Shown here: positions 1-64,000 of the stretch, in pieces
How positions within the stretch are numbered: position 1 is the stretch's first letter
Layout of the letters: the number at the start of each line of letters is the position of its first letter
Source: Candidatus Tayloriibacteriota bacterium
GTDB taxonomy: Bacteria > Patescibacteriota > Minisyncoccia > Phycocordibacterales > SIBU01
NCBI GenBank assembly: GCA_009695005.1
Contig: SIBU01000003.1
Location: 866-64,865 of the forward strand
DNA length: 64,000 nt
Direction: 5' to 3'
The notes under the pieces: generated by a model
Databases searched by the model: none
What the model saw: the letters and a program-made list of their open reading frames with translations, nothing else
Told to the model about the DNA's origin: nothing
Program-made: the position numbers and the translations under genes

Positions 1-1403
1 ACTGTCGTAGAACCTGAAACAAACACACGAGTGCCAGAATTTACAGCTGTACCATAAGTGCCCATCGTGTCATAACTATCGAAATCAATCGCTACAAGAT
101 GACCGTTCTCTGTAACCGGACCCCCGTAACCAATACTTGAAAAGTCAGCCTTAACCGTCAAAATTTTATCAGTACCTTGGGGAATCAAAACTGGGGTATA
201 TAAAGTGGAAGTTGCAGTTTTGCTTCCACCAACAAAGTAAGCTGACCCAACCTCAGAGGCACCATCAAAAATGTGAACTTGAACCAAATCATTGACCGAG
301 CCGGAGGTTAATCTTAAAACAATCCGCTGTAAGTTTACTGATTCATTAATTGCACTAAACTTATACCCACCAGCAGTAACATTACTAGTGCCAGCTGCGG
401 CAATTAAAGGTGCGGTTGATGAAGCTGTGGAAACAGTAAGAACACCGGAAATGATGGCTGAGCGGGTAATAACCGGTTTACCAGGAGCACTACCGATGGC
501 CTTTACCTTGGATGATGACGTAACACCTGTAACAACCATAGAGGCAACATCTAAAACAGTCATCTCCCAGTTAGCTGAGAAATACAACTTAGCGCTACTT
601 GCCACATTACATTTAAGAGAGATGGTTTTAACAGTTCCCTTCTTAATCACCAAAGCTTGATCTAGTGTGAAAACAAAAGGTTCATAAGTACTCCGAACAC
701 CGGCATAAGGATTGAGCACATTACTACCAGTATTAAGCGCAACATTGCCATCAAAAAGTTGGCATGAATTTAAAGCGTCCGGAGTGGCTTCCAATGTATA
801 CAAATGAGTTGGAATGGTAGAAAATCTCACATCTTCACTTGAAGTTGCTGCACTAAACTGAAAATTTGCAAAATTTACTCCTCGAGCCCCTCTAACTGTA
901 TCTTGTATTGGGGGATTTGTTGATGCGCTAACTAGCAAAGAAGGGGTACTGGTTGCTGTTCCTAAATTTTTACACCCAGCAAATGTTGTTTGGGTCCCAT
1001 TGATATATTGTTTAACTAAACTGATATCTAAAGTTGTAATACTTCCACTTGCATTCACATCGGCACGGGATTGTTCGGAAACTGAAAGAGGGGTGATACT
1101 TACAACGTGGGCTCTAATTTTGTCTGAGTCCGCTGTTGAAATGACACCATCGCTGTTTACGTCACCTAGAGCTCCGCAGACAAGGGGTTTGGAGCCTGAT
1201 GAAACAGGTGTTTGAACTGGCGCCACAACTGGAGCTGGAACTTGAGAACCAGATGTCTGACCGAGCGTCGTCTGTAAAGTTGTAATTTGAGACAATACGG
1301 CCTGAATTTGTGCTTGCAATTCAGCGACAGTTTCTGCCGAAGCAGCAGAAACGAAAACAAAAGAGAAAACCAACATTCCGACAATAAGAGTTTTTTTAAA
1401 CAT
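1..1403 (-). CDS. Secreted dockerin-bearing surface protein, N-terminal 467 codons (gene continues beyond window start)
   Basis: Checked triplet by triplet. The minus-strand frame starting at ATG 1403..1401 has no stop down to base 3. It is absent from the ORF track because there is no stop in the window. The N-terminus MFKKTLIVGMLVFSFVFVSAASA is signal-like and is followed by a coiled-coil-like AELQAQIQAVLSQITTLQ. GDVNSDGVISTADSDKIRAHV...ADVNASGSITTLDISLVKQYING gives two dockerin-type Ca-binding repeats (~975..1175). Ig-like modules then follow that resemble the products of 8549..10009 and 45366..46838. Confidence 0.8.
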   Translation of the reverse strand, partial: MFKKTLIVGMLVFSFVFVSAASAETVAELQAQIQAVLSQITTLQTTLGQTSGSQVPAPVVAPVQTPVSSGSKPLVCGALGDVNSDGVISTADSDKIRAHVVSITPLSVSEQSRADVNASGSITTLDISLVKQYINGTQTTFAGCKNLGTATSTPSLLVSASTNPPIQDTVRGARGVNFANFQFSAATSSEDVRFSTIPTHLYTLEATPDALNSCQLFDGNVALNTGSNVLNPYAGVRSTYEPFVFTLDQALVIKKGTVKTISLKCNVASSAKLYFSANWEMTVLDVASMVVTGVTSSSKVKAIGSAPGKPVITRSAIISGVLTVSTASSTAPLIAAAGTSNVTAGGYKFSAINESVNLQRIVLRLTSGSVNDLVQVHIFDGASEVGSAYFVGGSKTATSTLYTPVLIPQGTDKILTVKADFSSIGYGGPVTENGHLVAIDFDSYDTMGTYGTAVNSGTRVFVSGSTT

Positions 1404-1507
1404 AGCAAATAATTATTAATAATTTGAGAACATTAATAAACACCATTGTAAGTTTAGCATTTAATTTTTCTAAAATATACTGGGGGGGATAGAAATGGGG
1501 ATAGCAC

Positions 1508-1542
1508 AAAACCCCTCGGACGTGGAACGTCCGAGGGGTTTT
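1508..1542. terminator. Rho-independent terminator downstream of the 1850-aa gene
   Basis: Perfect 16-bp stem aaaacccctcggacgt / acgtccgaggggtttt with a 3-nt loop. A- and T-runs are built into the arms, so it could work in either direction. Confidence 0.75.
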
Positions 1543-1576
1543 GTTTTAAATTTAATTTATCTATCTATCTTCCTGT

Positions 1577-4500
1577 CTATCTCCCAAGCGAAGCTTTAAT
1601 ACCCTCAAGAGTGGCTCTGACACTTTGTAGTGCGTTAGCCATTTGCAAATTTTGTAAGGAAGCAGTACCAGAGGCTCTTACTGATGCTGAAATTGAAGTG
1701 CCATCTGTAAATGTAACTGTAAGAGTAGAACCATTAAATACTGTGGACTCCTTCTGAGCAAAAAGTCTAAAGGTTTGATTTCCATCGGCAATTATTGTCT
1801 GTCCTAAAGCGGTATTCAGCTGTGCCCCACCCTCAACCACAACCAAGGGGTAATCCGCACTACCATCAGTAGACCAGTGTTCATTACCATGATCCATCTT
1901 GAAAGATTTTATTACCTTAGATGCTGGCACGTAGAGCGTCGCGGTCCAGTTCCAATCATCAGGTGAGGTATTAACGTTCCCGATTCCGGCACGGAACTGT
2001 CCCCACGCTCCAGCGCGGTTTTCAACGGTGCTATTTAAAACGAAGGAAAGTGAGGTAGGAACTGGAGGGGTAACTATCGGAGTTGGTCCAAGGTTAATCC
2101 TAACTTCCTTTTGAGCGTTTGCCGTTGGAGTTAGAGTATTTTCCCAACACTGAATTCCAATATTTACATTGGAAACATTAGGCATCGTGAATGACTTTGA
2201 ACCTGAAGTTGGAAGTGCTCCTCCTGTCCAAGTTGTTCCATCAGAAAATGTTTGACTAAACCCAAACCCAGTACAAGAACTAGCATTCTGTGCTGACCAT
2301 GTAATTGTGGCAGTTCCACTCGGAGAAATCATTGGAGCCGATGAACCATTTACAGTAAATTCAACTGTCGGTGTCGGAATGTTACAAGCTGGGAAAGTGC
2401 TAATTTGTCCATTCAAATATTGTGTTATATAAGTAATGTCAAGCGAACTTACATTTTTATCTAGATTAACATCCGCAACTCTTTGCTGAGTATTCAAAAG
2501 ATTAGGCGTTCCCAACACATAAGTACGAACTAGATCAATGTCAGCTTGCGAAATTACTCCATCAAAGTTTACGTCACCAATAGTTGAGGTTAAATTACCG
2601 ATCGTTCCGCAAGCGAGAGGTTTGGAGGTTAGAGTTTCGATTCTTCCCGTAGGATCTGAAGTAGTCATATTACTCAGATATACAGGGTAAGAGGCCGATA
2701 ACAAATGGGACAAATCAGTAATTGAACCGCCAAGCGTCAAACTAAATCCTTGGCCGCTTGGAACACTACTGTTTAACTTTCCCTTAACTGTATATGTATT
2801 TTTACCGGTAGGAACAGTGATCAAATCTGTAAAACGAATCGGGTATCGCCCGCTAATCTGTTGAGCGTCTACAGGACCGGCAACAACACGACCATTCGAA
2901 TCGTAAATGGAAATATTGGTTATGTATGGCACAAGAGAAGCAGGACTAAGGTTAAAATCTAACGATGAAATACTTGCGCTTCCACCAGTTACTGTCACAT
3001 CAAACCCTCCGAGTGGTTGCGCGGGAGTGGCGACGGCAACATTTTGGGCCGGAACTGAAGAAGAGTTGCTGATGGTAATTGCAGGTTGAGTGGACCTGTA
3101 ACCGTCAATTGTAGTTTCAATCGCTCCACATGGCTGTGTTGATGGATCCTGTATTGGAGTTGCTGCCGTTGCAGTATTCAACGCACCAGTTATCGGAAAT
3201 GAACCGGAAACGCTGGCCCGAGTAAGTACTCCAACCAAAGCTAGAGAAATTTGAGTGCCCGCATACTGAGAAAGATTACAAAAGGCATCTCCAACAACTG
3301 TAAAAGTCCTTGAGGCGGTGGCGCCAATTGGAAGAGAAAAATTTATATTTGCTTGATGATTTGAGTTAAGCATTCCAGAACCCACCCGAGTGCCATTTTC
3401 GTCCAAAATAGCAACGCTTGATAATATATTATCGGAACCATTGCCAATTTTTTCTATTACCAAACCAGTAATCAACACATTACTACTTCCTGCCCAAAGT
3501 TTTATTTTAGTGAATTGAATGTTTTTCGCATTTTGAAAAATCAAAGCACTTGTTGGTTGGACAGGTGATGTTACATTTACAGATCCGGAGCTAGTTGTCA
3601 CTGAACAAATTGGGAACGTACTTTGAGTACCCGCAAGATAACCTGAGATATACGCGCTATCCAGAGAGCTGATATTACCGTCATTGTTCAAATCAGCATC
3701 AAGTTGGCGTTTTGAGTCAAGAGATTTCGTACCAAGAACGTGAGCGCGAATTAGATCAACATCCGCCTGAGAAATAACACCGTCCAAATTGAAATCACCG
3801 TAAGATGCACAAATTGTGGGTTTAGATGTTTGAGTTACAGCAGTTGTGGGGGTAATGATAGTGAAATAAGAATCACTGAAATCACAACTTGAAGCTCCCC
3901 CACCACACACTTCAATCTTAAACTGACTGCCCGACACTACACCGAGTTGAGTTGGAATTTTTGTTGTAAATGTATATGTACCTGAAGAGGGACCTACTAC
4001 ACGGCTAGCAAGTTCGTAAGAAGTGCTTCTTGATTGATCGGCAAGATTTATATAGTGAATTCCGCCAGGAATAAGTTTCGCTGTTACTGTAATACTGTCG
4101 CTTGAAACATATGATTGTCCACCGTTTGGAGAAACAACTTGCAATGTTGTAGATGTTAAATTACGTCCCTGATACTCCGCGCTACTCATAATCCCCTGTC
4201 TTACTTGCTCCAGCGTTTGATGCTGTTCGTACACCAAACCATACCAATGAGCAAGACCTGCATCATCTGGATCACGAGCAAGCAAATTACGATAAATAGA
4301 CGCTATAGATTGTTTAGTGGAATATTCATAACTTGATTGAATTCCACTCCTCACTTGATCTAGGGAGAGACCGCTATTATCCCAGTAATCCAAACCTCCT
4401 GTATCCGCATCTCGTTTCAAAAGTGATGGATACATTTGTCGGATGGATTCGCGACGTGAAGAAGAAACTGTTGACCCTGAACCAACAATGAAAGCGGAAT

Positions 4501-7129
4501 CGCTTATATCCTTAGCTGATTCGTTAGGGTCAATATTTCCGTTCTGATCTGCTTTGTAAACTTCAATTCTATATTGGCCAGGAACCACATCACTTGGAAT
4601 ATTCCACAAATAATACACATTTCTATAAGGAACTACAGCAATCTTCCTAACGGAACCGATGTTAGGATTGTCGGGCCTAAGTTCAATATAAACCGTTGAT
4701 CCGGTATAGAAATTTGATGTCCACCACCTGATTTCGGAGTTACCTCCAGTCAAATATTTCTCTCCCCCATTCGGACTTACGATAGTAATAGCTGAACTTG
4801 ACCCTCCCCCCATTGTCACCCACACCACATTGCTCTTGCCAGCTTCGCGACCCAGATTAAGGTTCGTAACAAAAAGAGGGTAAGAACCTGCCGAAAGCCC
4901 AGTGGGAATTAATTGGATACCGGTACCATTTCCATATGCACCAGTTGGAGTAAATTCTCTTGTGCCAATCGTAACTACATCGGCAATCGAATCAAGACGA
5001 ACACCACTAATAATCATTATGTTATTGATGGCAGAAGGCGTTACAGTACTTATATAAGGCGACACTTCACCAACGATAGTCATTGGACTTGCCTGAACAG
5101 CAGGAACAGGGATATTGACAACATCATTTATATCCGAACCTTTAGCATTGAGATGCATCAATTTTGCATAATATGTACCAGCAAACATTTGTTTTGGATT
5201 TGCAGTAAGAACAGCCGTAAGCTGAACACTCTTGCCCGCTGGGACCACAGTGTAATTTCTACCGTACGCATCGGTCTTTTCACCAGCCGCCACTCCAACT
5301 TTCATATTTAATGAATTTGGATAGGCGGAATTATTGCTTTGGTCAAAGAAACTAGCATTTGCGCTCTTTGTATACAAGGTCAAATCTGACTTTCCTGCAG
5401 TAACCGTTGTATTAAATGTCGCGGTCAACTGAGACTCTTTATTGTTTGAATCGTAAGTTAATTCCAATCTTGGTGAACCATTGATTGTGATGGAAGCATC
5501 AACTAAGAGGGGTGAGAGGGGTTGAGTTGTTCCCCCAATAGTCACCCACACAACATTACTCTTGCCCGTATCTGTACCCATATCGGCATTAATAACCTGC
5601 AACGGCTGACCGCCCGGCGCAGGGTTAAATCCGGAAAGGTTCAAGTTTATAGTGGTGCCGTTATTAGTACTGGGAACCGGGCCAAAAGAGCTATTGTTGA
5701 CAAGAACGATGAAGTTGTTCGCCGGCGAAAAACGTGTGCCTTTCACAATCGAGGTACCTGGAACCGAAGTGGTGTCTATTGAACTGATATAAGGGGAGGT
5801 TTCTCCGACGATGGTTTTGGAATTAGTTGAATTGGGTGGTGCAATCAGATTGAAAGAATTACCAATAAACTTGCTTGTATTCGCCCAAACTGCATACAAC
5901 GAGGCGGTATAAGTACCCGCAAACATCTGCCTAGGATTTATAGTAGTTACAGCCTTAAACTGAACGATTCTACCCGCAGGCAAAACAAACATAGGTTGGC
6001 CATGATCATCAACCGTGCTATCAATATTTGACGTGAGTAACGTCAAAACAGTATTGGACTGCGAATTGGTACTTACCGAGTTTCCATCTTGACCTTTGAA
6101 ATCTACGCCGCCCCAGACCTTGTACAGATTTACACCTTTACTCCCCGCGGAAACGGTAACATCAAACGCGGAAGTGAGTAACACCTCCTTGTTGCTTGAA
6201 TCGTAAGTTAATTCCAATCTTGGTGAACCATTTATTACAACCGTAGCATCAGAGGTAGAATTTGTTGGAGATGATACTGTAAAATAAACTGTATTGCTTA
6301 CTTGACTCCACGGCTTTGTGTAAACCTTATAAATTCCTGGCGTAAATTGAACATAGTCACAAACTGAGGGGATACCGGAATAGTCTCCGTATACTGTTTG
6401 ACCTTGTTGACAAGGCTCTTTTAAGGTAACACGAGCAGTCTGCGCACCGACCGCACCACCATTCAGTTGTTGCGATAGAACTCCTGGCAATCTTAACGTC
6501 TTTCCGTCTGAACGAACAAAAAAGAAATACACATCTCCCTCAAATCCGTTAAGCCCACTACCTCTAATATCAATCGTTGTACCAACTGGAGAGGAAGATG
6601 GATTAATGCTTCCTATGTAAGGGTTTGTTGCTGACGCAGGTGTAGTAGATGTGGTACACCCATACAAACTATTGAGTTTCGCCCTTGTGACTGGCCCTAC
6701 AGTACCGGTCTTTTTGATACCGTACTTAGTTTGAAAATCAACCACAGCGGCGGCTGTATTTTCGTTATAATTTAAAACTGTTCTTCCATCTTGAAAAACC
6801 TCGTCGCGGTCTAAAAACCCTTCTTTAACAAGAAGGCTGCTAAGATTAGTCACGTCGACACTCTGATTTCCTACGGAAAGATTTTTAGTAAATGTATAAC
6901 AAAAACTACCAGATGCAGAAGTTGTACCGGAGTAATCCCCAGTAGAACCACCGGAGACAGCAGGAGTTCCTTGTGATGCATTAAGTTGTGCCTGAAGTCT
7001 CTGAATTTGCGCCAAAATGTTGCTAATTTGAGACTGAAGTTCATCAGCTACATTAACAGATGCAAACGTCACCGGCGCTATTACAAAAGAGAAAACCAAC
7101 ATTCCGACAATAAGAGTTTTTTTAAACAT
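1577..7129 (-). CDS. Giant secreted surface protein (1850 aa) with PG-binding, IPT-like, DUF4214-like, Ig-like and two dockerin-type modules
   Basis: ORF-track ORF with a signal-like N-terminus. PG_binding_1-like segment: NLSVGNQSVDV...FQTKYGIKKTGTVGPVTRAKLNSLYG. Two ~230-aa tandem modules: INGSPRLELTYDS...MFAGTY. IPT-like SPYIS modules are present. Two DUF4214-like repeats: LLKRDADTGGLDYW and LLARDPDDAGLAHW. Dockerin-type modules: GDFNLDGVISQADVDL..DLNNDGNISSLD (~3603..3822) and GDVNFDGVISQADIDL..DVNLDKNVSSLD (~2384..2582). Confidence 0.93.
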   Translation of the reverse strand: MFKKTLIVGMLVFSFVIAPVTFASVNVADELQSQISNILAQIQRLQAQLNASQGTPAVSGGSTGDYSGTTSASGSFCYTFTKNLSVGNQSVDVTNLSSLLVKEGFLDRDEVFQDGRTVLNYNENTAAAVVDFQTKYGIKKTGTVGPVTRAKLNSLYGCTTSTTPASATNPYIGSINPSSSPVGTTIDIRGSGLNGFEGDVYFFFVRSDGKTLRLPGVLSQQLNGGAVGAQTARVTLKEPCQQGQTVYGDYSGIPSVCDYVQFTPGIYKVYTKPWSQVSNTVYFTVSSPTNSTSDATVVINGSPRLELTYDSSNKEVLLTSAFDVTVSAGSKGVNLYKVWGGVDFKGQDGNSVSTNSQSNTVLTLLTSNIDSTVDDHGQPMFVLPAGRIVQFKAVTTINPRQMFAGTYTASLYAVWANTSKFIGNSFNLIAPPNSTNSKTIVGETSPYISSIDTTSVPGTSIVKGTRFSPANNFIVLVNNSSFGPVPSTNNGTTINLNLSGFNPAPGGQPLQVINADMGTDTGKSNVVWVTIGGTTQPLSPLLVDASITINGSPRLELTYDSNNKESQLTATFNTTVTAGKSDLTLYTKSANASFFDQSNNSAYPNSLNMKVGVAAGEKTDAYGRNYTVVPAGKSVQLTAVLTANPKQMFAGTYYAKLMHLNAKGSDINDVVNIPVPAVQASPMTIVGEVSPYISTVTPSAINNIMIISGVRLDSIADVVTIGTREFTPTGAYGNGTGIQLIPTGLSAGSYPLFVTNLNLGREAGKSNVVWVTMGGGSSSAITIVSPNGGEKYLTGGNSEIRWWTSNFYTGSTVYIELRPDNPNIGSVRKIAVVPYRNVYYLWNIPSDVVPGQYRIEVYKADQNGNIDPNESAKDISDSAFIVGSGSTVSSSRRESIRQMYPSLLKRDADTGGLDYWDNSGLSLDQVRSGIQSSYEYSTKQSIASIYRNLLARDPDDAGLAHWYGLVYEQHQTLEQVRQGIMSSAEYQGRNLTSTTLQVVSPNGGQSYVSSDSITVTAKLIPGGIHYINLADQSRSTSYELASRVVGPSSGTYTFTTKIPTQLGVVSGSQFKIEVCGGGASSCDFSDSYFTIITPTTAVTQTSKPTICASYGDFNLDGVISQADVDLIRAHVLGTKSLDSKRQLDADLNNDGNISSLDSAYISGYLAGTQSTFPICSVTTSSGSVNVTSPVQPTSALIFQNAKNIQFTKIKLWAGSSNVLITGLVIEKIGNGSDNILSSVAILDENGTRVGSGMLNSNHQANINFSLPIGATASRTFTVVGDAFCNLSQYAGTQISLALVGVLTRASVSGSFPITGALNTATAATPIQDPSTQPCGAIETTIDGYRSTQPAITISNSSSVPAQNVAVATPAQPLGGFDVTVTGGSASISSLDFNLSPASLVPYITNISIYDSNGRVVAGPVDAQQISGRYPIRFTDLITVPTGKNTYTVKGKLNSSVPSGQGFSLTLGGSITDLSHLLSASYPVYLSNMTTSDPTGRIETLTSKPLACGTIGNLTSTIGDVNFDGVISQADIDLVRTYVLGTPNLLNTQQRVADVNLDKNVSSLDITYITQYLNGQISTFPACNIPTPTVEFTVNGSSAPMISPSGTATITWSAQNASSCTGFGFSQTFSDGTTWTGGALPTSGSKSFTMPNVSNVNIGIQCWENTLTPTANAQKEVRINLGPTPIVTPPVPTSLSFVLNSTVENRAGAWGQFRAGIGNVNTSPDDWNWTATLYVPASKVIKSFKMDHGNEHWSTDGSADYPLVVVEGGAQLNTALGQTIIADGNQTFRLFAQKESTVFNGSTLTVTFTDGTSISASVRASGTASLQNLQMANALQSVRATLEGIKASLGR

Positions 7130-7222
7130 TTATTTTTAGTACTAACTTTAATTAATAGAATAACCTTGCCAAAGAGTACCACATTAATCACAATTCAACA
7201 ATGATTAACAAAATCTTGTATA

Positions 7223-8053
7223 ATGGACTATATGAACTTAAAAAATATTTGGAAATTGCTTTTGTACTTATTTGCGATTATCGGTTTTATTTTAGTTGCG
7301 GGTTTTTTTGCCGTGAAATTCGGATTAACAAATACAACAGGAATCATCGACAACCAAAGAGAGGGATTCTACCGAAACATCGAATCAAAACCGGCTTGGT
7401 CCGATGGCGAAGAGTGGCAGGTATTCGAAACGGCAGTCACTAAGGACAAGGTTGATATCGAAAGAGCGGCCACTCTCGCCGGCGTAACCGCCCGACTAAT
7501 CGTATCGCAACTGGTTTCAGAACAACTTAGACTTTTTTACACTAACCGGGAAATATTTAAAACAGTCTTCTCCCCTCTTAAAATTTTAGGCAACCAATCG
7601 CAATTTTCATGGGGCGTCATGGGTTTGAAACAAGAAACGGCCATCGAGATCGAAAAACATCTCGAGAACTCCTCTTCACCGTACTATTTAGGTAAAAATT
7701 TTGAAAAACTTCTGAATCCTATAACAAGCGACCCCGACTCTGAGCGGTTTAAACGGATTACCGATGAAAATAGTCGATTTTATTCCTATCTATATACCGG
7801 TCTATATCTCAAAGAAATCGAGACCCAATGGCAAAAGGCGGGTTTTGACATATCAAACCGCCCGGAAATTTTAAGCACCCTGTTCAACATTGGTTTTGAA
7901 CACTCGACTCCCAACATTAATCCCCAAGTTGGCGGTTCGGAAATTAAAATAGGAGAAAAAATTTACAGTTTCGGTGGATTATCCGCTGAATTCTACTATT
8001 CAAACGAACTTCTTGAGGAATTCCCAAGAAAAGATAGTCGCCTGGAACATTAG
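7223..8053 (+). CDS. Hypothetical membrane-anchored protein (276 aa)
   Basis: ORF-track ORF with an N-terminal TM helix (LLLYLFAIIGFILVAGFFAV). A terminator hairpin lies downstream. No family recognised. Confidence 0.6.
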   Translation: MDYMNLKNIWKLLLYLFAIIGFILVAGFFAVKFGLTNTTGIIDNQREGFYRNIESKPAWSDGEEWQVFETAVTKDKVDIERAATLAGVTARLIVSQLVSEQLRLFYTNREIFKTVFSPLKILGNQSQFSWGVMGLKQETAIEIEKHLENSSSPYYLGKNFEKLLNPITSDPDSERFKRITDENSRFYSYLYTGLYLKEIETQWQKAGFDISNRPEILSTLFNIGFEHSTPNINPQVGGSEIKIGEKIYSFGGLSAEFYYSNELLEEFPRKDSRLEH

Positions 8054-8126
8054 ACCAGTAGTTTGGCTTCGCTTAGCAATTGTGTTCGAGGGTACTCGTC
8101 CAAGCACTCCTTGATCACAAAAATAA

Positions 8127-8155
8127 AAAAGCTTTACATTAACTGTAAAGCTTTT
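8127..8155. terminator. Bidirectional terminator between convergent genes
   Basis: 12-bp stem aaaagctttaca / tgtaaagctttt with a 5-nt loop, flanked by A- and T-runs. Confidence 0.65.
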
Positions 8156-8165
8156 GGTATGTCCT

Positions 8166-8525
8166 TCAAATTTTCTTCCTTCGAAAAAAACCACAAAGAA
8201 ACACTCCCATATAAACCAAACTGACGAAAATACGAATCATTAATGACTGACTGGGCTCTGAGAAAACGATGACATCAAGTCCTGCTATGAGAGCAACGAG
8301 TAACGCTCCGCGCAAAGAGAAAGACGTCCTTCCAAGCACCAGCCCCATAAAAAAACCTAGAGGTATGACCAATATCACACCCAGGTTGAGGAAGTGAATC
8401 ATACACACAAACCACAGTACAAGCGTGCAGATTGTGGCAAAAATTGCCAAAACCAAAAAATCTTTCAAGCTACCATTATCTATTTGCGTTTGCAAATAAC
8501 GGTTTCTCGACAATTCAATAACCAA
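8166..8525 (-). CDS. Small polytopic membrane protein (119 aa)
   Basis: ORF-track ORF with three or four hydrophobic helices. No family recognised. Confidence 0.45.
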   Translation of the reverse strand: MVIELSRNRYLQTQIDNGSLKDFLVLAIFATICTLVLWFVCMIHFLNLGVILVIPLGFFMGLVLGRTSFSLRGALLVALIAGLDVIVFSEPSQSLMIRIFVSLVYMGVFLCGFFRRKKI

Positions 8526-8548
8526 AATCAGAAACGAAAGGACGGAAA

Positions 8549-10009
8549 ATGGAAAAAATAATTGCGGGCATTATGCTCGTGTGTATGACGGTACTCGGAA
8601 ACGCAACGCCTCAACTCACTATTCGCAAAAACGAACAGGTTCCAAATCAGAACATTGCTTTGGGGATACCGAACCAACTATTCGGGAGCTACCTTGCGGT
8701 AGTAACGGGCGGGGCGATACTTTCGCCAAGCCAAATATTCTACATCGGAACCGAAAGTGGCGGAGGAGTTACCAACGTGTCAAATTTCGTGTTGGTCAAC
8801 AAAGAAGGTACCGTTATCGCGGGCCCGGTGGACCACAAGTATCTCTTTGAGGGACCTCCTCTCGGTGAGGTAGGAAGCATTACCTTCACCGATGTCATCG
8901 CCTTACCGGAAGGGACGAATGCACTCTTTCTCAAAGGGAATGTGGAAACATCCTTTCAGGTGAACGTACAGATGGTAACAGGAACGGCCCCTAGTTTATG
9001 GACCGTAACCGACCTAAACGGCACACCACTTCCGCAATCGGCTTCGGCTACTGGACTGATTATCGGACAAACGATGACCGTCCGTGGACCCTCCCTTACC
9101 GTCTCGTTCACTTCGGGTGAACAGACGGTGATAGCGGGGTCACAGCAAGTTTCCTTCGGCTCGTATGTCTTTGACGCAACGCAATCAAGCGAAGATATTC
9201 GCGTATCCGTTATTCCGGGAGATTACCGCTTCAACGAAGCGACTAGTGCTACGGACTTAACGAATATTCGTCTGTACGGTGACACAACATCGGTAACCAC
9301 CGGCTACAATGTGCTGAACCCAACACGGTTCGGCGCACAAACATTCACGTTGGACGGCAATGGTTTTATCGTACCGAAAGGAACCATAAAAACTATTCAA
9401 GTGCGGGTGGATGTGCGAAGCAACATCACGGGCACCTACCAGTGGCGAGTGCAGGAAAATCAGGCATGGTCATTTATTATTACCGGAATGGCAAGCGCGC
9501 AAAGCGCTGCAATAACACTTCAACCGACTGGCCCGTTCATACTACATGTTATCCAGCACGGCGAGGTCGCCATCACGAAGGTGTACACACCTTCGATAAG
9601 CGAAAAAGGAGACGGGACGGATACCTTTTTTGCGTTTTCCGTCGCAACGACAGGTGAACCGTTCCAAGGGGGTATCGTCAGCTTTAGGGTACAAGCAGAC
9701 CCATCAACCCGGTTTCAGATCGGAAACGGACTGATCCATCCGAAGCTAACAAGCGGAGGGACTTCTCTTGAATCCGTTCTGATCCCATGGCAGGTTGACG
9801 CGGCAGTAACCTCCTACCATGTATCATTCAACTTGATGCAAGCGTGGGAATTCCCTAAAAACACAGAACGCGAGTTCCGCTTCATTCTGGAATACGATAA
9901 CGGGCTTCAGACCGGTGATGAGGTGTCGATTGTCTTTGACGACGATAGAGAGAACATCTTCACCGGAGTTACATCGGGAGCGCGCGTAAAAGCAACGCTC
10001 CCGCCATGA
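8549..10009 (+). CDS. Secreted Ig-like repeat protein (486 aa), GC-richer than its surroundings
   Basis: SD-like gaaagga sits ~7 nt upstream of the ATG, and the N-terminus is signal-like. Modules are paralogous to the 1..1403, 1577..7129 and 45366..46838 products (compare VIAGPVDHK..ITFTDVIALPEGTNALFLKGNV with VVAGPVDAQ..IRFTDLITVPTGKNTYTVKGKL). The gene ends at a TGA that is in frame with the next ORF. Confidence 0.8.
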   Translation: MEKIIAGIMLVCMTVLGNATPQLTIRKNEQVPNQNIALGIPNQLFGSYLAVVTGGAILSPSQIFYIGTESGGGVTNVSNFVLVNKEGTVIAGPVDHKYLFEGPPLGEVGSITFTDVIALPEGTNALFLKGNVETSFQVNVQMVTGTAPSLWTVTDLNGTPLPQSASATGLIIGQTMTVRGPSLTVSFTSGEQTVIAGSQQVSFGSYVFDATQSSEDIRVSVIPGDYRFNEATSATDLTNIRLYGDTTSVTTGYNVLNPTRFGAQTFTLDGNGFIVPKGTIKTIQVRVDVRSNITGTYQWRVQENQAWSFIITGMASAQSAAITLQPTGPFILHVIQHGEVAITKVYTPSISEKGDGTDTFFAFSVATTGEPFQGGIVSFRVQADPSTRFQIGNGLIHPKLTSGGTSLESVLIPWQVDAAVTSYHVSFNLMQAWEFPKNTEREFRFILEYDNGLQTGDEVSIVFDDDRENIFTGVTSGARVKATLPP

Positions 10010-10045
10010 CATCTGTCCGTCATCCGGCGTGTACCACAACATCCA

Positions 10046-10435
10046 GTGGGCGATGCCAACGGAGATGGAACTATAGATGAAGTGGACCTCGGGATGTTAA
10101 AGACCTTGCTCAGCGCGCCCTTTGACTTTGGTTTGGATCCCGGTTGGATAGTGCGTCTGGATGTGTTCCCTGATGGTAAACTTGATGAGTGGGATGTAGC
10201 AGCATTGGAAGCATATCTGAAAGGGTTGTTTCTCACGCTTCCTGTCGGTGACGTAAATTACGATTGGAAACTAACCACAGTGGACATAAAACTTGCACGA
10301 GCGGGAATTCTTGGAACAAGGATCCTAAGGAATTTCCAGGTCCGCCAAGCGGATATCAACGCAAATGGTGGATTAACCACGCTTGACTTAACTCTTATGA
10401 GACGTCTCATCTTGGGTCTCGGTTACAGTCGATGA
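10046..10435 (+). CDS. Tandem double dockerin-type module (129 aa). Either a stand-alone ORF or the detached C-terminus of 8549..10009.
   Basis: First module: GDANGDGTIDEVDLGMLKTLL...DVFPDGKLDEWDVAALEAYLKG. Second module: GDVNYDWKLTTVDIKLARAGILG...ADINANGGLTTLDLTLMRRLILG. GTG start with no signal peptide. Same reading frame as 8549..10009 (10046-8549=1497). Confidence 0.6.
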   Translation: MGDANGDGTIDEVDLGMLKTLLSAPFDFGLDPGWIVRLDVFPDGKLDEWDVAALEAYLKGLFLTLPVGDVNYDWKLTTVDIKLARAGILGTRILRNFQVRQADINANGGLTTLDLTLMRRLILGLGYSR

Positions 10436-10458
10436 CAGACAAAAACTTACAAAACCAA

Positions 10459-10492
10459 ACCGCGAAGACATCCTGTCTTCGCGGTCTTTTTT
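10459..10492. terminator. Bidirectional terminator between the dockerin ORF and fusA
   Basis: 12-bp stem accgcgaagaca / tgtcttcgcggt with a 3-nt loop, followed by cttttttat. Confidence 0.8.
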
Positions 10493-10517
10493 ATACATCT
10501 AAAGCTCTATCTAAAAA

Positions 10518-12656
10518 CTACTTTCTTGCCTCAATAATAGTCTGTGCCACGTTCGCTGGCACCGCTTCATAATGATCAAACTCCATTGTATATCCAGCTC
10601 GTCCTTCAGTCATCGAGCGAAGAGTTGTAATGTAACCGAACATTTCAGCAAGCGGCACTTTGGCGTTGATAACCTTGTTCATACCCCTCTCCCCTACGTC
10701 TTCAATGGCGGCGCGCTTTGAGGATAAATGTCCAGTAACATCTCCCATAAATTTTTCCGGTGTAACTACTTCCACTTTCATAATTGGTTCGAGAATAACT
10801 GGTCGCGCGCGTTTGGCGGCATCTTGAAAAGCTTGAGAGGCGGCAATTTTGTAAGCAATTTCAGACGAGTCGACATCGTGGTAAGAACCGTAAGTAAGTT
10901 CGCAAGAAATATTGGTCAACTTGTAACCAGCGACAATTCCCCTCTCCATTCCCTCTCGAACACCCTTTTCAACGGCAGGAATAAACTCATTTGGAATCAC
11001 ACCTCCCTTGATTGAGTTTACAAATTCGAAATCATCATAACGGCTGACATTTTTCGGGATTTTTTCAGGAGCTGGCTCAAGCGGTTTGATATTTAACTTA
11101 ACGTGGCCGTACTGACCCTTACCTCCGGACTGCTTGATGTATTTGTGTTCAGCCTCAGCTGCACCTTGAATGGTTTCCTTGTAGGCCACTTGAGGTTTTC
11201 CGACGTTCGCTTCCACAGAAAACTCTCGCTTCATGCGGTCCACCATGATTTCAAGTTGAAGTTCTCCCATACCCTTGATAACGGTCTCATTGGTTTCAGC
11301 GTCAGACCAAACTTTAAACGTAGGGTCTTCATCAGTAAGTCGTTTCAAAGCAAAACCCATTTTCTCCTGGTCAGCCTTGGTCTTCGGCTCAATGCGCATG
11401 GAGATAACCGGCTCGGCAAATTTAATCGGGTCCAAAACAATCGGTTTGTCTTCATCACATAGTGTGTGTGAAGTACGGGCATCTTTCAAACCAACAGCGG
11501 CAGCAATTTCTCCCGCATACACTTTCTTCACTTCTTCACGTTCATTGGCCTGAAGACGAACAATACGGCCCAATCGTTCTTTCTTACCCGTCGTTGAGTT
11601 GTAAATGTAACTGCCAGATTCAACGGTTCCGGAATAAACGCGGAAGAAGTTCAATTGGCCTACGAAAGGGTCAGCTTGGAGCTTAAACACGAGCGCTGAA
11701 AACGGCTCGCTATCCAAAGGCTTACGTTCTATCACTTCATTATTGTTTGGATTGACTCCTTTAACCGCGACAATATCCGAGGGAGAAGGAAGGTATTCCA
11801 CAACGGCATCGAGCACGAGCTGAACACCCTTATTTTTCAAAGCAGAACCAGTGAATACAGGGAAAATTTTGTTATCGATAACTGCCTTTCGGAGAGTCCC
11901 TTTCAACACATCAATTGCAATCTCCTTGCCTTCAAGATACTGAGTCATCAAAGAATCCTCGTGTTCGACAATTCGTTCTACGAGTTCGGCGCGATATTTC
12001 TTGGCTTCCTCAAGGTAGTCAGCGGGAATTTCCCCTTCAATAACATTGATACCCTTCTCACCATCAAAGTGATAAGCTTTCATTTTCAAAAGGTCAATGA
12101 CACCCTCATGATGCTCTTCAAGTCCGATAGGGATCTGCATACGAACGGCATTTTTTGAAAGACGCTCAAGGATTGATTTATAAGAAAATTCGAAAGATGC
12201 GCCCATGCGGTCCAACTTATTGATGAAACAAATGCGAGGCACCTTACCCTCTTCTGCATAACGCCAGTTCGTCTCACTCTGAGGCTCGACGCCAGCAACT
12301 CCGTCAAAGACGACGACAGCACCATCGAGTACACGAAGGGAACGCTTCACCTCTACGGTAAAGTCGATGTGTCCTGGGGTATCGATAATATTAAAACGGT
12401 GCTTGAAAGAATTATCTCCCTTCGGCATATAGGTCGGATTCCAAAAACAAGTAATAGCGGCAGCGGTGATAGTAATACCCCGCTCCCTCTCCTGCTCCAT
12501 CCAGTCAGTAGTAGTCTCACCTTCGTGGACTTCACCAATTTTGTGAATCATTCCGGTATAAAACAAAATACGCTCGGAAGTGGTGGTCTTTCCTGCGTCG
12601 ATATGCGCTATAATCCCGAAATTCCTAACTTTATCTAATGGATAATCTCTGTTCAT
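10518..12656 (-). CDS. fusA: Translation elongation factor G
   Basis: 712 aa. G-domain motifs AHIDAGKTT, DTPGHIDF and NKLD are present, with EF-G domains II-V throughout. Confidence 0.97.
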   Translation of the reverse strand: MNRDYPLDKVRNFGIIAHIDAGKTTTSERILFYTGMIHKIGEVHEGETTTDWMEQERERGITITAAAITCFWNPTYMPKGDNSFKHRFNIIDTPGHIDFTVEVKRSLRVLDGAVVVFDGVAGVEPQSETNWRYAEEGKVPRICFINKLDRMGASFEFSYKSILERLSKNAVRMQIPIGLEEHHEGVIDLLKMKAYHFDGEKGINVIEGEIPADYLEEAKKYRAELVERIVEHEDSLMTQYLEGKEIAIDVLKGTLRKAVIDNKIFPVFTGSALKNKGVQLVLDAVVEYLPSPSDIVAVKGVNPNNNEVIERKPLDSEPFSALVFKLQADPFVGQLNFFRVYSGTVESGSYIYNSTTGKKERLGRIVRLQANEREEVKKVYAGEIAAAVGLKDARTSHTLCDEDKPIVLDPIKFAEPVISMRIEPKTKADQEKMGFALKRLTDEDPTFKVWSDAETNETVIKGMGELQLEIMVDRMKREFSVEANVGKPQVAYKETIQGAAEAEHKYIKQSGGKGQYGHVKLNIKPLEPAPEKIPKNVSRYDDFEFVNSIKGGVIPNEFIPAVEKGVREGMERGIVAGYKLTNISCELTYGSYHDVDSSEIAYKIAASQAFQDAAKRARPVILEPIMKVEVVTPEKFMGDVTGHLSSKRAAIEDVGERGMNKVINAKVPLAEMFGYITTLRSMTEGRAGYTMEFDHYEAVPANVAQTIIEARK

Positions 12657-12660
12657 ATAT

Positions 12661-12801
12661 GTTTCGTAATATAAAATTAATTAAGCGCACATTGGGCGAA
12701 AGGGGTCGGGAAAACTGTAGTTTTCCCGTCGAGGAGAGCAGTGAGTCTGCGAGCGTTGAGAACCGTGGGTTCTCAAAGAGCCGTACTCGGCGACGATGGG
12801 T
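12661..12801 (-). other. GC-rich, hairpin-rich ~140-nt spacer between the two copies of the fusA start
   Basis: Hairpins gggaaaac/gttttccc (12708..12727) and ttgagaacc/ggttctcaa (12756..12776). Composition is clearly GC-richer than the flanks. No RNA family recognised. Confidence 0.4.
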
Positions 12802-12855
12802 GCTATAATCCCGAAATTCCTAACTTTATCTAATGGATAATCACGGTTCATATAT
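12802..12855 (-). repeat. Direct duplicate of the fusA 5' end (start codon plus 17 codons)
   Basis: The 54 nt match 12607..12660 with 2 mismatches. The 17 encoded residues MNRDYPLDKVRNFGIIA are identical; the codon changes AGA->CGT and GCG->GCA are both synonymous. The copy opens a 56-codon ORF ending TAA that is in frame with fusA. Confidence 0.85.
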
Positions 12856-12950
12856 AAAACAGATTTAAGATTAATGATTTAAGTAAAAAGAAAAGGCGCC
12901 GATTAGCGTGCCAATACATTAACGTATATTGAGGAAAAAAGCAAAATTCT

Positions 12951-13196
12951 CTAGGCCTTCTGCAATCCAACCTTGGTGCTTATGACTCGCACCTTGTCCT
13001 CAAGATTTTCAATCCTTCTATCGTGAGTATTTACTCTGTATTCGATTCTATCCACCGTTTCTTTTACTTCTTTAATCTCTTCATGAACATTGGCAAATCC
13101 TTTAACCATTTTAGACTCCAAATCTGAAAAACCTCGCTGGGTAATAACAGCCAGTTCCTCAATTTTTTCATCAATTGTTTTTACCTTCTTCGCCAT
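12951..13196 (-). CDS. Small coiled-coil protein (81 aa from MAKKVKT)
   Basis: Heptad-like charged sequence DEKIEELAV...VKETVDRIEYRVNTHDRRIENLEDKV. The ORF-track ORF extends to 13295, but the upstream part looks non-coding. The start is uncertain. Confidence 0.45.
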   Translation of the reverse strand: MAKKVKTIDEKIEELAVITQRGFSDLESKMVKGFANVHEEIKEVKETVDRIEYRVNTHDRRIENLEDKVRVISTKVGLQKA

Positions 13197-13307
13197 TTGT
13201 GAAATTGTACCACGAGCAACATACCTGGACAAAACGGAAAAAGAAAAAGGACCCCGTGAAGGAATCCTTGTGTGGAGTGTTATTGGTAGACTCAACCTCG
13301 CTAGCCC

Positions 13308-14039
13308 TTACTTACGGAAACCAGCAACCCAGCAGTCGCCACGCCCAGGAGTGCCTATGGGCCTCATGACGTATACGCGACGTTTTTCGTCATAACGACG
13401 AAACGAAATGAAACACAATTCTCCATCAGTGCCTTCCCAACAAGTGACGTTGGAAAGGTCATCAGCAAAGGTGGAATCGTCTGCATTTACAGCAATGAGA
13501 GAATACGGGTCGGCGGGTTTAAGTCCTTTCGAATCGTAACATTTCTTGATGTTATCAGAACCTTTGTGTTTAGAAAGGCCGAACCTAAAGAACACAACTT
13601 CAACCTCGTCACCCTCGCCTCTAGGCATGGTCTCAAGCATACTTTTGTCATGGATGTATGGCACATGAACAGTAGTGTCCAGAGCTTCTTGAGGCGTAAG
13701 GCCGCGGTTAACCCTGACTCGACGGGTAATAACAGAACTCTTTGCTTCAACCCGCCGGCGCAACAACGCAAACTGTTCAACCGCGAACTCCGACCGATCC
13801 AGCGCCAGTTGCATAGCTTCAATGTTAAATCCTCCGGAGTGCTTCTCCAACAGATCACGATAATTTGTAACAGCCTTATTGATCAAATCGGTAATAGTAA
13901 CCGGAATAAGGTGATCCTTGTTCCGCAATGCATCAAGAAGTTCTTGACAAGCAATCTCATGCCCGTCGCTCCTGAGTTCCGTGAGCAAATTTCCCATCTT
14001 TTCACGGAGAATTTTGAACTGTTCTTCCTTTTGTTCCAT
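13308..14039 (-). CDS. Hypothetical protein (243 aa), GC-richer orphan
   Basis: ORF-track ORF with a good SD (gaaggatcggtATG). No family recognised. Confidence 0.65.
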   Translation of the reverse strand: MEQKEEQFKILREKMGNLLTELRSDGHEIACQELLDALRNKDHLIPVTITDLINKAVTNYRDLLEKHSGGFNIEAMQLALDRSEFAVEQFALLRRRVEAKSSVITRRVRVNRGLTPQEALDTTVHVPYIHDKSMLETMPRGEGDEVEVVFFRFGLSKHKGSDNIKKCYDSKGLKPADPYSLIAVNADDSTFADDLSNVTCWEGTDGELCFISFRRYDEKRRVYVMRPIGTPGRGDCWVAGFRK

Positions 14040-14283
14040 ACCGATCCTTCATATTAAACTTTAGAGGCAATGTCCCCTGGTATACGCAAAGAATAGCCAT
14101 CTCCGCCTGGAGAACAGACCAGGATTTCAAAGTTCAGCCAGCACAAAGCAAGCGAAAATCCTTACTTATAATGCACTAGAAAGTAAATATGTCAATAGAT
14201 TGTATTCTAATCGGAAAAAAACGGGCTGTCCCGCTTTTTTACTTTTCACTTTACACTTTCAACTTTTAACTACCGAACTACCC

Positions 14284-14351
14284 AGCAAAATGTCTCCCCT
14301 CTCTGTTTGGAAAATGTTTATTCAGTTCGGGACGCTACATTTTGCGACTGG
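14284..14351. repeat. 68-nt repeat, copy 1
   Basis: 62/68 identical by hand alignment to 15459..15526. Contains the 9-nt inverted repeat gcaaaatgt...acattttgc. Confidence 0.8.
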
Positions 14352-14387
14352 GGTTAACAAAGCCTCACCTTACTAAACTTGAAATAT

Positions 14388-14431
14388 AAAAAATAAAACA
14401 GAAACCGCACTAGAGAAAATCCCTAGTGCGG
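14388..14431 (-). terminator. Rho-independent terminator (minus strand)
   Basis: 9-bp stem ccgcactag / ctagtgcgg with a 9-nt loop. On the minus strand it is followed by tttctgttttatttttt. Confidence 0.6.
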
Positions 14432-14741
14432 TGTTAGCGAATTATTTTTAAATTTCTAAGTAAGAGCCTTCGCTTTGATCCCCTTACAGAGCCTGGATTT
14501 TTCACCCACTATTCTACCAGTCCGACGGTAACTTAATATTTACCCGCTTTGGCTTTTGATGGGTTATTCTATCAGGAATAAAAAGTACTATATCCAAAAA
14601 TAGATTAACACAGTTAGCAAAAAAAGCAAGGCCTACCCTCCATTTTGGAATTATCAAAAAAACCAGCTGACTTTTTTTATTTTGTAAAACGTTGAAAAAT
14701 TTTAGCAAGGTTAAGCCTTGCTACGCCCCAACCCTTCTTCC

Positions 14742-15125
14742 CTACTGAATCAAAACAGGTTTGCTTTTTCTTACCAAAATCAACAAAATAATCGGACGAA
14801 TAACTATCTGAACAATCACCTTAAGGGCCGCGAGATTATAATTAAAATAGGCGAACTGGAAGTATCCTGGGAAAAAGGCGGTCACAGCGACTATGGTGTA
14901 AATAAGTCTAGCGACCTCAAACCCCGTAACCAAATTATAAGCTATCTTTTTTCGCTTGAATAAAAAATACACAATCGGTACATAAAATACGACTTGTATG
15001 ATACTTGGTACACTTGAATATGTACTAATTCTGAAACATGCATTTAAAAACGATGAAATTAGAAAAAGGCAGTAGAGAATCTGCAAAATTATGAGACTGA
15101 CGGACATTGAGGAAGAAGTTTTCAT
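14742..15125 (-). CDS. Small polytopic membrane protein (~127 aa from MKTSSS)
   Basis: ORF-track ORF 14742..15161, with four hydrophobic helices. The internal ATG at 15125 avoids overlap with the upstream gene. Confidence 0.5.
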   Translation of the reverse strand: MKTSSSMSVSLIILQILYCLFLISSFLNACFRISTYSSVPSIIQVVFYVPIVYFLFKRKKIAYNLVTGFEVARLIYTIVAVTAFFPGYFQFAYFNYNLAALKVIVQIVIRPIILLILVRKSKPVLIQ

Positions 15126-15132
15126 GAAAACT

Positions 15133-15417
15133 TTATCGACTTTTACTCCAAACCACCGCAAGAAATATCAAGGCTGTCAAAACATAACCGCCCCTCATCT
15201 CCCAGAATGAAGGTTCGGGTATTACACCTGACATTAAATTAATTGCTTCCTCTCGACTAATTTTTTTATCCTCAGATCGTTTATCTCCTAAAACGTGCCA
15301 ACTTAAATGATGAGCTATGGGACAGAAAAAAAAATGAGAATACCGCCAGACAAGAACCAAGACCCTTCCGTCTGAAAGAGTCCATTGCCTAGTTTTTGTA
15401 CCAGAGCCAAATATCAT
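15133..15417 (-). CDS. Hypothetical small protein (94 aa) with a C-terminal TM helix
   Basis: ORF-track ORF. The N-terminus reads IFGSGTKT...YSHFFFCPI and the C-terminus is hydrophobic (GYVLTALIFLAVVW). Confidence 0.45.
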   Translation of the reverse strand: MIFGSGTKTRQWTLSDGRVLVLVWRYSHFFFCPIAHHLSWHVLGDKRSEDKKISREEAINLMSGVIPEPSFWEMRGGYVLTALIFLAVVWSKSR

Positions 15418-15458
15418 TTTATTTTTAGAAATCCACCAGATGACTCCTTAAATTACCG

Positions 15459-15526
15459 AGCAAAACGTTTCCCCTCACTGTTTGGAAAATGTTTATTCAA
15501 CTCGGGACGCTACTTTTTGCGACTGG
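15459..15526. repeat. 68-nt repeat, copy 2 (immediately downstream of rpsG)
   Basis: 62/68 identical to 14284..14351. It starts 27 nt after the rpsG stop codon. Confidence 0.8.
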
Positions 15527-15552
15527 AATTTCTACGCTCTTCGCGCTTAAAA

Positions 15553-16023
15553 TTACCAAGCAAAATGTGCGAATGCTTTGTTGGCTTCCGCCATCTTGTG
15601 AGTATTTTCGCGCTTGCGTACCGCTTCACCTTCGTTCTTTGAGGCAGCGATCAGTTCATCTGCGAGCTTAATATGCATAGGTTTACCCTTCTTACTTCGA
15701 GCGGCTTCGATTATCCAGCGCATCGAAAGAGCGAGACGTCGTTCAGGTCGAACTTCCACAGGCACTTGGTAGTTGGCACCTCCCACTCGGCGAGAGCGAA
15801 CTTCCATAACCGGTCCGGTATTTTTCAAAGCAGTATCAAAAACTTCCATTGGGTTTTCTGTCTTGGTCTTTTCTTTTATTTCATCAAAAGCTCCGTAAAC
15901 AACTGTTCGAGCAACATTCTTCTTACCCGCCATCATCACATAGTTAATAAGCTTCCCGACTTTTTCGGAACTGTATTTTGAATCTGGTTTAACGATATTT
16001 GTCTTTTTATGTTTTCTTCTCAT
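15553..16023 (-). CDS. rpsG: 30S ribosomal protein S7
   Basis: 156 aa. S7-typical motifs: KLINYVMMAGKK, EVRSRRVGGANYQVPVEV and a C-terminal EANKAFAHFAW. Confidence 0.97.
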   Translation of the reverse strand: MRRKHKKTNIVKPDSKYSSEKVGKLINYVMMAGKKNVARTVVYGAFDEIKEKTKTENPMEVFDTALKNTGPVMEVRSRRVGGANYQVPVEVRPERRLALSMRWIIEAARSKKGKPMHIKLADELIAASKNEGEAVRKRENTHKMAEANKAFAHFAW

Positions 16024-16103
16024 GCGATTGATTTTGTTAGCGATGACTTTGAGTGTTACAAAATCTTCGTCCCGAGCCGGTCTGCCGGCGAGGGATTGAA
16101 AAA

Positions 16104-16517
16104 TTATGCCTTCTTTGGTTTCTTCGCCCCATACTGACTGCGTCCTTTCATTCTCTTATCTACACCTGTGGCATCCAATACGCCGCGGACGATTGTGTAT
16201 CGAAGGTTAACATCCTTAACGCGTCCCCCACGAAGCATAACTACTGAGTGTTCTTGAAGTGAGTGGCCAATACCAGGGACATACGCTGTGACTTCCATGC
16301 CGTTAGTCAAACGAACGCGGGCAATCTTTCTGATAGCCGAGTTAGGCTTACGGGGAGTTTTAGTTGTAACTTTGGTGCAAACCCCTCTCTTAAAAGGAGC
16401 GTTGAACATTACTGGGCGATTTTTAAGTACATTGAATGAACGCGTCAAAGCAGGCGTCTTAGATTTTCGCCTTGGTGTGACTCGTCCTCGCTTTATAAGT
16501 TGATTAATCGTCGGCAT
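16104..16517 (-). CDS. rpsL: 30S ribosomal protein S12
   Basis: 137 aa. S12-typical motifs: [28 protein letters not shown] and VRGVLD. Confidence 0.97.
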
Positions 16518-16584
16518 ACGCTAGTTGGAGTAATGTAATATAAAAGGCCTTAAAAAGCAACCCTCTTTTGATTTTACATTGGTC

Positions 16585-17436
16585 TCAACGATCACCAAAC
16601 ATCCCTTCAGCCAAAAAAGCTTTAAGTTTAGGCAAGTAATTTTGTGCATCCTTAATTCCCATGTCAACACATTCATTAATACGCTTTTTGTCTGTATCCA
16701 AATGGTTTATAAGTGGCAAACAAGAACTTGGTCTTATAATAAAAACGTCCTTATCGTGTTCAATCTCTTTCACAAGCTGGTGACGTCTGTCGGCATATGT
16801 TTCAACAAGATGCATAAGCGGGTGAGGAAACAATCTACGCAACTGATTCCACTTCTTACCGACAAGACCACTTTCTAGATCGTTTAACACAACAACAACG
16901 CGTTCAAACCCTGCCTTTCGTGCCGCCCTAACCGGCAAAGGATCTGAAAGTCCGCCATCAACATAATATGAATCGTGAAGCTTTACTCTTCGGTGAGCCA
17001 GCGGTATTGCGGCCGTCGCGCGGATAGCTTCAAAAATATCTTTTGAATTAACCTGATAGTGCTCGCACTCTCCCGACGGCAAACGAGTGACTGCATAATA
17101 AACTGGCACAGCTCCATTTTTAAAAAGCGCCTCAACTGACAATCGTGTTTTTGGTCTTTTAAATAAACTGACTAAAGATTCTAAATCAAGAATATTGCGG
17201 AAAAAAAATGGATTATAAACATTCACCATCTTTCTACCGTCAACGTGTTTACGCCAAACTCTTTCCATGGCATCAACAGAGCCCGCTGCAAAATACATTC
17301 CAACAATGGCGCCGGAAGATGCCCCAAAAACTGCGTTAAACGACCTAGGACCGATAGTTCGTCCCAATTCAGTCATTACACCTGCGTCGTATGACCCGCA
17401 CATCCCTCCAGAACCAAGTACCAATGCTGTTTTCAT
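16585..17436 (-). CDS. Patatin-like phospholipase
   Basis: GSGGMCGSYDAG (oxyanion GxGxxG), GASSGA (GxSxG nucleophile) and DGGLSDPLP (catalytic DGG). Confidence 0.85.
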   Translation of the reverse strand: MKTALVLGSGGMCGSYDAGVMTELGRTIGPRSFNAVFGASSGAIVGMYFAAGSVDAMERVWRKHVDGRKMVNVYNPFFFRNILDLESLVSLFKRPKTRLSVEALFKNGAVPVYYAVTRLPSGECEHYQVNSKDIFEAIRATAAIPLAHRRVKLHDSYYVDGGLSDPLPVRAARKAGFERVVVVLNDLESGLVGKKWNQLRRLFPHPLMHLVETYADRRHQLVKEIEHDKDVFIIRPSSCLPLINHLDTDKKRINECVDMGIKDAQNYLPKLKAFLAEGMFGDR

Positions 17437-17474
17437 TTATAATTTAACTTGCAAACATTAAACAGAAGTAATTT

Positions 17475-18089
17475 TTACAAACTCACACCTGTAATCAAAT
17501 GAAACAATTTTAAAACTAACGGATCGACGAACTGCCAAACAAAAAAAATAAAAATCAGAATCATCAAGAAAGAATTGCTTTCAAGCCAGTTTTTAATTCC
17601 CACAAAACGATATGGTATAAAACCAAAAAATATTTTGGACCCATCAAGAGGTGGTATAGGAACAAGATTAAAAACAGCCAACAAAAGATTGATTAACACG
17701 AGAGAGGTGGCAATACTAAAAAATGATACCGGCAAAAAAACAAAAGAATCTGAAAAACGAATCACTAACCCAAAAATAATGGCAACAGAAAGATTGGAAG
17801 CTGGACCTGCCGCAGCCACCAAGACCTCCCCCCATCGCTGATTTTTTAAATTATAAGGATTAACCGGCACCGGCTTTGCCCAACCAAAAACCATATGCGG
17901 AGGAATTATCGCAAGTATAAAAGGCACAATAATCGAACCTATCGGATCTATGTGTTTCAAAGGGTTAAGACTTAAACGTCCGGCATATCTGGCAGTTGGA
18001 TCACCCAACGCCTCGGCTGCATAACCATGACAAATCTCATGAATAACTACGGACATAATAAGTAAAATAATTGAGAAAAATGAATCCAT
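17475..18089 (-). CDS. Site-2 protease family (peptidase M50) membrane metalloprotease
   Basis: 204 aa and polytopic. HEICHGYAA (HExxH) lies in the first helix and PPLDGSK occurs later. Confidence 0.8.
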   Translation of the reverse strand: MDSFFSIILLIMSVVIHEICHGYAAEALGDPTARYAGRLSLNPLKHIDPIGSIIVPFILAIIPPHMVFGWAKPVPVNPYNLKNQRWGEVLVAAAGPASNLSVAIIFGLVIRFSDSFVFLPVSFFSIATSLVLINLLLAVFNLVPIPPLDGSKIFFGFIPYRFVGIKNWLESNSFLMILIFIFFVWQFVDPLVLKLFHLITGVSL

Positions 18090-18117
18090 TTGCGTATTTT
18101 ACATTATTTGTGCTAAT

Positions 18118-18369
18118 ATGGCGAAACTTATGAAAACCTGTCCGATAACAAAAAAAGGTTCGCAAGTAGGCGGAGGCTACAGCAACCGCACTCGCGCCCA
18201 ACAATTCAACCCAACAGGCATGGTTAGGAAATTTCCTAATCTCCAGAAAAAAAGGATTTATATTCCTGAACTCAAAAAATCAATCCGCCTTACTCTTTCA
18301 ACCGAGGCTATCAAAACCATCAACAAGAACGGTGCATATAACACCCTAAAAAAGGCTGGGCTTATCTAA
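18118..18369 (+). CDS. rpmB: 50S ribosomal protein L28
   Basis: 83 aa. CPITKKG...FPNLQKKRIYIPELKKSIRLTLSTEAIKTINKNG matches the L28 pattern (C-x-TGK, PNLQ, alrti-kkG). Confidence 0.75.
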   Translation: MAKLMKTCPITKKGSQVGGGYSNRTRAQQFNPTGMVRKFPNLQKKRIYIPELKKSIRLTLSTEAIKTINKNGAYNTLKKAGLI

Positions 18370-18394
18370 ATAGAATTAAGATTCAAAAATTTAA

Positions 18395-18438
18395 AAAGAA
18401 TACCCGCCTTGCGCTTTAGCGCAAGGCGGGTATTCTTT
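18395..18438 (+). terminator. Very strong hairpin/terminator after rpmB, ending 7 nt before the yhhQ-like start
   Basis: Perfect 20-bp stem aaagaatacccgccttgcgc / gcgcaaggcgggtattcttt with the loop ttta. Confidence 0.7.
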
Positions 18439-18445
18439 AAGTTAC

Positions 18446-19090
18446 ATGAATGAGTCACAAACAAATCTTTGGCCAACAAGACTTCTTATCGCGCTGGCGG
18501 TATACATTACTTCCCTAATTGCCGCCAATACTTTGGGTATAAAACTAATGCCTTTCCTCTTTGGCACACATCTATCAGTAGCCGTTTTTTCTTTTCCAAT
18601 TGTCTTCCTAATGACTGATATTGTCGGAGAGATATATGGTAAAAGAGTGGCGCGACAATTCGTCATTGCAGGTTTTGTCAGCACAGCCCTTTTTGTGTTT
18701 TACACAATTCTCTCAAATCTAATGCCTTGGTCTACAGACAAGGCCACACTTTGGGCTCACGGAAGCTATGACGTGATATTTGGAGTAACTGCCAGGATCT
18801 CCATCGCTTCCCTCCTTGCCTTCGCTATCGCCGAATACCAAGATGTTATCGCCTTTTTTTTCTTCAAGAAAAAATTTGGTAGTGATAATTTTTGGATTCG
18901 CTCAAACCTTTCAAACCTCTGGTCGCAATTTCTCGACACTGTTATCTTTACAGTTGTGGCTTTCGCTGGAATATACCCATGGAGCACAATGCTAAGTATT
19001 ATAATCCCATGGTGGCTTTACAAAGTACTGATGGGTTTTCTATATACCCCTCTAAGTTATCTTGGTTTGAAACTTCTAAAACAAAAGTAA
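18446..19090 (+). CDS. yhhQ: Queuosine-precursor transporter family (YhhQ/DUF165)
   Basis: 214 aa and polytopic. FPIVFLMTDIVGEIYGKRVARQFVIAGF matches the YhhQ hallmark (FP-x-tFl-tD-i-E-YG). Confidence 0.7.
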   Translation: MNESQTNLWPTRLLIALAVYITSLIAANTLGIKLMPFLFGTHLSVAVFSFPIVFLMTDIVGEIYGKRVARQFVIAGFVSTALFVFYTILSNLMPWSTDKATLWAHGSYDVIFGVTARISIASLLAFAIAEYQDVIAFFFFKKKFGSDNFWIRSNLSNLWSQFLDTVIFTVVAFAGIYPWSTMLSIIIPWWLYKVLMGFLYTPLSYLGLKLLKQK

Positions 19091-19175
19091 CAAGGCCCAA
19101 GGTTACTGAGGTTAGGGTTTGGTGCGAATCAGAAAACTAAACCCCTTACTCTGCTCCCTAGACCCCCCTTTAAAT

Positions 19176-19709
19176 ATGAAAATTATTTTAGTAATGGTTA
19201 TGTCAGCCGATGGCAAAATCACCGCCGGGGAAAATACAAATGTTCAAGACTGGTCATCAAAAGAGGACCTAAAATATTTTTCCGCCTTAATCAAAAAAAG
19301 CTCCTTGATTATTATGGGCAGAAAAACTTACGAGACTGCAAAAGAAAACATGAGGCTTTCTAAAAAAAATCTTAGAGTGATTATTACCGGAAACCCCAAA
19401 AAATACGAGAGGGAAAAAATTGAAAACCAACTTGAATTTTCCAACACTCCGTTGGCTCCACTCATAAAAAGTCTGGAAAAAAGAGGATATAAAAAAGGCC
19501 TGCTGGTTGGAGGGGCGAAAACAAACGCATCTTTTATTAAGGCAAACCTGATAAATGAAATGTGGCTCACCGTCGAACCCGTCATTCTGGGTAAAGGTAG
19601 AAATCTTTTTCTGGAAAGTCCTCTTATGACTAGCTTAAAATTGCTAAGCTCAAAAAAGCTGAACAAGAAGGGTACTTTATTGCTGAAGTACGATTTTTTC
19701 ACCATCTAA
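19176..19709 (+). CDS. RibD C-terminal domain / dihydrofolate-reductase-like reductase
   Basis: MKIILVMVMSADGKIT, MGRKTYE and LLVGGAKTNASF. The ATG at 19176 is preferred over the ORF-track start at 19119. Confidence 0.7.
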   Translation: MKIILVMVMSADGKITAGENTNVQDWSSKEDLKYFSALIKKSSLIIMGRKTYETAKENMRLSKKNLRVIITGNPKKYEREKIENQLEFSNTPLAPLIKSLEKRGYKKGLLVGGAKTNASFIKANLINEMWLTVEPVILGKGRNLFLESPLMTSLKLLSSKKLNKKGTLLLKYDFFTI

Positions 19710-20540
19710 CTTCATCACAACAGTGCCCACTTGATCGGTCCGCAACACCTTAATTCCAAATTTATCAAATGTTTCCAATGTCTCTTTGTGAGGGTGACCA
19801 TAACTATTCCCTTTCTTGTCAGAAATGACAGCGTAGGACGGAGAAACAAAACCAACAAACTCTTCTGAACTGGAAGTACGAGAACCGTGATGTCCCGCCT
19901 TCAAAACATCACTTTTTAAATTTTTACCATCGAGCAAGACCAAATACTGCTCAACATTCTGTGGAGAATCGCCGGTAAACATTATCGAGGTATTTCCATA
20001 AACAAGCCGACCGACAATCGATCCGTCGTTGGTGGAAACTCCTGAAACGTCTCTGTCGGGAAACAAAACTTCAAAATACGCTCCGCCTCCCAACATAATT
20101 TTTTCTCCCCTCTTCGCTATGTAGAGTTTTACTTTTTTATCCTTAATTTCTTTTTCTAATGTTCTTGCTTCAGACGATGCTCCGACTGTACCGGGCTCTA
20201 CAGCGAAATTAACTTCGTAAGAATTAAGTAATTCAACAAATCCTCCAAGATGGTCCTTGTCAGGATTGGAAACCATTATCATATCTATGGAATGATCATA
20301 AAATGGCATCATCTTTCCAATTTCTCTGAGCAAAGCTCCTGATGGAGGCCCGCCATCTATTAGCATCTGATTGCCACTCGGTGATTCAACAAAAATCGCA
20401 TCTCCCTGACCAATATCTAAAAATGCTATTGTCAAAATTCCGTGCCGATCTTCCCGGAAAACTGCGTACCAAATTAAAACTGTTATACCAAAAAGAAAAA
20501 CCAAAAAATATAATTGCAAATTTTTTCTTACACTTTCCAT
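19677..20540 (-). CDS. ComEC C-terminal metallo-beta-lactamase domain encoded as a separate gene
   Basis: An N-terminal TM helix is followed by LDIGQGDAIFVESPSGNQMLIDGG, NPDKDHLGG and KAGHHGS. Confidence 0.8.
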   Translation of the reverse strand: MESVRKNLQLYFLVFLFGITVLIWYAVFREDRHGILTIAFLDIGQGDAIFVESPSGNQMLIDGGPPSGALLREIGKMMPFYDHSIDMIMVSNPDKDHLGGFVELLNSYEVNFAVEPGTVGASSEARTLEKEIKDKKVKLYIAKRGEKIMLGGGAYFEVLFPDRDVSGVSTNDGSIVGRLVYGNTSIMFTGDSPQNVEQYLVLLDGKNLKSDVLKAGHHGSRTSSSEEFVGFVSPSYAVISDKKGNSYGHPHKETLETFDKFGIKVLRTDQVGTVVMKLDGEKIVLQQ

Positions 20541-20600
20541 AAAAAAATTATATCATTTTCCTGTGATATACTAACCAAATTAAGAGTTAATATAAGAAAT

Positions 20601-21185
20601 ATGACAAAATTTGAGGCTCAAAAATTTAACATTCCACAATTAAAGGGAATATCAGCAAAAACCATAGAGGAACATTTAAAGCTTTACTCCGGATATGTAA
20701 ATAACTTAAATACGATCCACGAGATTGTGGAAAATACGGCGAACCCTGAATACGCAAGAAGAGAAGCTTACCGCAGGCAAGGGTTTGAATTTGGCGGTAT
20801 GCGCAACCACGAAGTTTATTTTTCACAATTTGAAGGTGGACCGAAAGCGCAGGACACCAACTCCCCTTTTTACCAAAAAATTATCGAATGGACTGGCTCT
20901 TTCGAGAAATTCCTAGAAATTTTCAAAAACCTAGCGACCACCCGAGGTGTCGGCTGGGCAATGCTTGGTTTCGACAGAAAAACCGACAAACTAATCCAAT
21001 ATTGGGTAGATGAGCAACACCTAGGTCACCTCCCTGGCGTAAACTTAATACTAGCTCTTGATATGTGGGAACACTCTTACGTTGCTGATTACCAACCAAG
21101 TGGAAAGAAAAATTACGTTGAAGATTTTTTCGCAAATTTAAATTGGAATGTTATTGAGGAAAACTATCTACGCGCTACCAAATAG
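20601..21185 (+). CDS. sod: Fe/Mn-family superoxide dismutase
   Basis: EEHLKLYSGYVNNLN, GGMRNHEVYF and LDMWEHSYVADYQ (D-x-WEH-x-Y metal site). The ATG at 20601 (MTKFEAQKF) is preferred over the ORF-track start. Confidence 0.85.
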   Translation: MTKFEAQKFNIPQLKGISAKTIEEHLKLYSGYVNNLNTIHEIVENTANPEYARREAYRRQGFEFGGMRNHEVYFSQFEGGPKAQDTNSPFYQKIIEWTGSFEKFLEIFKNLATTRGVGWAMLGFDRKTDKLIQYWVDEQHLGHLPGVNLILALDMWEHSYVADYQPSGKKNYVEDFFANLNWNVIEENYLRATK

Positions 21186-21216
21186 CATTACCGCTAGATC
21201 CCGAACAAAGTAAGAG

Positions 21217-21285
21217 GTGAAAGACTTCTTCACAAACCTAAACTGGGAAGTAGTAGAAAGGAATTTTCTGGAAGCCTCTAAATAG
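21217..21285 (+). pseudogene. Relic second copy of the sod 3' end
   Basis: Translates as VKDFFTNLNWEVVERNFLEASK*, against the intact C-terminus VEDFFANLNWNVIEENYLRATK*. That is 14/22 identical, and it lies 31 nt after the sod stop. Confidence 0.65.
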
Positions 21286-21364
21286 AAATTCAAAAAAAAT
21301 AGCCCGACCGTTTGAATGGTGAGCCAGATAACTGACGCGAGTCCAAAAAGAGCAATCCTGCTTA

Positions 21365-21706
21365 TTAAGCATATAGGCCGATTATGTTCTCCAACTGTCT
21401 GCGCAATGCATGATCATATCCCTCATACCCATTTCGACCATCTTCTGCGTCGATAATGCGGGAAATTTGATCAGTGGTTGTGACAAAACGTTCAACGGCT
21501 GTCCACCGTTCCCCTTCACTGTTCCCGACGACACAGTTACCGAGCAACGATGCGATCACTGCAAAAGGTGTTCGCAGGTCCGGCAAATTCCGGTGTTTGA
21601 GTAATATTCTCTTTCCGACGGGAACGCCGTACCAACCCCCGCACGAAATGAGTTGTTCAAGCACACAGAGATAGACCTCGATACCTAGAGGTTTTATAGC
21701 ATTCAT
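21365..21706 (-). CDS. Hypothetical protein (113 aa), GC-richer orphan
   Basis: ORF-track ORF with no SD and no family recognised. Confidence 0.35.
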   Translation of the reverse strand: MNAIKPLGIEVYLCVLEQLISCGGWYGVPVGKRILLKHRNLPDLRTPFAVIASLLGNCVVGNSEGERWTAVERFVTTTDQISRIIDAEDGRNGYEGYDHALRRQLENIIGLYA

Positions 21707-21893
21707 ATTAAGGAGACTTCCTAAAGTCTTAGGATAGCAGGCTTTAGGAAAATTGCCTGTTGATTGCGTTTCTATAACACAGAAAATTGTCTATTGCCTA
21801 GACTCACGAACGAACTGTGTGACGCTAAAAGGGTAAAATCGAACCGCAAATATGAAATAAAAAAACGAGAGGGTTACTCTCGCTAATGAAACT

Positions 21894-22250
21894 TCAAAGA
21901 CAGATATCAAGGGCCTTGCCTGCCGTGAACGCTTCCTTAATAATCCGTGCGCGATAAAGTTTCAATTCCGAATCATGAGGCTGGCAGGCCTGCCAAAACC
22001 CGTAAGTCACCAATTCTTCCGCACTCCCACATGGACACTGCCCGTACAATTCCCTAAGCACAGGACAGAGCTTTGATGGAGGATCAAATGACACCTGAAT
22101 TTCACGGATCTTGGTCCTGCAAATCTCCCGCCACCGAAGCATGAGAGCTTTGTATTCTTGACTCTTCCACCTGACTTTGGAAAGGAGGTGACGGACTTCC
22201 ACAAATGTCCCGCACTCCTCGACTCGAGGGAAACTGACTTTTTTTCTCAT
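21894..22250 (-). CDS. Hypothetical Cys-containing protein (~118 aa from MRKKVSF), GC-richer orphan
   Basis: The ORF-track ORF 21894..22403 overlaps the comEC 3' end. The internal ATG at 22250 removes that overlap. Confidence 0.35.
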   Translation of the reverse strand: MRKKVSFPRVEECGTFVEVRHLLSKVRWKSQEYKALMLRWREICRTKIREIQVSFDPPSKLCPVLRELYGQCPCGSAEELVTYGFWQACQPHDSELKLYRARIIKEAFTAGKALDICL

Positions 22251-22291
22251 AATTATTTTGGGTTCAACTGCCTGCAATAGAGTACTGCAAA

Positions 22292-23824
22292 TCAGAAATG
22301 TGTCAAGGAAGTCTCCTCCGCGACGCAGGACGTCGCGGAGGAGACTTTTCTTAGCCTCAAATAAATAATCAGATAACCAACATACCAAACAACCGCGAGC
22401 CACAGCGGAAAATCACTAAGAGTAACAGAAGCAAACGGCAGGTGTGCGAACCACTCCACTACCCCGAGCTCATATGACAATAAAGCATAGGCAACCCAAG
22501 CAAACGGGAGTGATAGAACGCTCCATACAAACCCTGCCATCCCCGCAAGAAACCCCGAAATCATTGTCGCAGGAATAACCGCGAGAATAAGAAGGTTCAC
22601 AGGAAGCGCAACGATGGAAAATATCCCCGTTTTATAAAGAATAAATGGCAAAACAAAAAGCTGGGTTGCCACCGTCGCCACCACTACCCCACGTAGACCA
22701 AACCTCTCCGTGACCCACTTAACTCTAGGCTCAATCAATGGAGAAAAATAAATCAAACCCAAAGTTGCCAAAAAACTAAGCTGGAATGACACATCGAAAA
22801 CCAAAATTTTCGGATTGTGAATAAGCATAACTAATCCGGCAAAAAGAAGCGCTCTGGTCACAACATATGTTCTTCCCGTAGCCTTCGACAAAATTACAAT
22901 AAGCGCCATAATGGTCGCACGAACCACAGTAGCGCTTGCTCCGACCATTATCGCAAAAAGAACCATTCCTAAAGTGGCTAAAATTAATCGAATGTTTTTT
23001 CTGACTCGGCTGAATAACCATTCAATAAAGTAAGCAATAATTGTAATGTTATAACCAGAGAGCACCACAATATGAATGACTCCAACAGTTCTGAAATCCT
23101 CCAAAAGCTTTTTTCCGAGGGACTGTTTAGCTCCGACAATTAAACCGTTCAATAAAGAGGAGTGCGGCTGTTTAATTACCCGATTTATGTTTTCAACAAA
23201 AGCCTTCTTAAAAGTAAACAGTGCTGACAAAATAAAGTTCCCTTCCCTTTGCCCCAAAACCGTGATTTTGGGCTTAAACATTTCGTAATAAATACTGTCC
23301 TTCGCAAGGTAACTTCGGTAATCTACTTCACGCAAGGTGGTTTCATCCGTAAAATTCTTCGGTAACTCCAATTTACCCACAAGCGATAGGCTGTCACCAT
23401 ACTCCCTCTGTGGGATATTGTCCGTGGTGACCAAAATATCTGCATTTACTTCTCTCTCAATATCTCCAACCTTGACCTTTCTAACTGTAAATATCAGACG
23501 CGCTACTTTCTCTCGTCTGTCAGGCTCGTCTGACACCAGTCCTTCCAAAACAACATGTTTTCCGACATATAAGTCTAGAGCGTTTCGCACTGACAATCTG
23601 TCAGCGACATCGAAACGTAGCATACCAAGAGCTGAAGCAAAAATAAAAAGTGAAAAAAGTAATCCCCGGCCCCGCTCCGCGGGGCCGGGGATTATAAAAA
23701 ACAACATTAGTGCAAAGGAAATTACAACAACAAACAAAGAAAACGAAATACCGAAGCGTAAAAATGAACGGATGAATATTCCAAAGGCAAGCCCCCCAAC
23801 ACAGATGTGTAAAACTTTATCCAT
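22292..23824 (-). CDS. comEC: ComEC/Rec2 DNA-uptake channel (DUF4131 plus competence domain, no MBL domain)
   Basis: 510 aa and polytopic. IHIVVLSGYNITIIAY matches the ComEC H-x-x-x-x-SG motif. A perfect 15-bp inverted repeat (22311..22345) lies inside the last 20 codons. Confidence 0.85.
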   Translation of the reverse strand: MDKVLHICVGGLAFGIFIRSFLRFGISFSLFVVVISFALMLFFIIPGPAERGRGLLFSLFIFASALGMLRFDVADRLSVRNALDLYVGKHVVLEGLVSDEPDRREKVARLIFTVRKVKVGDIEREVNADILVTTDNIPQREYGDSLSLVGKLELPKNFTDETTLREVDYRSYLAKDSIYYEMFKPKITVLGQREGNFILSALFTFKKAFVENINRVIKQPHSSLLNGLIVGAKQSLGKKLLEDFRTVGVIHIVVLSGYNITIIAYFIEWLFSRVRKNIRLILATLGMVLFAIMVGASATVVRATIMALIVILSKATGRTYVVTRALLFAGLVMLIHNPKILVFDVSFQLSFLATLGLIYFSPLIEPRVKWVTERFGLRGVVVATVATQLFVLPFILYKTGIFSIVALPVNLLILAVIPATMISGFLAGMAGFVWSVLSLPFAWVAYALLSYELGVVEWFAHLPFASVTLSDFPLWLAVVWYVGYLIIYLRLRKVSSATSCVAEETSLTHF

Positions 23825-23873
23825 TCTATTTATTGCTTAAATACATCCTAAATGCTAACCTTTTTCCAGAGGA

Positions 23874-24104
23874 ATGAATACTACATATATCAAGGCAATT
23901 CTGACGGCAACAGTCCTTTCACTTTTACCCCTACTCAAGTATTTCCTGTCTGATTCGTTTCGTCTATTTCGTTTCCGATTAGCAAAACGCGTAGCCGGGT
24001 TAACTGGCAGGGTAGCAGAAGAAAACTGGAAGGAAGTTCGTGACGAGAGACAAAAGTGGGACAACGATCATCCATACGCACCTAAATGGCACCACGAGAG
24101 ATAG
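23874..24104 (+). CDS. Possible small membrane protein (76 aa)
   Basis: ORF-track ORF with an N-terminal TM helix. A plus-strand terminator at 24265..24292 supports plus-strand transcription here. After the in-frame TAG, 55 more codons remain open. Confidence 0.3.
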   Translation: MNTTYIKAILTATVLSLLPLLKYFLSDSFRLFRFRLAKRVAGLTGRVAEENWKEVRDERQKWDNDHPYAPKWHHER

Positions 24105-24264
24105 GAACTATTGCGACGAGAACTTGGACTCTTCATGCTTTTTGTAGATAAGGGGCCAAAATTTTCACAAGCCCTAATTGAGTGCAGGGGAAAGGACATT
24201 AAAACTCTAGCAGCTCAAATCTACAACGAGGGTGAACTTTTCCAAAGCCAAGGCGAACCTGATG

Positions 24265-24292
24265 ATGAGTAACGTGTGTTACTCATTTTTTT
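24265..24292 (+). terminator. Rho-independent terminator (plus strand)
   Basis: 9-bp stem atgagtaac / gttactcat with the loop gtgt, followed by a run of 7 T. Confidence 0.7.
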
Positions 24293-25013
24293 ATGAAGAA
24301 AACTCCGAAATTATTTGCTTTTCATTTTCGTCGCTTGTGGCTTTTTTAAACCTTGCTGGTTTACCTTTCACTCGCGCCTCGCACTCGGCCCATGTCTTAT
24401 GCGTCATAATTTTGCCACCCACCAAACTCACATATGAATATGCTTTCGCTTTAGAATGTGCACGACTTGAACTCTTATTTTGCGCCACACTGGTATCGTA
24501 ACTAATATCCAAAATATTCTTTATTCTGTAATTCTCGAGAACTCCAGAATACAGTTCCGGCTTCTCATCGTCAGCGAAGGCCGTGGCAATTTCATCACAC
24601 CTCTCATTCCCTGCCACCCCGACGTGCCCACCAACTTGTTTCCACTCAATTTTCTTACCTTGGGTCAAACCAAAAAGATTTTCCCAAAGGTCACGGTTTT
24701 CCACAGGTGATTTTGTTGAAGTAATCCAATTGTTTTTTCTCCAACCAAATATCCACTTAGTAATACCGTTGATGACGTAGGAGGAGTCACAGTAGACAAC
24801 AATTGGAACTTGATCTTTAACATTTGGCAGAAAGGACAGAGCTGAAATTACAGCTTGAAGCTCCATGCGATTGTTGGTCGTGTATTCTTCCCTTCCGCCC
24901 AATTCTTGTACGTTCAACTTGTTGTTGTAAACAACGACTGCGCCAAAACCTCCCGGCCCTGGGTTACCCCTAGATGAACCATCGGTGAATATAGTTATTG
25001 AATCAGGAATCAT
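24291..25013 (-). CDS. rnhA: Ribonuclease HI with a C-terminal hybrid-binding-like domain
   Basis: RNase H core motifs: TDGSSRGNPGPGG, NNRMELQA, DSSYV and GHVGVAGNERCD. C-terminal tail: AYSYVSLVGGKIMTHKTWAECEARVKGKPARFKKATS. Confidence 0.9.
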   Translation of the reverse strand: MIPDSITIFTDGSSRGNPGPGGFGAVVVYNNKLNVQELGGREEYTTNNRMELQAVISALSFLPNVKDQVPIVVYCDSSYVINGITKWIFGWRKNNWITSTKSPVENRDLWENLFGLTQGKKIEWKQVGGHVGVAGNERCDEIATAFADDEKPELYSGVLENYRIKNILDISYDTSVAQNKSSSRAHSKAKAYSYVSLVGGKIMTHKTWAECEARVKGKPARFKKATSDENEKQIISEFSS

Positions 25014-25040
25014 GATTTATGAATTATGAATTAAGAATAT

Positions 25041-25074
25041 AAAAAAAGAAAGGTCCGAAATCTAGTTTCGGGCC
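25041..25074 (-). terminator. Terminator after 25109..25666
   Basis: 9-bp stem ggtccgaaa / tttcgggcc (one G-U pair). On the minus strand it is followed by tttcttttttt. Confidence 0.65.
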
Positions 25075-25108
25075 TTTTGCGCAAGAATCAACAGGGAACC
25101 TTACGGCA

Positions 25109-25666
25109 TTAGACCGCCTCACGTGGTCTACCGCATGCACGTACCAATTCAATCAGTTGCCGATAGGTCTCTGCTTTTTGAACAACAGAGCACTGAGCCC
25201 AATATCGCAAAGCCTCCCAGCACTCTGTATGGAAAGAGTCTTCCGACTTCATCCCGCGTGGGAGAGTATCATCTGTAACCACAACAACAGATGAACTGGT
25301 TGAGACAAAACTAGAAGGTGGCCTATCGTCGGCATCAGTCTTCTCTTGCATAAAATGGCTCTCCCATAAAAGCCAGCGTGCATCCGGAAAAAGGGCTGGT
25401 TTCTTCTCCAAAAGAAGCCGACGCATGTTGATTTTCCTGTTTTTCTGATCTTCAACGAGCCTTGTAAAAACAGTACGCACCAGATTGTTCAATCCTACTC
25501 CGATAGGCACCGTGAGATGCTCGGGTTGAATCGTAAATTGGAATGTACAGGAACCCACCCATTCAGTGGTCTCCCTCAAATCCTTTAAGTGATTAAAGGG
25601 TAAATGTTGAAGGTGGGGTTTCAGAAGCAATAGGGCCTTTGGCATTGAGAACCTGGACGAATCCAT
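25109..25666 (-). CDS. Hypothetical protein (185 aa), GC-richer orphan
   Basis: ORF-track ORF with its own terminator downstream. No family recognised. Confidence 0.5.
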   Translation of the reverse strand: MDSSRFSMPKALLLLKPHLQHLPFNHLKDLRETTEWVGSCTFQFTIQPEHLTVPIGVGLNNLVRTVFTRLVEDQKNRKINMRRLLLEKKPALFPDARWLLWESHFMQEKTDADDRPPSSFVSTSSSVVVVTDDTLPRGMKSEDSFHTECWEALRYWAQCSVVQKAETYRQLIELVRACGRPREAV

Positions 25667-25771
25667 AGTTTATCCGTTCCTTCGTTGTTTTGTTTTTTTG
25701 TTTATCTTGCGTATCGAGACGAATCCCTAACGCAGAACCACTATAGAGATTATTACCGTAGGGGCAATAAG

Positions 25772-27541
25772 TCAAACAATATCAACAATCCGCAACCTAA
25801 GCTCCGGATAACTTTTAAACATCGACTTTTCGAAAGTAGCCACAAGATCAAGCGGCTTGCCTGCAACAACTTCCCTACCCCAGTCTTTGGCAGTTTTAAA
25901 AAATGTCATAGCAGAAAGTTTTTTACCGTCTGTTTTTTCAAATACCAATTCGAGATGATTCTTCTCCTTGCCGAAATGTTTTACTTCACGTGGTACAACA
26001 TCACGAAAAATAAATAGGGGTTTAGGATTGCCGGTACCGAAAGGCGCCAACTTTTCCACTATCCTATAATTTTCCCAATTGGCCTCGTCCAAGAAAAGTT
26101 CCTGATCAACCAAATTTTTCTCAACAATACCAGAGTATGCCAATCGTGCCTTTTCATATGCTCGATTCAATTCCTCCTCCAGAGTGTGAATTTTTTCATT
26201 GGACACAGAAAATCCTCCAGAAAATGCATGGCCTCCGAACTGCAAAAATGTTCCGGGTGTAGCACGCCCCATGAGTTCAACCAAATTAGCGCTTTCACCA
26301 GACCTGCAAGAACCCTTGATCACATCATCCCCATCCCTTCCCCACAAAAAAACCGGACAGTTATATTCGTTGGCGAAAGTATTGGCTGCAAGCCCTAAAA
26401 GTGCAGGGCGCCATGATGGATTGCCAATCACCATCACTCGATTTTCTTGTTTACCGAGGCGTGTTTTCTCATCCAGACTGTCATAACGCTCACGAACAAT
26501 TTTCTTGATTTCTTTGGACAACGCTGCCACCGTCCCCTTTCGTTCATCATTTATTTTATTCAAATGATCAGCCAAAGTATCCGCCTCCACTTCGTCAGTT
26601 GTAGCAAGCAATCGAAATGCATCCATCGGAACTCCCATCCTAGATGCCGCATTAATTCGTGGACCTATGGTAAAACCGATATCATCTTCTGTAATGTGTC
26701 TTTGATTTACCTTAAGCTTCGAAAGAAGTTTCATCAAACCTACGCGTGGAGATTTTTGTAAAACCTTCAAACCGTAATACGCGAATACTCGGTTCTCTCC
26801 CGTGAGAGGAACCATATCGGAAAGAGTGGCGATACCGACCATATCCAGCAACCATTTCTCCCATCCAGAAGAAACAGGGTTTAGGGTAGAGAGTTTAGGG
26901 TCTAGTGAGGAAAAGCGTGAACAAAGAGCTTGGACGAGCTTAAATATAACGCCCGCTCCGCAAAGCATTTTTTCCGGATACGCACAGTCAGCCTGCTTGG
27001 GATTTAGCATAGCAAAGACTGGCGGCAATTCCCCTACGGGCAGATGGTGGTCGGTAACAATAACATCAAGCCCCAACTCTTTTGCTCTAGCAACAGAAAT
27101 AACATCCCCCGTACCACAATCAATTGTGATTAAAAGTTTTACACCATCCTTGGCAAATTGTTCTACCGCTTCAATATTCAAACCGAAACCCTCGTCATGC
27201 CGATGCGGAATGTAATTTATAAAATTACTAAATCCAATTTTTCTAAAAAAATCATGGAGAACAACTGCTCCGGGAATACCGTCAGTATCGTAATCACTGT
27301 AAATAACTATTTTTTCATTGTCCCTTACTGCTTGTAACACCCTATCTACTGTTTTCTCCATATCCTTCATCAAAAACGGATCGTGGGAATGATGCTCATA
27401 GTGCGGATTCAAAAATGCTTCGGCAAATTCGGCACTTACGATTCCCCGTCCATGCAAAAGTCGCCGTACCAGAGGTGAATACCCCAACAGATTTTTCTCA
27501 ATTTCCTGGGAGGGCGCTTCCCGAACCGAAAAGGTTTTCAT
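25772..27541 (-). CDS. recJ: Single-stranded-DNA-specific exonuclease RecJ
   Basis: 589 aa. DHH-family motifs: IYSDYDTDGIPG, ITIDCG, VTDHH and FGGHAFSGG. Confidence 0.93.
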   Translation of the reverse strand: MKTFSVREAPSQEIEKNLLGYSPLVRRLLHGRGIVSAEFAEAFLNPHYEHHSHDPFLMKDMEKTVDRVLQAVRDNEKIVIYSDYDTDGIPGAVVLHDFFRKIGFSNFINYIPHRHDEGFGLNIEAVEQFAKDGVKLLITIDCGTGDVISVARAKELGLDVIVTDHHLPVGELPPVFAMLNPKQADCAYPEKMLCGAGVIFKLVQALCSRFSSLDPKLSTLNPVSSGWEKWLLDMVGIATLSDMVPLTGENRVFAYYGLKVLQKSPRVGLMKLLSKLKVNQRHITEDDIGFTIGPRINAASRMGVPMDAFRLLATTDEVEADTLADHLNKINDERKGTVAALSKEIKKIVRERYDSLDEKTRLGKQENRVMVIGNPSWRPALLGLAANTFANEYNCPVFLWGRDGDDVIKGSCRSGESANLVELMGRATPGTFLQFGGHAFSGGFSVSNEKIHTLEEELNRAYEKARLAYSGIVEKNLVDQELFLDEANWENYRIVEKLAPFGTGNPKPLFIFRDVVPREVKHFGKEKNHLELVFEKTDGKKLSAMTFFKTAKDWGREVVAGKPLDLVATFEKSMFKSYPELRLRIVDIV

Positions 27542-27630
27542 AAAATGATTGTAGCATGTACGCTTGCATTTTCCTTTTTAAAAAGGTAAAAATAGCCTGG
27601 ACCCAACAAAAATTCAACGAAAGGCATGCT

Positions 27631-27969
27631 GTGGACTTTGGAACAATTATAGAAAAAATCGAAAGTAAAGTAGAGGGAGTCGAAAGTGTGGGTGGATGCT
27701 GTATCCGCAATGAGTTTGAAGAAAGTGTGATTGTCCTCCTTGAAAAGAAAGCAGCGATACCCCCAGTAGAGAACTTCATCCTCGTCATAACAGACCACCT
27801 TACACAATCTGGTTTTAGTGTGGAACGTGGAACAGTGGGGGTGGATATCTTTGTGCTCACGGCCTGCTCCGACAATGTAACCGTGGGGATATTAGGCGTC
27901 TTCAATTACCCCTTCGAGGGGACGGATAGGGGTGTCAAAATCTTCTACATCCTCAGGCCCTCGAAGTAG
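27631..27969 (+). CDS. Hypothetical protein (~112 aa), cassette 1
   Basis: Same frame as ORF-track ORF 27556..27969. GTG 27631 has an SD (gaaagg, 6-nt spacing). A possible promoter is TTGCAT-17-TAAAAA at 27564..27592, and a strong plus-strand terminator follows. Confidence 0.4.
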   Translation: MDFGTIIEKIESKVEGVESVGGCCIRNEFEESVIVLLEKKAAIPPVENFILVITDHLTQSGFSVERGTVGVDIFVLTACSDNVTVGILGVFNYPFEGTDRGVKIFYILRPSK

Positions 27970-27979
27970 CTCACACAGT

Positions 27980-28026
27980 CCACCGGCGCACCCGCACACA
28001 CTGCGCGCCGGTGGCTTTTTCTTTTC
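27980..28026 (+). terminator. Rho-independent terminator (plus strand), end of cassette 1
   Basis: 10-bp GC-rich stem ccaccggcgc / gcgccggtgg, followed by ctttttcttttcc. Confidence 0.75.
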
Positions 28027-28027
28027 C

Positions 28028-28113
28028 ATCATTATCTTGACTAAAAAGATGTGCGGGTGTAGAAAGGGTGTGGAAACAAACGAAAAAGAACAAACTACTA
28101 AAAAATGAATACC
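28028..28113 (+). repeat. Conserved promoter/5' leader repeat, copy 1 (ends at ATGAATACC)
   Basis: Aligns with 28707..28794 with about 7 substitutions and a 2-nt indel (hand alignment). Similarity stops 9 nt into the ORFs. Confidence 0.8.
28037..28065 (+). promoter_or_regulatory. Putative sigma70-type promoter inside repeat copy 1
   Basis: TTGACT, a 17-nt spacer, then TAGAAA. The same arrangement is conserved in copy 2. Confidence 0.45.
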
Positions 28114-28278
28114 GCAAGCAAAACCACGAAAAGGGCATCTCTGGACGAATTCATTCAGGATGAACTGCAAACGCGCACAAAAACAAGAAAAGCCCATGAA
28201 GCACTGATGCGCAAAGAAGCAAAAAAGGCAAACTCGATGTGCAACGCGCCAAGGACCCAGCGGCTCAAGAAAAAATAG
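28105..28278 (+). CDS. Small, very basic ORF (57 aa, below the ORF-track threshold), cassette 2
   Basis: MNTASKTTKRASLDEFIQDELQTRTKTRKAHEALMRKEAKKANSMCNAPRTQRLKKK. It starts at the conserved ATGAATACC and ends ...AAG AAA AAA TAG. Confidence 0.3.
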   Translation: MNTASKTTKRASLDEFIQDELQTRTKTRKAHEALMRKEAKKANSMCNAPRTQRLKKK

Positions 28279-28649
28279 CGTTACTTTTGGCAAAAGCACA
28301 AAAAACGCTCGACAAAGCCTGTAAATCTAGATTGCTTTCCCAAAGGCTTCAAGAGCCATGGCCAAAAACGCTGAACGTAACGAAGGATGGCTCTCCTGCT
28401 CTGATCTTGGCAGGTACCAGTACATTAGTGACTTTGGATGAAGCTCCACTAGTCATCTTTGTCGGTTTTTTGCGGGCGACCTCAGGTACGCCGAAGTTGT
28501 CACTATTTACTCTTTGCCCAAGTTGCTCTGAAATTCATGACTGCACAACATCGCTTCCGGTAATTCAGAAGGGTCTTGCAAAAGCGCTCGTTCAGCTCTC
28601 GAACGTCAGGGCGATGGCGAAAAGCATCATTTACGATCTGGCGGGCTAA
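28239..28649 (+). CDS. Hypothetical protein (136 aa), cassette 2
   Basis: ORF-track ORF with a GTG start, in the -1 frame relative to the 57-aa ORF and overlapping it by 40 nt. A terminator follows. Confidence 0.4.
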   Translation: MQRAKDPAAQEKIALLLAKAQKTLDKACKSRLLSQRLQEPWPKTLNVTKDGSPALILAGTSTLVTLDEAPLVIFVGFLRATSGTPKLSLFTLCPSCSEIHDCTTSLPVIQKGLAKALVQLSNVRAMAKSIIYDLAG

Positions 28650-28671
28650 CCTAGTTTCGGCACCAGCCACA

Positions 28672-28705
28672 AAGCCATCTTCATTCTGAAAGATGGCTTT
28701 TTTTC
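28672..28705 (+). terminator. Rho-independent terminator (plus strand), end of cassette 2
   Basis: 10-bp stem aagccatctt / aagatggctt with an 8-nt loop, followed by a T-run. Confidence 0.75.
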
Positions 28706-28706
28706 T

Positions 28707-28794
28707 ATCATTATCTTGACTAAAAAGAAGTGTGGGTGTAGAAAGGATGGAGAAACAACCGAAAAAGAACAAACTACGACAAAAAATGAATACC
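28707..28794 (+). repeat. Conserved promoter/5' leader repeat, copy 2
   Basis: See 28028..28113. Confidence 0.8.
28716..28744 (+). promoter_or_regulatory. Putative sigma70-type promoter inside repeat copy 2
   Basis: TTGACT, a 17-nt spacer, then TAGAAA. Confidence 0.45.
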
Positions 28795-29313
28795 AAAATG
28801 GATGAAGATTTACATCATGCCGTGGATAACATCTCAACACGAGTTGAACTATTGAAAAAATTGACCACCATGGGTAAAGGGTTAAATTTAAGAGAGGAGC
28901 GATGCCTTGCGGACGCAAGAATGTCTTGGTTGATGTTGGTTATGGGGAAAATTAAAGAACAGCTTCCTGTGGTACTCGCCGAGACTACCATACAGGAACT
29001 ACTGGAAAAGGTACCTCCATACCACACCACCGGAGAAAGAACCCTGTTGTTACATTCCTACAATATCGAATCTGCGAGAATCCCATCTTCGCTACTCGGC
29101 CTCGTTTTTAAGACAATGGATGGATCGGTACCATACATTTGGTTTTACAGACCGGTAGGAAATACTCCCGCCTTCACAAAAATGAAGGTGTCTCAGCTAA
29201 GAGAAATTACAAAGGCCCCATTTTGGGTATTTTGGGAATTACCTCTAATAGCTCTCACGACACAGGAAGGTCTCGCTCGCACCATTGTCAGAGCAGCTTC
29301 TAGCCCCGTCTAG
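28786..29313 (+). CDS. Hypothetical protein (~175 aa), cassette 3
   Basis: Same frame as ORF-track ORF 28732..29313. The start is placed at the conserved ATGAATACC. Alternative in-frame starts are 28732 (GTG) and 28747 (ATG). A terminator follows. Confidence 0.45.
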   Translation: MNTKMDEDLHHAVDNISTRVELLKKLTTMGKGLNLREERCLADARMSWLMLVMGKIKEQLPVVLAETTIQELLEKVPPYHTTGERTLLLHSYNIESARIPSSLLGLVFKTMDGSVPYIWFYRPVGNTPAFTKMKVSQLREITKAPFWVFWELPLIALTTQEGLARTIVRAASSPV

Positions 29314-29346
29314 GGAACCACTAGTCAACTCTTCCTTCGTTCGTGT

Positions 29347-29376
29347 AAGCCGCATCAGACGCGGCTTTTTCTTTTC
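29347..29376 (+). terminator. Rho-independent terminator (plus strand), end of cassette 3
   Basis: 7-bp stem aagccgc / gcggctt, followed by tttttcttttc. The tail is the same as in the cassette-1 terminator. Confidence 0.6.
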
Positions 29377-29418
29377 ATGCCTTTTCTATATACTACTTAT
29401 TAAGTACTATCTACCAGT

Positions 29419-29829
29419 ATGTCCACCTGCATTTTTTGCAAAATCATCGAAGGAGAAATTCCCTGCTCCAAGGTCTACGAGGACGTGGATGTTTTCGCCT
29501 TTCTCGACATCAAACCGGTAAATCCTGGTCACGTTCTAGTAATTCCTAAAAAACATTACGAAAGTATCCACGACACCCCAAACGATATTTTCGCCAAAAT
29601 GAGTGTTGTGGCAAAAAAAATTGCCACATCTGTCCAAGACAATCTTGGAGCAAAAGGAGTAAATATTGGCATGAACAACGGTAAAACTGCCGGCCAAGTC
29701 GTCTTTCACGCACACATCCACGTCATGCCCCGCTATGGCAAGGACTCATTCCAATTGTGGATTGGCGAAGAATCCAAAACAGATGAGCGTACAAAAATTG
29801 CCAAAGCTCTTCAAAAAGCACTCAAATAA
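29419..29829 (+). CDS. HIT-family (histidine triad) nucleotide hydrolase
   Basis: CIFCKII, NPGHVLVIPKKH and HAHIHVMPR (HxHxHxx). Confidence 0.9.
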   Translation: MSTCIFCKIIEGEIPCSKVYEDVDVFAFLDIKPVNPGHVLVIPKKHYESIHDTPNDIFAKMSVVAKKIATSVQDNLGAKGVNIGMNNGKTAGQVVFHAHIHVMPRYGKDSFQLWIGEESKTDERTKIAKALQKALK

Positions 29830-29936
29830 AAAATAATGAAACTCAATTTAATATCTATCTTGTACAATCTTGAATAATTGACGCGCAGAAAACTCTTCAC
29901 CGACTTAGTCAAAAAGAAAACAACGTTTTGCCTATT

Positions 29937-31070
29937 TTATTTATAATCCCCACGGAGAGCCTCGATTCCAGGCAAAGTTTCATCCGCCAAAAAATCGAGC
30001 ATCGCGCCACCACCAGTAGAAACAAAAGAAAATTTATCCAGAAGTCCCAAACTGGAAATTACAGCGATAGTATCACCTCCCCCAACCACAGTTTCAACAC
30101 CACTCGAAGCCAAAATTTTAGTTAAATTTTCTGTTCCTTTTTCATAACCACTCTCATATCTACCAAGCGTACCGTTCCAAAGAACAAACTTGGCTGTAGA
30201 AATTTTTTCTCTTAACGTTTCGATAGTTACCGGCCCCGAATCAAAACTGGCATCCTTGGGCAAAATTTCCGACACTCCCTTAACAATACGTTTACCCCCA
30301 CTTTCTACCTCCACATCAACAGGAAGCACAAGTTTTGAGCTCCCGAGTATCCCTTTGAAACCGAAGTTTGCGTCTGAGTGTTTCGATAATCCAATTTCAT
30401 AACCTTTTGCTTTAAATAAATCGTTTGAAAGCGCGCCCCCTATAAAAACAGTATCCGCAACTTTCATAAACTTTTTCACCAGAGGAAATTTGGTTTCAAA
30501 TTTTGCACCTGCCAAAATAAAAAGAAACGGCCTTGGCGGATTAAAAACCCTTGAAAGACCTGAAACCTCATCCTCAAACAGTAGTCCCGCAAAACTCGGC
30601 AAGAACTTTGGTATTCCAACAATCGACGAATGAGATCTGTGTGAAACTGAAAAAGCGTCATTTACAAAAAGATCACCGAGAGTGGCTAGTTTTTTGGCAA
30701 AATCTAGGTCATTGGCTATCTCGCCTGGGTTTAATCTTAAATTTTCTAGCAAAATAAACTCTCCTGATTTAAGATTCGGAATTTTTAACTTGGCCTCATC
30801 AAACGTACGGACAAACTCGAGCTTAATGATTTTTTTAAGATACTCGGCAACAATTTCCAAAGATTTCGTCTCTTCACTCTCAATGTGACTAATGATTGTG
30901 GTTACCGCCCCTTTCGATTTAAGAAATTCTAGCGTAGGCAAAATTCTCTTAATGCGAAAATCATCCCTAACTTCGCCCCCAACAATCGGCAAGTTCAAAT
31001 CTATTCGAAGCAATACTCTTTTGCCTTTCAAGCTAGAAATATTTCGTAAAAGGTGAATATTATGCAACAT
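29937..31070 (-). CDS. pgk: Phosphoglycerate kinase
   Basis: 377 aa. KRVLLRIDLNLP, LLENLRLNPGE, VNDAFSVSHR and the C-terminal GGGDT..STGGGAMLDFL. Confidence 0.95.
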   Translation of the reverse strand: MLHNIHLLRNISSLKGKRVLLRIDLNLPIVGGEVRDDFRIKRILPTLEFLKSKGAVTTIISHIESEETKSLEIVAEYLKKIIKLEFVRTFDEAKLKIPNLKSGEFILLENLRLNPGEIANDLDFAKKLATLGDLFVNDAFSVSHRSHSSIVGIPKFLPSFAGLLFEDEVSGLSRVFNPPRPFLFILAGAKFETKFPLVKKFMKVADTVFIGGALSNDLFKAKGYEIGLSKHSDANFGFKGILGSSKLVLPVDVEVESGGKRIVKGVSEILPKDASFDSGPVTIETLREKISTAKFVLWNGTLGRYESGYEKGTENLTKILASSGVETVVGGGDTIAVISSLGLLDKFSFVSTGGGAMLDFLADETLPGIEALRGDYK

Positions 31071-31827
31071 CGGCTGCTTTCACTATCTTTATAAAGTCTT
31101 CGGGGACAAGACTCTTGTGACCAACAAGAAGACCATCAACCTGACCTTCTGACATTATAGAAAATGCATTTTCTACTTCAGCTGAACCTCCATAAATAAC
31201 AGGTACTTTGAATGCAATTTCTTTACTATACATATCACTTAACAATTTTTTTATGTACAAGGACATCTCATGAATATCTGAAGGCTTCATTGCATCATTA
31301 TAACTTTTACCTATTGTCCAAATCGGCTCGTAAGCAATTATAATTTTTTGTAAATCTGCAGGCCTTAGACCTGAAAGAGAATTCTTTATCTGATTTTTTA
31401 AAAACTCAAAATATGCTCCATTAACATCACGTTCCGACTCGCCTATGCAAATTATTGCCTTAAGTCCCGCTCGAATAACAGCTGAAACTTTCTTTGAAAC
31501 AGCTTCATCTGTTTCTCCCAACCTCCTTCTCTCTGAATGACCGACGATTACAAACTTCGCGCCAAATTCGGAAAGCATCTTAGTACTTACTTCACCCGTG
31601 TAGGCTCCAGCCATTTCCCAAAAAACATTTTGCGCTCCAAGAGAAAAAATTTTACTTTTAGACTTTTTAAAAATCGGCAAATACACCGAAGGAGGACAAA
31701 TCACGACTTCAGTTTTTTTAATCCCTCTAACACCTCGGCTTATGGCGGCAAATATCTCCTTCGCCCTTTCAGATGTTTCCGGATACATTTTCCAATTTCC
31801 AACAATTATTTTTCTTTGCTTTTTCAT
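31060..31827 (-). CDS. tpiA: Triosephosphate isomerase
   Basis: IVGNWKMY, VGHSERR, AYEPIWTIG and YGGS. The ATG at 31827 is preferred over the TTG at 31842. Confidence 0.93.
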   Translation of the reverse strand: MKKQRKIIVGNWKMYPETSERAKEIFAAISRGVRGIKKTEVVICPPSVYLPIFKKSKSKIFSLGAQNVFWEMAGAYTGEVSTKMLSEFGAKFVIVGHSERRRLGETDEAVSKKVSAVIRAGLKAIICIGESERDVNGAYFEFLKNQIKNSLSGLRPADLQKIIIAYEPIWTIGKSYNDAMKPSDIHEMSLYIKKLLSDMYSKEIAFKVPVIYGGSAEVENAFSIMSEGQVDGLLVGHKSLVPEDFIKIVKAADVA

Positions 31828-31919
31828 CCTGTTTGAAGTCAATTAATAATAGTGGCTTCGTGTTTAGTAATTGCGACTTGATTTTCATCCACATTCAAAC
31901 TAAATACGTTCACAAAAGT

Positions 31920-31928
31920 ATTATATCA
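31920..31928 (-). promoter_or_regulatory. Extended -10 element (TGATATAAT) upstream of tpiA-pgk
   Basis: The minus strand reads gcggTGATATAATac, about 95 nt upstream of the tpiA ATG. The -35 is weak. Confidence 0.4.
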
Positions 31929-31965
31929 CCGCACTTTCCTCTTCTCTACTTTAAGTTTAAAACCA

Positions 31966-33339
31966 TTACTGAACTTCTCGCCACTTATCGAACGTATACC
32001 CACCGGAGGGTCCAGAAGTAAACAATATGTTTGCCAAACCTGTCTCGTAAATAAGTTTAGCCGAATTTTGAAGACGGATGCGATAAGCGGTTACCTCTTT
32101 TATAGCAACGCTATTTTGCATTAAAATTTCACCGTGACCGGCATAAACTAAAAGTGCCCCACTTACACTATTGGCTACAGTAATCGCTTTAACATTCCCT
32201 CCATTTTCAGCACTAGAATTTTGTGAAATCAAGAGCACAAATGAGCCCGCAGTACCTGAACCTGCGAAAGTTGCCGAATTACTAGAACTAATAACACTTT
32301 TGGTGCTTCTATTCGAAGGGTTATCAGCAATGATTGCCACGCTCTTTCCTCCTACAGAGGAACCAACCTTAATGGTCGGTCCGTTCTTAATGGTTACATT
32401 GCCGACAACCCACACTGTGCCGTTAAGCGTCAAGGTAAAATCATTGCCGCTAATCTCAAGATCGCAATTTATTTTTTTTGGTCCAAGAACCGTATCTGAG
32501 TCAATCTTGTATGGGCACGGGGAACTAATAACTCCGCCAGCTGTGGCGTCCGCTTCCATACTTGTAATCATTGAATCGGAAATTGGGAGGGTTGTAGTTG
32601 CTTGATCGGCTGAATTAGGATGAGAAGCTCCAGACACGGTACTACCACTTATCGTATTATAATAGGCATCCTTATCAATTGTTGAATTATTGATAGTGTG
32701 CGCGTAAACTGAACTGGTAGCGTGAACACCCTGAACCAAACCACCTGATCCGGCCGAAATTACATCCCCTTTAATAAGATTGCTCCCCGAACCAACAACC
32801 GTGCCACCAGAAAAAAGATTTCCATCAATCGACGATGTGTTTTCCAAAATAACTCCCCCTGTGCCAGACTGGACCCCGTAGTTAAATGAAGCTCCGGTTC
32901 CTGAAGTTAAATGGGTCTTAATATTTCTGGTTAAGTTATAACCCGTACCGGAAGAATTGATATCAAAACCTCCGGCAGAACTTGAACTGGTCGCGGTCGC
33001 TGAAAAACCATTTAAAGTTAGGGTTGAAGGAGAAGTGAATTTTTTGTTATTCTTCAAGCGGTATAAGGCATCCTCATTTACCGACTGAGAAACAAAAATC
33101 GCTCCGCGTGTGTTCGCAAAATCCTCAGTCCCTGTTACGTGTTGAAGCACAGGATTTACAACCCCAACACTTATAGTCGTAGAGATTATCAAAAAAAGAA
33201 TCACCGAGGTTACAAGAGCCTGGCCACTCTGTAATGAATGTTTGGATATGGGAAATCCGAATCTAAAACATTTCAATTTTGAAACATTGTGATTTTCAAC
33301 TTGTTCACTACCCTTATTTTTTTGTATAAAATTCATCAT
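31966..33339 (-). CDS. PilX-like pilus-associated protein with a large Gly/Ser/Thr-rich beta-helix-like domain (457 aa)
   Basis: The N-terminus SGQALVTSVILFLIISTTISVGVV has a PilX-type hydrophobic segment. It is the last gene of the pilin cluster. Repetitive G-x-x-V/I-x-G segments follow. Confidence 0.6.
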   Translation of the reverse strand: MMNFIQKNKGSEQVENHNVSKLKCFRFGFPISKHSLQSGQALVTSVILFLIISTTISVGVVNPVLQHVTGTEDFANTRGAIFVSQSVNEDALYRLKNNKKFTSPSTLTLNGFSATATSSSSAGGFDINSSGTGYNLTRNIKTHLTSGTGASFNYGVQSGTGGVILENTSSIDGNLFSGGTVVGSGSNLIKGDVISAGSGGLVQGVHATSSVYAHTINNSTIDKDAYYNTISGSTVSGASHPNSADQATTTLPISDSMITSMEADATAGGVISSPCPYKIDSDTVLGPKKINCDLEISGNDFTLTLNGTVWVVGNVTIKNGPTIKVGSSVGGKSVAIIADNPSNRSTKSVISSSNSATFAGSGTAGSFVLLISQNSSAENGGNVKAITVANSVSGALLVYAGHGEILMQNSVAIKEVTAYRIRLQNSAKLIYETGLANILFTSGPSGGYTFDKWREVQ

Positions 33340-33351
33340 TTGTTTATCTCA

Positions 33352-33900
33352 TCAGTAAGAGTCTCTCAAAATAGCCGTCGCGTAAAATTTAGCCGTTCTG
33401 GCCGCAGCACCTGAACCCGCAGAGAGGGTTAAATCAATTTTTATTGCCTGAGAAATTCCCGTGCTCATCTGTTGAAATATTAAACTGCCGACGGTAACAT
33501 CGGACAAGGTTAACGGACCAAGGTCCGCTCCGTCCATTTTTATTCTCAATGTGCCGTTTGACACAAGAAATTGAAATGTTTGCGGAGTACCAGTGGCGGT
33601 TGTGGTGTTAATGGTCAAAACTCCTGGACTGGTGCCTAGGGTACTGCCCAAAACATTAACACTTTGAGCATTTCTAATATCCCTTACCATTCTATCCAAA
33701 GCAGTAATAGCGGAACTTTGAATATGTCTGGAAACCTTAAGATGATCATAGGCTCGACTCATCCCTAAAAGCATACTGACCATAGCAACCATAACAAACG
33801 CCAACAAACCTACATAGATGACCATTTCAGCAAGAGAAAAACCACGCCAAGAAGCCACATCATTACATTTAACTTTTAGTTTTTTAAAAAAATTAAACAT
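33352..33900 (-). CDS. Prepilin-type N-terminal cleavage/methylation domain protein (minor pilin)
   Basis: WRG|FSLAEMVIYVGLLAFVMVAMVSML. Confidence 0.75.
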   Translation of the reverse strand: MFNFFKKLKVKCNDVASWRGFSLAEMVIYVGLLAFVMVAMVSMLLGMSRAYDHLKVSRHIQSSAITALDRMVRDIRNAQSVNVLGSTLGTSPGVLTINTTTATGTPQTFQFLVSNGTLRIKMDGADLGPLTLSDVTVGSLIFQQMSTGISQAIKIDLTLSAGSGAAARTAKFYATAILRDSY

Positions 33901-34385
33901 TAATTATTGAATAAATTTGTAAGATATGTAGTCAAAGTTTTAGTTGTGGTAGTCGCTCCGCTTTGCCAAGAAACATAAGAAATAACCTTTCTGGTGCCGG
34001 AATCAAGAGTTCCGCTAGACGCAATATTATCATTCACATCTCGATAAACACTTGAGAGTACAACATAGCGTGTATAAAAATTGTCGATTTTTGATGCAGT
34101 AGTTGTGGTTGTCCATTTTCCGCCAACCCACGAAAGATAATATTTTGTACCTATTGTCAGGCCAGCTATATTAGTGCCCCAACCATAATCACGCACAACA
34201 CTAACAGCTTCAATTCCCTCCTCCAAAAGATAAGAGGATTGAATAGAATTTAAAGTTGAAATTCCAACACGGATAAAAATATTATATGTGGTCATAACAC
34301 CTGTAACCGCCAACAACAAAATTGCCACACCCACCACAACCTCCACCAAACTTATTCCTCGTTGTAATCTAAAATTCGAATTCAT
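33900..34385 (-). CDS. Prepilin-type N-terminal cleavage/methylation domain protein (minor pilin)
   Basis: LQRG|ISLVEVVVGVAILLLAVTGV. Confidence 0.75.
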   Translation of the reverse strand: MNSNFRLQRGISLVEVVVGVAILLLAVTGVMTTYNIFIRVGISTLNSIQSSYLLEEGIEAVSVVRDYGWGTNIAGLTIGTKYYLSWVGGKWTTTTTASKIDNFYTRYVVLSSVYRDVNDNIASSGTLDSGTRKVISYVSWQSGATTTTKTLTTYLTNLFNN

Positions 34386-34388
34386 AAA

Positions 34389-34856
34389 TTAGTTAGATTG
34401 CGACAAACCTGTTTTAAAAATTGTTATGGTTCTTGTGAGTGCCAAATTTGAAACGAGCGAAATTACCACAGTCCCATTCTTTTGGGTCTCACCAGTCAAG
34501 CGTTCAAAGACTACTTCGCTAGCCCCTCCACTTAAATTTATTGCCGAAATTTTAATTGAAGGATTTAAATTCTCAACAACATTGGTGGTACTTGCAGAGG
34601 AATACGCTGAGTCCCTAAACATAACAACTTTTTGAGTTTCAAAATGAACACCATAAACCGAAGCGTTCTTTGCAGAAAGAGTTTGATTTCTTGCTCTTTC
34701 AAGAGAAGACAGCACAACAGCGGTACCCTTATCCAAGGCTTCCAAACCAGGTGCTTTTGAAAAAGCCCCAACACTAACAACCATAATAATTCCAGCTACC
34801 GCCAGAACAACCAAAAGTTCCACTACTGTAAAACCGGATTTGAATTTAAAATTCAT
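34389..34856 (-). CDS. Type IV pilin-like protein (GspH/FimT-like)
   Basis: KSG|FTVVELLVVLAVAGIIMVV is a canonical class III signal. Confidence 0.8.
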   Translation of the reverse strand: MNFKFKSGFTVVELLVVLAVAGIIMVVSVGAFSKAPGLEALDKGTAVVLSSLERARNQTLSAKNASVYGVHFETQKVVMFRDSAYSSASTTNVVENLNPSIKISAINLSGGASEVVFERLTGETQKNGTVVISLVSNLALTRTITIFKTGLSQSN

Positions 34857-34864
34857 AATTTATA

Positions 34865-36079
34865 TCAAACATTATTCAAAACAGAATACATAGGTGAAAT
34901 CATGGAGACAGCAAAGAAACCGACCGCAGCTCCGATGATAACCATAAGCACCGGTTCAATAATAGTCGACATATCTTTTGTCTTTTGGGAAACTTCTTCC
35001 TCATAAAAACTAGCGACCTCCATAAGCATGTTAGAAAGTTTACCTGTCTCCTCGCCAACCGCTATCATTTCCGAAAAGAATGGCGGATAAATGTCCTCAT
35101 GTTTAGAAAATGTCTCGGAAATAGGTGACCCTTTCTCGATGCTTAATTCTGCAGAACGCAAAACATCTTTATAATAATAATTTTGGAGAACATCACCTGT
35201 AATTTCAAAAGCTCTTACTACAGGTACTCCGGACGACAAAAGCGATGAAAGAGTTCTGGCTGTTCTTGCAGAATTTGTCTCTCTGACAATTTGTGCAATT
35301 ACAGGAGCTTTCAAAAAAATCGAATCCAATACACGATGGCCGACTTTTGTTTTAATGAAATAATAAATTCCTCCTCCGAAAGTTATTACAAACAACAAAC
35401 TTAACAAAATATTATAACGAAGAAAATCACTAACACCGATTACAATTTTAGTTGAAAACGGTAACTCACTGTGCATCTCTGTAAACATCGCAGTAAGATT
35501 CGGGACTACAAAAACCAAAAGTACGGCAGCCACCGCAACCATGATACTCAGAATAACTATAGGATAAATCATCGCACCACGAACTTTGCGTTCCAAGTTA
35601 TAAACATTACCCATCTGAATCGACACAGTTTTAAGTGAATCCGCCAAACTACCACTTTCCTCCCCCGCTTTTGACATCGAAACAAAAAGTAACGGAAAAA
35701 TCTTTGGAAATTTGGAAAGAGCGTCAGAAAAACTTTGCCCCTTGCCGACCGTTTCAATTAGAGAGCTAATTAGTTCCTTGAGTTTTGGTTTTTTACTCTG
35801 TCGTTCAAGAACCGCCAAAGCCCGTGAAAGTGAAAGTCCTGCGCTCAACATAGAGCTCAAATTGCGGGCAAAAAGAATCTTGTCCTTCATCTTAACACTG
35901 CCGGAAAATCCTGAAAAACTCCAAGCCTCGAGCGACTTTAAAGAAGATATCTCCGTGGCTACCAAAACCACATCACCTTTTTTTTTGAGTTCCTTGTAAA
36001 GAGAAAATTTATCAAGAGCTTCAAACTCTCCCTCATAAATTTCTCCACTATTTTTTTGAGCTTTGTATTTGAATTTCAT
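34865..36079 (-). CDS. pilC: Type IV pilus platform protein PilC (T2SS F family)
   Basis: Two T2SSF repeats and three TM segments. The ATG at 36079 (MKFKYKAQKNSGE) is preferred over the TTG at 36097. Confidence 0.9.
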   Translation of the reverse strand: MKFKYKAQKNSGEIYEGEFEALDKFSLYKELKKKGDVVLVATEISSLKSLEAWSFSGFSGSVKMKDKILFARNLSSMLSAGLSLSRALAVLERQSKKPKLKELISSLIETVGKGQSFSDALSKFPKIFPLLFVSMSKAGEESGSLADSLKTVSIQMGNVYNLERKVRGAMIYPIVILSIMVAVAAVLLVFVVPNLTAMFTEMHSELPFSTKIVIGVSDFLRYNILLSLLFVITFGGGIYYFIKTKVGHRVLDSIFLKAPVIAQIVRETNSARTARTLSSLLSSGVPVVRAFEITGDVLQNYYYKDVLRSAELSIEKGSPISETFSKHEDIYPPFFSEMIAVGEETGKLSNMLMEVASFYEEEVSQKTKDMSTIIEPVLMVIIGAAVGFFAVSMISPMYSVLNNV

Positions 36080-36172
36080 ATTTTGACTTGCGTCCAAACC
36101 TAAAACTCTAATCCCAGTTGGTCAAACCAATCTTCTGTGTAAGAAAATTTAAAACCGAACTTTCGAAAAATC

Positions 36173-37930
36173 CTATTCCGATATCACCCTAAACACCTCC
36201 TCAATTGTCGTAACACCCTGAACAGCTTTGAAAATTCCATCTTCAAGCATTGAAAGCATCCCCTCCTTACGGCCCTGCAATTCAATTTCACCGGCTGAAG
36301 CGCCTCTTAAAATCAACTCTTTAACCGCGGAAGATATTTTCAGAGTTTCACTAATACCGACTCGTCCGCGATATCCATCTTTACATTCAGGCGAAGGGTG
36401 AGCTTTAAATAGAGGAATTTTCTCCCAAATTGTATCCGGGGTAACGATTTTTTCGTCCTTAAGTGCTTTAAGAACTTTCACCAAGTCTACTGATTTTTGT
36501 AAAATTGCAAGGGTATCTGAATTTAAAAAATACTTATCCTTAGTCGCGTGAAGTTTACGAACTAAGCGTTGGGCGATAACAACGTTCACAGTAGACACAA
36601 CAAGAAACGGTTCGATTTTCATATCAATCAAACGAGGAATAGCCCCTGCGGCAGAATTAGTATGCAAGGTCGAAAGTACAAGGTGGCCAGTAAGAGAGGC
36701 GTTCACAGCCAAGTTAGCAGTTTCATTATCACGAATTTCACCAACCATGATAATATCCGGATCTTGTCGAACGAGACTGCGCAAACCACTACCGAAAGTA
36801 AAACCAATCTCAGGCTTAACCTGTGTTTGGTTCACCCTCGTCATTTGATATTCGATAGGATCCTCCACGGTAGAAATGTTTACTTCGGGAGTGTTTAAAA
36901 TATCAAGAACCGTATAAAGAGTGGTGGTCTTACCGGAACCTGTTGGACCAGTGGTCAATATCATACCCGCCCTCTGCTTCATTCCGGCGTGAATTTTTTC
37001 CAAGGAATCACCATGAAAACCCAGACCTTCAAGAGTTAGACCGGTAGCAGAATCGCGGAGCAAACGCATGACCGTCTTCTCTCCAAAATAAGTCGGAAGG
37101 ATTGAAACGCGAAAGGAAACTTTCTCATTGTTTAACTCAATTTTAAAACGTCCATCTTGTGGTAAACGTTTCTCGTCCAACTTAAGATTGGACAAAACTT
37201 TTATACGGGCAGTAACACTATCACCGGCGTTTTTCGGCAAGGTCATCGTATCGTGGAGAATACCGTCAATTCTATAACGTACCAAAACCTGATTTTCCAT
37301 AGGCTCAATATGAATATCAGAGGAATTCTGTATTACAGCATGCTTTAAAAGTGTGTCCACAATTCGTACCACTGGCAAATCCTCCGCCATCTTTTTAAGC
37401 TCTTGAGTGTTTTGATTATCCTCACCTTGCGTAATCGAAGAAACACCCCTAAGTGAGGCTGATTCTTTTTGAATAATGTCACCAAATTCAGCTTTTAAGC
37501 TCTTCTGGTATTGCAAAAGGGCGCTTTTGATTGACTGACTGTCAGTGAGTCTGGGAAGAATTTTTAAATGAACTTTTCTCTTGATGAAATCAATGGCCGT
37601 TAAATCATCCGTATCAAGCATCGCTACTTCCAAACTATCATCCTTCTTTCTAAATGCCACAATGTTGTGATTTCTAGCAATCGGCTCTGGAATCATGGAC
37701 AAAATATCAAAATCAAGCCTTTGATCTTTTAAGTTAACAAATGGTATCCCCAAAATATACGCTTGCACTTTACGCAAATCATCTTCCGTAATTTTACCGC
37801 CTTCCACAAGAGCGGTACCGATACTGATTTTTTTCTCAATCGCTTGTTTTTCCATCGCCTCCAAGTCAGTCTTGGAAACAAGACTAGAGTCGGCTATAAA
37901 TTCGCGAAGTTGTTTTTCTTCTATAAACAC
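36173..37930 (-). CDS. pilB: Type IV pilus assembly ATPase PilB (GspE family)
   Basis: Walker A GPTGSGKTT, Asp box, VGEIRD and a His box. GTG start. Confidence 0.93.
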   Translation of the reverse strand: MFIEEKQLREFIADSSLVSKTDLEAMEKQAIEKKISIGTALVEGGKITEDDLRKVQAYILGIPFVNLKDQRLDFDILSMIPEPIARNHNIVAFRKKDDSLEVAMLDTDDLTAIDFIKRKVHLKILPRLTDSQSIKSALLQYQKSLKAEFGDIIQKESASLRGVSSITQGEDNQNTQELKKMAEDLPVVRIVDTLLKHAVIQNSSDIHIEPMENQVLVRYRIDGILHDTMTLPKNAGDSVTARIKVLSNLKLDEKRLPQDGRFKIELNNEKVSFRVSILPTYFGEKTVMRLLRDSATGLTLEGLGFHGDSLEKIHAGMKQRAGMILTTGPTGSGKTTTLYTVLDILNTPEVNISTVEDPIEYQMTRVNQTQVKPEIGFTFGSGLRSLVRQDPDIIMVGEIRDNETANLAVNASLTGHLVLSTLHTNSAAGAIPRLIDMKIEPFLVVSTVNVVIAQRLVRKLHATKDKYFLNSDTLAILQKSVDLVKVLKALKDEKIVTPDTIWEKIPLFKAHPSPECKDGYRGRVGISETLKISSAVKELILRGASAGEIELQGRKEGMLSMLEDGIFKAVQGVTTIEEVFRVISE

Positions 37931-37968
37931 AAGTTAATTATAGCAAAAATGCCAAAGTTTTTCTCCAC

Positions 37969-37997
37969 AAAAAAAAGACGCATCGAAATGATGCGTC
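37969..37997 (-). terminator. Rho-independent terminator after trpG
   Basis: 8-bp stem gacgcatc / gatgcgtc. On the minus strand it is followed by a run of 8 T. Confidence 0.75.
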
Positions 37998-38012
37998 TCA
38001 GTATCAAAAGAA

Positions 38013-38618
38013 CTATTTTTTTACCTCAAGGGACAGAAAATTTGCAAACATTTCTGTCCCATATTCGGTAAACCACGATTCTGGGTGGAATTGCACCCCG
38101 ACAATATGCGGATATTCCACACATTCGATCGCCATTATGGTACCGTCCGCTGTCCGCGCTGTTTGTCGGAGCGCCTTCAGTGGGATACTTCCGTTCACAA
38201 TTACAAAAAAATGATATCTCATCGCTTGCAACCCATTCTTGATTCCAGAAAAAACTCCACGAGTCTCGTGATATACCACTGAAGTTTTTCCGTGCATGAT
38301 TTTTCCACACCTAGCTATCTTCGCTCCAAAGTACTGCCCTATCACTTGGTGACCAAGGCAGATACCGAAAATCGGTACTGACGCCTTGAAATGCTCCAAC
38401 ACCTTATGAAACAGGGTCACGTCCTTAGGATGCCCCTTTCCGGCCGACAACACGATGTGTGTCGGTCGAAACTTCATCACGTCCTCAACTGATGCATCGG
38501 TTCGTACTACGCAGACCTTCACTCCCAACAACCGAAGGATTCGCACCATGTTGTAGGTGAAAGAATCAAAGTGGTCAACGACCACAACTCTGATTCGATT
38601 TGATTTTCTTTTCTTCAT
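38013..38618 (-). CDS. trpG: Glutamine amidotransferase component II of anthranilate/aminodeoxychorismate synthase
   Basis: VVDHFDSFTYN, GICLGHQ and FHPES (class I GATase triad). TrpG and PabA cannot be told apart by eye. Confidence 0.85.
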   Translation of the reverse strand: MKKRKSNRIRVVVVDHFDSFTYNMVRILRLLGVKVCVVRTDASVEDVMKFRPTHIVLSAGKGHPKDVTLFHKVLEHFKASVPIFGICLGHQVIGQYFGAKIARCGKIMHGKTSVVYHETRGVFSGIKNGLQAMRYHFFVIVNGSIPLKALRQTARTADGTIMAIECVEYPHIVGVQFHPESWFTEYGTEMFANFLSLEVKK

Positions 38619-40077
38619 GTTCTCCCTTTGGTTGATTGTTTATTTCGATAAGGGATCTCTTGATGGACCCCGCTTTTTTCTCCGTTTCGAGGTACTCCGC
38701 TTCAGGATTGGAGTCGTACACGATTCCCGCGCCTGTCTGCCAGTACAACACACCTTTCAAAAGCACAGCGCTTCTGATGAAGATGCATGTATAGACCGAC
38801 AAGTCGGTGAACCAGCCGAACGAGCCTCCATAAGGACCTCTCTGACATGGCTCAAGTTCAGTTATTATCTGTAGCGCCCTCACTTTCGGGCATCCAGACA
38901 ATGTGCCGGCAGGTGTCACACCGAGGAAAGCTTCGAGAGGAGGAACTCCATCTCGCAACTTACCTCGAACTTCAGACGCCATGTGAATGACAGAACCGCA
39001 ATATTCCGCCTTCATCAATTCGGTCACTACAACCGAATCGCTTTGACAGTATTTACTCGCATCATTCAACGCAAGGTCTACGAGCATTTTGTGCTCGGCG
39101 CGCTCCTTCGGATTATTGAGCAAAGCTTTCTCATTGCGTTTATCTCCAGCAGGACTTTTCCCACGTTTTCTGGTCCCGGCAAGTGGACGGATAATCATTT
39201 CCCTATTCCGGATGTCAGCCATAATCTCCGGAGATGAACCTACCAGAATTGCGTTCTGGTAACTGCTATCTGTACGCATATGAAACAGGTACAGTGAGGG
39301 GTTAATGCTTCTGAGAGCTTTGTAAAAAGACAACCCGTTTCCAGAAAATGGAACGGAAAGTCTTCGTGACAAAACCACCTGGAAGACATCCCCCTTGTTG
39401 ATGTGCTCTTTAGCCTTTTCCACCATATCCATGAATTCCGTTTTGGATAGGTTTGACTTGAGATTTTCCATCTCCGCGACATCCTGCGAGCTTTGAACTT
39501 TCGCAGAATCGGAAACGATTTGTTCCATCTCTTCCAACAAACGGCACCCCTCTTTGTAACCCAGTGTTTCTCCGTATGAAACGGGAACGTTGGAGACAAA
39601 GTAGAGTGTGCTTGTTTGGTGGTCGAGAATGATAACGCAGTGGAATGCGCACAAAGCAACCATTGGAAGGTTGAACGGATCCACCAGGTGCGGTTTAACC
39701 GTTTTTTCAACCTGACTAGCCACCTCATAACTAAAGCAACCCGTTACTCCACCAACAAATTGCAGGAACGGATGGGTAATCGGAGAGATGGCTCGAATTT
39801 TCCTTTTAAGCGACGCCACACTCATTAGTTTGTGCGTAACACAAAAAGGCTTACCGAAAAGACAAATATATGAATATCGTTCTTTCTCACCGTCATGAGT
39901 CGCACTCTCCATGAGCACCGCTGGAAGTTTGGTTTTTTGTAAAACCAACTCGTAAACCTGAAGAGGGTCAGGAAGTTTTTTCCCCGACACTGAGCGAATC
40001 AACGTCACGAACCTTCGCGAATCTTTCATTGCTGATACACGGCTACTTCTGAATGTTATTAATTCAGTATTTTTCAT
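38575..40077 (-). CDS. trpE: Chorismate-utilising component I of anthranilate/aminodeoxychorismate synthase
   Basis: 500 aa. Chorismate-binding motifs: SPEIM, LAGTRKRG, PAGTLSGCPK and GAGIVYDSNPEAEYLET. It overlaps trpG by 44 nt. Confidence 0.85.
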   Translation of the reverse strand: MKNTELITFRSSRVSAMKDSRRFVTLIRSVSGKKLPDPLQVYELVLQKTKLPAVLMESATHDGEKERYSYICLFGKPFCVTHKLMSVASLKRKIRAISPITHPFLQFVGGVTGCFSYEVASQVEKTVKPHLVDPFNLPMVALCAFHCVIILDHQTSTLYFVSNVPVSYGETLGYKEGCRLLEEMEQIVSDSAKVQSSQDVAEMENLKSNLSKTEFMDMVEKAKEHINKGDVFQVVLSRRLSVPFSGNGLSFYKALRSINPSLYLFHMRTDSSYQNAILVGSSPEIMADIRNREMIIRPLAGTRKRGKSPAGDKRNEKALLNNPKERAEHKMLVDLALNDASKYCQSDSVVVTELMKAEYCGSVIHMASEVRGKLRDGVPPLEAFLGVTPAGTLSGCPKVRALQIITELEPCQRGPYGGSFGWFTDLSVYTCIFIRSAVLLKGVLYWQTGAGIVYDSNPEAEYLETEKKAGSIKRSLIEINNQPKGEHEEKKIKSNQSCGR

Positions 40078-40155
40078 AATTTCTCTATTTAATTGTCAAC
40101 GATCTATTTTTCGGTCTACTCATGACGGCGAATTGGTCGCCGGCATGTTCCAAAC

Positions 40156-40194
40156 AAAAAAAGACACCTTGGCGAAATCCAAGGTGTCTTTTTT
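40156..40194. terminator. Strong terminator between the trpR-like gene and trpE (possible attenuator)
   Basis: 11-bp core agacaccttgg / ccaaggtgtct, extended by A/T runs on both sides. It ends only ~79 nt from the trpE ATG. Confidence 0.75.
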
Positions 40195-40296
40195 GTCATA
40201 ATTAATTAACGACAAAAGAGATGGATCTCGCCATGAATAGACATAGACCATCGCCAAACTGAATTTTTAATTTTTACTAATGATTGATTCATACTT

Positions 40297-40575
40297 TTAT
40301 TTAACTTTATAATTCTTCAAAATCTTCCAAAACCCACCCTTCTCATTCAATAATTCTCTGGAACCGCGAGTAATCTTGGCAATACTGACTCCCAAATTAC
40401 CAGCTATTTCTCTCTGCGGAACCCTCTTTGATAACAGCTTGATGATTTGCCAACGAACGCTGATATCCTCAAACTCCGCAGGTGTAAGCAAATCCTCAAG
40501 GAATTCATCCATCAGCTTTGGATTCCTGATAGACACCAATAACTTCATTAATTCTTCTCGATATTTCTTATTCAT
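40297..40575 (-). CDS. TrpR-related YerC/YecD-family DNA-binding protein
   Basis: 92 aa. DLLTPAEFEDISVRWQIIKLL...QREIAGNLGVSIAKITRGSREL is an HTH of the TrpR/YerC type. Confidence 0.8.
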   Translation of the reverse strand: MNKKYREELMKLLVSIRNPKLMDEFLEDLLTPAEFEDISVRWQIIKLLSKRVPQREIAGNLGVSIAKITRGSRELLNEKGGFWKILKNYKVK

Positions 40576-40580
40576 ATTAT

Positions 40581-40635
40581 TTGTACTGTTGTAATGCTAC
40601 ACAAGTACAATATCATACACGTAAAAATTGTACAA
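40581..40635. promoter_or_regulatory. Three TGTAC-type boxes upstream of the trpR-like gene (candidate operator/promoter)
   Basis: TTGTACT (40581..87) and AGTACAA (40604..10) form an inverted repeat. TTGTACAA (40628..35) is a palindrome. GTAC cores resemble half-sites of TrpR-type operators. Confidence 0.35.
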
Positions 40636-40768
40636 ACCAGGGGTGTGGATAACTTATTTCAACTCTAAATAAAAAGATGTCCTGTAAAAAAGTGCACCTG
40701 AAAAATGTCCCCATGAAACCCCTCATATCTTTGGGTTACCAAACCCCCAATTTTATCAAATTTTATAA

Positions 40769-42208
40769 TTACACTAGTGCCATCTCTACAAAAAACGTTG
40801 AGCCCTTACCTTCCCCTTCAGATTCAACCCAGATTTTCCCATTATGTGCCTTGATCATTTCATGAGCCACGTAAAGCCCTAAACCTGTTCCCATAATATT
40901 AACTCTAGAGGCGTCCTTGGCTCGACTAAATTTCTTGAACAAATGCGGAATAGTCTCAGGACGAATTCCAACACCTGTATCCTTGATTATAATCAATACT
41001 TTTTTACTTTCACTTTCAACCTTGAGAGTTACAGTTATTGATCCTTTTGGTGTGTATTTAATAGCATTATCAATGAGATTACCAATTACCTGTTTTATTT
41101 TATCCCTGTCACCACTTACATTATTCTGTTCGAAACACTCGAAGACTGAAACGGTCAAACCTTTCTTTTCAAGAATCGGTTTCTCTTCCACCACGACTTC
41201 CTTAACCAATGCGCACATATCAAAAGTTGAAAAATCATATTTCATTTTTCCTTGATCAATCTGCGAGGCATTAAGAAAATCCTCAACAATACCAACAAGT
41301 GTCTGACTTGAATGATAAATAGTGTTAATTGGATCCTTAAGTTTTTCTGACATTTCACCATAATCCCCCTCGATCATCATAGAAGCATAACCTTCTATAG
41401 CAGTAAGCGGTCCTCGAATTTGATGCGTGGCGATAGAAACAAATTCAGATTTCAAACGATCAAGCTCTTTAAGTTGTTTGTTTGCTTTTTCTATCTTTTG
41501 ATTAGTTTCTTCAAGAGCCTGATAAAGCTTTGCCTTATCAAGTATTAACGCAATAACATTCGCAGCGGCTTCCAACGAACTGCGTTCATGCTCGGAAAAT
41601 ACATCGTATGAATGGCTAATTATCACCATAAATAATCCGATCACTTTTTTATCAATTACCAGAGGATAACAAAGAGCAGTTCTCATGTGAGCTTCCTTGT
41701 GAAATTTAACGGCCACCTCTGTAGAAATTTGACTACCCCATAATTTAAAAATAAATTCCGTCTGATTAGGCAATCTAGTGACAATGATGGGTTTAAAAAA
41801 ATCACTTTTCGAAACATCGCTCAAAACCATTGTTTCTAAATCACAACCAGTTTCAACTTTAATTTTCTGAACAGGGTCAGCAGCAGAAACACTTAGTGGT
41901 GTAAATTCATCCTTTTTTTCGGAAAAAAGAAATATACCAACAAATTTGAAATTAAGAATTGTTCGCACAGAAAAAGCCACTTGTTTAGCCAGATCTTTTG
42001 GCTCAAGCGTTTCAGTGCTTATCTCATATAGTTTGGCGAGAAGCGAAAGTGTTTTGTTTTTAACGGATAATTCAAGATTTTGTCTATAAAGATTCTCCTG
42101 AATACTTCTAGTATGTTCGTCAATAATTACCTCATTCGCATTGTTACGAACAAGACCTAAACCTTTTACTCCAATATTTTTCGGATTATTGTGAAAAAAT
42201 TTAAACAC
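40769..42208 (-). CDS. Cytoplasmic GAF-domain sensor histidine kinase
   Basis: H-box SIATHQIRGPLT, N-box DNAIKYT, and G-boxes DTGVGI and GTGLGL. There is no TM segment, and no response regulator lies in the window. Confidence 0.88.
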   Translation of the reverse strand: MFKFFHNNPKNIGVKGLGLVRNNANEVIIDEHTRSIQENLYRQNLELSVKNKTLSLLAKLYEISTETLEPKDLAKQVAFSVRTILNFKFVGIFLFSEKKDEFTPLSVSAADPVQKIKVETGCDLETMVLSDVSKSDFFKPIIVTRLPNQTEFIFKLWGSQISTEVAVKFHKEAHMRTALCYPLVIDKKVIGLFMVIISHSYDVFSEHERSSLEAAANVIALILDKAKLYQALEETNQKIEKANKQLKELDRLKSEFVSIATHQIRGPLTAIEGYASMMIEGDYGEMSEKLKDPINTIYHSSQTLVGIVEDFLNASQIDQGKMKYDFSTFDMCALVKEVVVEEKPILEKKGLTVSVFECFEQNNVSGDRDKIKQVIGNLIDNAIKYTPKGSITVTLKVESESKKVLIIIKDTGVGIRPETIPHLFKKFSRAKDASRVNIMGTGLGLYVAHEMIKAHNGKIWVESEGEGKGSTFFVEMALV

Positions 42209-42218
42209 GAAACTAAAA

Positions 42219-42515
42219 TTATGGCTGTAGGCTGGCCGGAACTTCAGATACTGGCAATTCCGCGATTAAATCAGCGACCGCATCACGGCAAACCTCATGA
42301 GAAGCTTGACCAAAAAGACGTTCATACTGAGCCACGAGTTTATCGACGACCAATTTAGGATCTTCATTTTTAAAATCTACCTTTCCGGCTTTAGAATCAA
42401 GAACTTGCAAACCGGAAACTTTACGTGCCTCATCCCAAGCAAGCGGACCAATAATTAATTCTTGCTCTTTAATTATCCTGTATGCTATTTGATTGAAAAT
42501 TGAAGCTACGATCAT
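42219..42515 (-). CDS. Hypothetical protein (98 aa)
   Basis: ORF-track ORF lying 10 nt upstream of the kinase gene. No family recognised. Confidence 0.5.
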   Translation of the reverse strand: MIVASIFNQIAYRIIKEQELIIGPLAWDEARKVSGLQVLDSKAGKVDFKNEDPKLVVDKLVAQYERLFGQASHEVCRDAVADLIAELPVSEVPASLQP

Positions 42516-42530
42516 TAGAATAATTTTTAC

Positions 42531-43358
42531 TTACACCTTCTCAATTCTCCTATAAATTATGCCGACATATATAAGTGACAAGGTCATCAAAAAATACGAA
42601 GTCGCGTAACACAAATCATTCATCCCGCCGACAATCCAAGTCTCACGACTCTCCTGATACAAAAACATGTAATCGGAAATATATTGGAAAATAAGCGCAA
42701 ACAGGAAAAATCGAACAGGTCCTTTCATTATCCCCCCAAGGACTTCTCTGGAAAACAGCAACGTGAGCAAAGCTATGGAAACATAAACTGCCTGGCCCAG
42801 CGGGTAACCGAAATCAAGAAAGATTTTCAATGGAGCAGTTGAAACAAAATCGTACCCCTTGAGAAAAACCCAATATGAAATTGAAAGCGCAACAAGAGGA
42901 AAAAGAAAAGCTTGAATTTTTGTCTCAAAAGATTTCAAAGAAACTTTTACGCCGGAAGTTCTGGCCAAAAGTATACTTCCATAAATATAAAAGGGAATGC
43001 TCCCGAAGAAACCTATATCACCCAACGAAGGGTATGGCACATCAATATTGAGATAGTATATATAATAGCTATACATACTTTGACCAAATGCCTGGAGCAA
43101 AAGACCGATAGAAAAAGCCAGAACAACTCGCCCGAACAAACTCTTAGATCCTCCCCATGCCTTAGAAGTAATTATTCCAAGAATACCCCCATATAACGCA
43201 ATAATCTGATAGAGCACGGCCCACATTTGCCTTGTATCCTCAGTATTACTTAAACCTAGATACTGCAGGTACCACCACCACCCGACCAAACAAAAAAATA
43301 ATACGAAAGCAATTCTAGCAAACGGATTTTTATACAAGGAGGCAATAAGGACTTTCAT
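42531..43358 (-). CDS. Polytopic membrane protein (275 aa, ~8 TM)
   Basis: ORF-track ORF, hydrophobic throughout. It is the first gene of the string 43358->40769. Confidence 0.65.
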   Translation of the reverse strand: MKVLIASLYKNPFARIAFVLFFCLVGWWWYLQYLGLSNTEDTRQMWAVLYQIIALYGGILGIITSKAWGGSKSLFGRVVLAFSIGLLLQAFGQSMYSYYIYYLNIDVPYPSLGDIGFFGSIPFYIYGSILLARTSGVKVSLKSFETKIQAFLFPLVALSISYWVFLKGYDFVSTAPLKIFLDFGYPLGQAVYVSIALLTLLFSREVLGGIMKGPVRFFLFALIFQYISDYMFLYQESRETWIVGGMNDLCYATSYFLMTLSLIYVGIIYRRIEKV

Positions 43359-43399
43359 ATAAATAATATTAACATGAGGTGAAGTAATTTCCCAGTAAA

Positions 43400-44302
43400 C
43401 TACGGGCGAAAAGACGCGGTATATTTTTTAAGAAAATGATGGGGTTGAAAGGAGTTTTTGGCCTGCCTTAAATTATAAATTCCTAAATCCTGCTCGTAAT
43501 TAATATACTTATAATTATGCTCTTTAAGAATTTTTGCGGTAGCGTTCATCAAAAAAGCGTTAATACCGATAAACTCTGAGTTCGTTTTGGCAAACAAACA
43601 ATTAATATATGCACTATCTACCGGTGACTTTTCATGAAGATTAAACGCAACAAGCTCATCTTCAACGTAAACGCCAATTGCGATGGAAGAAAACTGGTTG
43701 GCATGTTTAAGAAATCTGTTTATAGCGATAGTTTCATTTGGAATTGAAAAACCATTATTCTTTTCCCATTTTCCATAAAGACGTAAAATTTCTTGCTGGT
43801 TCTTTTTATTTGAAACATCCAACAACTTAGCTTCAACTTTTCTATATTTACGCAAAAAACTGTTTAACGAATTCCTGTGAGTTTTAAGCCCACTTCCCTC
43901 GTACTGACTAATTTCTTCAACCGAATATATATAATCAAAATGATTCCTGTCCTCTGAAACAATAAACGCTTCTTTGTCTAAATTTATAACTGACACTTCA
44001 GGCAATAATTTCAATGCCGGCTGAACACCTTCTTTAATAGAGAACTTGAGTAATTTATCCGTTGTGTCAAAAACTTCATGACTACCGATAAAAGAAACAA
44101 ATGGCTCGCTAGTAAGATAGTCTGTAAATCTGACTATCAGATTGCCATTCAATAATGAAACTTCCATCTCACCTTTAGTGTCCCAACACCACATACTCAT
44201 GAAATCAAAATCAGAATAAGGTGGATGTTGTCTTGTGAATGTCTCAACATCCACCTTATCAAAAAACTCAAGTTTTTTAAATCGAGGAAATTTCGGAATC
44301 AT
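43400..44302 (-). CDS. DUF2156 / lysyl-phosphatidylglycerol-synthase C-terminal-like (GNAT-fold) protein
   Basis: 300 aa. The N-terminal pattern PPYSDFDFMSMWCWDTKGEMEVSLLNGNLIVRF..PFVSFIG is typical of DUF2156 (y-s-f-F-nl--W...dg-Lii...P-G). Confidence 0.5.
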   Translation of the reverse strand: MIPKFPRFKKLEFFDKVDVETFTRQHPPYSDFDFMSMWCWDTKGEMEVSLLNGNLIVRFTDYLTSEPFVSFIGSHEVFDTTDKLLKFSIKEGVQPALKLLPEVSVINLDKEAFIVSEDRNHFDYIYSVEEISQYEGSGLKTHRNSLNSFLRKYRKVEAKLLDVSNKKNQQEILRLYGKWEKNNGFSIPNETIAINRFLKHANQFSSIAIGVYVEDELVAFNLHEKSPVDSAYINCLFAKTNSEFIGINAFLMNATAKILKEHNYKYINYEQDLGIYNLRQAKNSFQPHHFLKKYTASFRP

Positions 44303-44356
44303 AAAATGAAAATATAACCAAATTATTATACAGTAATCTAGCTTAAAATTTTAATT

Positions 44357-44953
44357 TTACAGGACAAGCTTTTTTGCAGATGCACGCCAAAGTAACAACA
44401 AAACAATTGTCATGTTTAAGAAGAAATAAACAGCCCAGCCCGATTCGGCCAAAGACCCGAAAGACCACTGACTTACCGCGAAAAGCTCGAGTAGCGCGGT
44501 TCCCCAACCTAGAGTCCACCCCAAACGATTTTCCTGCTCAGGATTTTTCAGCACATGACGAAAATTCGGAATGGAGGCAAAAACATCAGCAACAATACTT
44601 ATCACGAGTGCAACGAGCGGTTCGCCAGTAATCCACCACAAAATCGCACCGACCAACGCCCCGAGCACGCAAAACTTATTCATTAAATCCCAATTATTAT
44701 CGCCGTATTTGACAGATAAAATCGAGACTACCAGATAGGAAAAACAAAGCCATACAGGCAAAACAAGCACAGCCCATGTCGCTCCAGCGTACCAAGTACT
44801 TGAGGTCGTAATTAACGAAATCAAAAACCATGTCCACCACGAAGAGGCGGACGGTCTGGTTTCGCCTTTCACAATCGAAAAAACATACGGCGTGAAAGCG
44901 ATCACTGAAAGTGCCCCTGCAGCTATTCCGAAAAAATAATTGTCCAAATACAT
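44357..44953 (-). CDS. Polytopic membrane protein (198 aa, ~6 TM)
   Basis: ORF-track ORF, Trp-rich and hydrophobic. Confidence 0.6.
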   Translation of the reverse strand: MYLDNYFFGIAAGALSVIAFTPYVFSIVKGETRPSASSWWTWFLISLITTSSTWYAGATWAVLVLPVWLCFSYLVVSILSVKYGDNNWDLMNKFCVLGALVGAILWWITGEPLVALVISIVADVFASIPNFRHVLKNPEQENRLGWTLGWGTALLELFAVSQWSFGSLAESGWAVYFFLNMTIVLLLLWRASAKKLVL

Positions 44954-44968
44954 TCTAGTTTTATTATA

Positions 44969-45364
44969 TTAAATAACATTTGTCGCCGGACACCTCGTCC
45001 CTCGCTTTATAAAATTCTGCTCAATGTCTTTGAGACCGACAGCTCGAGTAAAATAATCAACGACAATTTTCGCATCCACCCCATTTTTGCAAATATACAC
45101 GTCGACCAAGAGAAATCTTTAGGGAAGGAAAAGTGTGAATGCTAATGTAACTTTCCACAATAATCATAAATCTGCTCCAGCCTCTCGGGTCTTTATTGTC
45201 ATTACATTTAGCAAAATATACTTCCAGTTATGAAAGTTTACCATACCCAAAATTCGAGATAATCCATCCAAGCATTTCAAAACTAACTCACTATCAGAAA
45301 GTTTTTTCTGCTCTCCCCCGTAACCACCTATCGTAACTTGCTCACCAAAATGTATACTGGTCAT
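44969..45364 (-). pseudogene. Possible decayed gene: a 132-codon frame with two internal stops
   Basis: ORF-track ORF 45164..45364 (its ATG lies 1 nt after the upstream stop) continues in the same frame through TGA (45164..66) and TAA (45119..21) to ...LVDVYICKNGVDAKIVVDYFTRAVGLKDIEQNFIKRG...*. Confidence 0.3.
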
Positions 45365-45365
45365 T

Positions 45366-46838
45366 TTATCTTTTTTCTATAGTACTAAATGTGCCTGAGT
45401 TCACCGTTACAATTGAGCCGGAGAAGAACGGCGTACCTTCACTCCCTGAGGTTGAACCGTCGCTTGTAATAAACACGGAATGACCTGAGGTCGCTGTTGA
45501 ACTATTTGGAAGAACAAGCACATAATATCCAAATGTCTTACCAAGAAGCGAAATGCCTTCAGACTTTTGAATATCAAACTCGACCGTTCTGTTTGAACCC
45601 GTAGCAGTAAAATCCCCTTGCACATAAACATCTATTGAATTGCCTTTCAAAATAAAAATAGGCGGGTCGAAAACTGATGTGAATTTTTTACCTTCTACAG
45701 TCACTGGATAGGAAACTCCATTAACCACCGTACTTATATTTGTAAAATCATTATTACTCGCACTACCAACCTGATTCCAAACAATAGCTGAAAACTCCAA
45801 ATCCTCTTTTGAATCGGCAGAAAAACGTACACCAGAAAATCTTACGCCTTTATCATTTATATATTTATTTGTAGAAATCCCAGGATCATACTGTGACAGG
45901 GTTGCATACGCCGTGCCAATGACCAATGAACTGTTCACTGTTTGATATGTTCCTCGAATCGGAAAGGTTCCTAAAATTTTAGCATCAGTGTTTATTGAAT
46001 TAATTTGGAAAGTCGGCATTTGACCATTGAAGTTGCTTAAATCACTATTCATATTGGCCATTACAGTGATGGTTTTTGAAGTTTTGGCGGGAATCACAAA
46101 AGAATCTCCTAGTTCAACCTTATGATCTGACCTCAAACTCCTAGAAAGGCCCAACTGATTTTCATCTTGGTCAGCAAGAACAATTGAATAGAAAGCGCCA
46201 TCGGCCCCAAAACCAGTTCGTTCAATCGCCACGCTTTTCACTACCACATCTACATCTCCCGCTGTAAGTGTCACGGAGGTAAATGGTACCCAACCAGCAT
46301 TTTGCGGAGCAAGAGTTTTGGCCGGCTGATCTGGCACAGTCACTGTTAGTGTATTTAATATCGAAACATTTTGAAAATTCTCAACAGAAGAAGGCTGTTT
46401 AATGTTTACGGGTAAAGAAAGTCCGACTGTACTAATACCGCACAAAGAATTCAATTTTGCTCGAGTTAAACTTCCAACAAAACCGCTGGCTGTGGTAATT
46501 CCTGCTGGGATTAAAACATCATTCTTATATTTTTCCTGAAATTTCTTAACTGCCAAAACAGTTCGGGATCCGTAACTTTTCACCTCATTACCAACTGATC
46601 CAGCTCCAGAAAGAGCGACCGCAGTTTCAGAATCTAAATTCAAAAATTGCTGAAGCTTGAAAACATCCTCCCCCACCATACCCACTTTCAAATTCCTACT
46701 CCAAACATACGGACAAGAATTTTTTGTCACCACCTCGGCCGACAAGGAATTGTTACTTGAAACAAACAACAAACCGACAAAAAATATCATCAACGGTAGT
46801 CCACGTGTCAGATTTTTTTTCATAAGAAATATTTTCAT
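45366..46838 (-). CDS. Secreted peptidoglycan-binding protein with Ig-like modules (~490 aa)
   Basis: Signal-like N-terminus. PG_binding_1-like segment: NLKVGMVGEDVFKLQQFL...AVKKFQEKY...VGSLTRAKLNSLCG. Modules are paralogous to 8549..10009. The ATG at 46838 is preferred over the TTG at 46844. Confidence 0.85.
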   Translation of the reverse strand: MKIFLMKKNLTRGLPLMIFFVGLLFVSSNNSLSAEVVTKNSCPYVWSRNLKVGMVGEDVFKLQQFLNLDSETAVALSGAGSVGNEVKSYGSRTVLAVKKFQEKYKNDVLIPAGITTASGFVGSLTRAKLNSLCGISTVGLSLPVNIKQPSSVENFQNVSILNTLTVTVPDQPAKTLAPQNAGWVPFTSVTLTAGDVDVVVKSVAIERTGFGADGAFYSIVLADQDENQLGLSRSLRSDHKVELGDSFVIPAKTSKTITVMANMNSDLSNFNGQMPTFQINSINTDAKILGTFPIRGTYQTVNSSLVIGTAYATLSQYDPGISTNKYINDKGVRFSGVRFSADSKEDLEFSAIVWNQVGSASNNDFTNISTVVNGVSYPVTVEGKKFTSVFDPPIFILKGNSIDVYVQGDFTATGSNRTVEFDIQKSEGISLLGKTFGYYVLVLPNSSTATSGHSVFITSDGSTSGSEGTPFFSGSIVTVNSGTFSTIEKR

Positions 46839-46844
46839 ACTCAA

Positions 46845-49800
46845 TTAAAATTCACTAAACTTTGGACGCATATCATTTACATCCACACCGATTGTCGCTG
46901 TGTGAGGTTCTCTGGAAGGAACGCTTCCGTTTCCGTAAATTACAATCGAGTAATGCCCTGGTTGAATAAATCTTGAGGACTTAATCACCATATCGAGACC
47001 TAGAGAATAATCTCTGACGGAAATTGTTCGTAAAGGCTCTTTCGTTCCATGCCTATAAAAAGCCAAAGTCACAGGCACACCACCGATGGTCGTCGAGGCT
47101 CCGGTAGACGATTTAGGATCACTAACCTCTACATTTCTATCAAACCATCTTGTTTTCGGTGCAACAGTAACCAAAATCGGACTCGAGGCCGTGCTCTGAC
47201 CAATAAAATTCATTGTGGCCGGGGAACCCGCCACAAGACGGAAGTCATCATCAGAATTTTTCACACTAAGTCCCCCACATTCTGCTGACCCACTCAGAGG
47301 AGCATCTTCGACAGTAGTTGCGGAATCCGTGACAGTCACTGAACCCTTTTTAAAATCTTTTGGCAAAGAATTTAGTACATAATCAACAACAATAAATGGC
47401 TTAGTAGTTATTTTTTCAGGCATTCCCTCCACCTTCCACGTGTAAACGAAATCAGGAGTACCGGAATTATTTGTATCAGCGGTCCATTTCACTGATTGAA
47501 TTTTCGTCACCGGATTTGTGGTGGTAGCAGAAACACCACAAGCAACTGACAGCAACCCGTTTGAAGCATACGAATTTGCGGAAGTCGTCTTGGGAGCTCC
47601 ACAATCTGCAGTGACGTTATTTGGCATCTGCAGAGTTCGAGTAGTAGAATCCGTTACCGACAGAGAAGCTCGCTTAAAATTTCTAACAGTATTATCAGGA
47701 TCATAATTTACAGTTGGGTTAGATTCATTGCTCTGACCTTTAGGTACACCATCTCCCGTCCAAGTGTAAAAAAATGGTGAAGTTCCATTGACGATTGTAG
47801 CTTCCCAACGAGCAGTTTGACCAACGGCCAAATCAAGTGCGCTAGGCACAGCCTGGCAGGCAACTGAGAGCGACAAAGGTTTTCCTAAATTTTCAAAAGA
47901 AACATGAGTGCTTGTGGAACAATTATTATTCTCATCCGACTCTTCAACAGCTCCGTGATACAGACCATAAACATTAGGAGTATTTGGCGGAAAATCTATA
48001 CAATATCTAAATTCGTAAGATAGATTTTGACTACTAGAAGTCAGTCTTGTAATTTCCGCCGGAGGATTCAGGACCTCATTTTTGGCTAAACCTCTGGACA
48101 CAGTGTCGTAATCCGGAAAATCCGTATAATAATCATCACTTTGTCCAGAACTCTTGTACTGAAACTTAACATTGAAAGGCGAATCTGTTCCCTCTCCTTG
48201 ATTCTTTGGTTTAGCAGAAAGTTTTATAGTATCGCCGAAAATAAATCGTCCTGGGTTTGAGATATCTGTTACGACAGGTGCATCCGTAGGCACAAAATCC
48301 GGTAGTGGTTTGTGATTAACTGTTACATCAACCGAACTACCGCAGGTTTGACTTGCATTATTTGACGTTGTCAATTTATATTTATATGTTCCAGCCACTT
48401 GAACAGGTACAATACTGCTTCCGGAGGAAGTAAGGAGATTAATTCCATCGGATTTACCGGCCGTTATCTTATACAAAGAAATCGCTTTTCCATTTATTAC
48501 CGTCCACTTAAGTTCGATACTCGATCCGTCGGAGACAACGACACTGTTCCCAAAAACTCCACCAACAGGCCGAACTAAAAGATCACATTCCGGTTTTTGC
48601 AGAGGTTCATTAACATTAACCACGACAGTACTCAAGATTCCTCCACAAGTGACCGTATAAGTGTATGGAGTGGCCGAATTTCTCAAAGGACCGACGTTCA
48701 AATCTGAACCAGCTCCAGTGACCTTGTTTGACCAATTCGCACTGCAACCCAAAGAACGATTATTATTCCAAACAAGATCAATTCGATCTCCGTCATTTAC
48801 GGTTAACGGACCACGTGTGTAAGGATTCACATTCGCCTTACGAACCTGAAGAGTGACGAGAAGTGGTGGTGCGGGTGGCGGAATATTGAAATGTACTTTT
48901 GAAATACACTCCCCCCCGGCGTTTATGGCGGTAAACACATAGTAATATTCACCGACGGTAAGACTAGTCAAAGAAATTTCACCAGAGCCCACACCTCCAT
49001 TTATCAAATTACCGCTCAGTTTTTTTCCATCCAAAGTTTCCTTGTGCAAAGTAACCGAGGTCGCGCCAGTTGAACTATAAACAAGCTTAATTTTTGAAGC
49101 ACTATCAGCTGTTATTTCTTTTACTCCGCCCGAGGACGTATTGGCCGCAATAACAATCGCGCCTTGTGGCACCACAAGCGAACTGTTTATGGCGGAGCAG
49201 TCACAAATCGGTACGCCAAGTTTTTGTTTAATCCTAATCGTAGTCACTTCAGAGCAATTGTTGTATTCCCCGACACCGGAGGTCTTGTCTTTATTGTCAT
49301 CTACATTTGTATATGCGCTTTGCTTCTCATCAATCAGACCCTTGTAATCATTCGGTGGCATATCAACGCAATAACGGAAGTCCCAAGCCTGCTCGCCAGT
49401 GACAGAAGCACTGGTAGCGTGAGTAACTGACGGTCTTTTATCTAAAGGAAGAACGGCCCCTTTAACTAAAAGCTTGGCGAAAGAAGCAGACACATCGGCA
49501 ACATTCGGCAAATCTTGGAACAACTCAGGAGACTGAGTACTCAATTTTGCCTGAAATTTTATTTTAAATGCATTACTCCCTACATCACCCGATCCAATAT
49601 TTTTCGGTTGTGCTATGAGAGTAAGAGTGGTGCCGGGAATATAGTAGGTAACGTTTGGTGTAACAGAAATATCGATCCAAGTTGAACCTGCGGGTCCGGT
49701 GATATCCGGTGTGCCCTTTGGTGTGAGATCGGGCTTCGAATCTAAAACTGTAAACGGCGGAGCATTCTCGCCTGCCGGTGAACAGTTATTTTTTTCATCC

Positions 49801-51890
49801 GATTCCGCAACAAGGTTGTGATGATTAGGAGTGCCTATTGTGCCGGTCGTAAGGTCACCCGAAATAATCGCGCCGGCAGTATCAGCGCAAACCTGAATTC
49901 TATAAGTACCTACGACAGCAGTCCAAGTGGCGGAAACCGACTGTGTACCACCAGAAATAAGACCGGCAACAGTGGGGCTACCGATTGCGACCACAACAGA
50001 TGTACCAGTCGAATTTAAAATTTGAAAGCGATTATAAAAGCTGGTCGGGGTGGCAGAGGCTTGATTTTTAACCGTAGCAGAAAAAGAAAGGGTTTGCCCC
50101 GTTACCAATACGCCTGTTCGTGTCGGGCCTGCTGAAATAATCAAATCGGACTTTGGGAGTTCGGCGGTTTTGATACCACAGATAAGTACCGCGCCATTAG
50201 CACCCTTACCACCATAGTCCTGATTATCAATAAGTTCCATACCTGTTGATGATCCTCCGCCTCCGCCGCCAGAAGCAAGACCATTTTGTGCAGATGGCCC
50301 GCGAACACCAGGAATGTTGGTTGCACTACAATTCGTCCCGTGTCCGTCACGTCCACATCTCCCCGCAAGACCTCCTGCTCCTCCGTTTGCAGCCGCCGCT
50401 CCACTTGAAGAATCTTGAATACTCGCCCCTTGCGCGGATTTGCCGGCAAGTTGTATCTGCCCGGCATAACCACCACCTCCACCACCTCCAGTTGATGGAA
50501 CGCTGTATGCCCCGACCCCAGGGGTACCGCCACCTTGACCGCCCCTTACACCGCCTTTACCTCTCCCTTCTGCTCCTTTAGGATTTATGGGACTACCTAC
50601 GTTAATATCACTACCTCCTCCTCCACCACCGCCCGCACCAACAAGCGTAATACCACCTTTAGAGAACTCACTGTTCCCCGCCACCGTAATTTCCACGAAA
50701 CCCAAAAAGGAGCCTTCTAGGAAAAATTTATTGAAATCCAAGGGATTTCCTGGATTCCAATCGAAGTCTAAATCGTCCTCCGCGTTAACCCAAAAATCTG
50801 TTACTCCGCCCTTTCCTACTAAAATTTTATATAATTCTCCGGTCTGTACGAGAAGTTCACTTTCTGCGTATCCACCACCACCACCACCCGCTCCAGCAGT
50901 GGAAATACGATTTTTGGCACCTCCTGGAGTACTACCGCTTCCACCCGAGCCACCCGAGCCCCAAACTTTTACTCTTATTTTTGAAACCTTAGATGGTACT
51001 GTCCATGTTTCGTTCCCAGGCTTGATATAGGTAGCAAGGATGTCTTCTTCAGGCCCGCAGGAAAGTGGGATATTTGTCGTGGGAGGAGGTACCTTAGGAC
51101 AAGCGACCGAGGAAACTGCAGATGCAACGTCAAAAACAATTGTAATACCCGAACCAGGAGCAAAAGTGAACGACCTCCCTCCGGGAGTAACTGCTCCGCC
51201 ACCTGATGTTGGAGCCTTAAACTGTACAAGAGCTTCGATGTCATACCAATATACTTTGCTCGCATTCGTCACAGTGTCCGCATAAGAAGTCTGGTTCATG
51301 TCAGTAATGTGGATAGTAGCATCCGGTACAGCGTTGTTTGGAAGTGTCGCGGGGTCTTCCGTAAATCGATAAATCGTATACTCCGGAATAAAGTCCAATT
51401 TTAAAACTCCTGCCGGATTAGGATTTACTTTAGTCCACGAAAGCGCAATTTTTCCTCCACAAGAAGTCGAGGTAATTGCCGTAACGGAGACAACATTGTT
51501 TACAGGATTAATTACATTGCTGCTACCGACCTGAGCTATATTATCCTCCTTGAAAGGAATAGAACTGAAAGGTGTAATCTGAAGTTGCCTCGCTCCGGAG
51601 CCATCAAAGATTGCATACTGATACTCTACTCCAGCAGTTAGTCCTCGGTCAGTGAGTGGAAGCGACTCTACAAATCCTTTCGCCACCTCAATCCAATTAT
51701 TGTCCTGGCCAGTCATTCGCTTCAATACATATATCACTCCCGCCTCCCCTCCTTCGTATTTCATAAACAATTCCGTCGCAGAATTGGGTTGTACTCCAAC
51801 CACAACTCTAACATCAGCAAAAGCAGATACTGCATTAATACAGAAAATCATGAGCCAGACGGAAATAATAATTTTAATTTTTCGAATCAT
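46845..51890 (-). CDS. Giant secreted mosaic protein (1681 aa) with FN3-like, glycine-rich, three CARDB-like and PKD/Ig-like modules plus a shared C-terminal module
   Basis: Signal peptide MIRKIKIIISVWLMIFCINAVSAFA. FN3-like strands: GVEYQYAIF and VYWYDIEAL. Gly-rich domain: WTVPSKVSKIRVKVWGSGGSGG...AGGGGGGY (50175..51015). CARDB-like units: (K/P)(S/P)D(L/F)...E-x-NNCS. Ends ...MRPKFSEF*. Confidence 0.95.
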   Translation of the reverse strand: MIRKIKIIISVWLMIFCINAVSAFADVRVVVGVQPNSATELFMKYEGGEAGVIYVLKRMTGQDNNWIEVAKGFVESLPLTDRGLTAGVEYQYAIFDGSGARQLQITPFSSIPFKEDNIAQVGSSNVINPVNNVVSVTAITSTSCGGKIALSWTKVNPNPAGVLKLDFIPEYTIYRFTEDPATLPNNAVPDATIHITDMNQTSYADTVTNASKVYWYDIEALVQFKAPTSGGGAVTPGGRSFTFAPGSGITIVFDVASAVSSVACPKVPPPTTNIPLSCGPEEDILATYIKPGNETWTVPSKVSKIRVKVWGSGGSGGSGSTPGGAKNRISTAGAGGGGGGYAESELLVQTGELYKILVGKGGVTDFWVNAEDDLDFDWNPGNPLDFNKFFLEGSFLGFVEITVAGNSEFSKGGITLVGAGGGGGGGSDINVGSPINPKGAEGRGKGGVRGGQGGGTPGVGAYSVPSTGGGGGGGYAGQIQLAGKSAQGASIQDSSSGAAAANGGAGGLAGRCGRDGHGTNCSATNIPGVRGPSAQNGLASGGGGGGSSTGMELIDNQDYGGKGANGAVLICGIKTAELPKSDLIISAGPTRTGVLVTGQTLSFSATVKNQASATPTSFYNRFQILNSTGTSVVVAIGSPTVAGLISGGTQSVSATWTAVVGTYRIQVCADTAGAIISGDLTTGTIGTPNHHNLVAESDEKNNCSPAGENAPPFTVLDSKPDLTPKGTPDITGPAGSTWIDISVTPNVTYYIPGTTLTLIAQPKNIGSGDVGSNAFKIKFQAKLSTQSPELFQDLPNVADVSASFAKLLVKGAVLPLDKRPSVTHATSASVTGEQAWDFRYCVDMPPNDYKGLIDEKQSAYTNVDDNKDKTSGVGEYNNCSEVTTIRIKQKLGVPICDCSAINSSLVVPQGAIVIAANTSSGGVKEITADSASKIKLVYSSTGATSVTLHKETLDGKKLSGNLINGGVGSGEISLTSLTVGEYYYVFTAINAGGECISKVHFNIPPPAPPLLVTLQVRKANVNPYTRGPLTVNDGDRIDLVWNNNRSLGCSANWSNKVTGAGSDLNVGPLRNSATPYTYTVTCGGILSTVVVNVNEPLQKPECDLLVRPVGGVFGNSVVVSDGSSIELKWTVINGKAISLYKITAGKSDGINLLTSSGSSIVPVQVAGTYKYKLTTSNNASQTCGSSVDVTVNHKPLPDFVPTDAPVVTDISNPGRFIFGDTIKLSAKPKNQGEGTDSPFNVKFQYKSSGQSDDYYTDFPDYDTVSRGLAKNEVLNPPAEITRLTSSSQNLSYEFRYCIDFPPNTPNVYGLYHGAVEESDENNNCSTSTHVSFENLGKPLSLSVACQAVPSALDLAVGQTARWEATIVNGTSPFFYTWTGDGVPKGQSNESNPTVNYDPDNTVRNFKRASLSVTDSTTRTLQMPNNVTADCGAPKTTSANSYASNGLLSVACGVSATTTNPVTKIQSVKWTADTNNSGTPDFVYTWKVEGMPEKITTKPFIVVDYVLNSLPKDFKKGSVTVTDSATTVEDAPLSGSAECGGLSVKNSDDDFRLVAGSPATMNFIGQSTASSPILVTVAPKTRWFDRNVEVSDPKSSTGASTTIGGVPVTLAFYRHGTKEPLRTISVRDYSLGLDMVIKSSRFIQPGHYSIVIYGNGSVPSREPHTATIGVDVNDMRPKFSEF

Positions 51891-51929
51891 ACAATATCAT
51901 CAAAAAGGTGACATATCTAATCTTAAATG

Positions 51930-53831
51930 CTATCTCGAAATGTCTGGTGAAGTAAGCACTGGAACTTCAGGAATAACGACCCGGAACTCACTGCTGGATA
52001 TTGTTGAACATTTAGAATTGGAAGTGCTTGGACCAACACAAGAAAGCTCTAGAAAATAATTACCGGGAACTAAACCACGTGGTACACCCAACGACTCGCT
52101 CCCATCATTTGGCGTAGTAACACCTTGTACAATCTTACTTGTAGACAAGGTTGTAAGATTCTTACCCTGTCGAAGAGACAAACGTATCGGTGCATCTGTC
52201 GGTAACAAATTACTTGTCCACCTTACAGTCATAAGTGTTCCCACTTTAAAAACGTCACCTGCCTTTGGAGCAACTATAAATGCTTGTTTGACCTCTTTCA
52301 CACGTTCAAACCCGATTATTTCCGGTGGCGCCTCTGGTTGGGATTCCGCTCGAACAATCGTGATGCTGGACTGAGTTTTATGCTCAGGAGGTAAAGTTTT
52401 TCCTAGACGTGTACTTAATCGATCAATTTCTAGAGAGAGACTTCTCGTCTGAGTTCGTGCGCAATTATCACTCAAACTTCCCAGAGAGTTAGCAATGTTG
52501 GCCCCTTCCAGCAATTCCTTCTCGTTATTAGGCGCAACGTAATCTACGCCCGCCTCGTTGGCAAGTTCTAGGGAATTAAAATGCAGGGAGTACAGGTAAA
52601 ATGATCTTCGAAGAAACGACTTTAGGCGAGTACGCTCATCATTTGATACATTAAAAGGAAATCTGTCGACAGAAAGAAGTATCTTATAAAGTTGCTGTTT
52701 ATTTCCGAACATTTCGTGACCAATTCTACGATATGCCTGCAAATATTCTTTACGCTTTTCAGGCAAAAGCTTGCCTATGTCATTCCTCACATCCGGGAGT
52801 CCCGGAGCATTGCAAGTGAAGGAAAAATCATGGTCGTAAGAGATAGTAGTCCATTCGCCCGAAGCCGTCTTAGCATAATCCTCGTTCCAAAACATAAAGT
52901 GGTCATAAAGATTCACGAAGTCTGCAAGAATTCTGTAACGAATTGCGTTTTCTTTTTCAAAAGAAATATTATTTGTTACTCCATTCTGGGTATACTTCAA
53001 ATACGAAAGTCTATCCCCATCCTTCAAAACGGAATAATACTGCTCCGATGCAAGAGCTTCAACAACAGGCAACTTTAGATTAAATTGTTCTGTAAAGGGA
53101 ATTTGGTCATCTTGCTCAGTTGTTCTCTGCAATAGCAAATAATTATATGACTTCGTATGGTCAAACGTTGTATCCGCGGACTCAAATTTAATACTAGCAA
53201 AACCAAGCACCTCGGGTGTCGGGATCCACGGTCTGAATGTGTCATATACGACGAATTCTCGAAGCAATACGCTCGGCGCTTCAGGAGGCACAAGCTTTCT
53301 CTCATTCTTCAGTACATCGCAATCCGGCACAATACGAATTTTCTGATAAAAAAGCTCGGTATTATTTCTATAAGTTGACCTGCCAGGGAAAAGTCGACTA
53401 CCCTTATCAAAAGAAAGGTTTAAAACTGGCGGAACACAAATGGCCCTACTTCGGCTTTTTTTCTCATATTTTATTTTCCAAGTCTCACCACGAGAGGACT
53501 CGAACAGTTCCGGTTTCTTGTCTTTTTTCAAATTTTCAACATCAGCATCAAGTGTATGCCCCTTCGCATTTAAAACAAACGAACGAATAGGTAACCTGGG
53601 GTCTGCCGGAATAATTCCTTTGGCAGTCAAATCGGAACGGTAACTGTCATACCCATCGACAACACCGTCGCCATCAATATCGCCTGACAGCGAATTGATA
53701 ACCGTGGCAACTTGAGTCTGAGGGACAGAAAAGTTTTGAAAAATTGAAGAACCAGCCAAACCAAATACAATAAAAAGAAATGTGGTGAGCGAAAATCTTA
53801 AAAAGTCAAACTTTTTTAAAAAAGGTACCAT
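51930..53831 (-). CDS. Secreted CotH-like (atypical kinase fold) protein with a C-terminal Ig-like domain (~633 aa)
   Basis: N-terminal TM/signal, then a Ca-binding-like GDIDGDGVVDGYDSY. LLREFVVYDTF, NLYDHFMFWNEDY and WTTISYDHDFSF resemble CotH motifs (lRe-la, N-Y-Y, W-fipWDlDlsF). The ATG at 53831 is preferred. Confidence 0.5.
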   Translation of the reverse strand: MVPFLKKFDFLRFSLTTFLFIVFGLAGSSIFQNFSVPQTQVATVINSLSGDIDGDGVVDGYDSYRSDLTAKGIIPADPRLPIRSFVLNAKGHTLDADVENLKKDKKPELFESSRGETWKIKYEKKSRSRAICVPPVLNLSFDKGSRLFPGRSTYRNNTELFYQKIRIVPDCDVLKNERKLVPPEAPSVLLREFVVYDTFRPWIPTPEVLGFASIKFESADTTFDHTKSYNYLLLQRTTEQDDQIPFTEQFNLKLPVVEALASEQYYSVLKDGDRLSYLKYTQNGVTNNISFEKENAIRYRILADFVNLYDHFMFWNEDYAKTASGEWTTISYDHDFSFTCNAPGLPDVRNDIGKLLPEKRKEYLQAYRRIGHEMFGNKQQLYKILLSVDRFPFNVSNDERTRLKSFLRRSFYLYSLHFNSLELANEAGVDYVAPNNEKELLEGANIANSLGSLSDNCARTQTRSLSLEIDRLSTRLGKTLPPEHKTQSSITIVRAESQPEAPPEIIGFERVKEVKQAFIVAPKAGDVFKVGTLMTVRWTSNLLPTDAPIRLSLRQGKNLTTLSTSKIVQGVTTPNDGSESLGVPRGLVPGNYFLELSCVGPSTSNSKCSTISSSEFRVVIPEVPVLTSPDISR

Positions 53832-54187
53832 AAACACTGGGGCGAAACATTATTTCATTCAATATTATACAGGAAATATCACATCAATAAAACACTAAGT
53901 TATCAGTTTTAATAGCGCAACAAATTAAATACAGATGACCCGTTTTGAAACACTAAGGTCAAGCCTTGATGTTAATCCCAAATCACACCAACCTCCCTAC
54001 CCTCCTCCCTCCCGCACAGACAGAGACCGTGCGGAGGGGGTCCAACTTAAATCTTTAATCTCAAATCTTTCCTATTGTGGACAACAAGTTGATAATTAAA
54101 TATCAACCCTTGACTCATCATTAAAAAACCCATAAAAGTAGCCCAGAATCAGAAAATTTGACATAAAGTAGTAATAGCGTTGTGGTA

Positions 54188-54215
54188 TTGACTTCTGTGA
54201 GGTTTTTGCTATACT
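54188..54215 (+). promoter_or_regulatory. Sigma70-type promoter for 54352..55413
   Basis: TTGACT, a 16-nt spacer, then TATACT. Confidence 0.55.
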
Positions 54216-54351
54216 ACTAGCAGAAGATATTTGAAATTGAAGTTACCAGAGTAGGTGACCGTTTTCTCGTCTTCAACACTTTACGAAGTTTGCGTTCAAC
54301 CTTGGAAGGTTGCGACAATGGCTTCACAACAAAGTAAATGAAAGGACGTTC

Positions 54352-55413
54352 ATGAAAACCATGATTCGCTTCTTAACAGTGTTAGTGTCAGTTTTGGGAT
54401 TTGTTGTGGAGGCATCACAGCAAATCAAGGTTCCGGACCGACTGCCAACAGGGACGGGGTTTCCATCACAGGATACCTGGATCTCAATTGATGTCGGATA
54501 CGACGACCCAAACCAATTGGACGACCCACTTCATGTCAGTTTTCTGTACGATCCCAAAATGGGCACAATTGAGCAGGCCGTTTACAATGCTGCTGAAAAC
54601 CAAATTGGCAAGTATGTAGCAAGACCAGGATCTGAAATTTACGATCACACCGTGAATGTTGGTATCAATCAATTCTTTGATGTCAACGGGTATCGAACAG
54701 AACGCCCTATCGGTGGATCCAAAGGCAGAAGAAATTTCTGCAAACTCATCAAAGCAGGAGAACAATGGATCTATCCAAAAGCTACCGCGAGCAAAATCGT
54801 TGTAGGCTACCAAAGCTACATCGCAGCGTTCGCGGGTGGTCTTAGCGAAGTGCAGGTTGTGCTTACGGACAATCTTGGAAACGAAGTTTACAAAGAAGTG
54901 TCTTCAAACGGCATCTCAGACGTAACTTGCAGTCAGTACCCTGGTGGAGTAGCTTATGATGGACCTGACATGCTTCAGATTCCATTAGGTTTCGCCTATC
55001 CAGAGTACTACAAAAGCCATGTTGGTTACGAAATACCACAGGGCTTCTACCGACTTCTCTTCGGCCCCAACAAGGCAATCTGGGCGACCTACTCATTTGA
55101 GACGGGTCGAAAGATTGCTTCAAACGAATCGGCGCCAGAAGTACCGATTCGATTGCAGGTCTCCGTGGTGAACCTTCCAGCTTTAAGGCTGGCGAGTCTC
55201 TCCAAGAAGGCCTCCTCCACTGACAAGGGTTTTCTTATCCGCGTCACAGGCCCCGTCGGTCAAGTTGTATCGCTGGAATATGCCGACGAGCTTGACTCAA
55301 ACAGTTGGGAACCTCTGAGTGACCTCATTCTGTCCAACGGGACAAGCGAGTTCACGGACGAAATAAGTCCCTACTCTCCTGCCCGATTCTATCGGGCACG
55401 GAAACTTCAATAG
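54352..55413 (+). CDS. Secreted hypothetical protein (~353 aa), GC-richer, lone plus-strand gene between the giant loci
   Basis: SD aaaggacgttcATG and signal peptide MKTMIRFLTVLVSVLGFVVEA. The C-terminal beta-sandwich-like domain ends ...SPARFYRARKLQ. Its own promoter and terminator are present. Confidence 0.75.
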   Translation: MKTMIRFLTVLVSVLGFVVEASQQIKVPDRLPTGTGFPSQDTWISIDVGYDDPNQLDDPLHVSFLYDPKMGTIEQAVYNAAENQIGKYVARPGSEIYDHTVNVGINQFFDVNGYRTERPIGGSKGRRNFCKLIKAGEQWIYPKATASKIVVGYQSYIAAFAGGLSEVQVVLTDNLGNEVYKEVSSNGISDVTCSQYPGGVAYDGPDMLQIPLGFAYPEYYKSHVGYEIPQGFYRLLFGPNKAIWATYSFETGRKIASNESAPEVPIRLQVSVVNLPALRLASLSKKASSTDKGFLIRVTGPVGQVVSLEYADELDSNSWEPLSDLILSNGTSEFTDEISPYSPARFYRARKLQ

Positions 55414-55432
55414 CTCCTCTATCTCTCTCATA

Positions 55433-55466
55433 CAGACCTTGTCCTCGCGACAAGGCTGTTTTTTTT
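55433..55466 (+). terminator. Rho-independent terminator
   Basis: Stem cagaccttgtc / gacaaggctg (10 bp with one bulge), followed by a run of 8 T. Confidence 0.8.
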
Positions 55467-55479
55467 ATTATTGATACTT

Positions 55480-55516
55480 AAATCCCCCGCGAGACTTTTA
55501 GCCTCGCGGGGGATTT
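55480..55516. terminator. Terminator hairpin downstream of the 2699-aa gene
   Basis: 14-bp stem aaatcccccgcgag / ctcgcgggggattt with a 9-nt loop. Confidence 0.7.
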
Positions 55517-55554
55517 TCAACTTTAATCTTTCAACTTAAATCTATAATTTTCCT

Positions 55555-58500
55555 TTAGAACTCTTGGAATCCTGGTTTGACGGCACTCACGTTTAATCTG
55601 AATGTTTTGATCAACACAGGAATATTCTGTGTTACCTCATCAATCATTGACCCTGTTGCCGTGATGGTCAAAGTATAATCGGTCGGATTAACACTTGGAG
55701 CAATAATTTTAGATGAGGTAACGTTCATATCAAGACCCACTGAGTACTGACCTGAAGAGATTATTTTATTTAGATTTTTAGTACCTACCGAGTAGAAATT
55801 AATTTTTACTGGCACAGATTTCCCTAATGAATCTGTAATAATTGCAGTGGTAGGGTCAAGTGTCCAACTTTGAGAACAACCTCCCGCTGGGGAAATACTT
55901 ACACGGGCTGACTTGGATGTCGCACTGTTGCTTATAAATGACATTTCCAAAACTTGCGGAGAAATTATTAGCTCACTGTTTGAATCATCACAATGAGTGT
56001 CTATAACGGTTACATTACCGCATTCAATCGGGCCTACCGTAGTTGGGGTGCTATTACTGTCAGTGACCGTAACCTTACCGGTTTTAAAACCGCCAGTAGA
56101 ATATGATACTGTTGAGAAATTATTAGTAGTGGGGACACTGCTCGCAAGTGGTGCATCCCCACTCCAGAGGTAAGTGTAAGGAGAAACTCCCCCTGTTACC
56201 GTCGCTGTCCAAGTAACTGATGATCCTTCCTTAAGATTTGCCGTAGGTGACGGACTGCATGAAACCACAAGAGGTTGAACAACGTTGACCGTAACCGAGT
56301 CACTTCCTGTAGGGCCGGGACCAGTACAAGTTATTGTGTAAACATATTGAACGACGGACAACGAACCGACAATCTCCGTACCCGACGATGATTTCCCCGC
56401 ACCGCTCCATGACCCAGTACCCGATAACGGCACACTTGAAGCTGTGCAACCATTTTGCGAGGCATTTGTAGAAGTCCAATTAAGGTCTACTGAATCGCCA
56501 GAATTTACGGTCAGCGGACCATGAGTGTAAGGATTGACTCCAGACTTTCTAACGTTAAGGGTTGTGGTAACGGGACAATTGCCAAGATCTGTACAAGAAG
56601 CTTTAGTGGTGGTAAGAGTTTGATCGCCGGAACAGTTGTTAAGTTCATTTATTTCATCAACAACTTCTGTCGAGTCAATACAATAACGAAAATCATAAAC
56701 AGTCGGGGCGTCAGGTGTAGCAGGTAAAGTGGTAGTGATTTCCTTAGAAACTGACTCACCAGCAAGAAGGCCACCTAAAACATCAACAGTGCCTACAAAT
56801 GTTCCATCGTAGTCCCCTCCTTGAATTTTTCGCTGTAGTTTTACCGCAAAGGTTGGTAATGAAAAACCTGCGCCAATGTTTTTTGGATCAACGATGAACG
56901 TAATGTTGGTGCCTTTACGGTAAAAACTATCCTCGTTTAATGTAAATGAACCAGACTTAACTTCAGGGTGACTCGAACCATCTAACAAGACTTTCGGTAT
57001 CAGATCCGGTTTGGTTATAAGCACTGGGGTACAATCTGCATTTACAAATGGCTGGCCAACTCCTGTCGGCAACATAGAAACAGAGGCTGATTTTGATCCT
57101 GAAGTTGTATAAGTAACGTTAAGACTGTTTATACCTTGAGATGGTGAGGGTATGCCTGTTGAACCTGGAGTTATTTCACTTCCACTCCAAACATAGGAAT
57201 AGTTGAGACCGACAGGAATGCCTACAGGTACCGGAGTTGCTGTCCATGTTCCAACAAGAGCATTTAATGTTCCGGAGCAAGATAACGTTGGTGGGGCTAC
57301 CGTCACGGTTGCAGTATCAGTCCCTGATCCTCCCAAACCTGTACAAGTGATCAAATAAGTTTTTGTGGCATTAGACAATGGTCCGATATCGACACCGTTT
57401 GTAGTGTTGTTTGCCACAGTGCCGGTTGAAAAGTCTGAGCTAGTACAATCCGTGGCGTTAAGGGATGTCCACTTAAGCACTGGTGTTGAGGCATAAGCAA
57501 CAGCCATCGTTCCACCAGCAACATTCTTAAGATAGTCAACAGTATTATAAGTAACATAAAGATCGACAGTTGGGAGAGGTATAGTACCGCCCGTTAATGG
57601 TATTGACCCTGAGCAATTATTGCTCTCATTTATTTCATCAACAACATCTGTCGAGTCAATACAATAACGGAACTCAAATGAACCGACTGAACTGACCGGC
57701 CATGCATGAACCATGTTTGCGTTCTTTGTATCTCCAGCGTCAAAGCTATTACCAACAGAAACCGGAACCGAAACGGTTTCAAAATTTGTATAAGTTGCAT
57801 CGCTGGCATCTTTAACTTTTCGTTGCAACTTAACTACAAAGTTTGGCGAACTAAAACCTGCACCGATATTTTTTGGATCCCCTCGGAAAGTAACGTTTGT
57901 ACCGACAATCACCGTACCATCGGGATTGGTAGTGCTATTCGTAACCACAGGAGCATTAGGTAATCCGGTTAAGTTAGTACCAGCGGCACCGAGAGGCGCA
58001 AGATCCGCTTTAGCGGTAACCGTTCCGCAAGCAAGTGGAACAACTCGATTGCCAGTAGCTGTCAATGTGAATGTGGCGTTCTTTGAGCCGGAGGTGGTGT
58101 AGTTGATGCTGTACGGGTTAGTGGAATTTGTAGTATTACTTACTCCGGCTGTACCTGGGGTTACGGAAATATTCGTGCCACTCCAGAGATAGCTGTATGT
58201 GAGACCTCCTGTGAGAGTGTTCTGTGCTGGAGAAATGAGAGATGTCCAAGTGAAGGTGTGGCCGGCATCTGGATTGCCAACTACCCCACCATCGACCGAG
58301 CAAGCAAGGTCAGGAGCATTGACGTTCACTACCAATGAACGGGGCGTTGAACCGCCAGGGCCTGTACAAGTAATGGTATAAGTGTACTGAGATGAGGATA
58401 GCCGACCAACATTGAGATCTGTGCCGGATGCAGGCTTACCACTGTCAGGAGTCCAGGTCCCAGTATTTAGAGGCGTTGCCACAGTGGAAGCACTACATCC

Positions 58501-61500
58501 ATTTACAGAAGTGTTACTCGACGTCCACTGCAAATCAACAGAGTCTCCATAATTAACTGTAATCGGACCATCACTGTACGCACCGCTTGGTGCCGAATTT
58601 GAGTTACGCACCTTGAACGAATCAATGATAGGGACACAGTTACCGAGATCTACACACGTCGCTTTAGTAGCAGTGAGAGTTTTATCGTCGGAACAGTTGT
58701 TAAGTTCATTTATTTCATCAACAACTTCTGTCGAGTCAATACAATAACGAAAATCATAAACAGTCGGGGCGTCAGGTGTAGCAGGTAAAGTGGTAGTGAT
58801 TTCCTTAGAAACTGACTCGCCAGCAAGAAGGCCACCTAAAACATCAACAGTGCCTACAAATGTTCCATCATAGGCCCCTCCTTGAATTTTTCGCTGTAGT
58901 TTTACCGCAAAGGTCGGTGATGAAAAACCTGCGCCAATGTTTTTTGGATCAACGATGAACGTAATGTTAGTGCCTTTACGATAATTACCACCACTATTTA
59001 ATGTAAATGAACCAGACTTAACTTCAGGATGACTCGAACCATCTAACAAAACTTTTGGCGTCAAATCAGGCTTTGCAGTCACCGTTCCGCAAGCAAGTGG
59101 AACAACTCGATTGCCAGTAGCTGTCAATGTGAATGTGGCGTTCTTTGAGCCGGAGGTAAGGTAATTGATACTGTAAGGATTTACTGTGTTATTCACTCCG
59201 ACAGTGTTGGGTTCAGTGGTTGGAATATTCGTACCACTCCAGAGATAGCTGTATGTGAGACCTCCTGTGAGTGTGTTCTGTGCTGGAGAAATGAGAGATG
59301 TCCAAGTGAAGGTGTGGCCGGCAGAAGTACCAACAACACCGAGAGGGTCGTTAACGGCGCAAGCAATGATTGGTGATGCAACGTTAACTTGAACCGGATT
59401 ACTTGAATGAAAATGACCATTTTTATCCAAACAGGTAAGCTGATAAACATATTGAGTTGAAGAAAGTGGGCCAATGTTCAAATCTGTACCGCCAAGTTCT
59501 GACTTCGAACCTGTCCAATCATGCGCTGGATCTGACGGTGTAGTAACTGTAGAAGCTGAACAAGTAGCATCATTTATGGATGTCCATTTCAAATCAACCT
59601 TGTCACCATAACTTATATCAACCGAAGTAGAAACAAAAGGATCTAAACCGGCCTTTCGAACTTCTAATGAAGCATCCCCGTCTGGATATTCTGGCGTACA
59701 GGTTGCTGTCGCGAGTTGTAAAGAAGCAGTCGTTGCGCCATTTCTTAAATAGTAAGTGTAAGGAATTCCTGGTGTGATACCAAGATCATTTACCGTACCA
59801 GACGCGCCAGTTACCGACTGAACTAAAGTACTACCCCTGAACAAAGAAACGTTTGTGCCATTAGTTTGGGTCCAAGATAAATCAATACCTGATGTACGAG
59901 GAGTACACGAAAGTGTGCCTTTTACAAGAGTTAGAGTAATCGAACCAGAGCAGTTATTGAATTCATTCGACTCAGGTACAGCACCTATACCATCATCTGG
60001 TAGCTTATCAACGCAGTAGCGTAAATCTATAATCTGGGGAATCAAGGCGTCTGTGCCGAAAATAATATCGCTAGTTGTCACAGTGGCTCCTGCTGACAAA
60101 CCGTTTACGGTAGCAGTGGATGGTAAATTAGAAAAATCAGAAGCGGAACCTTGAACTTTGTACTCGAATGTAACTTCGAAAGGGAGGTTGGTGCCAACTC
60201 CGATGTTTTTTGGTTGAGCTGCTAGTGTATAACCAGAACCGGCTATAGCGGTAACATTTGCAGTTCCACCGTTTAAGATTGGTTTGTTAGGAGGATCTAA
60301 CGGAGTAAGATCGGGTTTAGGACAAAGATTATTAACTCCTGGACAAACAGTATCAGGAATAGTAGTTGTACAGTTCGCTGGAATTTCCGCTCGTCCCGTC
60401 GGCGTCATCCTAACCATAGTGGTTTTGGAACCTGACAAAGTGTAGTTAATACTGTATGAATTTGCGTCATTCGTTGCAGAAGATACTCCAGTTTGAACAG
60501 GATTTTCAGGAATATCTGTTCCCGTCCAAATATAGGAGTAAGAAAGTCCAGATGGAAGCGATATAGGAGATGGGGTCGCGGACCAATTACCAATTGTACC
60601 TGAAAGAGTTCCACTACAAGAAAGTGTCGGCATCGCAACATTAACAGTCAATGAACGGGTATCCGGGGTACCCAATCCTGTGCAATTAATTGTATAAATA
60701 TATTGTCCCGATGAAAGGGGTCCGATGTTTAAATCAGTACCAGATGTAGATTTTACGCCAGTCCAATCATGTGTTGGATCTAACGGTGTGGTAACAGTCG
60801 AAGCTGTACAACCGGTTGCGAAAGTTGAAGTCCAATTTATATCCACAGAATCACCGTAATTTACCAACAAAGGACCGTTGATATATGCTCCGTTTGGTGC
60901 AGTGTTTGAATTGCGAACCTTGAAGGTGATCGTAATAGGAGGGGCAACTGTAGAAACCAAAGGCACAGAGCCGGAACAGTTGTTGTACTCTCCAACATTA
61001 GCGGTATTGTCTGCACTATTAGAAACCTGAACCTCATCAACATTTCCAACAATGCCTGGAATCGGAGGGAAAAGATTTTGTATTGGGTCAATGCAATATC
61101 TGAAATCATACGAACCTGCGGGAATTGCTAAATGAATAATTGATTTATTTACAGTTGCTCCGACAGGTGTAAATACGCCATTAACAACAGAACCTGCAAG
61201 TAGGCCCCCTGCAACATTCACAGTTTCAAAATCAACATACGTTCCATCTCCTGCGTTCGCTACCTTTCGCTGAAGTCTAACGATGAAATCTGGAGAACCA
61301 AAACCTGCACCAATGTTTGCTGGATTAACATCTAAAGTAACATTGGTACCGGCTCTAACTGTGCCGTCAGGATTTGTGATTTTAGCTGTAACTACTGGAG
61401 CATTCGGTCCCGGAGTAGCACCTGTAGCACCAAGAGGAGTGAGGTCGGGTTTACAAACGGGGACGGTTGCAGAAAGAGGAATCGGGGTAGGCACTTTACT

Positions 61501-63654
61501 GGAATTTATATCCCCTTTACCTACAGCTTCTATTTGGTATGTATATGCAACTCCACCACTTCGATTGGCCCTTATGTAAGGCGAAATATTGACACCTGAT
61601 TGAGTAACAAGAGACCCATTTTCATAAATGAAATAATAATCGACTGGCCCGTTTCCATCAGTATGATTACTCAAGTCACTAGCCGGTGCGCCCCATGAAA
61701 TTGTGACTTGTCCTGTAGTGGCATTAGGCATCACACATGCACCGGGTGTTGCGGTTGGAGCAACCGGATTTCCAGGAGAACAATACCTTGAGGCTTTGTA
61801 AATTGCTGAAAGTGAACTTGCAGGTGAAGAGTTACCCCCTCCGTTTATTCCACTAAACGACGTCAGTTTGTATCGATAGGAAACAGTTTCTGGAACGAGT
61901 CCTGAGTCGGCAAACGGGGCACTAGAAGATGGCGCAAAACTAAACGACTGCACTCCAGCTGTGTTTGGATCAGCATCTACTTGATTAGTATCGGAAGGCG
62001 TGAAATCCACAGAATTTCCCCTATACAACTTATAACTCGCAGCTCCCGGTACGCTATTCCAAGAAACATTAATCTTCCCTACCGTAGTATTGGCGTCAGT
62101 CTCGCAAGCTATCGCCACCGGCGTAACCGTGGGTGTAGGCATTGAAATCGTTACCGTATTACAAAAAACTGTAGTGTAAACTCCTGCAGACCCAACTAGC
62201 AGCTGCATATTTTTTTGACCTACTGTGTCATAAGTCATTGCATACCAATCACCCACACTAAAACCCCCTGGAAAATCTGTACCGTTCCATGTGTATGTAA
62301 AATTAGCATCTCCACCTTGAACCACAGGCTTCCAAAGAACCATTTGACCAGCCAGAGCGGTCGAAGATACCACACCTGAAACATAAGACTCACAGGAAGC
62401 AGAAAGTGGCACTAAATTAGTGCCTCCTATAGTAGGTGGTGGTGGAGTTGGTGTATTTCCACCTCCCACTGGTGGCGGAGGTGGCGGAGGTGGTGGTGTA
62501 GGTGTACCTCCTCCACCCAAATTAACATACTGTATGTCTACTCGTGGAGGGGTAACGATTGGAATAGGTGAATCAACACCGGGAGTGGTTGCCCCTCCAG
62601 CAACACTAGTCCCACTACTATCGCAACGAGATCCAAATCTTCCAAAAGGTGAAAAATGCTGTTGGATACTAGAATTAGTTTCATCAAAAACGACGTTTGC
62701 TGAATCATTTAAAGCGTGATAGCCCCAGAAGACATCTCCTCTATAATTGTACGCCTTGTCACGTTCAACACACATTCCATTACTTGAAAAAGGGAACGCT
62801 TCTCCACAATTTGTAGGAGGTCCGCTAGGTATACATGCCAGGCCTGGTAGATAGGCAGAAGGATCGCATGTAAGTGAGATAGTACTTAAACATAAACCTG
62901 TAGATATCCAATCTTCAGCTGGCTGAGAACCATCATCATTATCAAAAACAATGGTTATGTTCTTATGGGTACTTGAGATAATTTGAGCAGCGTTTGCTGC
63001 CTGTGCTGCTGCAGATGAATAATTGGAAACAAGGTATGGTCCAAAGGTATTACTAGCAAGACGAGAACGAAAAACTATTTCATCGTGTGATTCATCTGAC
63101 CCCACACTAAATACGGTAAAGCCGGGATGATCCGCACAAGTAAACTTAAGATGATATTTAAGTTTATAAGTTGCGATAGGAATTATTTCAGGTACCATTT
63201 CTACCATCCAATCTGCAAAATCTGCTACCCAATAAGCAGGTATTACGGATTGGTCTACCGAATTAATCACTTTTTTCGAAAACTGAAGAGTACTTGGTAT
63301 AAACACAATACCAGGATATCCATAAGTTTCACTCATTGTTGGTACTAAACTGTGATCAAAAGCATACTGGCTATTCTCCAATATTTGATCACCGATATCC
63401 ACTCCGACTGGAAGCACATCGTCTGGTCCGTAATATATCGGCCAACCGTTTCTACCGTAAGGATTAACGATACCGTCATCATAGTAAAGATAATCATCCA
63501 TGACCGGAATACATGCGGAATTATATGCCTCAACTTTATGGATGGGTGCAAACAACGAAACTCCCATCACAAACATAAAGACAAGAAAAGTTGCAACGTG
63601 ACGATTAAGCAGGCGTTCAAAAATTCTCTTGTTTTTTTTCTGTATGGATTCCAT
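55555..63654 (-). CDS. Giant secreted mosaic protein (2699 aa) with a unique N-terminal domain, poly-Pro linker, two FN3-like, five CARDB-like and many PKD/Ig-like modules plus a shared C-terminal module
   Basis: N-terminal TM VATFLVFMFVMGVSLFAPI. Linker GGGGTPTPPPPPPPPPVGGGNTPTPPPP. FN3-like strands: VSYRYKLTSF and VAYTYQIEAV. CARDB-like units: KPDL(T/I/A)P...FRYCID...(E/D)-x-N(E)-x-NNCS, five times. PKD-like units: YSY(I/L/V)W(T/S)G. Ends ...VKPGFQEF*. Confidence 0.95.
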   Translation of the reverse strand: MESIQKKNKRIFERLLNRHVATFLVFMFVMGVSLFAPIHKVEAYNSACIPVMDDYLYYDDGIVNPYGRNGWPIYYGPDDVLPVGVDIGDQILENSQYAFDHSLVPTMSETYGYPGIVFIPSTLQFSKKVINSVDQSVIPAYWVADFADWMVEMVPEIIPIATYKLKYHLKFTCADHPGFTVFSVGSDESHDEIVFRSRLASNTFGPYLVSNYSSAAAQAANAAQIISSTHKNITIVFDNDDGSQPAEDWISTGLCLSTISLTCDPSAYLPGLACIPSGPPTNCGEAFPFSSNGMCVERDKAYNYRGDVFWGYHALNDSANVVFDETNSSIQQHFSPFGRFGSRCDSSGTSVAGGATTPGVDSPIPIVTPPRVDIQYVNLGGGGTPTPPPPPPPPPVGGGNTPTPPPPTIGGTNLVPLSASCESYVSGVVSSTALAGQMVLWKPVVQGGDANFTYTWNGTDFPGGFSVGDWYAMTYDTVGQKNMQLLVGSAGVYTTVFCNTVTISMPTPTVTPVAIACETDANTTVGKINVSWNSVPGAASYKLYRGNSVDFTPSDTNQVDADPNTAGVQSFSFAPSSSAPFADSGLVPETVSYRYKLTSFSGINGGGNSSPASSLSAIYKASRYCSPGNPVAPTATPGACVMPNATTGQVTISWGAPASDLSNHTDGNGPVDYYFIYENGSLVTQSGVNISPYIRANRSGGVAYTYQIEAVGKGDINSSKVPTPIPLSATVPVCKPDLTPLGATGATPGPNAPVVTAKITNPDGTVRAGTNVTLDVNPANIGAGFGSPDFIVRLQRKVANAGDGTYVDFETVNVAGGLLAGSVVNGVFTPVGATVNKSIIHLAIPAGSYDFRYCIDPIQNLFPPIPGIVGNVDEVQVSNSADNTANVGEYNNCSGSVPLVSTVAPPITITFKVRNSNTAPNGAYINGPLLVNYGDSVDINWTSTFATGCTASTVTTPLDPTHDWTGVKSTSGTDLNIGPLSSGQYIYTINCTGLGTPDTRSLTVNVAMPTLSCSGTLSGTIGNWSATPSPISLPSGLSYSYIWTGTDIPENPVQTGVSSATNDANSYSINYTLSGSKTTMVRMTPTGRAEIPANCTTTIPDTVCPGVNNLCPKPDLTPLDPPNKPILNGGTANVTAIAGSGYTLAAQPKNIGVGTNLPFEVTFEYKVQGSASDFSNLPSTATVNGLSAGATVTTSDIIFGTDALIPQIIDLRYCVDKLPDDGIGAVPESNEFNNCSGSITLTLVKGTLSCTPRTSGIDLSWTQTNGTNVSLFRGSTLVQSVTGASGTVNDLGITPGIPYTYYLRNGATTASLQLATATCTPEYPDGDASLEVRKAGLDPFVSTSVDISYGDKVDLKWTSINDATCSASTVTTPSDPAHDWTGSKSELGGTDLNIGPLSSTQYVYQLTCLDKNGHFHSSNPVQVNVASPIIACAVNDPLGVVGTSAGHTFTWTSLISPAQNTLTGGLTYSYLWSGTNIPTTEPNTVGVNNTVNPYSINYLTSGSKNATFTLTATGNRVVPLACGTVTAKPDLTPKVLLDGSSHPEVKSGSFTLNSGGNYRKGTNITFIVDPKNIGAGFSSPTFAVKLQRKIQGGAYDGTFVGTVDVLGGLLAGESVSKEITTTLPATPDAPTVYDFRYCIDSTEVVDEINELNNCSDDKTLTATKATCVDLGNCVPIIDSFKVRNSNSAPSGAYSDGPITVNYGDSVDLQWTSSNTSVNGCSASTVATPLNTGTWTPDSGKPASGTDLNVGRLSSSQYTYTITCTGPGGSTPRSLVVNVNAPDLACSVDGGVVGNPDAGHTFTWTSLISPAQNTLTGGLTYSYLWSGTNISVTPGTAGVSNTTNSTNPYSINYTTSGSKNATFTLTATGNRVVPLACGTVTAKADLAPLGAAGTNLTGLPNAPVVTNSTTNPDGTVIVGTNVTFRGDPKNIGAGFSSPNFVVKLQRKVKDASDATYTNFETVSVPVSVGNSFDAGDTKNANMVHAWPVSSVGSFEFRYCIDSTDVVDEINESNNCSGSIPLTGGTIPLPTVDLYVTYNTVDYLKNVAGGTMAVAYASTPVLKWTSLNATDCTSSDFSTGTVANNTTNGVDIGPLSNATKTYLITCTGLGGSGTDTATVTVAPPTLSCSGTLNALVGTWTATPVPVGIPVGLNYSYVWSGSEITPGSTGIPSPSQGINSLNVTYTTSGSKSASVSMLPTGVGQPFVNADCTPVLITKPDLIPKVLLDGSSHPEVKSGSFTLNEDSFYRKGTNITFIVDPKNIGAGFSLPTFAVKLQRKIQGGDYDGTFVGTVDVLGGLLAGESVSKEITTTLPATPDAPTVYDFRYCIDSTEVVDEINELNNCSGDQTLTTTKASCTDLGNCPVTTTLNVRKSGVNPYTHGPLTVNSGDSVDLNWTSTNASQNGCTASSVPLSGTGSWSGAGKSSSGTEIVGSLSVVQYVYTITCTGPGPTGSDSVTVNVVQPLVVSCSPSPTANLKEGSSVTWTATVTGGVSPYTYLWSGDAPLASSVPTTNNFSTVSYSTGGFKTGKVTVTDSNSTPTTVGPIECGNVTVIDTHCDDSNSELIISPQVLEMSFISNSATSKSARVSISPAGGCSQSWTLDPTTAIITDSLGKSVPVKINFYSVGTKNLNKIISSGQYSVGLDMNVTSSKIIAPSVNPTDYTLTITATGSMIDEVTQNIPVLIKTFRLNVSAVKPGFQEF
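56629..57010 (-). repeat. Intragenic near-identical repeat, copy I (CARDB-like module)
   Basis: Aligns with 58690..59071 at an offset of 2061 nt (687 codons). Hand alignment gives >90% identity, with one ~20-nt variable block. Confidence 0.85.
58690..59071 (-). repeat. Intragenic near-identical repeat, copy II
   Basis: See 56629..57010. The adjoining segment 59081..59335 also matches 58019..58290. Confidence 0.85.
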
Positions 63655-63658
63655 ATAA

Positions 63659-64000
63659 TTACTGGGAACAGTTCACATTGTAACTCTTTATTGTTGTAAT
63701 AGGCCCAGTACTCACACCTGTCGTGTTACTTGTTGCCCCGCCAGTTGCAAAATCTGGGCTTGTGCATGTAGTAGCATTTTCAGAAGTCCACTTAATCAAC
63801 GTTGATCCTCCGAAAGGCACTCGCGTTTTTCCACTTGCCCCAAAATAATTTCCATCAGTGGTTACGTTAACTTTAACAGCGGGACAAGGGTCCGAAGCAA
63901 CGGCTGATCCAATATTAGAGAATGAACTACCCGAAGCATTAACCGCTTCCAACTGATAAAAGTAAGTTACACCAGACACCAAACTTTGAGTGTCAGCAAA
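63659..64000 (-). CDS. C-terminal 113 codons of another large surface protein (gene continues beyond window end)
   Basis: The frame is open from 64000 to the TAA at 63659..61. GVTYFYQLEAVNASG is an FN3-like strand. An Ig-like module with NWTS-type Cys spacing follows (IKWTSENATTCTS...YNVNCSQ). The stop lies 4 nt before the 2699-aa start. Confidence 0.85.
   Translation of the reverse strand, partial: FADTQSLVSGVTYFYQLEAVNASGSSFSNIGSAVASDPCPAVKVNVTTDGNYFGASGKTRVPFGGSTLIKWTSENATTCTSPDFATGGATSNTTGVSTGPITTIKSYNVNCSQ

Follow-up and report, generated by a model that had tools for sequence, protein, structure and literature searches.

Integrative elements, such as prophages, islands and ICEs, use the end of a tRNA or another gene as their attachment site (attB) and bring a replacement for this end in attP, while CIMEs are recombinase-less derivatives of such elements. 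An integrase lineage normally has one attB. Here, we analysed a window, i.e., one whole stretch of 64,000 nucleotides, from a Candidatus Tayloriibacteriota bacterium, in which the start of fusA is found twice with a short segment in between. The segment is a member of a sequence family and encodes nothing: it has no protein-coding capacity of its own, and the only frame through it is an upstream ORF (uORF) that reads through from the first of the two starts. We consider it likely that the segment (12661–12800) is a protein-less mobile cassette, inserted near the beginning of fusA where the gene encodes the GTPase P-loop, and belonging to a family that occupies gene ends in Patescibacteria.

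The duplicated start of fusA

The direct repeat consists of 12607–12660 and 12802–12855, i.e., 54 nt with 2 mismatches at a spacing of 195 nt, and grows to 66 nt at 91% under looser identity. This duplication was noticed in an earlier sequence-only reading, and all the features stated there are confirmed, including that the differences are synonymous. Both copies translate to MNRDYPLDKVRNFGIIA. The two mismatches are in the Arg codon 3, which is CGT in the upstream copy and AGA in the gene copy, and a third difference is located at the adjoining base, in Ala17 (GCA vs GCG). The flanking repeat has an alignment score of 51, compared with 15 for the 99th percentile of the null, and a repeat of this length with 2 mismatches within 800 nt cannot be chance. 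The parts of the locus are as follows.

12801 to 12855, minus strand: T_up, the displaced original fusA start (ATAT, ATG and codons 1–17), contiguous with the native leader
12782 to 12800, minus strand: junction piece of the cassette, degenerate fusA codons 18–24
12697 to 12781, minus strand: conserved core with two covarying hairpins (12756–12776 and 12707–12728), from the covariance model R1 and covariation
12680 to 12693, minus strand: T', imperfectly complementary to fusA codons 15–19 (12601–12614) and paired with them in the MFE and centroid folds
12661 to 12679, minus strand: AT-rich spacer of the cassette, near-identical in the cassette of another species
12606 to 12660, minus strand: T_down, the working fusA start (ATAT, ATG and codons 1–17), with edges as in the related copy L101 and interior as in T_up
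12681 to 12851, minus strand: 56-codon uORF that opens at the displaced start and runs through the junction piece, the core and T'
10518 to 12656, minus strand: fusA, intact, encoding EF-G of 712 aa

The two copies of the start are not placed alike. T_up is preceded by a leader motif that relatives conserve upstream of fusA, and its codon 3, CGT, is the same in the nearest congeners. The sequence directly upstream of the working start is instead the AT-rich spacer, which is unlike the native leader. The edges of T_down (AGA in codon 3 and GCG in codon 17) equal the cassette-side copy, T_down, of L101, and its interior equals T_up. In total, T_up and T_down are identical at 48 of 51 positions, and the lineage-specific Asp8 is present in both. 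Within the cassette, the junction piece reads P-I-V-A-E-Y where fusA has H-I-D-A-G-K.

The insert between the copies, 144 nt, is GC-rich, with a G+C content of 57% vs 29–40% in the surroundings. It folds at -38.8 kcal/mol (z = -4.5 vs shuffled sequence), and the two strong hairpins proposed for it are indeed present, the one at 12707–12728 being a perfect stem of 10 bp. No tRNA or tmRNA was detected in a scan of the window. The four ORFs between rpsG and fusA show no homology to the flanks of other copies of the cassette, and their Pfam matches are limited to weak coiled-coil ones.

The upstream ATG at 12851 opens the uORF, and its stop codon, TAA, is located 24 nt (8 codons) before the real fusA ATG and in frame with it, as had been described. 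The same arrangement is seen in the family: in 15 of the 16 copies at protein-coding targets a uORF reads through the core and stops between -11 and +35 nt from the real ATG, with an ATGA overlap in 4 of these 15. The probability that every such uORF uses a stop-free frame by chance is about 0.02. Translation of fusA is probably maintained through this uORF, which may also be relevant to translational coupling.

A conserved core at many gene ends

The core (12691–12781) matches the covariance model R1 with 99 bits (E 2e-23), and nhmmer matches it with an E-value of 1e-23. In the family, the core is about 90 nt long and forms two hairpins, both of which show covariation among 78 distinct copies. 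For instance, GC and AU occur at pair 59:72 in 40 and 36 copies, respectively, and at pair 9:24 in 44 and 23. A search against Rfam over 12400–13100, with E-values up to 10, gave no family on the cassette, self-splicing introns included. A chance partial match to an S15 leader (12.3 bits) was seen over the cassette.

R1 finds the core in 63 of 151 genomes sampled from the order to which the source genome belongs, and the highest copy number in one genome is 16. In the source genome the cassette is single-copy, and the search for further copies there, which the earlier reading had proposed, returned none. That reading would have given up the connection with fusA if the segment were a multi-copy repeat unlinked to the gene. 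It is multi-copy across relatives; however, the pieces of fusA that this element contains link it specifically to the gene.

The targets are the 3' ends of tRNAs and the 5' ends of fusA, lepA and a bipA-like gene, as well as the 5' ends of glycosyltransferase, MurD-like and metal-binding genes. A single conserved core is used at tmRNA, at 11 or more tRNA species and in six or more protein families. Copies are flanked by a displaced gene end on one side and a working gene end on the other, and in 33 of 79 copies the direct repeat on the two sides scores above the 99th percentile of a null built from mismatched loci. The duplications are 13–66 nt long. The copies targeted to fusA, lepA and the bipA-like gene have a common join, GCA CCC RTC GTC GC, i.e., IIA followed by P(I/V)VA. 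At the MurD-like targets both gene starts have an ATG of their own, and the first codons differ between them. At the tRNA targets, terminators are part of what is duplicated; their stems have changed in a compensatory manner, and the tRNA end beside them is 100% identical. The phylogeny of the core was compared with the type of target, and the tree is poorly resolved.

A tail complementary to the downstream target is found in 42 of 78 copies. This T' follows directly after the conserved scaffold, spans the join and is 11–22 nt long. It is perfect against the local target in three sister copies, L100 (15/15), L096 (13/13) and L080 (11/11), while that of the fusA copy in the window pairs at 12 of 14 positions with one bulge and is not above the null in the family-wide statistic. 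In one genome, near-identical cores at tRNA-Ile and tRNA-Arg have T and T' that are each matched locally.

A perfect T' beside the scaffold, the use of the same core at many unrelated targets and the strong conservation of this core across families could all be explained by guide-directed homing, in which the core and T', as RNA or folded single-stranded DNA, would steer a host recombinase or nuclease to the target and the cassette would be copied into empty sites. We regard this as rather unlikely. The filled allele again contains the target of T', which would expose filled sites to cutting by a nuclease as well, and the copy in the window and L101 have the same imperfect T' despite their differing targets. 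Further, the counts of G-U and A-C in the stems show no strand bias, and no partner protein was found; among the 79 loci, no ORF for an IS110- or OMEGA-type partner enzyme adjoins a copy. The related proposal, that the core and T' form a reprogrammable guide with which a host enzyme inserts the gene-less cassette at any conserved gene end that matches, rebuilding the end, is likewise doubtful, and a little more so. If true, it would define a class of mobile elements whose targeting is nucleic-acid-guided and which have no gene.

Outside the sampled genomes, blastn against phage and plasmid collections, a scan of IMG/VR with two core patterns and a search of species-representative genomes with the junction pattern gave no match. 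No published description of the cassette family was found in a full-text literature search. The family is widespread in the ultra-small CPR/Patescibacteria and apparently undescribed, at least as far as we could find.

Insertion in one lineage and transfer between species

In six congeners, a single fusA start is located behind the same leader, and none of the six has the core at fusA. Likewise, no core was found within 600 nt upstream of fusA in 80 species representatives. Judged from these genomes, the insertion is specific to this lineage. A fusA-sited core is also found in metagenome contigs of two other organisms, and the same fusA architecture exists in four contigs, which come from three metagenome record sets with separate names. 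The contig of P0003 was located by a metagenome pattern scan.

These observations bear on two other explanations. The first is that the segment is a cis-regulatory fusA leader, with a uORF that mimics EF-G, as had been raised before, or an attenuator that senses translation. The uORF would suit such a role, as it is in frame, ends shortly before the start and crosses strong hairpins. However, the distribution largely refutes it, as the element is at fusA in none of the 6 congeners or 80 other species, the same core is found at tRNAs and unrelated genes, and the native upstream leader is conserved and separate. The upstream ORF is better described as the displaced original start, and a regulatory leader is very improbable. 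The second, also raised before, is an artefact in which the assembly joined the alleles of two strains, a concern for a 24-contig metagenome-type assembly in which the start copies differ at three bases. The evidence in favour of the assembly at this locus is indirect: the 144 nt between the copies are not a fusA allele, the same layout recurs at fusA in the three record sets, and it is seen at 33 of the 79 family copies. We give a join of this kind hardly any credence.

The cassette and that of L101, from one of the two other organisms, are identical at 138 of 145 positions (95%). The sequences around them are far less alike: identity is 57% over the 150 nt upstream, 40 of 51 positions in each T copy and 68% over the following 300 nt of fusA, and across fusA it is 49% at third codon positions and 44% at four-fold sites. 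Since the cassette is 95% identical to that of L101 while the flanking fusA differs at half of the third positions, the fusA-type cassette has, on this comparison, moved horizontally between species. Sliding windows gave no signal of a foreign 5' segment in the body of fusA.

Within L100 and L101, the two T copies are only 38/51 and 36/51 identical, and all differences are synonymous. This divergence is comparable to that between orthologues of different species. Together with the changed terminators at tRNA targets and the differing starts at MurD-like targets, it favours a replacement gene end that came from another lineage.

Mode of entry and comparison with known systems

The earlier proposal, in which an insertion or recombination event left the duplication as its footprint, is correct in essence: the segment is a cassette of a large mobile family whose architecture includes the duplication. 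The question is then by which route it entered. The ORFs that recur around the 79 copies are target genes and translations of the core only, without a transposase or a parent IS. A reverse transcriptase was rejected as the driver, as RVT_1, the only such model searched, was not found in three of the five genomes with high copy numbers, G112 (16 copies), G102 (14) and G145 (9). In the source genome, 89% complete, neither RVT_1 nor Phage_integrase was found. One Xer-like gene is present in 146 of the 151 genomes irrespective of whether they contain the element. A tyrosine recombinase was therefore also rejected, being near-universal, usually one per genome and uncorrelated with the element. In 5 genomes a tyrosine recombinase gene is located 1–6 kb from the element, which is not systematic.

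A transposon-like or retro-element could insert a unit of about 140 nt by a trans-acting transposase or reverse transcriptase at staggered nicks about 55 nt apart; both fusA starts would then result from fill-in of the local sequence, as a long target-site duplication. The near-identity of the two start copies in the window, with Asp8 in common, is what such an insertion would leave, and both the variable length of the duplications and the locally matched flanks at different tRNAs of one genome agree with it. However, the T copies of L100 and L101 have diverged like orthologues with no amino-acid change, and the duplicated terminators differ in a compensatory manner although the adjoining, non-functional tRNA fragment is identical. 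Moreover, degenerate fusA codons 18–24 are part of the cassette, and so, apparently, are the gene's first 11 nt, no transposase ORF recurs beside the copies, and RVT_1 is missing as described above. We find this explanation unlikely.

We suggest that the mobile cassette entered when a copy of the gene start that it carried recombined with fusA on the chromosome. By this route the essential gene would never have been without a start. The crossover can be placed just upstream of codon 17, in the stretch for the conserved IIAH(I/V)D. The enzymes would act in trans, being those of host homologous recombination following the uptake of DNA or, alternatively, a factor that recognises the folded core, and T' might serve in finding or holding the target. 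Plain homologous recombination is opposed by the locally matched T and T' at different tRNAs, which need a target-copying step. A T_down that travelled with the cassette predicts about 95% likeness to L101, while the two T_downs are 78% alike, so later gene conversion between the start copies is needed; it would have homogenised the interior and kept differences at the edges only. The pattern, with donor-type bases at the outer edges of the repeat and host-type interior in both copies, fits an ends-in model. The resulting layout runs from the native promoter and leader through the displaced start and the 56-codon uORF across the cassette to the working start, and fusA could be expressed by read-through from its own promoter together with termination-reinitiation coupling via the uORF. 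We infer each step of the mechanism, as no recombinase or intermediate was identified.

If this is true, a gene-less DNA of 144 nt can settle within the first 20 codons of an essential, highly conserved gene without harm and cross species. CPR bacteria represent a large share of bacterial diversity and are hard to grow; the family would be common among them and mark their tRNA and translation-factor genes. Gene calling would be misled: short ORFs such as P0001 and P0003 would be spurious calls, and some start codons may be wrong. The portable stretches of homology could promote the exchange of essential genes, and a T' beside a conserved scaffold would point to a possible new mechanism of guided insertion.

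If our reading is right, this tiny gene-less cassette does not fit transposons, integrative islands, introns or MITEs. Like MITEs, REP/BIME, Correia and RPE sequences, it is small, non-coding, hairpin-rich, multi-copy and patchy. Unlike MITEs, it has no fixed terminal inverted repeats, the only inverted pair being derived from the target, and its duplications of 13–66 nt, with up to orthologue-level divergence, are not of a short fixed length. In contrast to these small repeats, it is limited to gene ends, the gene is restored, and no parent IS is found beside any copy. The folded conserved scaffold adjoining a short target-complementary stretch is similar to the bridge RNA of IS110 and the omega RNAs of TnpB/IscB. 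However, the cassette has no attached transposase or nuclease gene and no Rfam match, it is known here as a DNA sequence, and the gene end is duplicated. Ends-in integration (double-strand gap repair), as in yeast plasmid targeting, shares the donor-type edges and the host-type interior, but it is a general repair pathway and not an element, and it explains neither the conserved core nor the new targets. Integrative elements and CIMEs are kilobases long, while the cassettes are about 145–200 nt without an integrase or any other gene, and no integrase tracks the element. Further, the cassette core uses many target classes and not one attB, and T' adds an inverted copy of the target. What the cassettes have in common with integrative elements and CIMEs is the use of a conserved gene end as the site, the direct repeats of this end that flank the insert, the substitute end that is brought along and keeps the gene intact and, at tRNAs, an inner boundary that is located in the T-loop.

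Anatomy of the fusA locus

On the minus strand, fusA (10518-12656, 712 aa) has its start region in two copies. The sequence-only reading had described this duplication, and all its statements on the locus are borne out. Positions 12802-12855 repeat 12607-12660 (54 nt, 2 mismatches, spacing 195 nt), each copy starts four bases before an ATG and encodes MNRDYPLDKVRNFGIIA, and the copies differ in the codons of Arg3 (CGT upstream, AGA in the gene) and Ala17 (GCA versus GCG). A 56-codon frame, the uORF, begins at the upstream ATG (12851) and closes with a TAA that lies 24 nt 5' of the real ATG, in the same frame. Between the copies the DNA is G+C-rich, with two strong hairpins, and its predicted fold is far more stable than those of shuffled sequence (z = -4.5). 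At lower identity the repeat reaches 66 nt.

Segments of the locus, in fusA orientation
5' of T_up: native leader
12855-12801, minus: T_up, the displaced original start
12800-12782, minus: junction piece, P-I-V-A-E-Y in place of EF-G H-I-D-A-G-K
12781-12697, minus: core, the two-hairpin segment that defines the family (hairpins 12776-12756 and 12728-12707)
12693-12680, minus: T', complementary to gene codons 15-19 at 12/14 positions with one bulge
12679-12661, minus: AT-rich spacer
12660-12606, minus: T_down, the working start, then the remainder of fusA

From the residues it encodes, the junction piece is a degenerate copy of codons 18-24. Both predicted folds, MFE and centroid, contain the pairing of T' with its target.

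The 144-nt cassette, i.e., the insert between the two starts, showed no promoter-like or terminator-like site, and fusA would be transcribed by read-through from its native promoter. The displaced-ATG frame runs through the core in 15 of 16 protein-target copies, with all three entry frames represented, and its stop falls no more than 35 nt ahead of the A of the real ATG and no more than 11 nt past it (ATGA overlap in four). Given the stop-free frames of each core, the chance that every uORF takes one is ~0.02. Ribosomes translating the uORF would open the hairpins and T' and then pass to the real start.

The conserved fusA leader (12885-12947, minus) has a promoter-like motif (ATTTTGC…TAATCTAT-like), a small hairpin and then a T-run. 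The hairpin stem covaries across species (ACGC/GCGT versus CAGC/GCTG). Most congeners and the metagenome contig L101 have this leader 40-90 nt 5' of the native ATG, irrespective of the upstream gene. A match to AniS is weak and sub-threshold; the leader may serve as an attenuator or as a 5' stabiliser.

An interruption of the str operon at 12951-15417 separates rpsG (15553-16023) from fusA by four ORFs (94, 139, 243 and 114 aa) with only weak coiled-coil Pfam matches. The 114-aa coiled-coil ORF is also found 5' of fusA in the congener G005 (L021); in genome G002 (L025) rpsG is directly 5' of fusA. Downstream of fusA, 8549-10435 on the plus strand holds two ORFs: one of 486 aa has no Pfam match, and the other, of 129 aa, contains two dockerin type I repeats (E 6e-14). 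In several Patescibacteria (L106, L114, L122, L137, L139, L142-L146, L156, L162, L176) the fusA match is 500-1000 nt longer than the usual ~2140 nt, which suggests large insertions inside the EF-G genes, possibly inteins or introns.

Spread and targets of the core family

The cassette is single-copy in its own genome (0.79 Mb, 24 contigs). Its central ~85 nt are found in five of six same-genus genomes (E < 1e-8, at most 5 copies each), the sixth giving chance-level matches only. A home-made covariance model of the core, built from ten copies and with rough E-values, detects it in 63 of 151 sampled genomes of the order, in many families and with up to 16 copies per genome. The named relatives of the EF-G of the own genome are MAGs of Candidatus Kaiserbacteria, Adlerbacteria, Paceibacterota and "Patescibacteria group". 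That the element is a regulator specific to fusA is very unlikely, as its distribution contradicts this.

Both core hairpins covary among 78 distinct copies; one pair, for example, is G-C in 40 and A-U in 36. G-U and A-C counts in the stems are similar (10 versus 14), so these data are silent on the folding strand and on RNA versus DNA. Flanks were compared for 79 oriented core copies, using mismatched loci as the null, and in 33 of them the direct repeat between the upstream and downstream flanks exceeds the null 99th percentile. In 42 of 78 copies the first 11-22 nt past the core show complementarity to the target downstream, at the inner edge of the direct repeat (less than one copy expected at the threshold from the same kind of null).

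Targets of the core family
3' ends of at least 11 tRNA species and tmRNA, antisense
Behind the 3' end of rpsI (ribosomal protein S9), antisense: L006, L007, L039, L083, L086
5' end of a glycosyltransferase-like gene, sense: seven loci
5' ends of MurD-like genes, sense
5' ends of metal-binding (HMA-like) genes, sense
5' ends of three paralogous translational GTPases, sense: fusA (window), lepA (L080), bipA/typA-like (L096)

One join is common to the three GTPase-targeted cassettes, …I-I-A followed by P-(I/V)-V-A… (GCA CCC RTC GTC GC), and T' is complementary to its own local P-loop-coding sequence at 11/11 positions in L080, 13/13 in L096 and 15/15 in the fusA-type contig L100. The GTPase-targeted cassettes form a single sub-lineage directed at the best-conserved part of those genes.

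A high-copy core sub-family (L030, L033, L035, L038, L041, L060-L070 etc.; genomes G112, G145, G102, G100) has similar stem-plus-inner-hairpin modules on both sides, and nine of its loci lie directly 5' of a cysteine-desulfurase-like gene (MKNQKRIYLDYAATTPLD…). At L075, L098 and L037, extra T'-like pieces and terminators 5' of the displaced tRNA end suggest earlier insertions, nested or in tandem, at that tRNA.

Cassette transfer and probable origin of the second start

In each of the six congeners fusA has one start only, preceded by the same conserved leader. Among 80 further species representatives, none has the core within 600 nt 5' of fusA. Searching proteins with the uORF gave one relative (P0003), and a scan of metagenomes for the junction pattern gave four contigs in three separately named record sets. 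The contigs stem from two other organisms (L100; L101-L103), and in each of them fusA has the layout of the window locus. These contigs and the family-wide pattern make an assembly artefact at the window locus very unlikely.

Between the window and L101 the cassette is 95% identical (138/145), compared with 57% for the 150 nt upstream, 40/51 for each gene-start copy and 68% for the next 300 nt of fusA. Over the whole of fusA, amino-acid identity is 89%, with 49% at third codon positions and 44% at four-fold sites. The non-coding cassette, its AT-rich spacer included, is thus far better kept than the saturated synonymous sites of the essential gene around it, and this is best explained by a recent horizontal transfer of the fusA-type cassette between organisms.

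T_up adjoins the native leader and has CGT as in the nearest congeners. It ends in GCA, with CCC as the next codon, in all three fusA-type cassettes, which places the crossover upstream of the last base of codon 17. T_up and T_down are 38/51 identical in L100 and 36/51 in L101, compared with 36-44/51 between different species, and all differences within these two loci are synonymous. In-place drift of a non-functional duplicate would gather amino-acid changes, so one copy derives from the functional fusA of another lineage. The same signature is present at other targets: in the tRNA loci L075, L071 and L094 the duplicated unit takes in the terminator, with compensatory stem differences beside a 100% identical tRNA end, and in the MurD-like loci L085 and L056 the copies have an ATG each and differ in their first codons.

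In the window, the copies are 48/51 identical, with the lineage-specific Asp8 in both, and differ only at the two repeat edges, where T_down equals the L101 T_down (ATGAACAGAGA…, …GCG). Such near-identity would fit a staggered-cut transposition or retro-insertion; however, this reading does not fit the orthologue-like divergence of copies at other loci, nor the reverse-transcriptase search, in which RVT_1 was not found in three of five high-copy genomes or in the own genome. We suggest that the start was borne by the cassette and that its interior was later overwritten from T_up by gene conversion. Ends-in gap repair integration would be expected to leave the same edge pattern.

Movement to new targets and relation to known systems

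Genome G104 has two cores, ~95% alike and with a related element-borne terminator, at tRNA-Ile and tRNA-Arg, with matching T and T' specific to each site. A move to a new target thus needs copying of that target, a step that homologous recombination alone does not provide, and a pure recombination model would not fit this pair. The window and L101 have an identical imperfect T' despite their different targets, so that T', over short times at least, is passed on together with the cassette.

The presence of T' makes insertion by a guide-directed enzyme attractive; against it, no partner protein was found and the target is re-formed in filled sites. The cassette has no coding capacity, and no ORFs except the target genes recur beside core copies. 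Of 151 genomes of the order, 146 have a single Xer-like tyrosine recombinase, regardless of element content, and no Phage_integrase/Xer-type recombinase was found in the own genome (89% complete). The core had no match in phage, plasmid and IMG/VR collections. Movement would be driven by host recombination following DNA uptake or else by a trans-acting factor that has escaped recognition.

A literature search found no description of the cassette family. It differs from MITEs, having neither their termini nor a short fixed duplication, and from described RNA families, as a search of Rfam with the cassette gave no matching family. Closest in concept are integrative elements that bring a replacement gene end, together with those of their derivatives that lack a recombinase. 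In contrast to these, the cassette is only about 145 nt long, without any gene, and its family combines one core with many unrelated targets and an inverted target piece.
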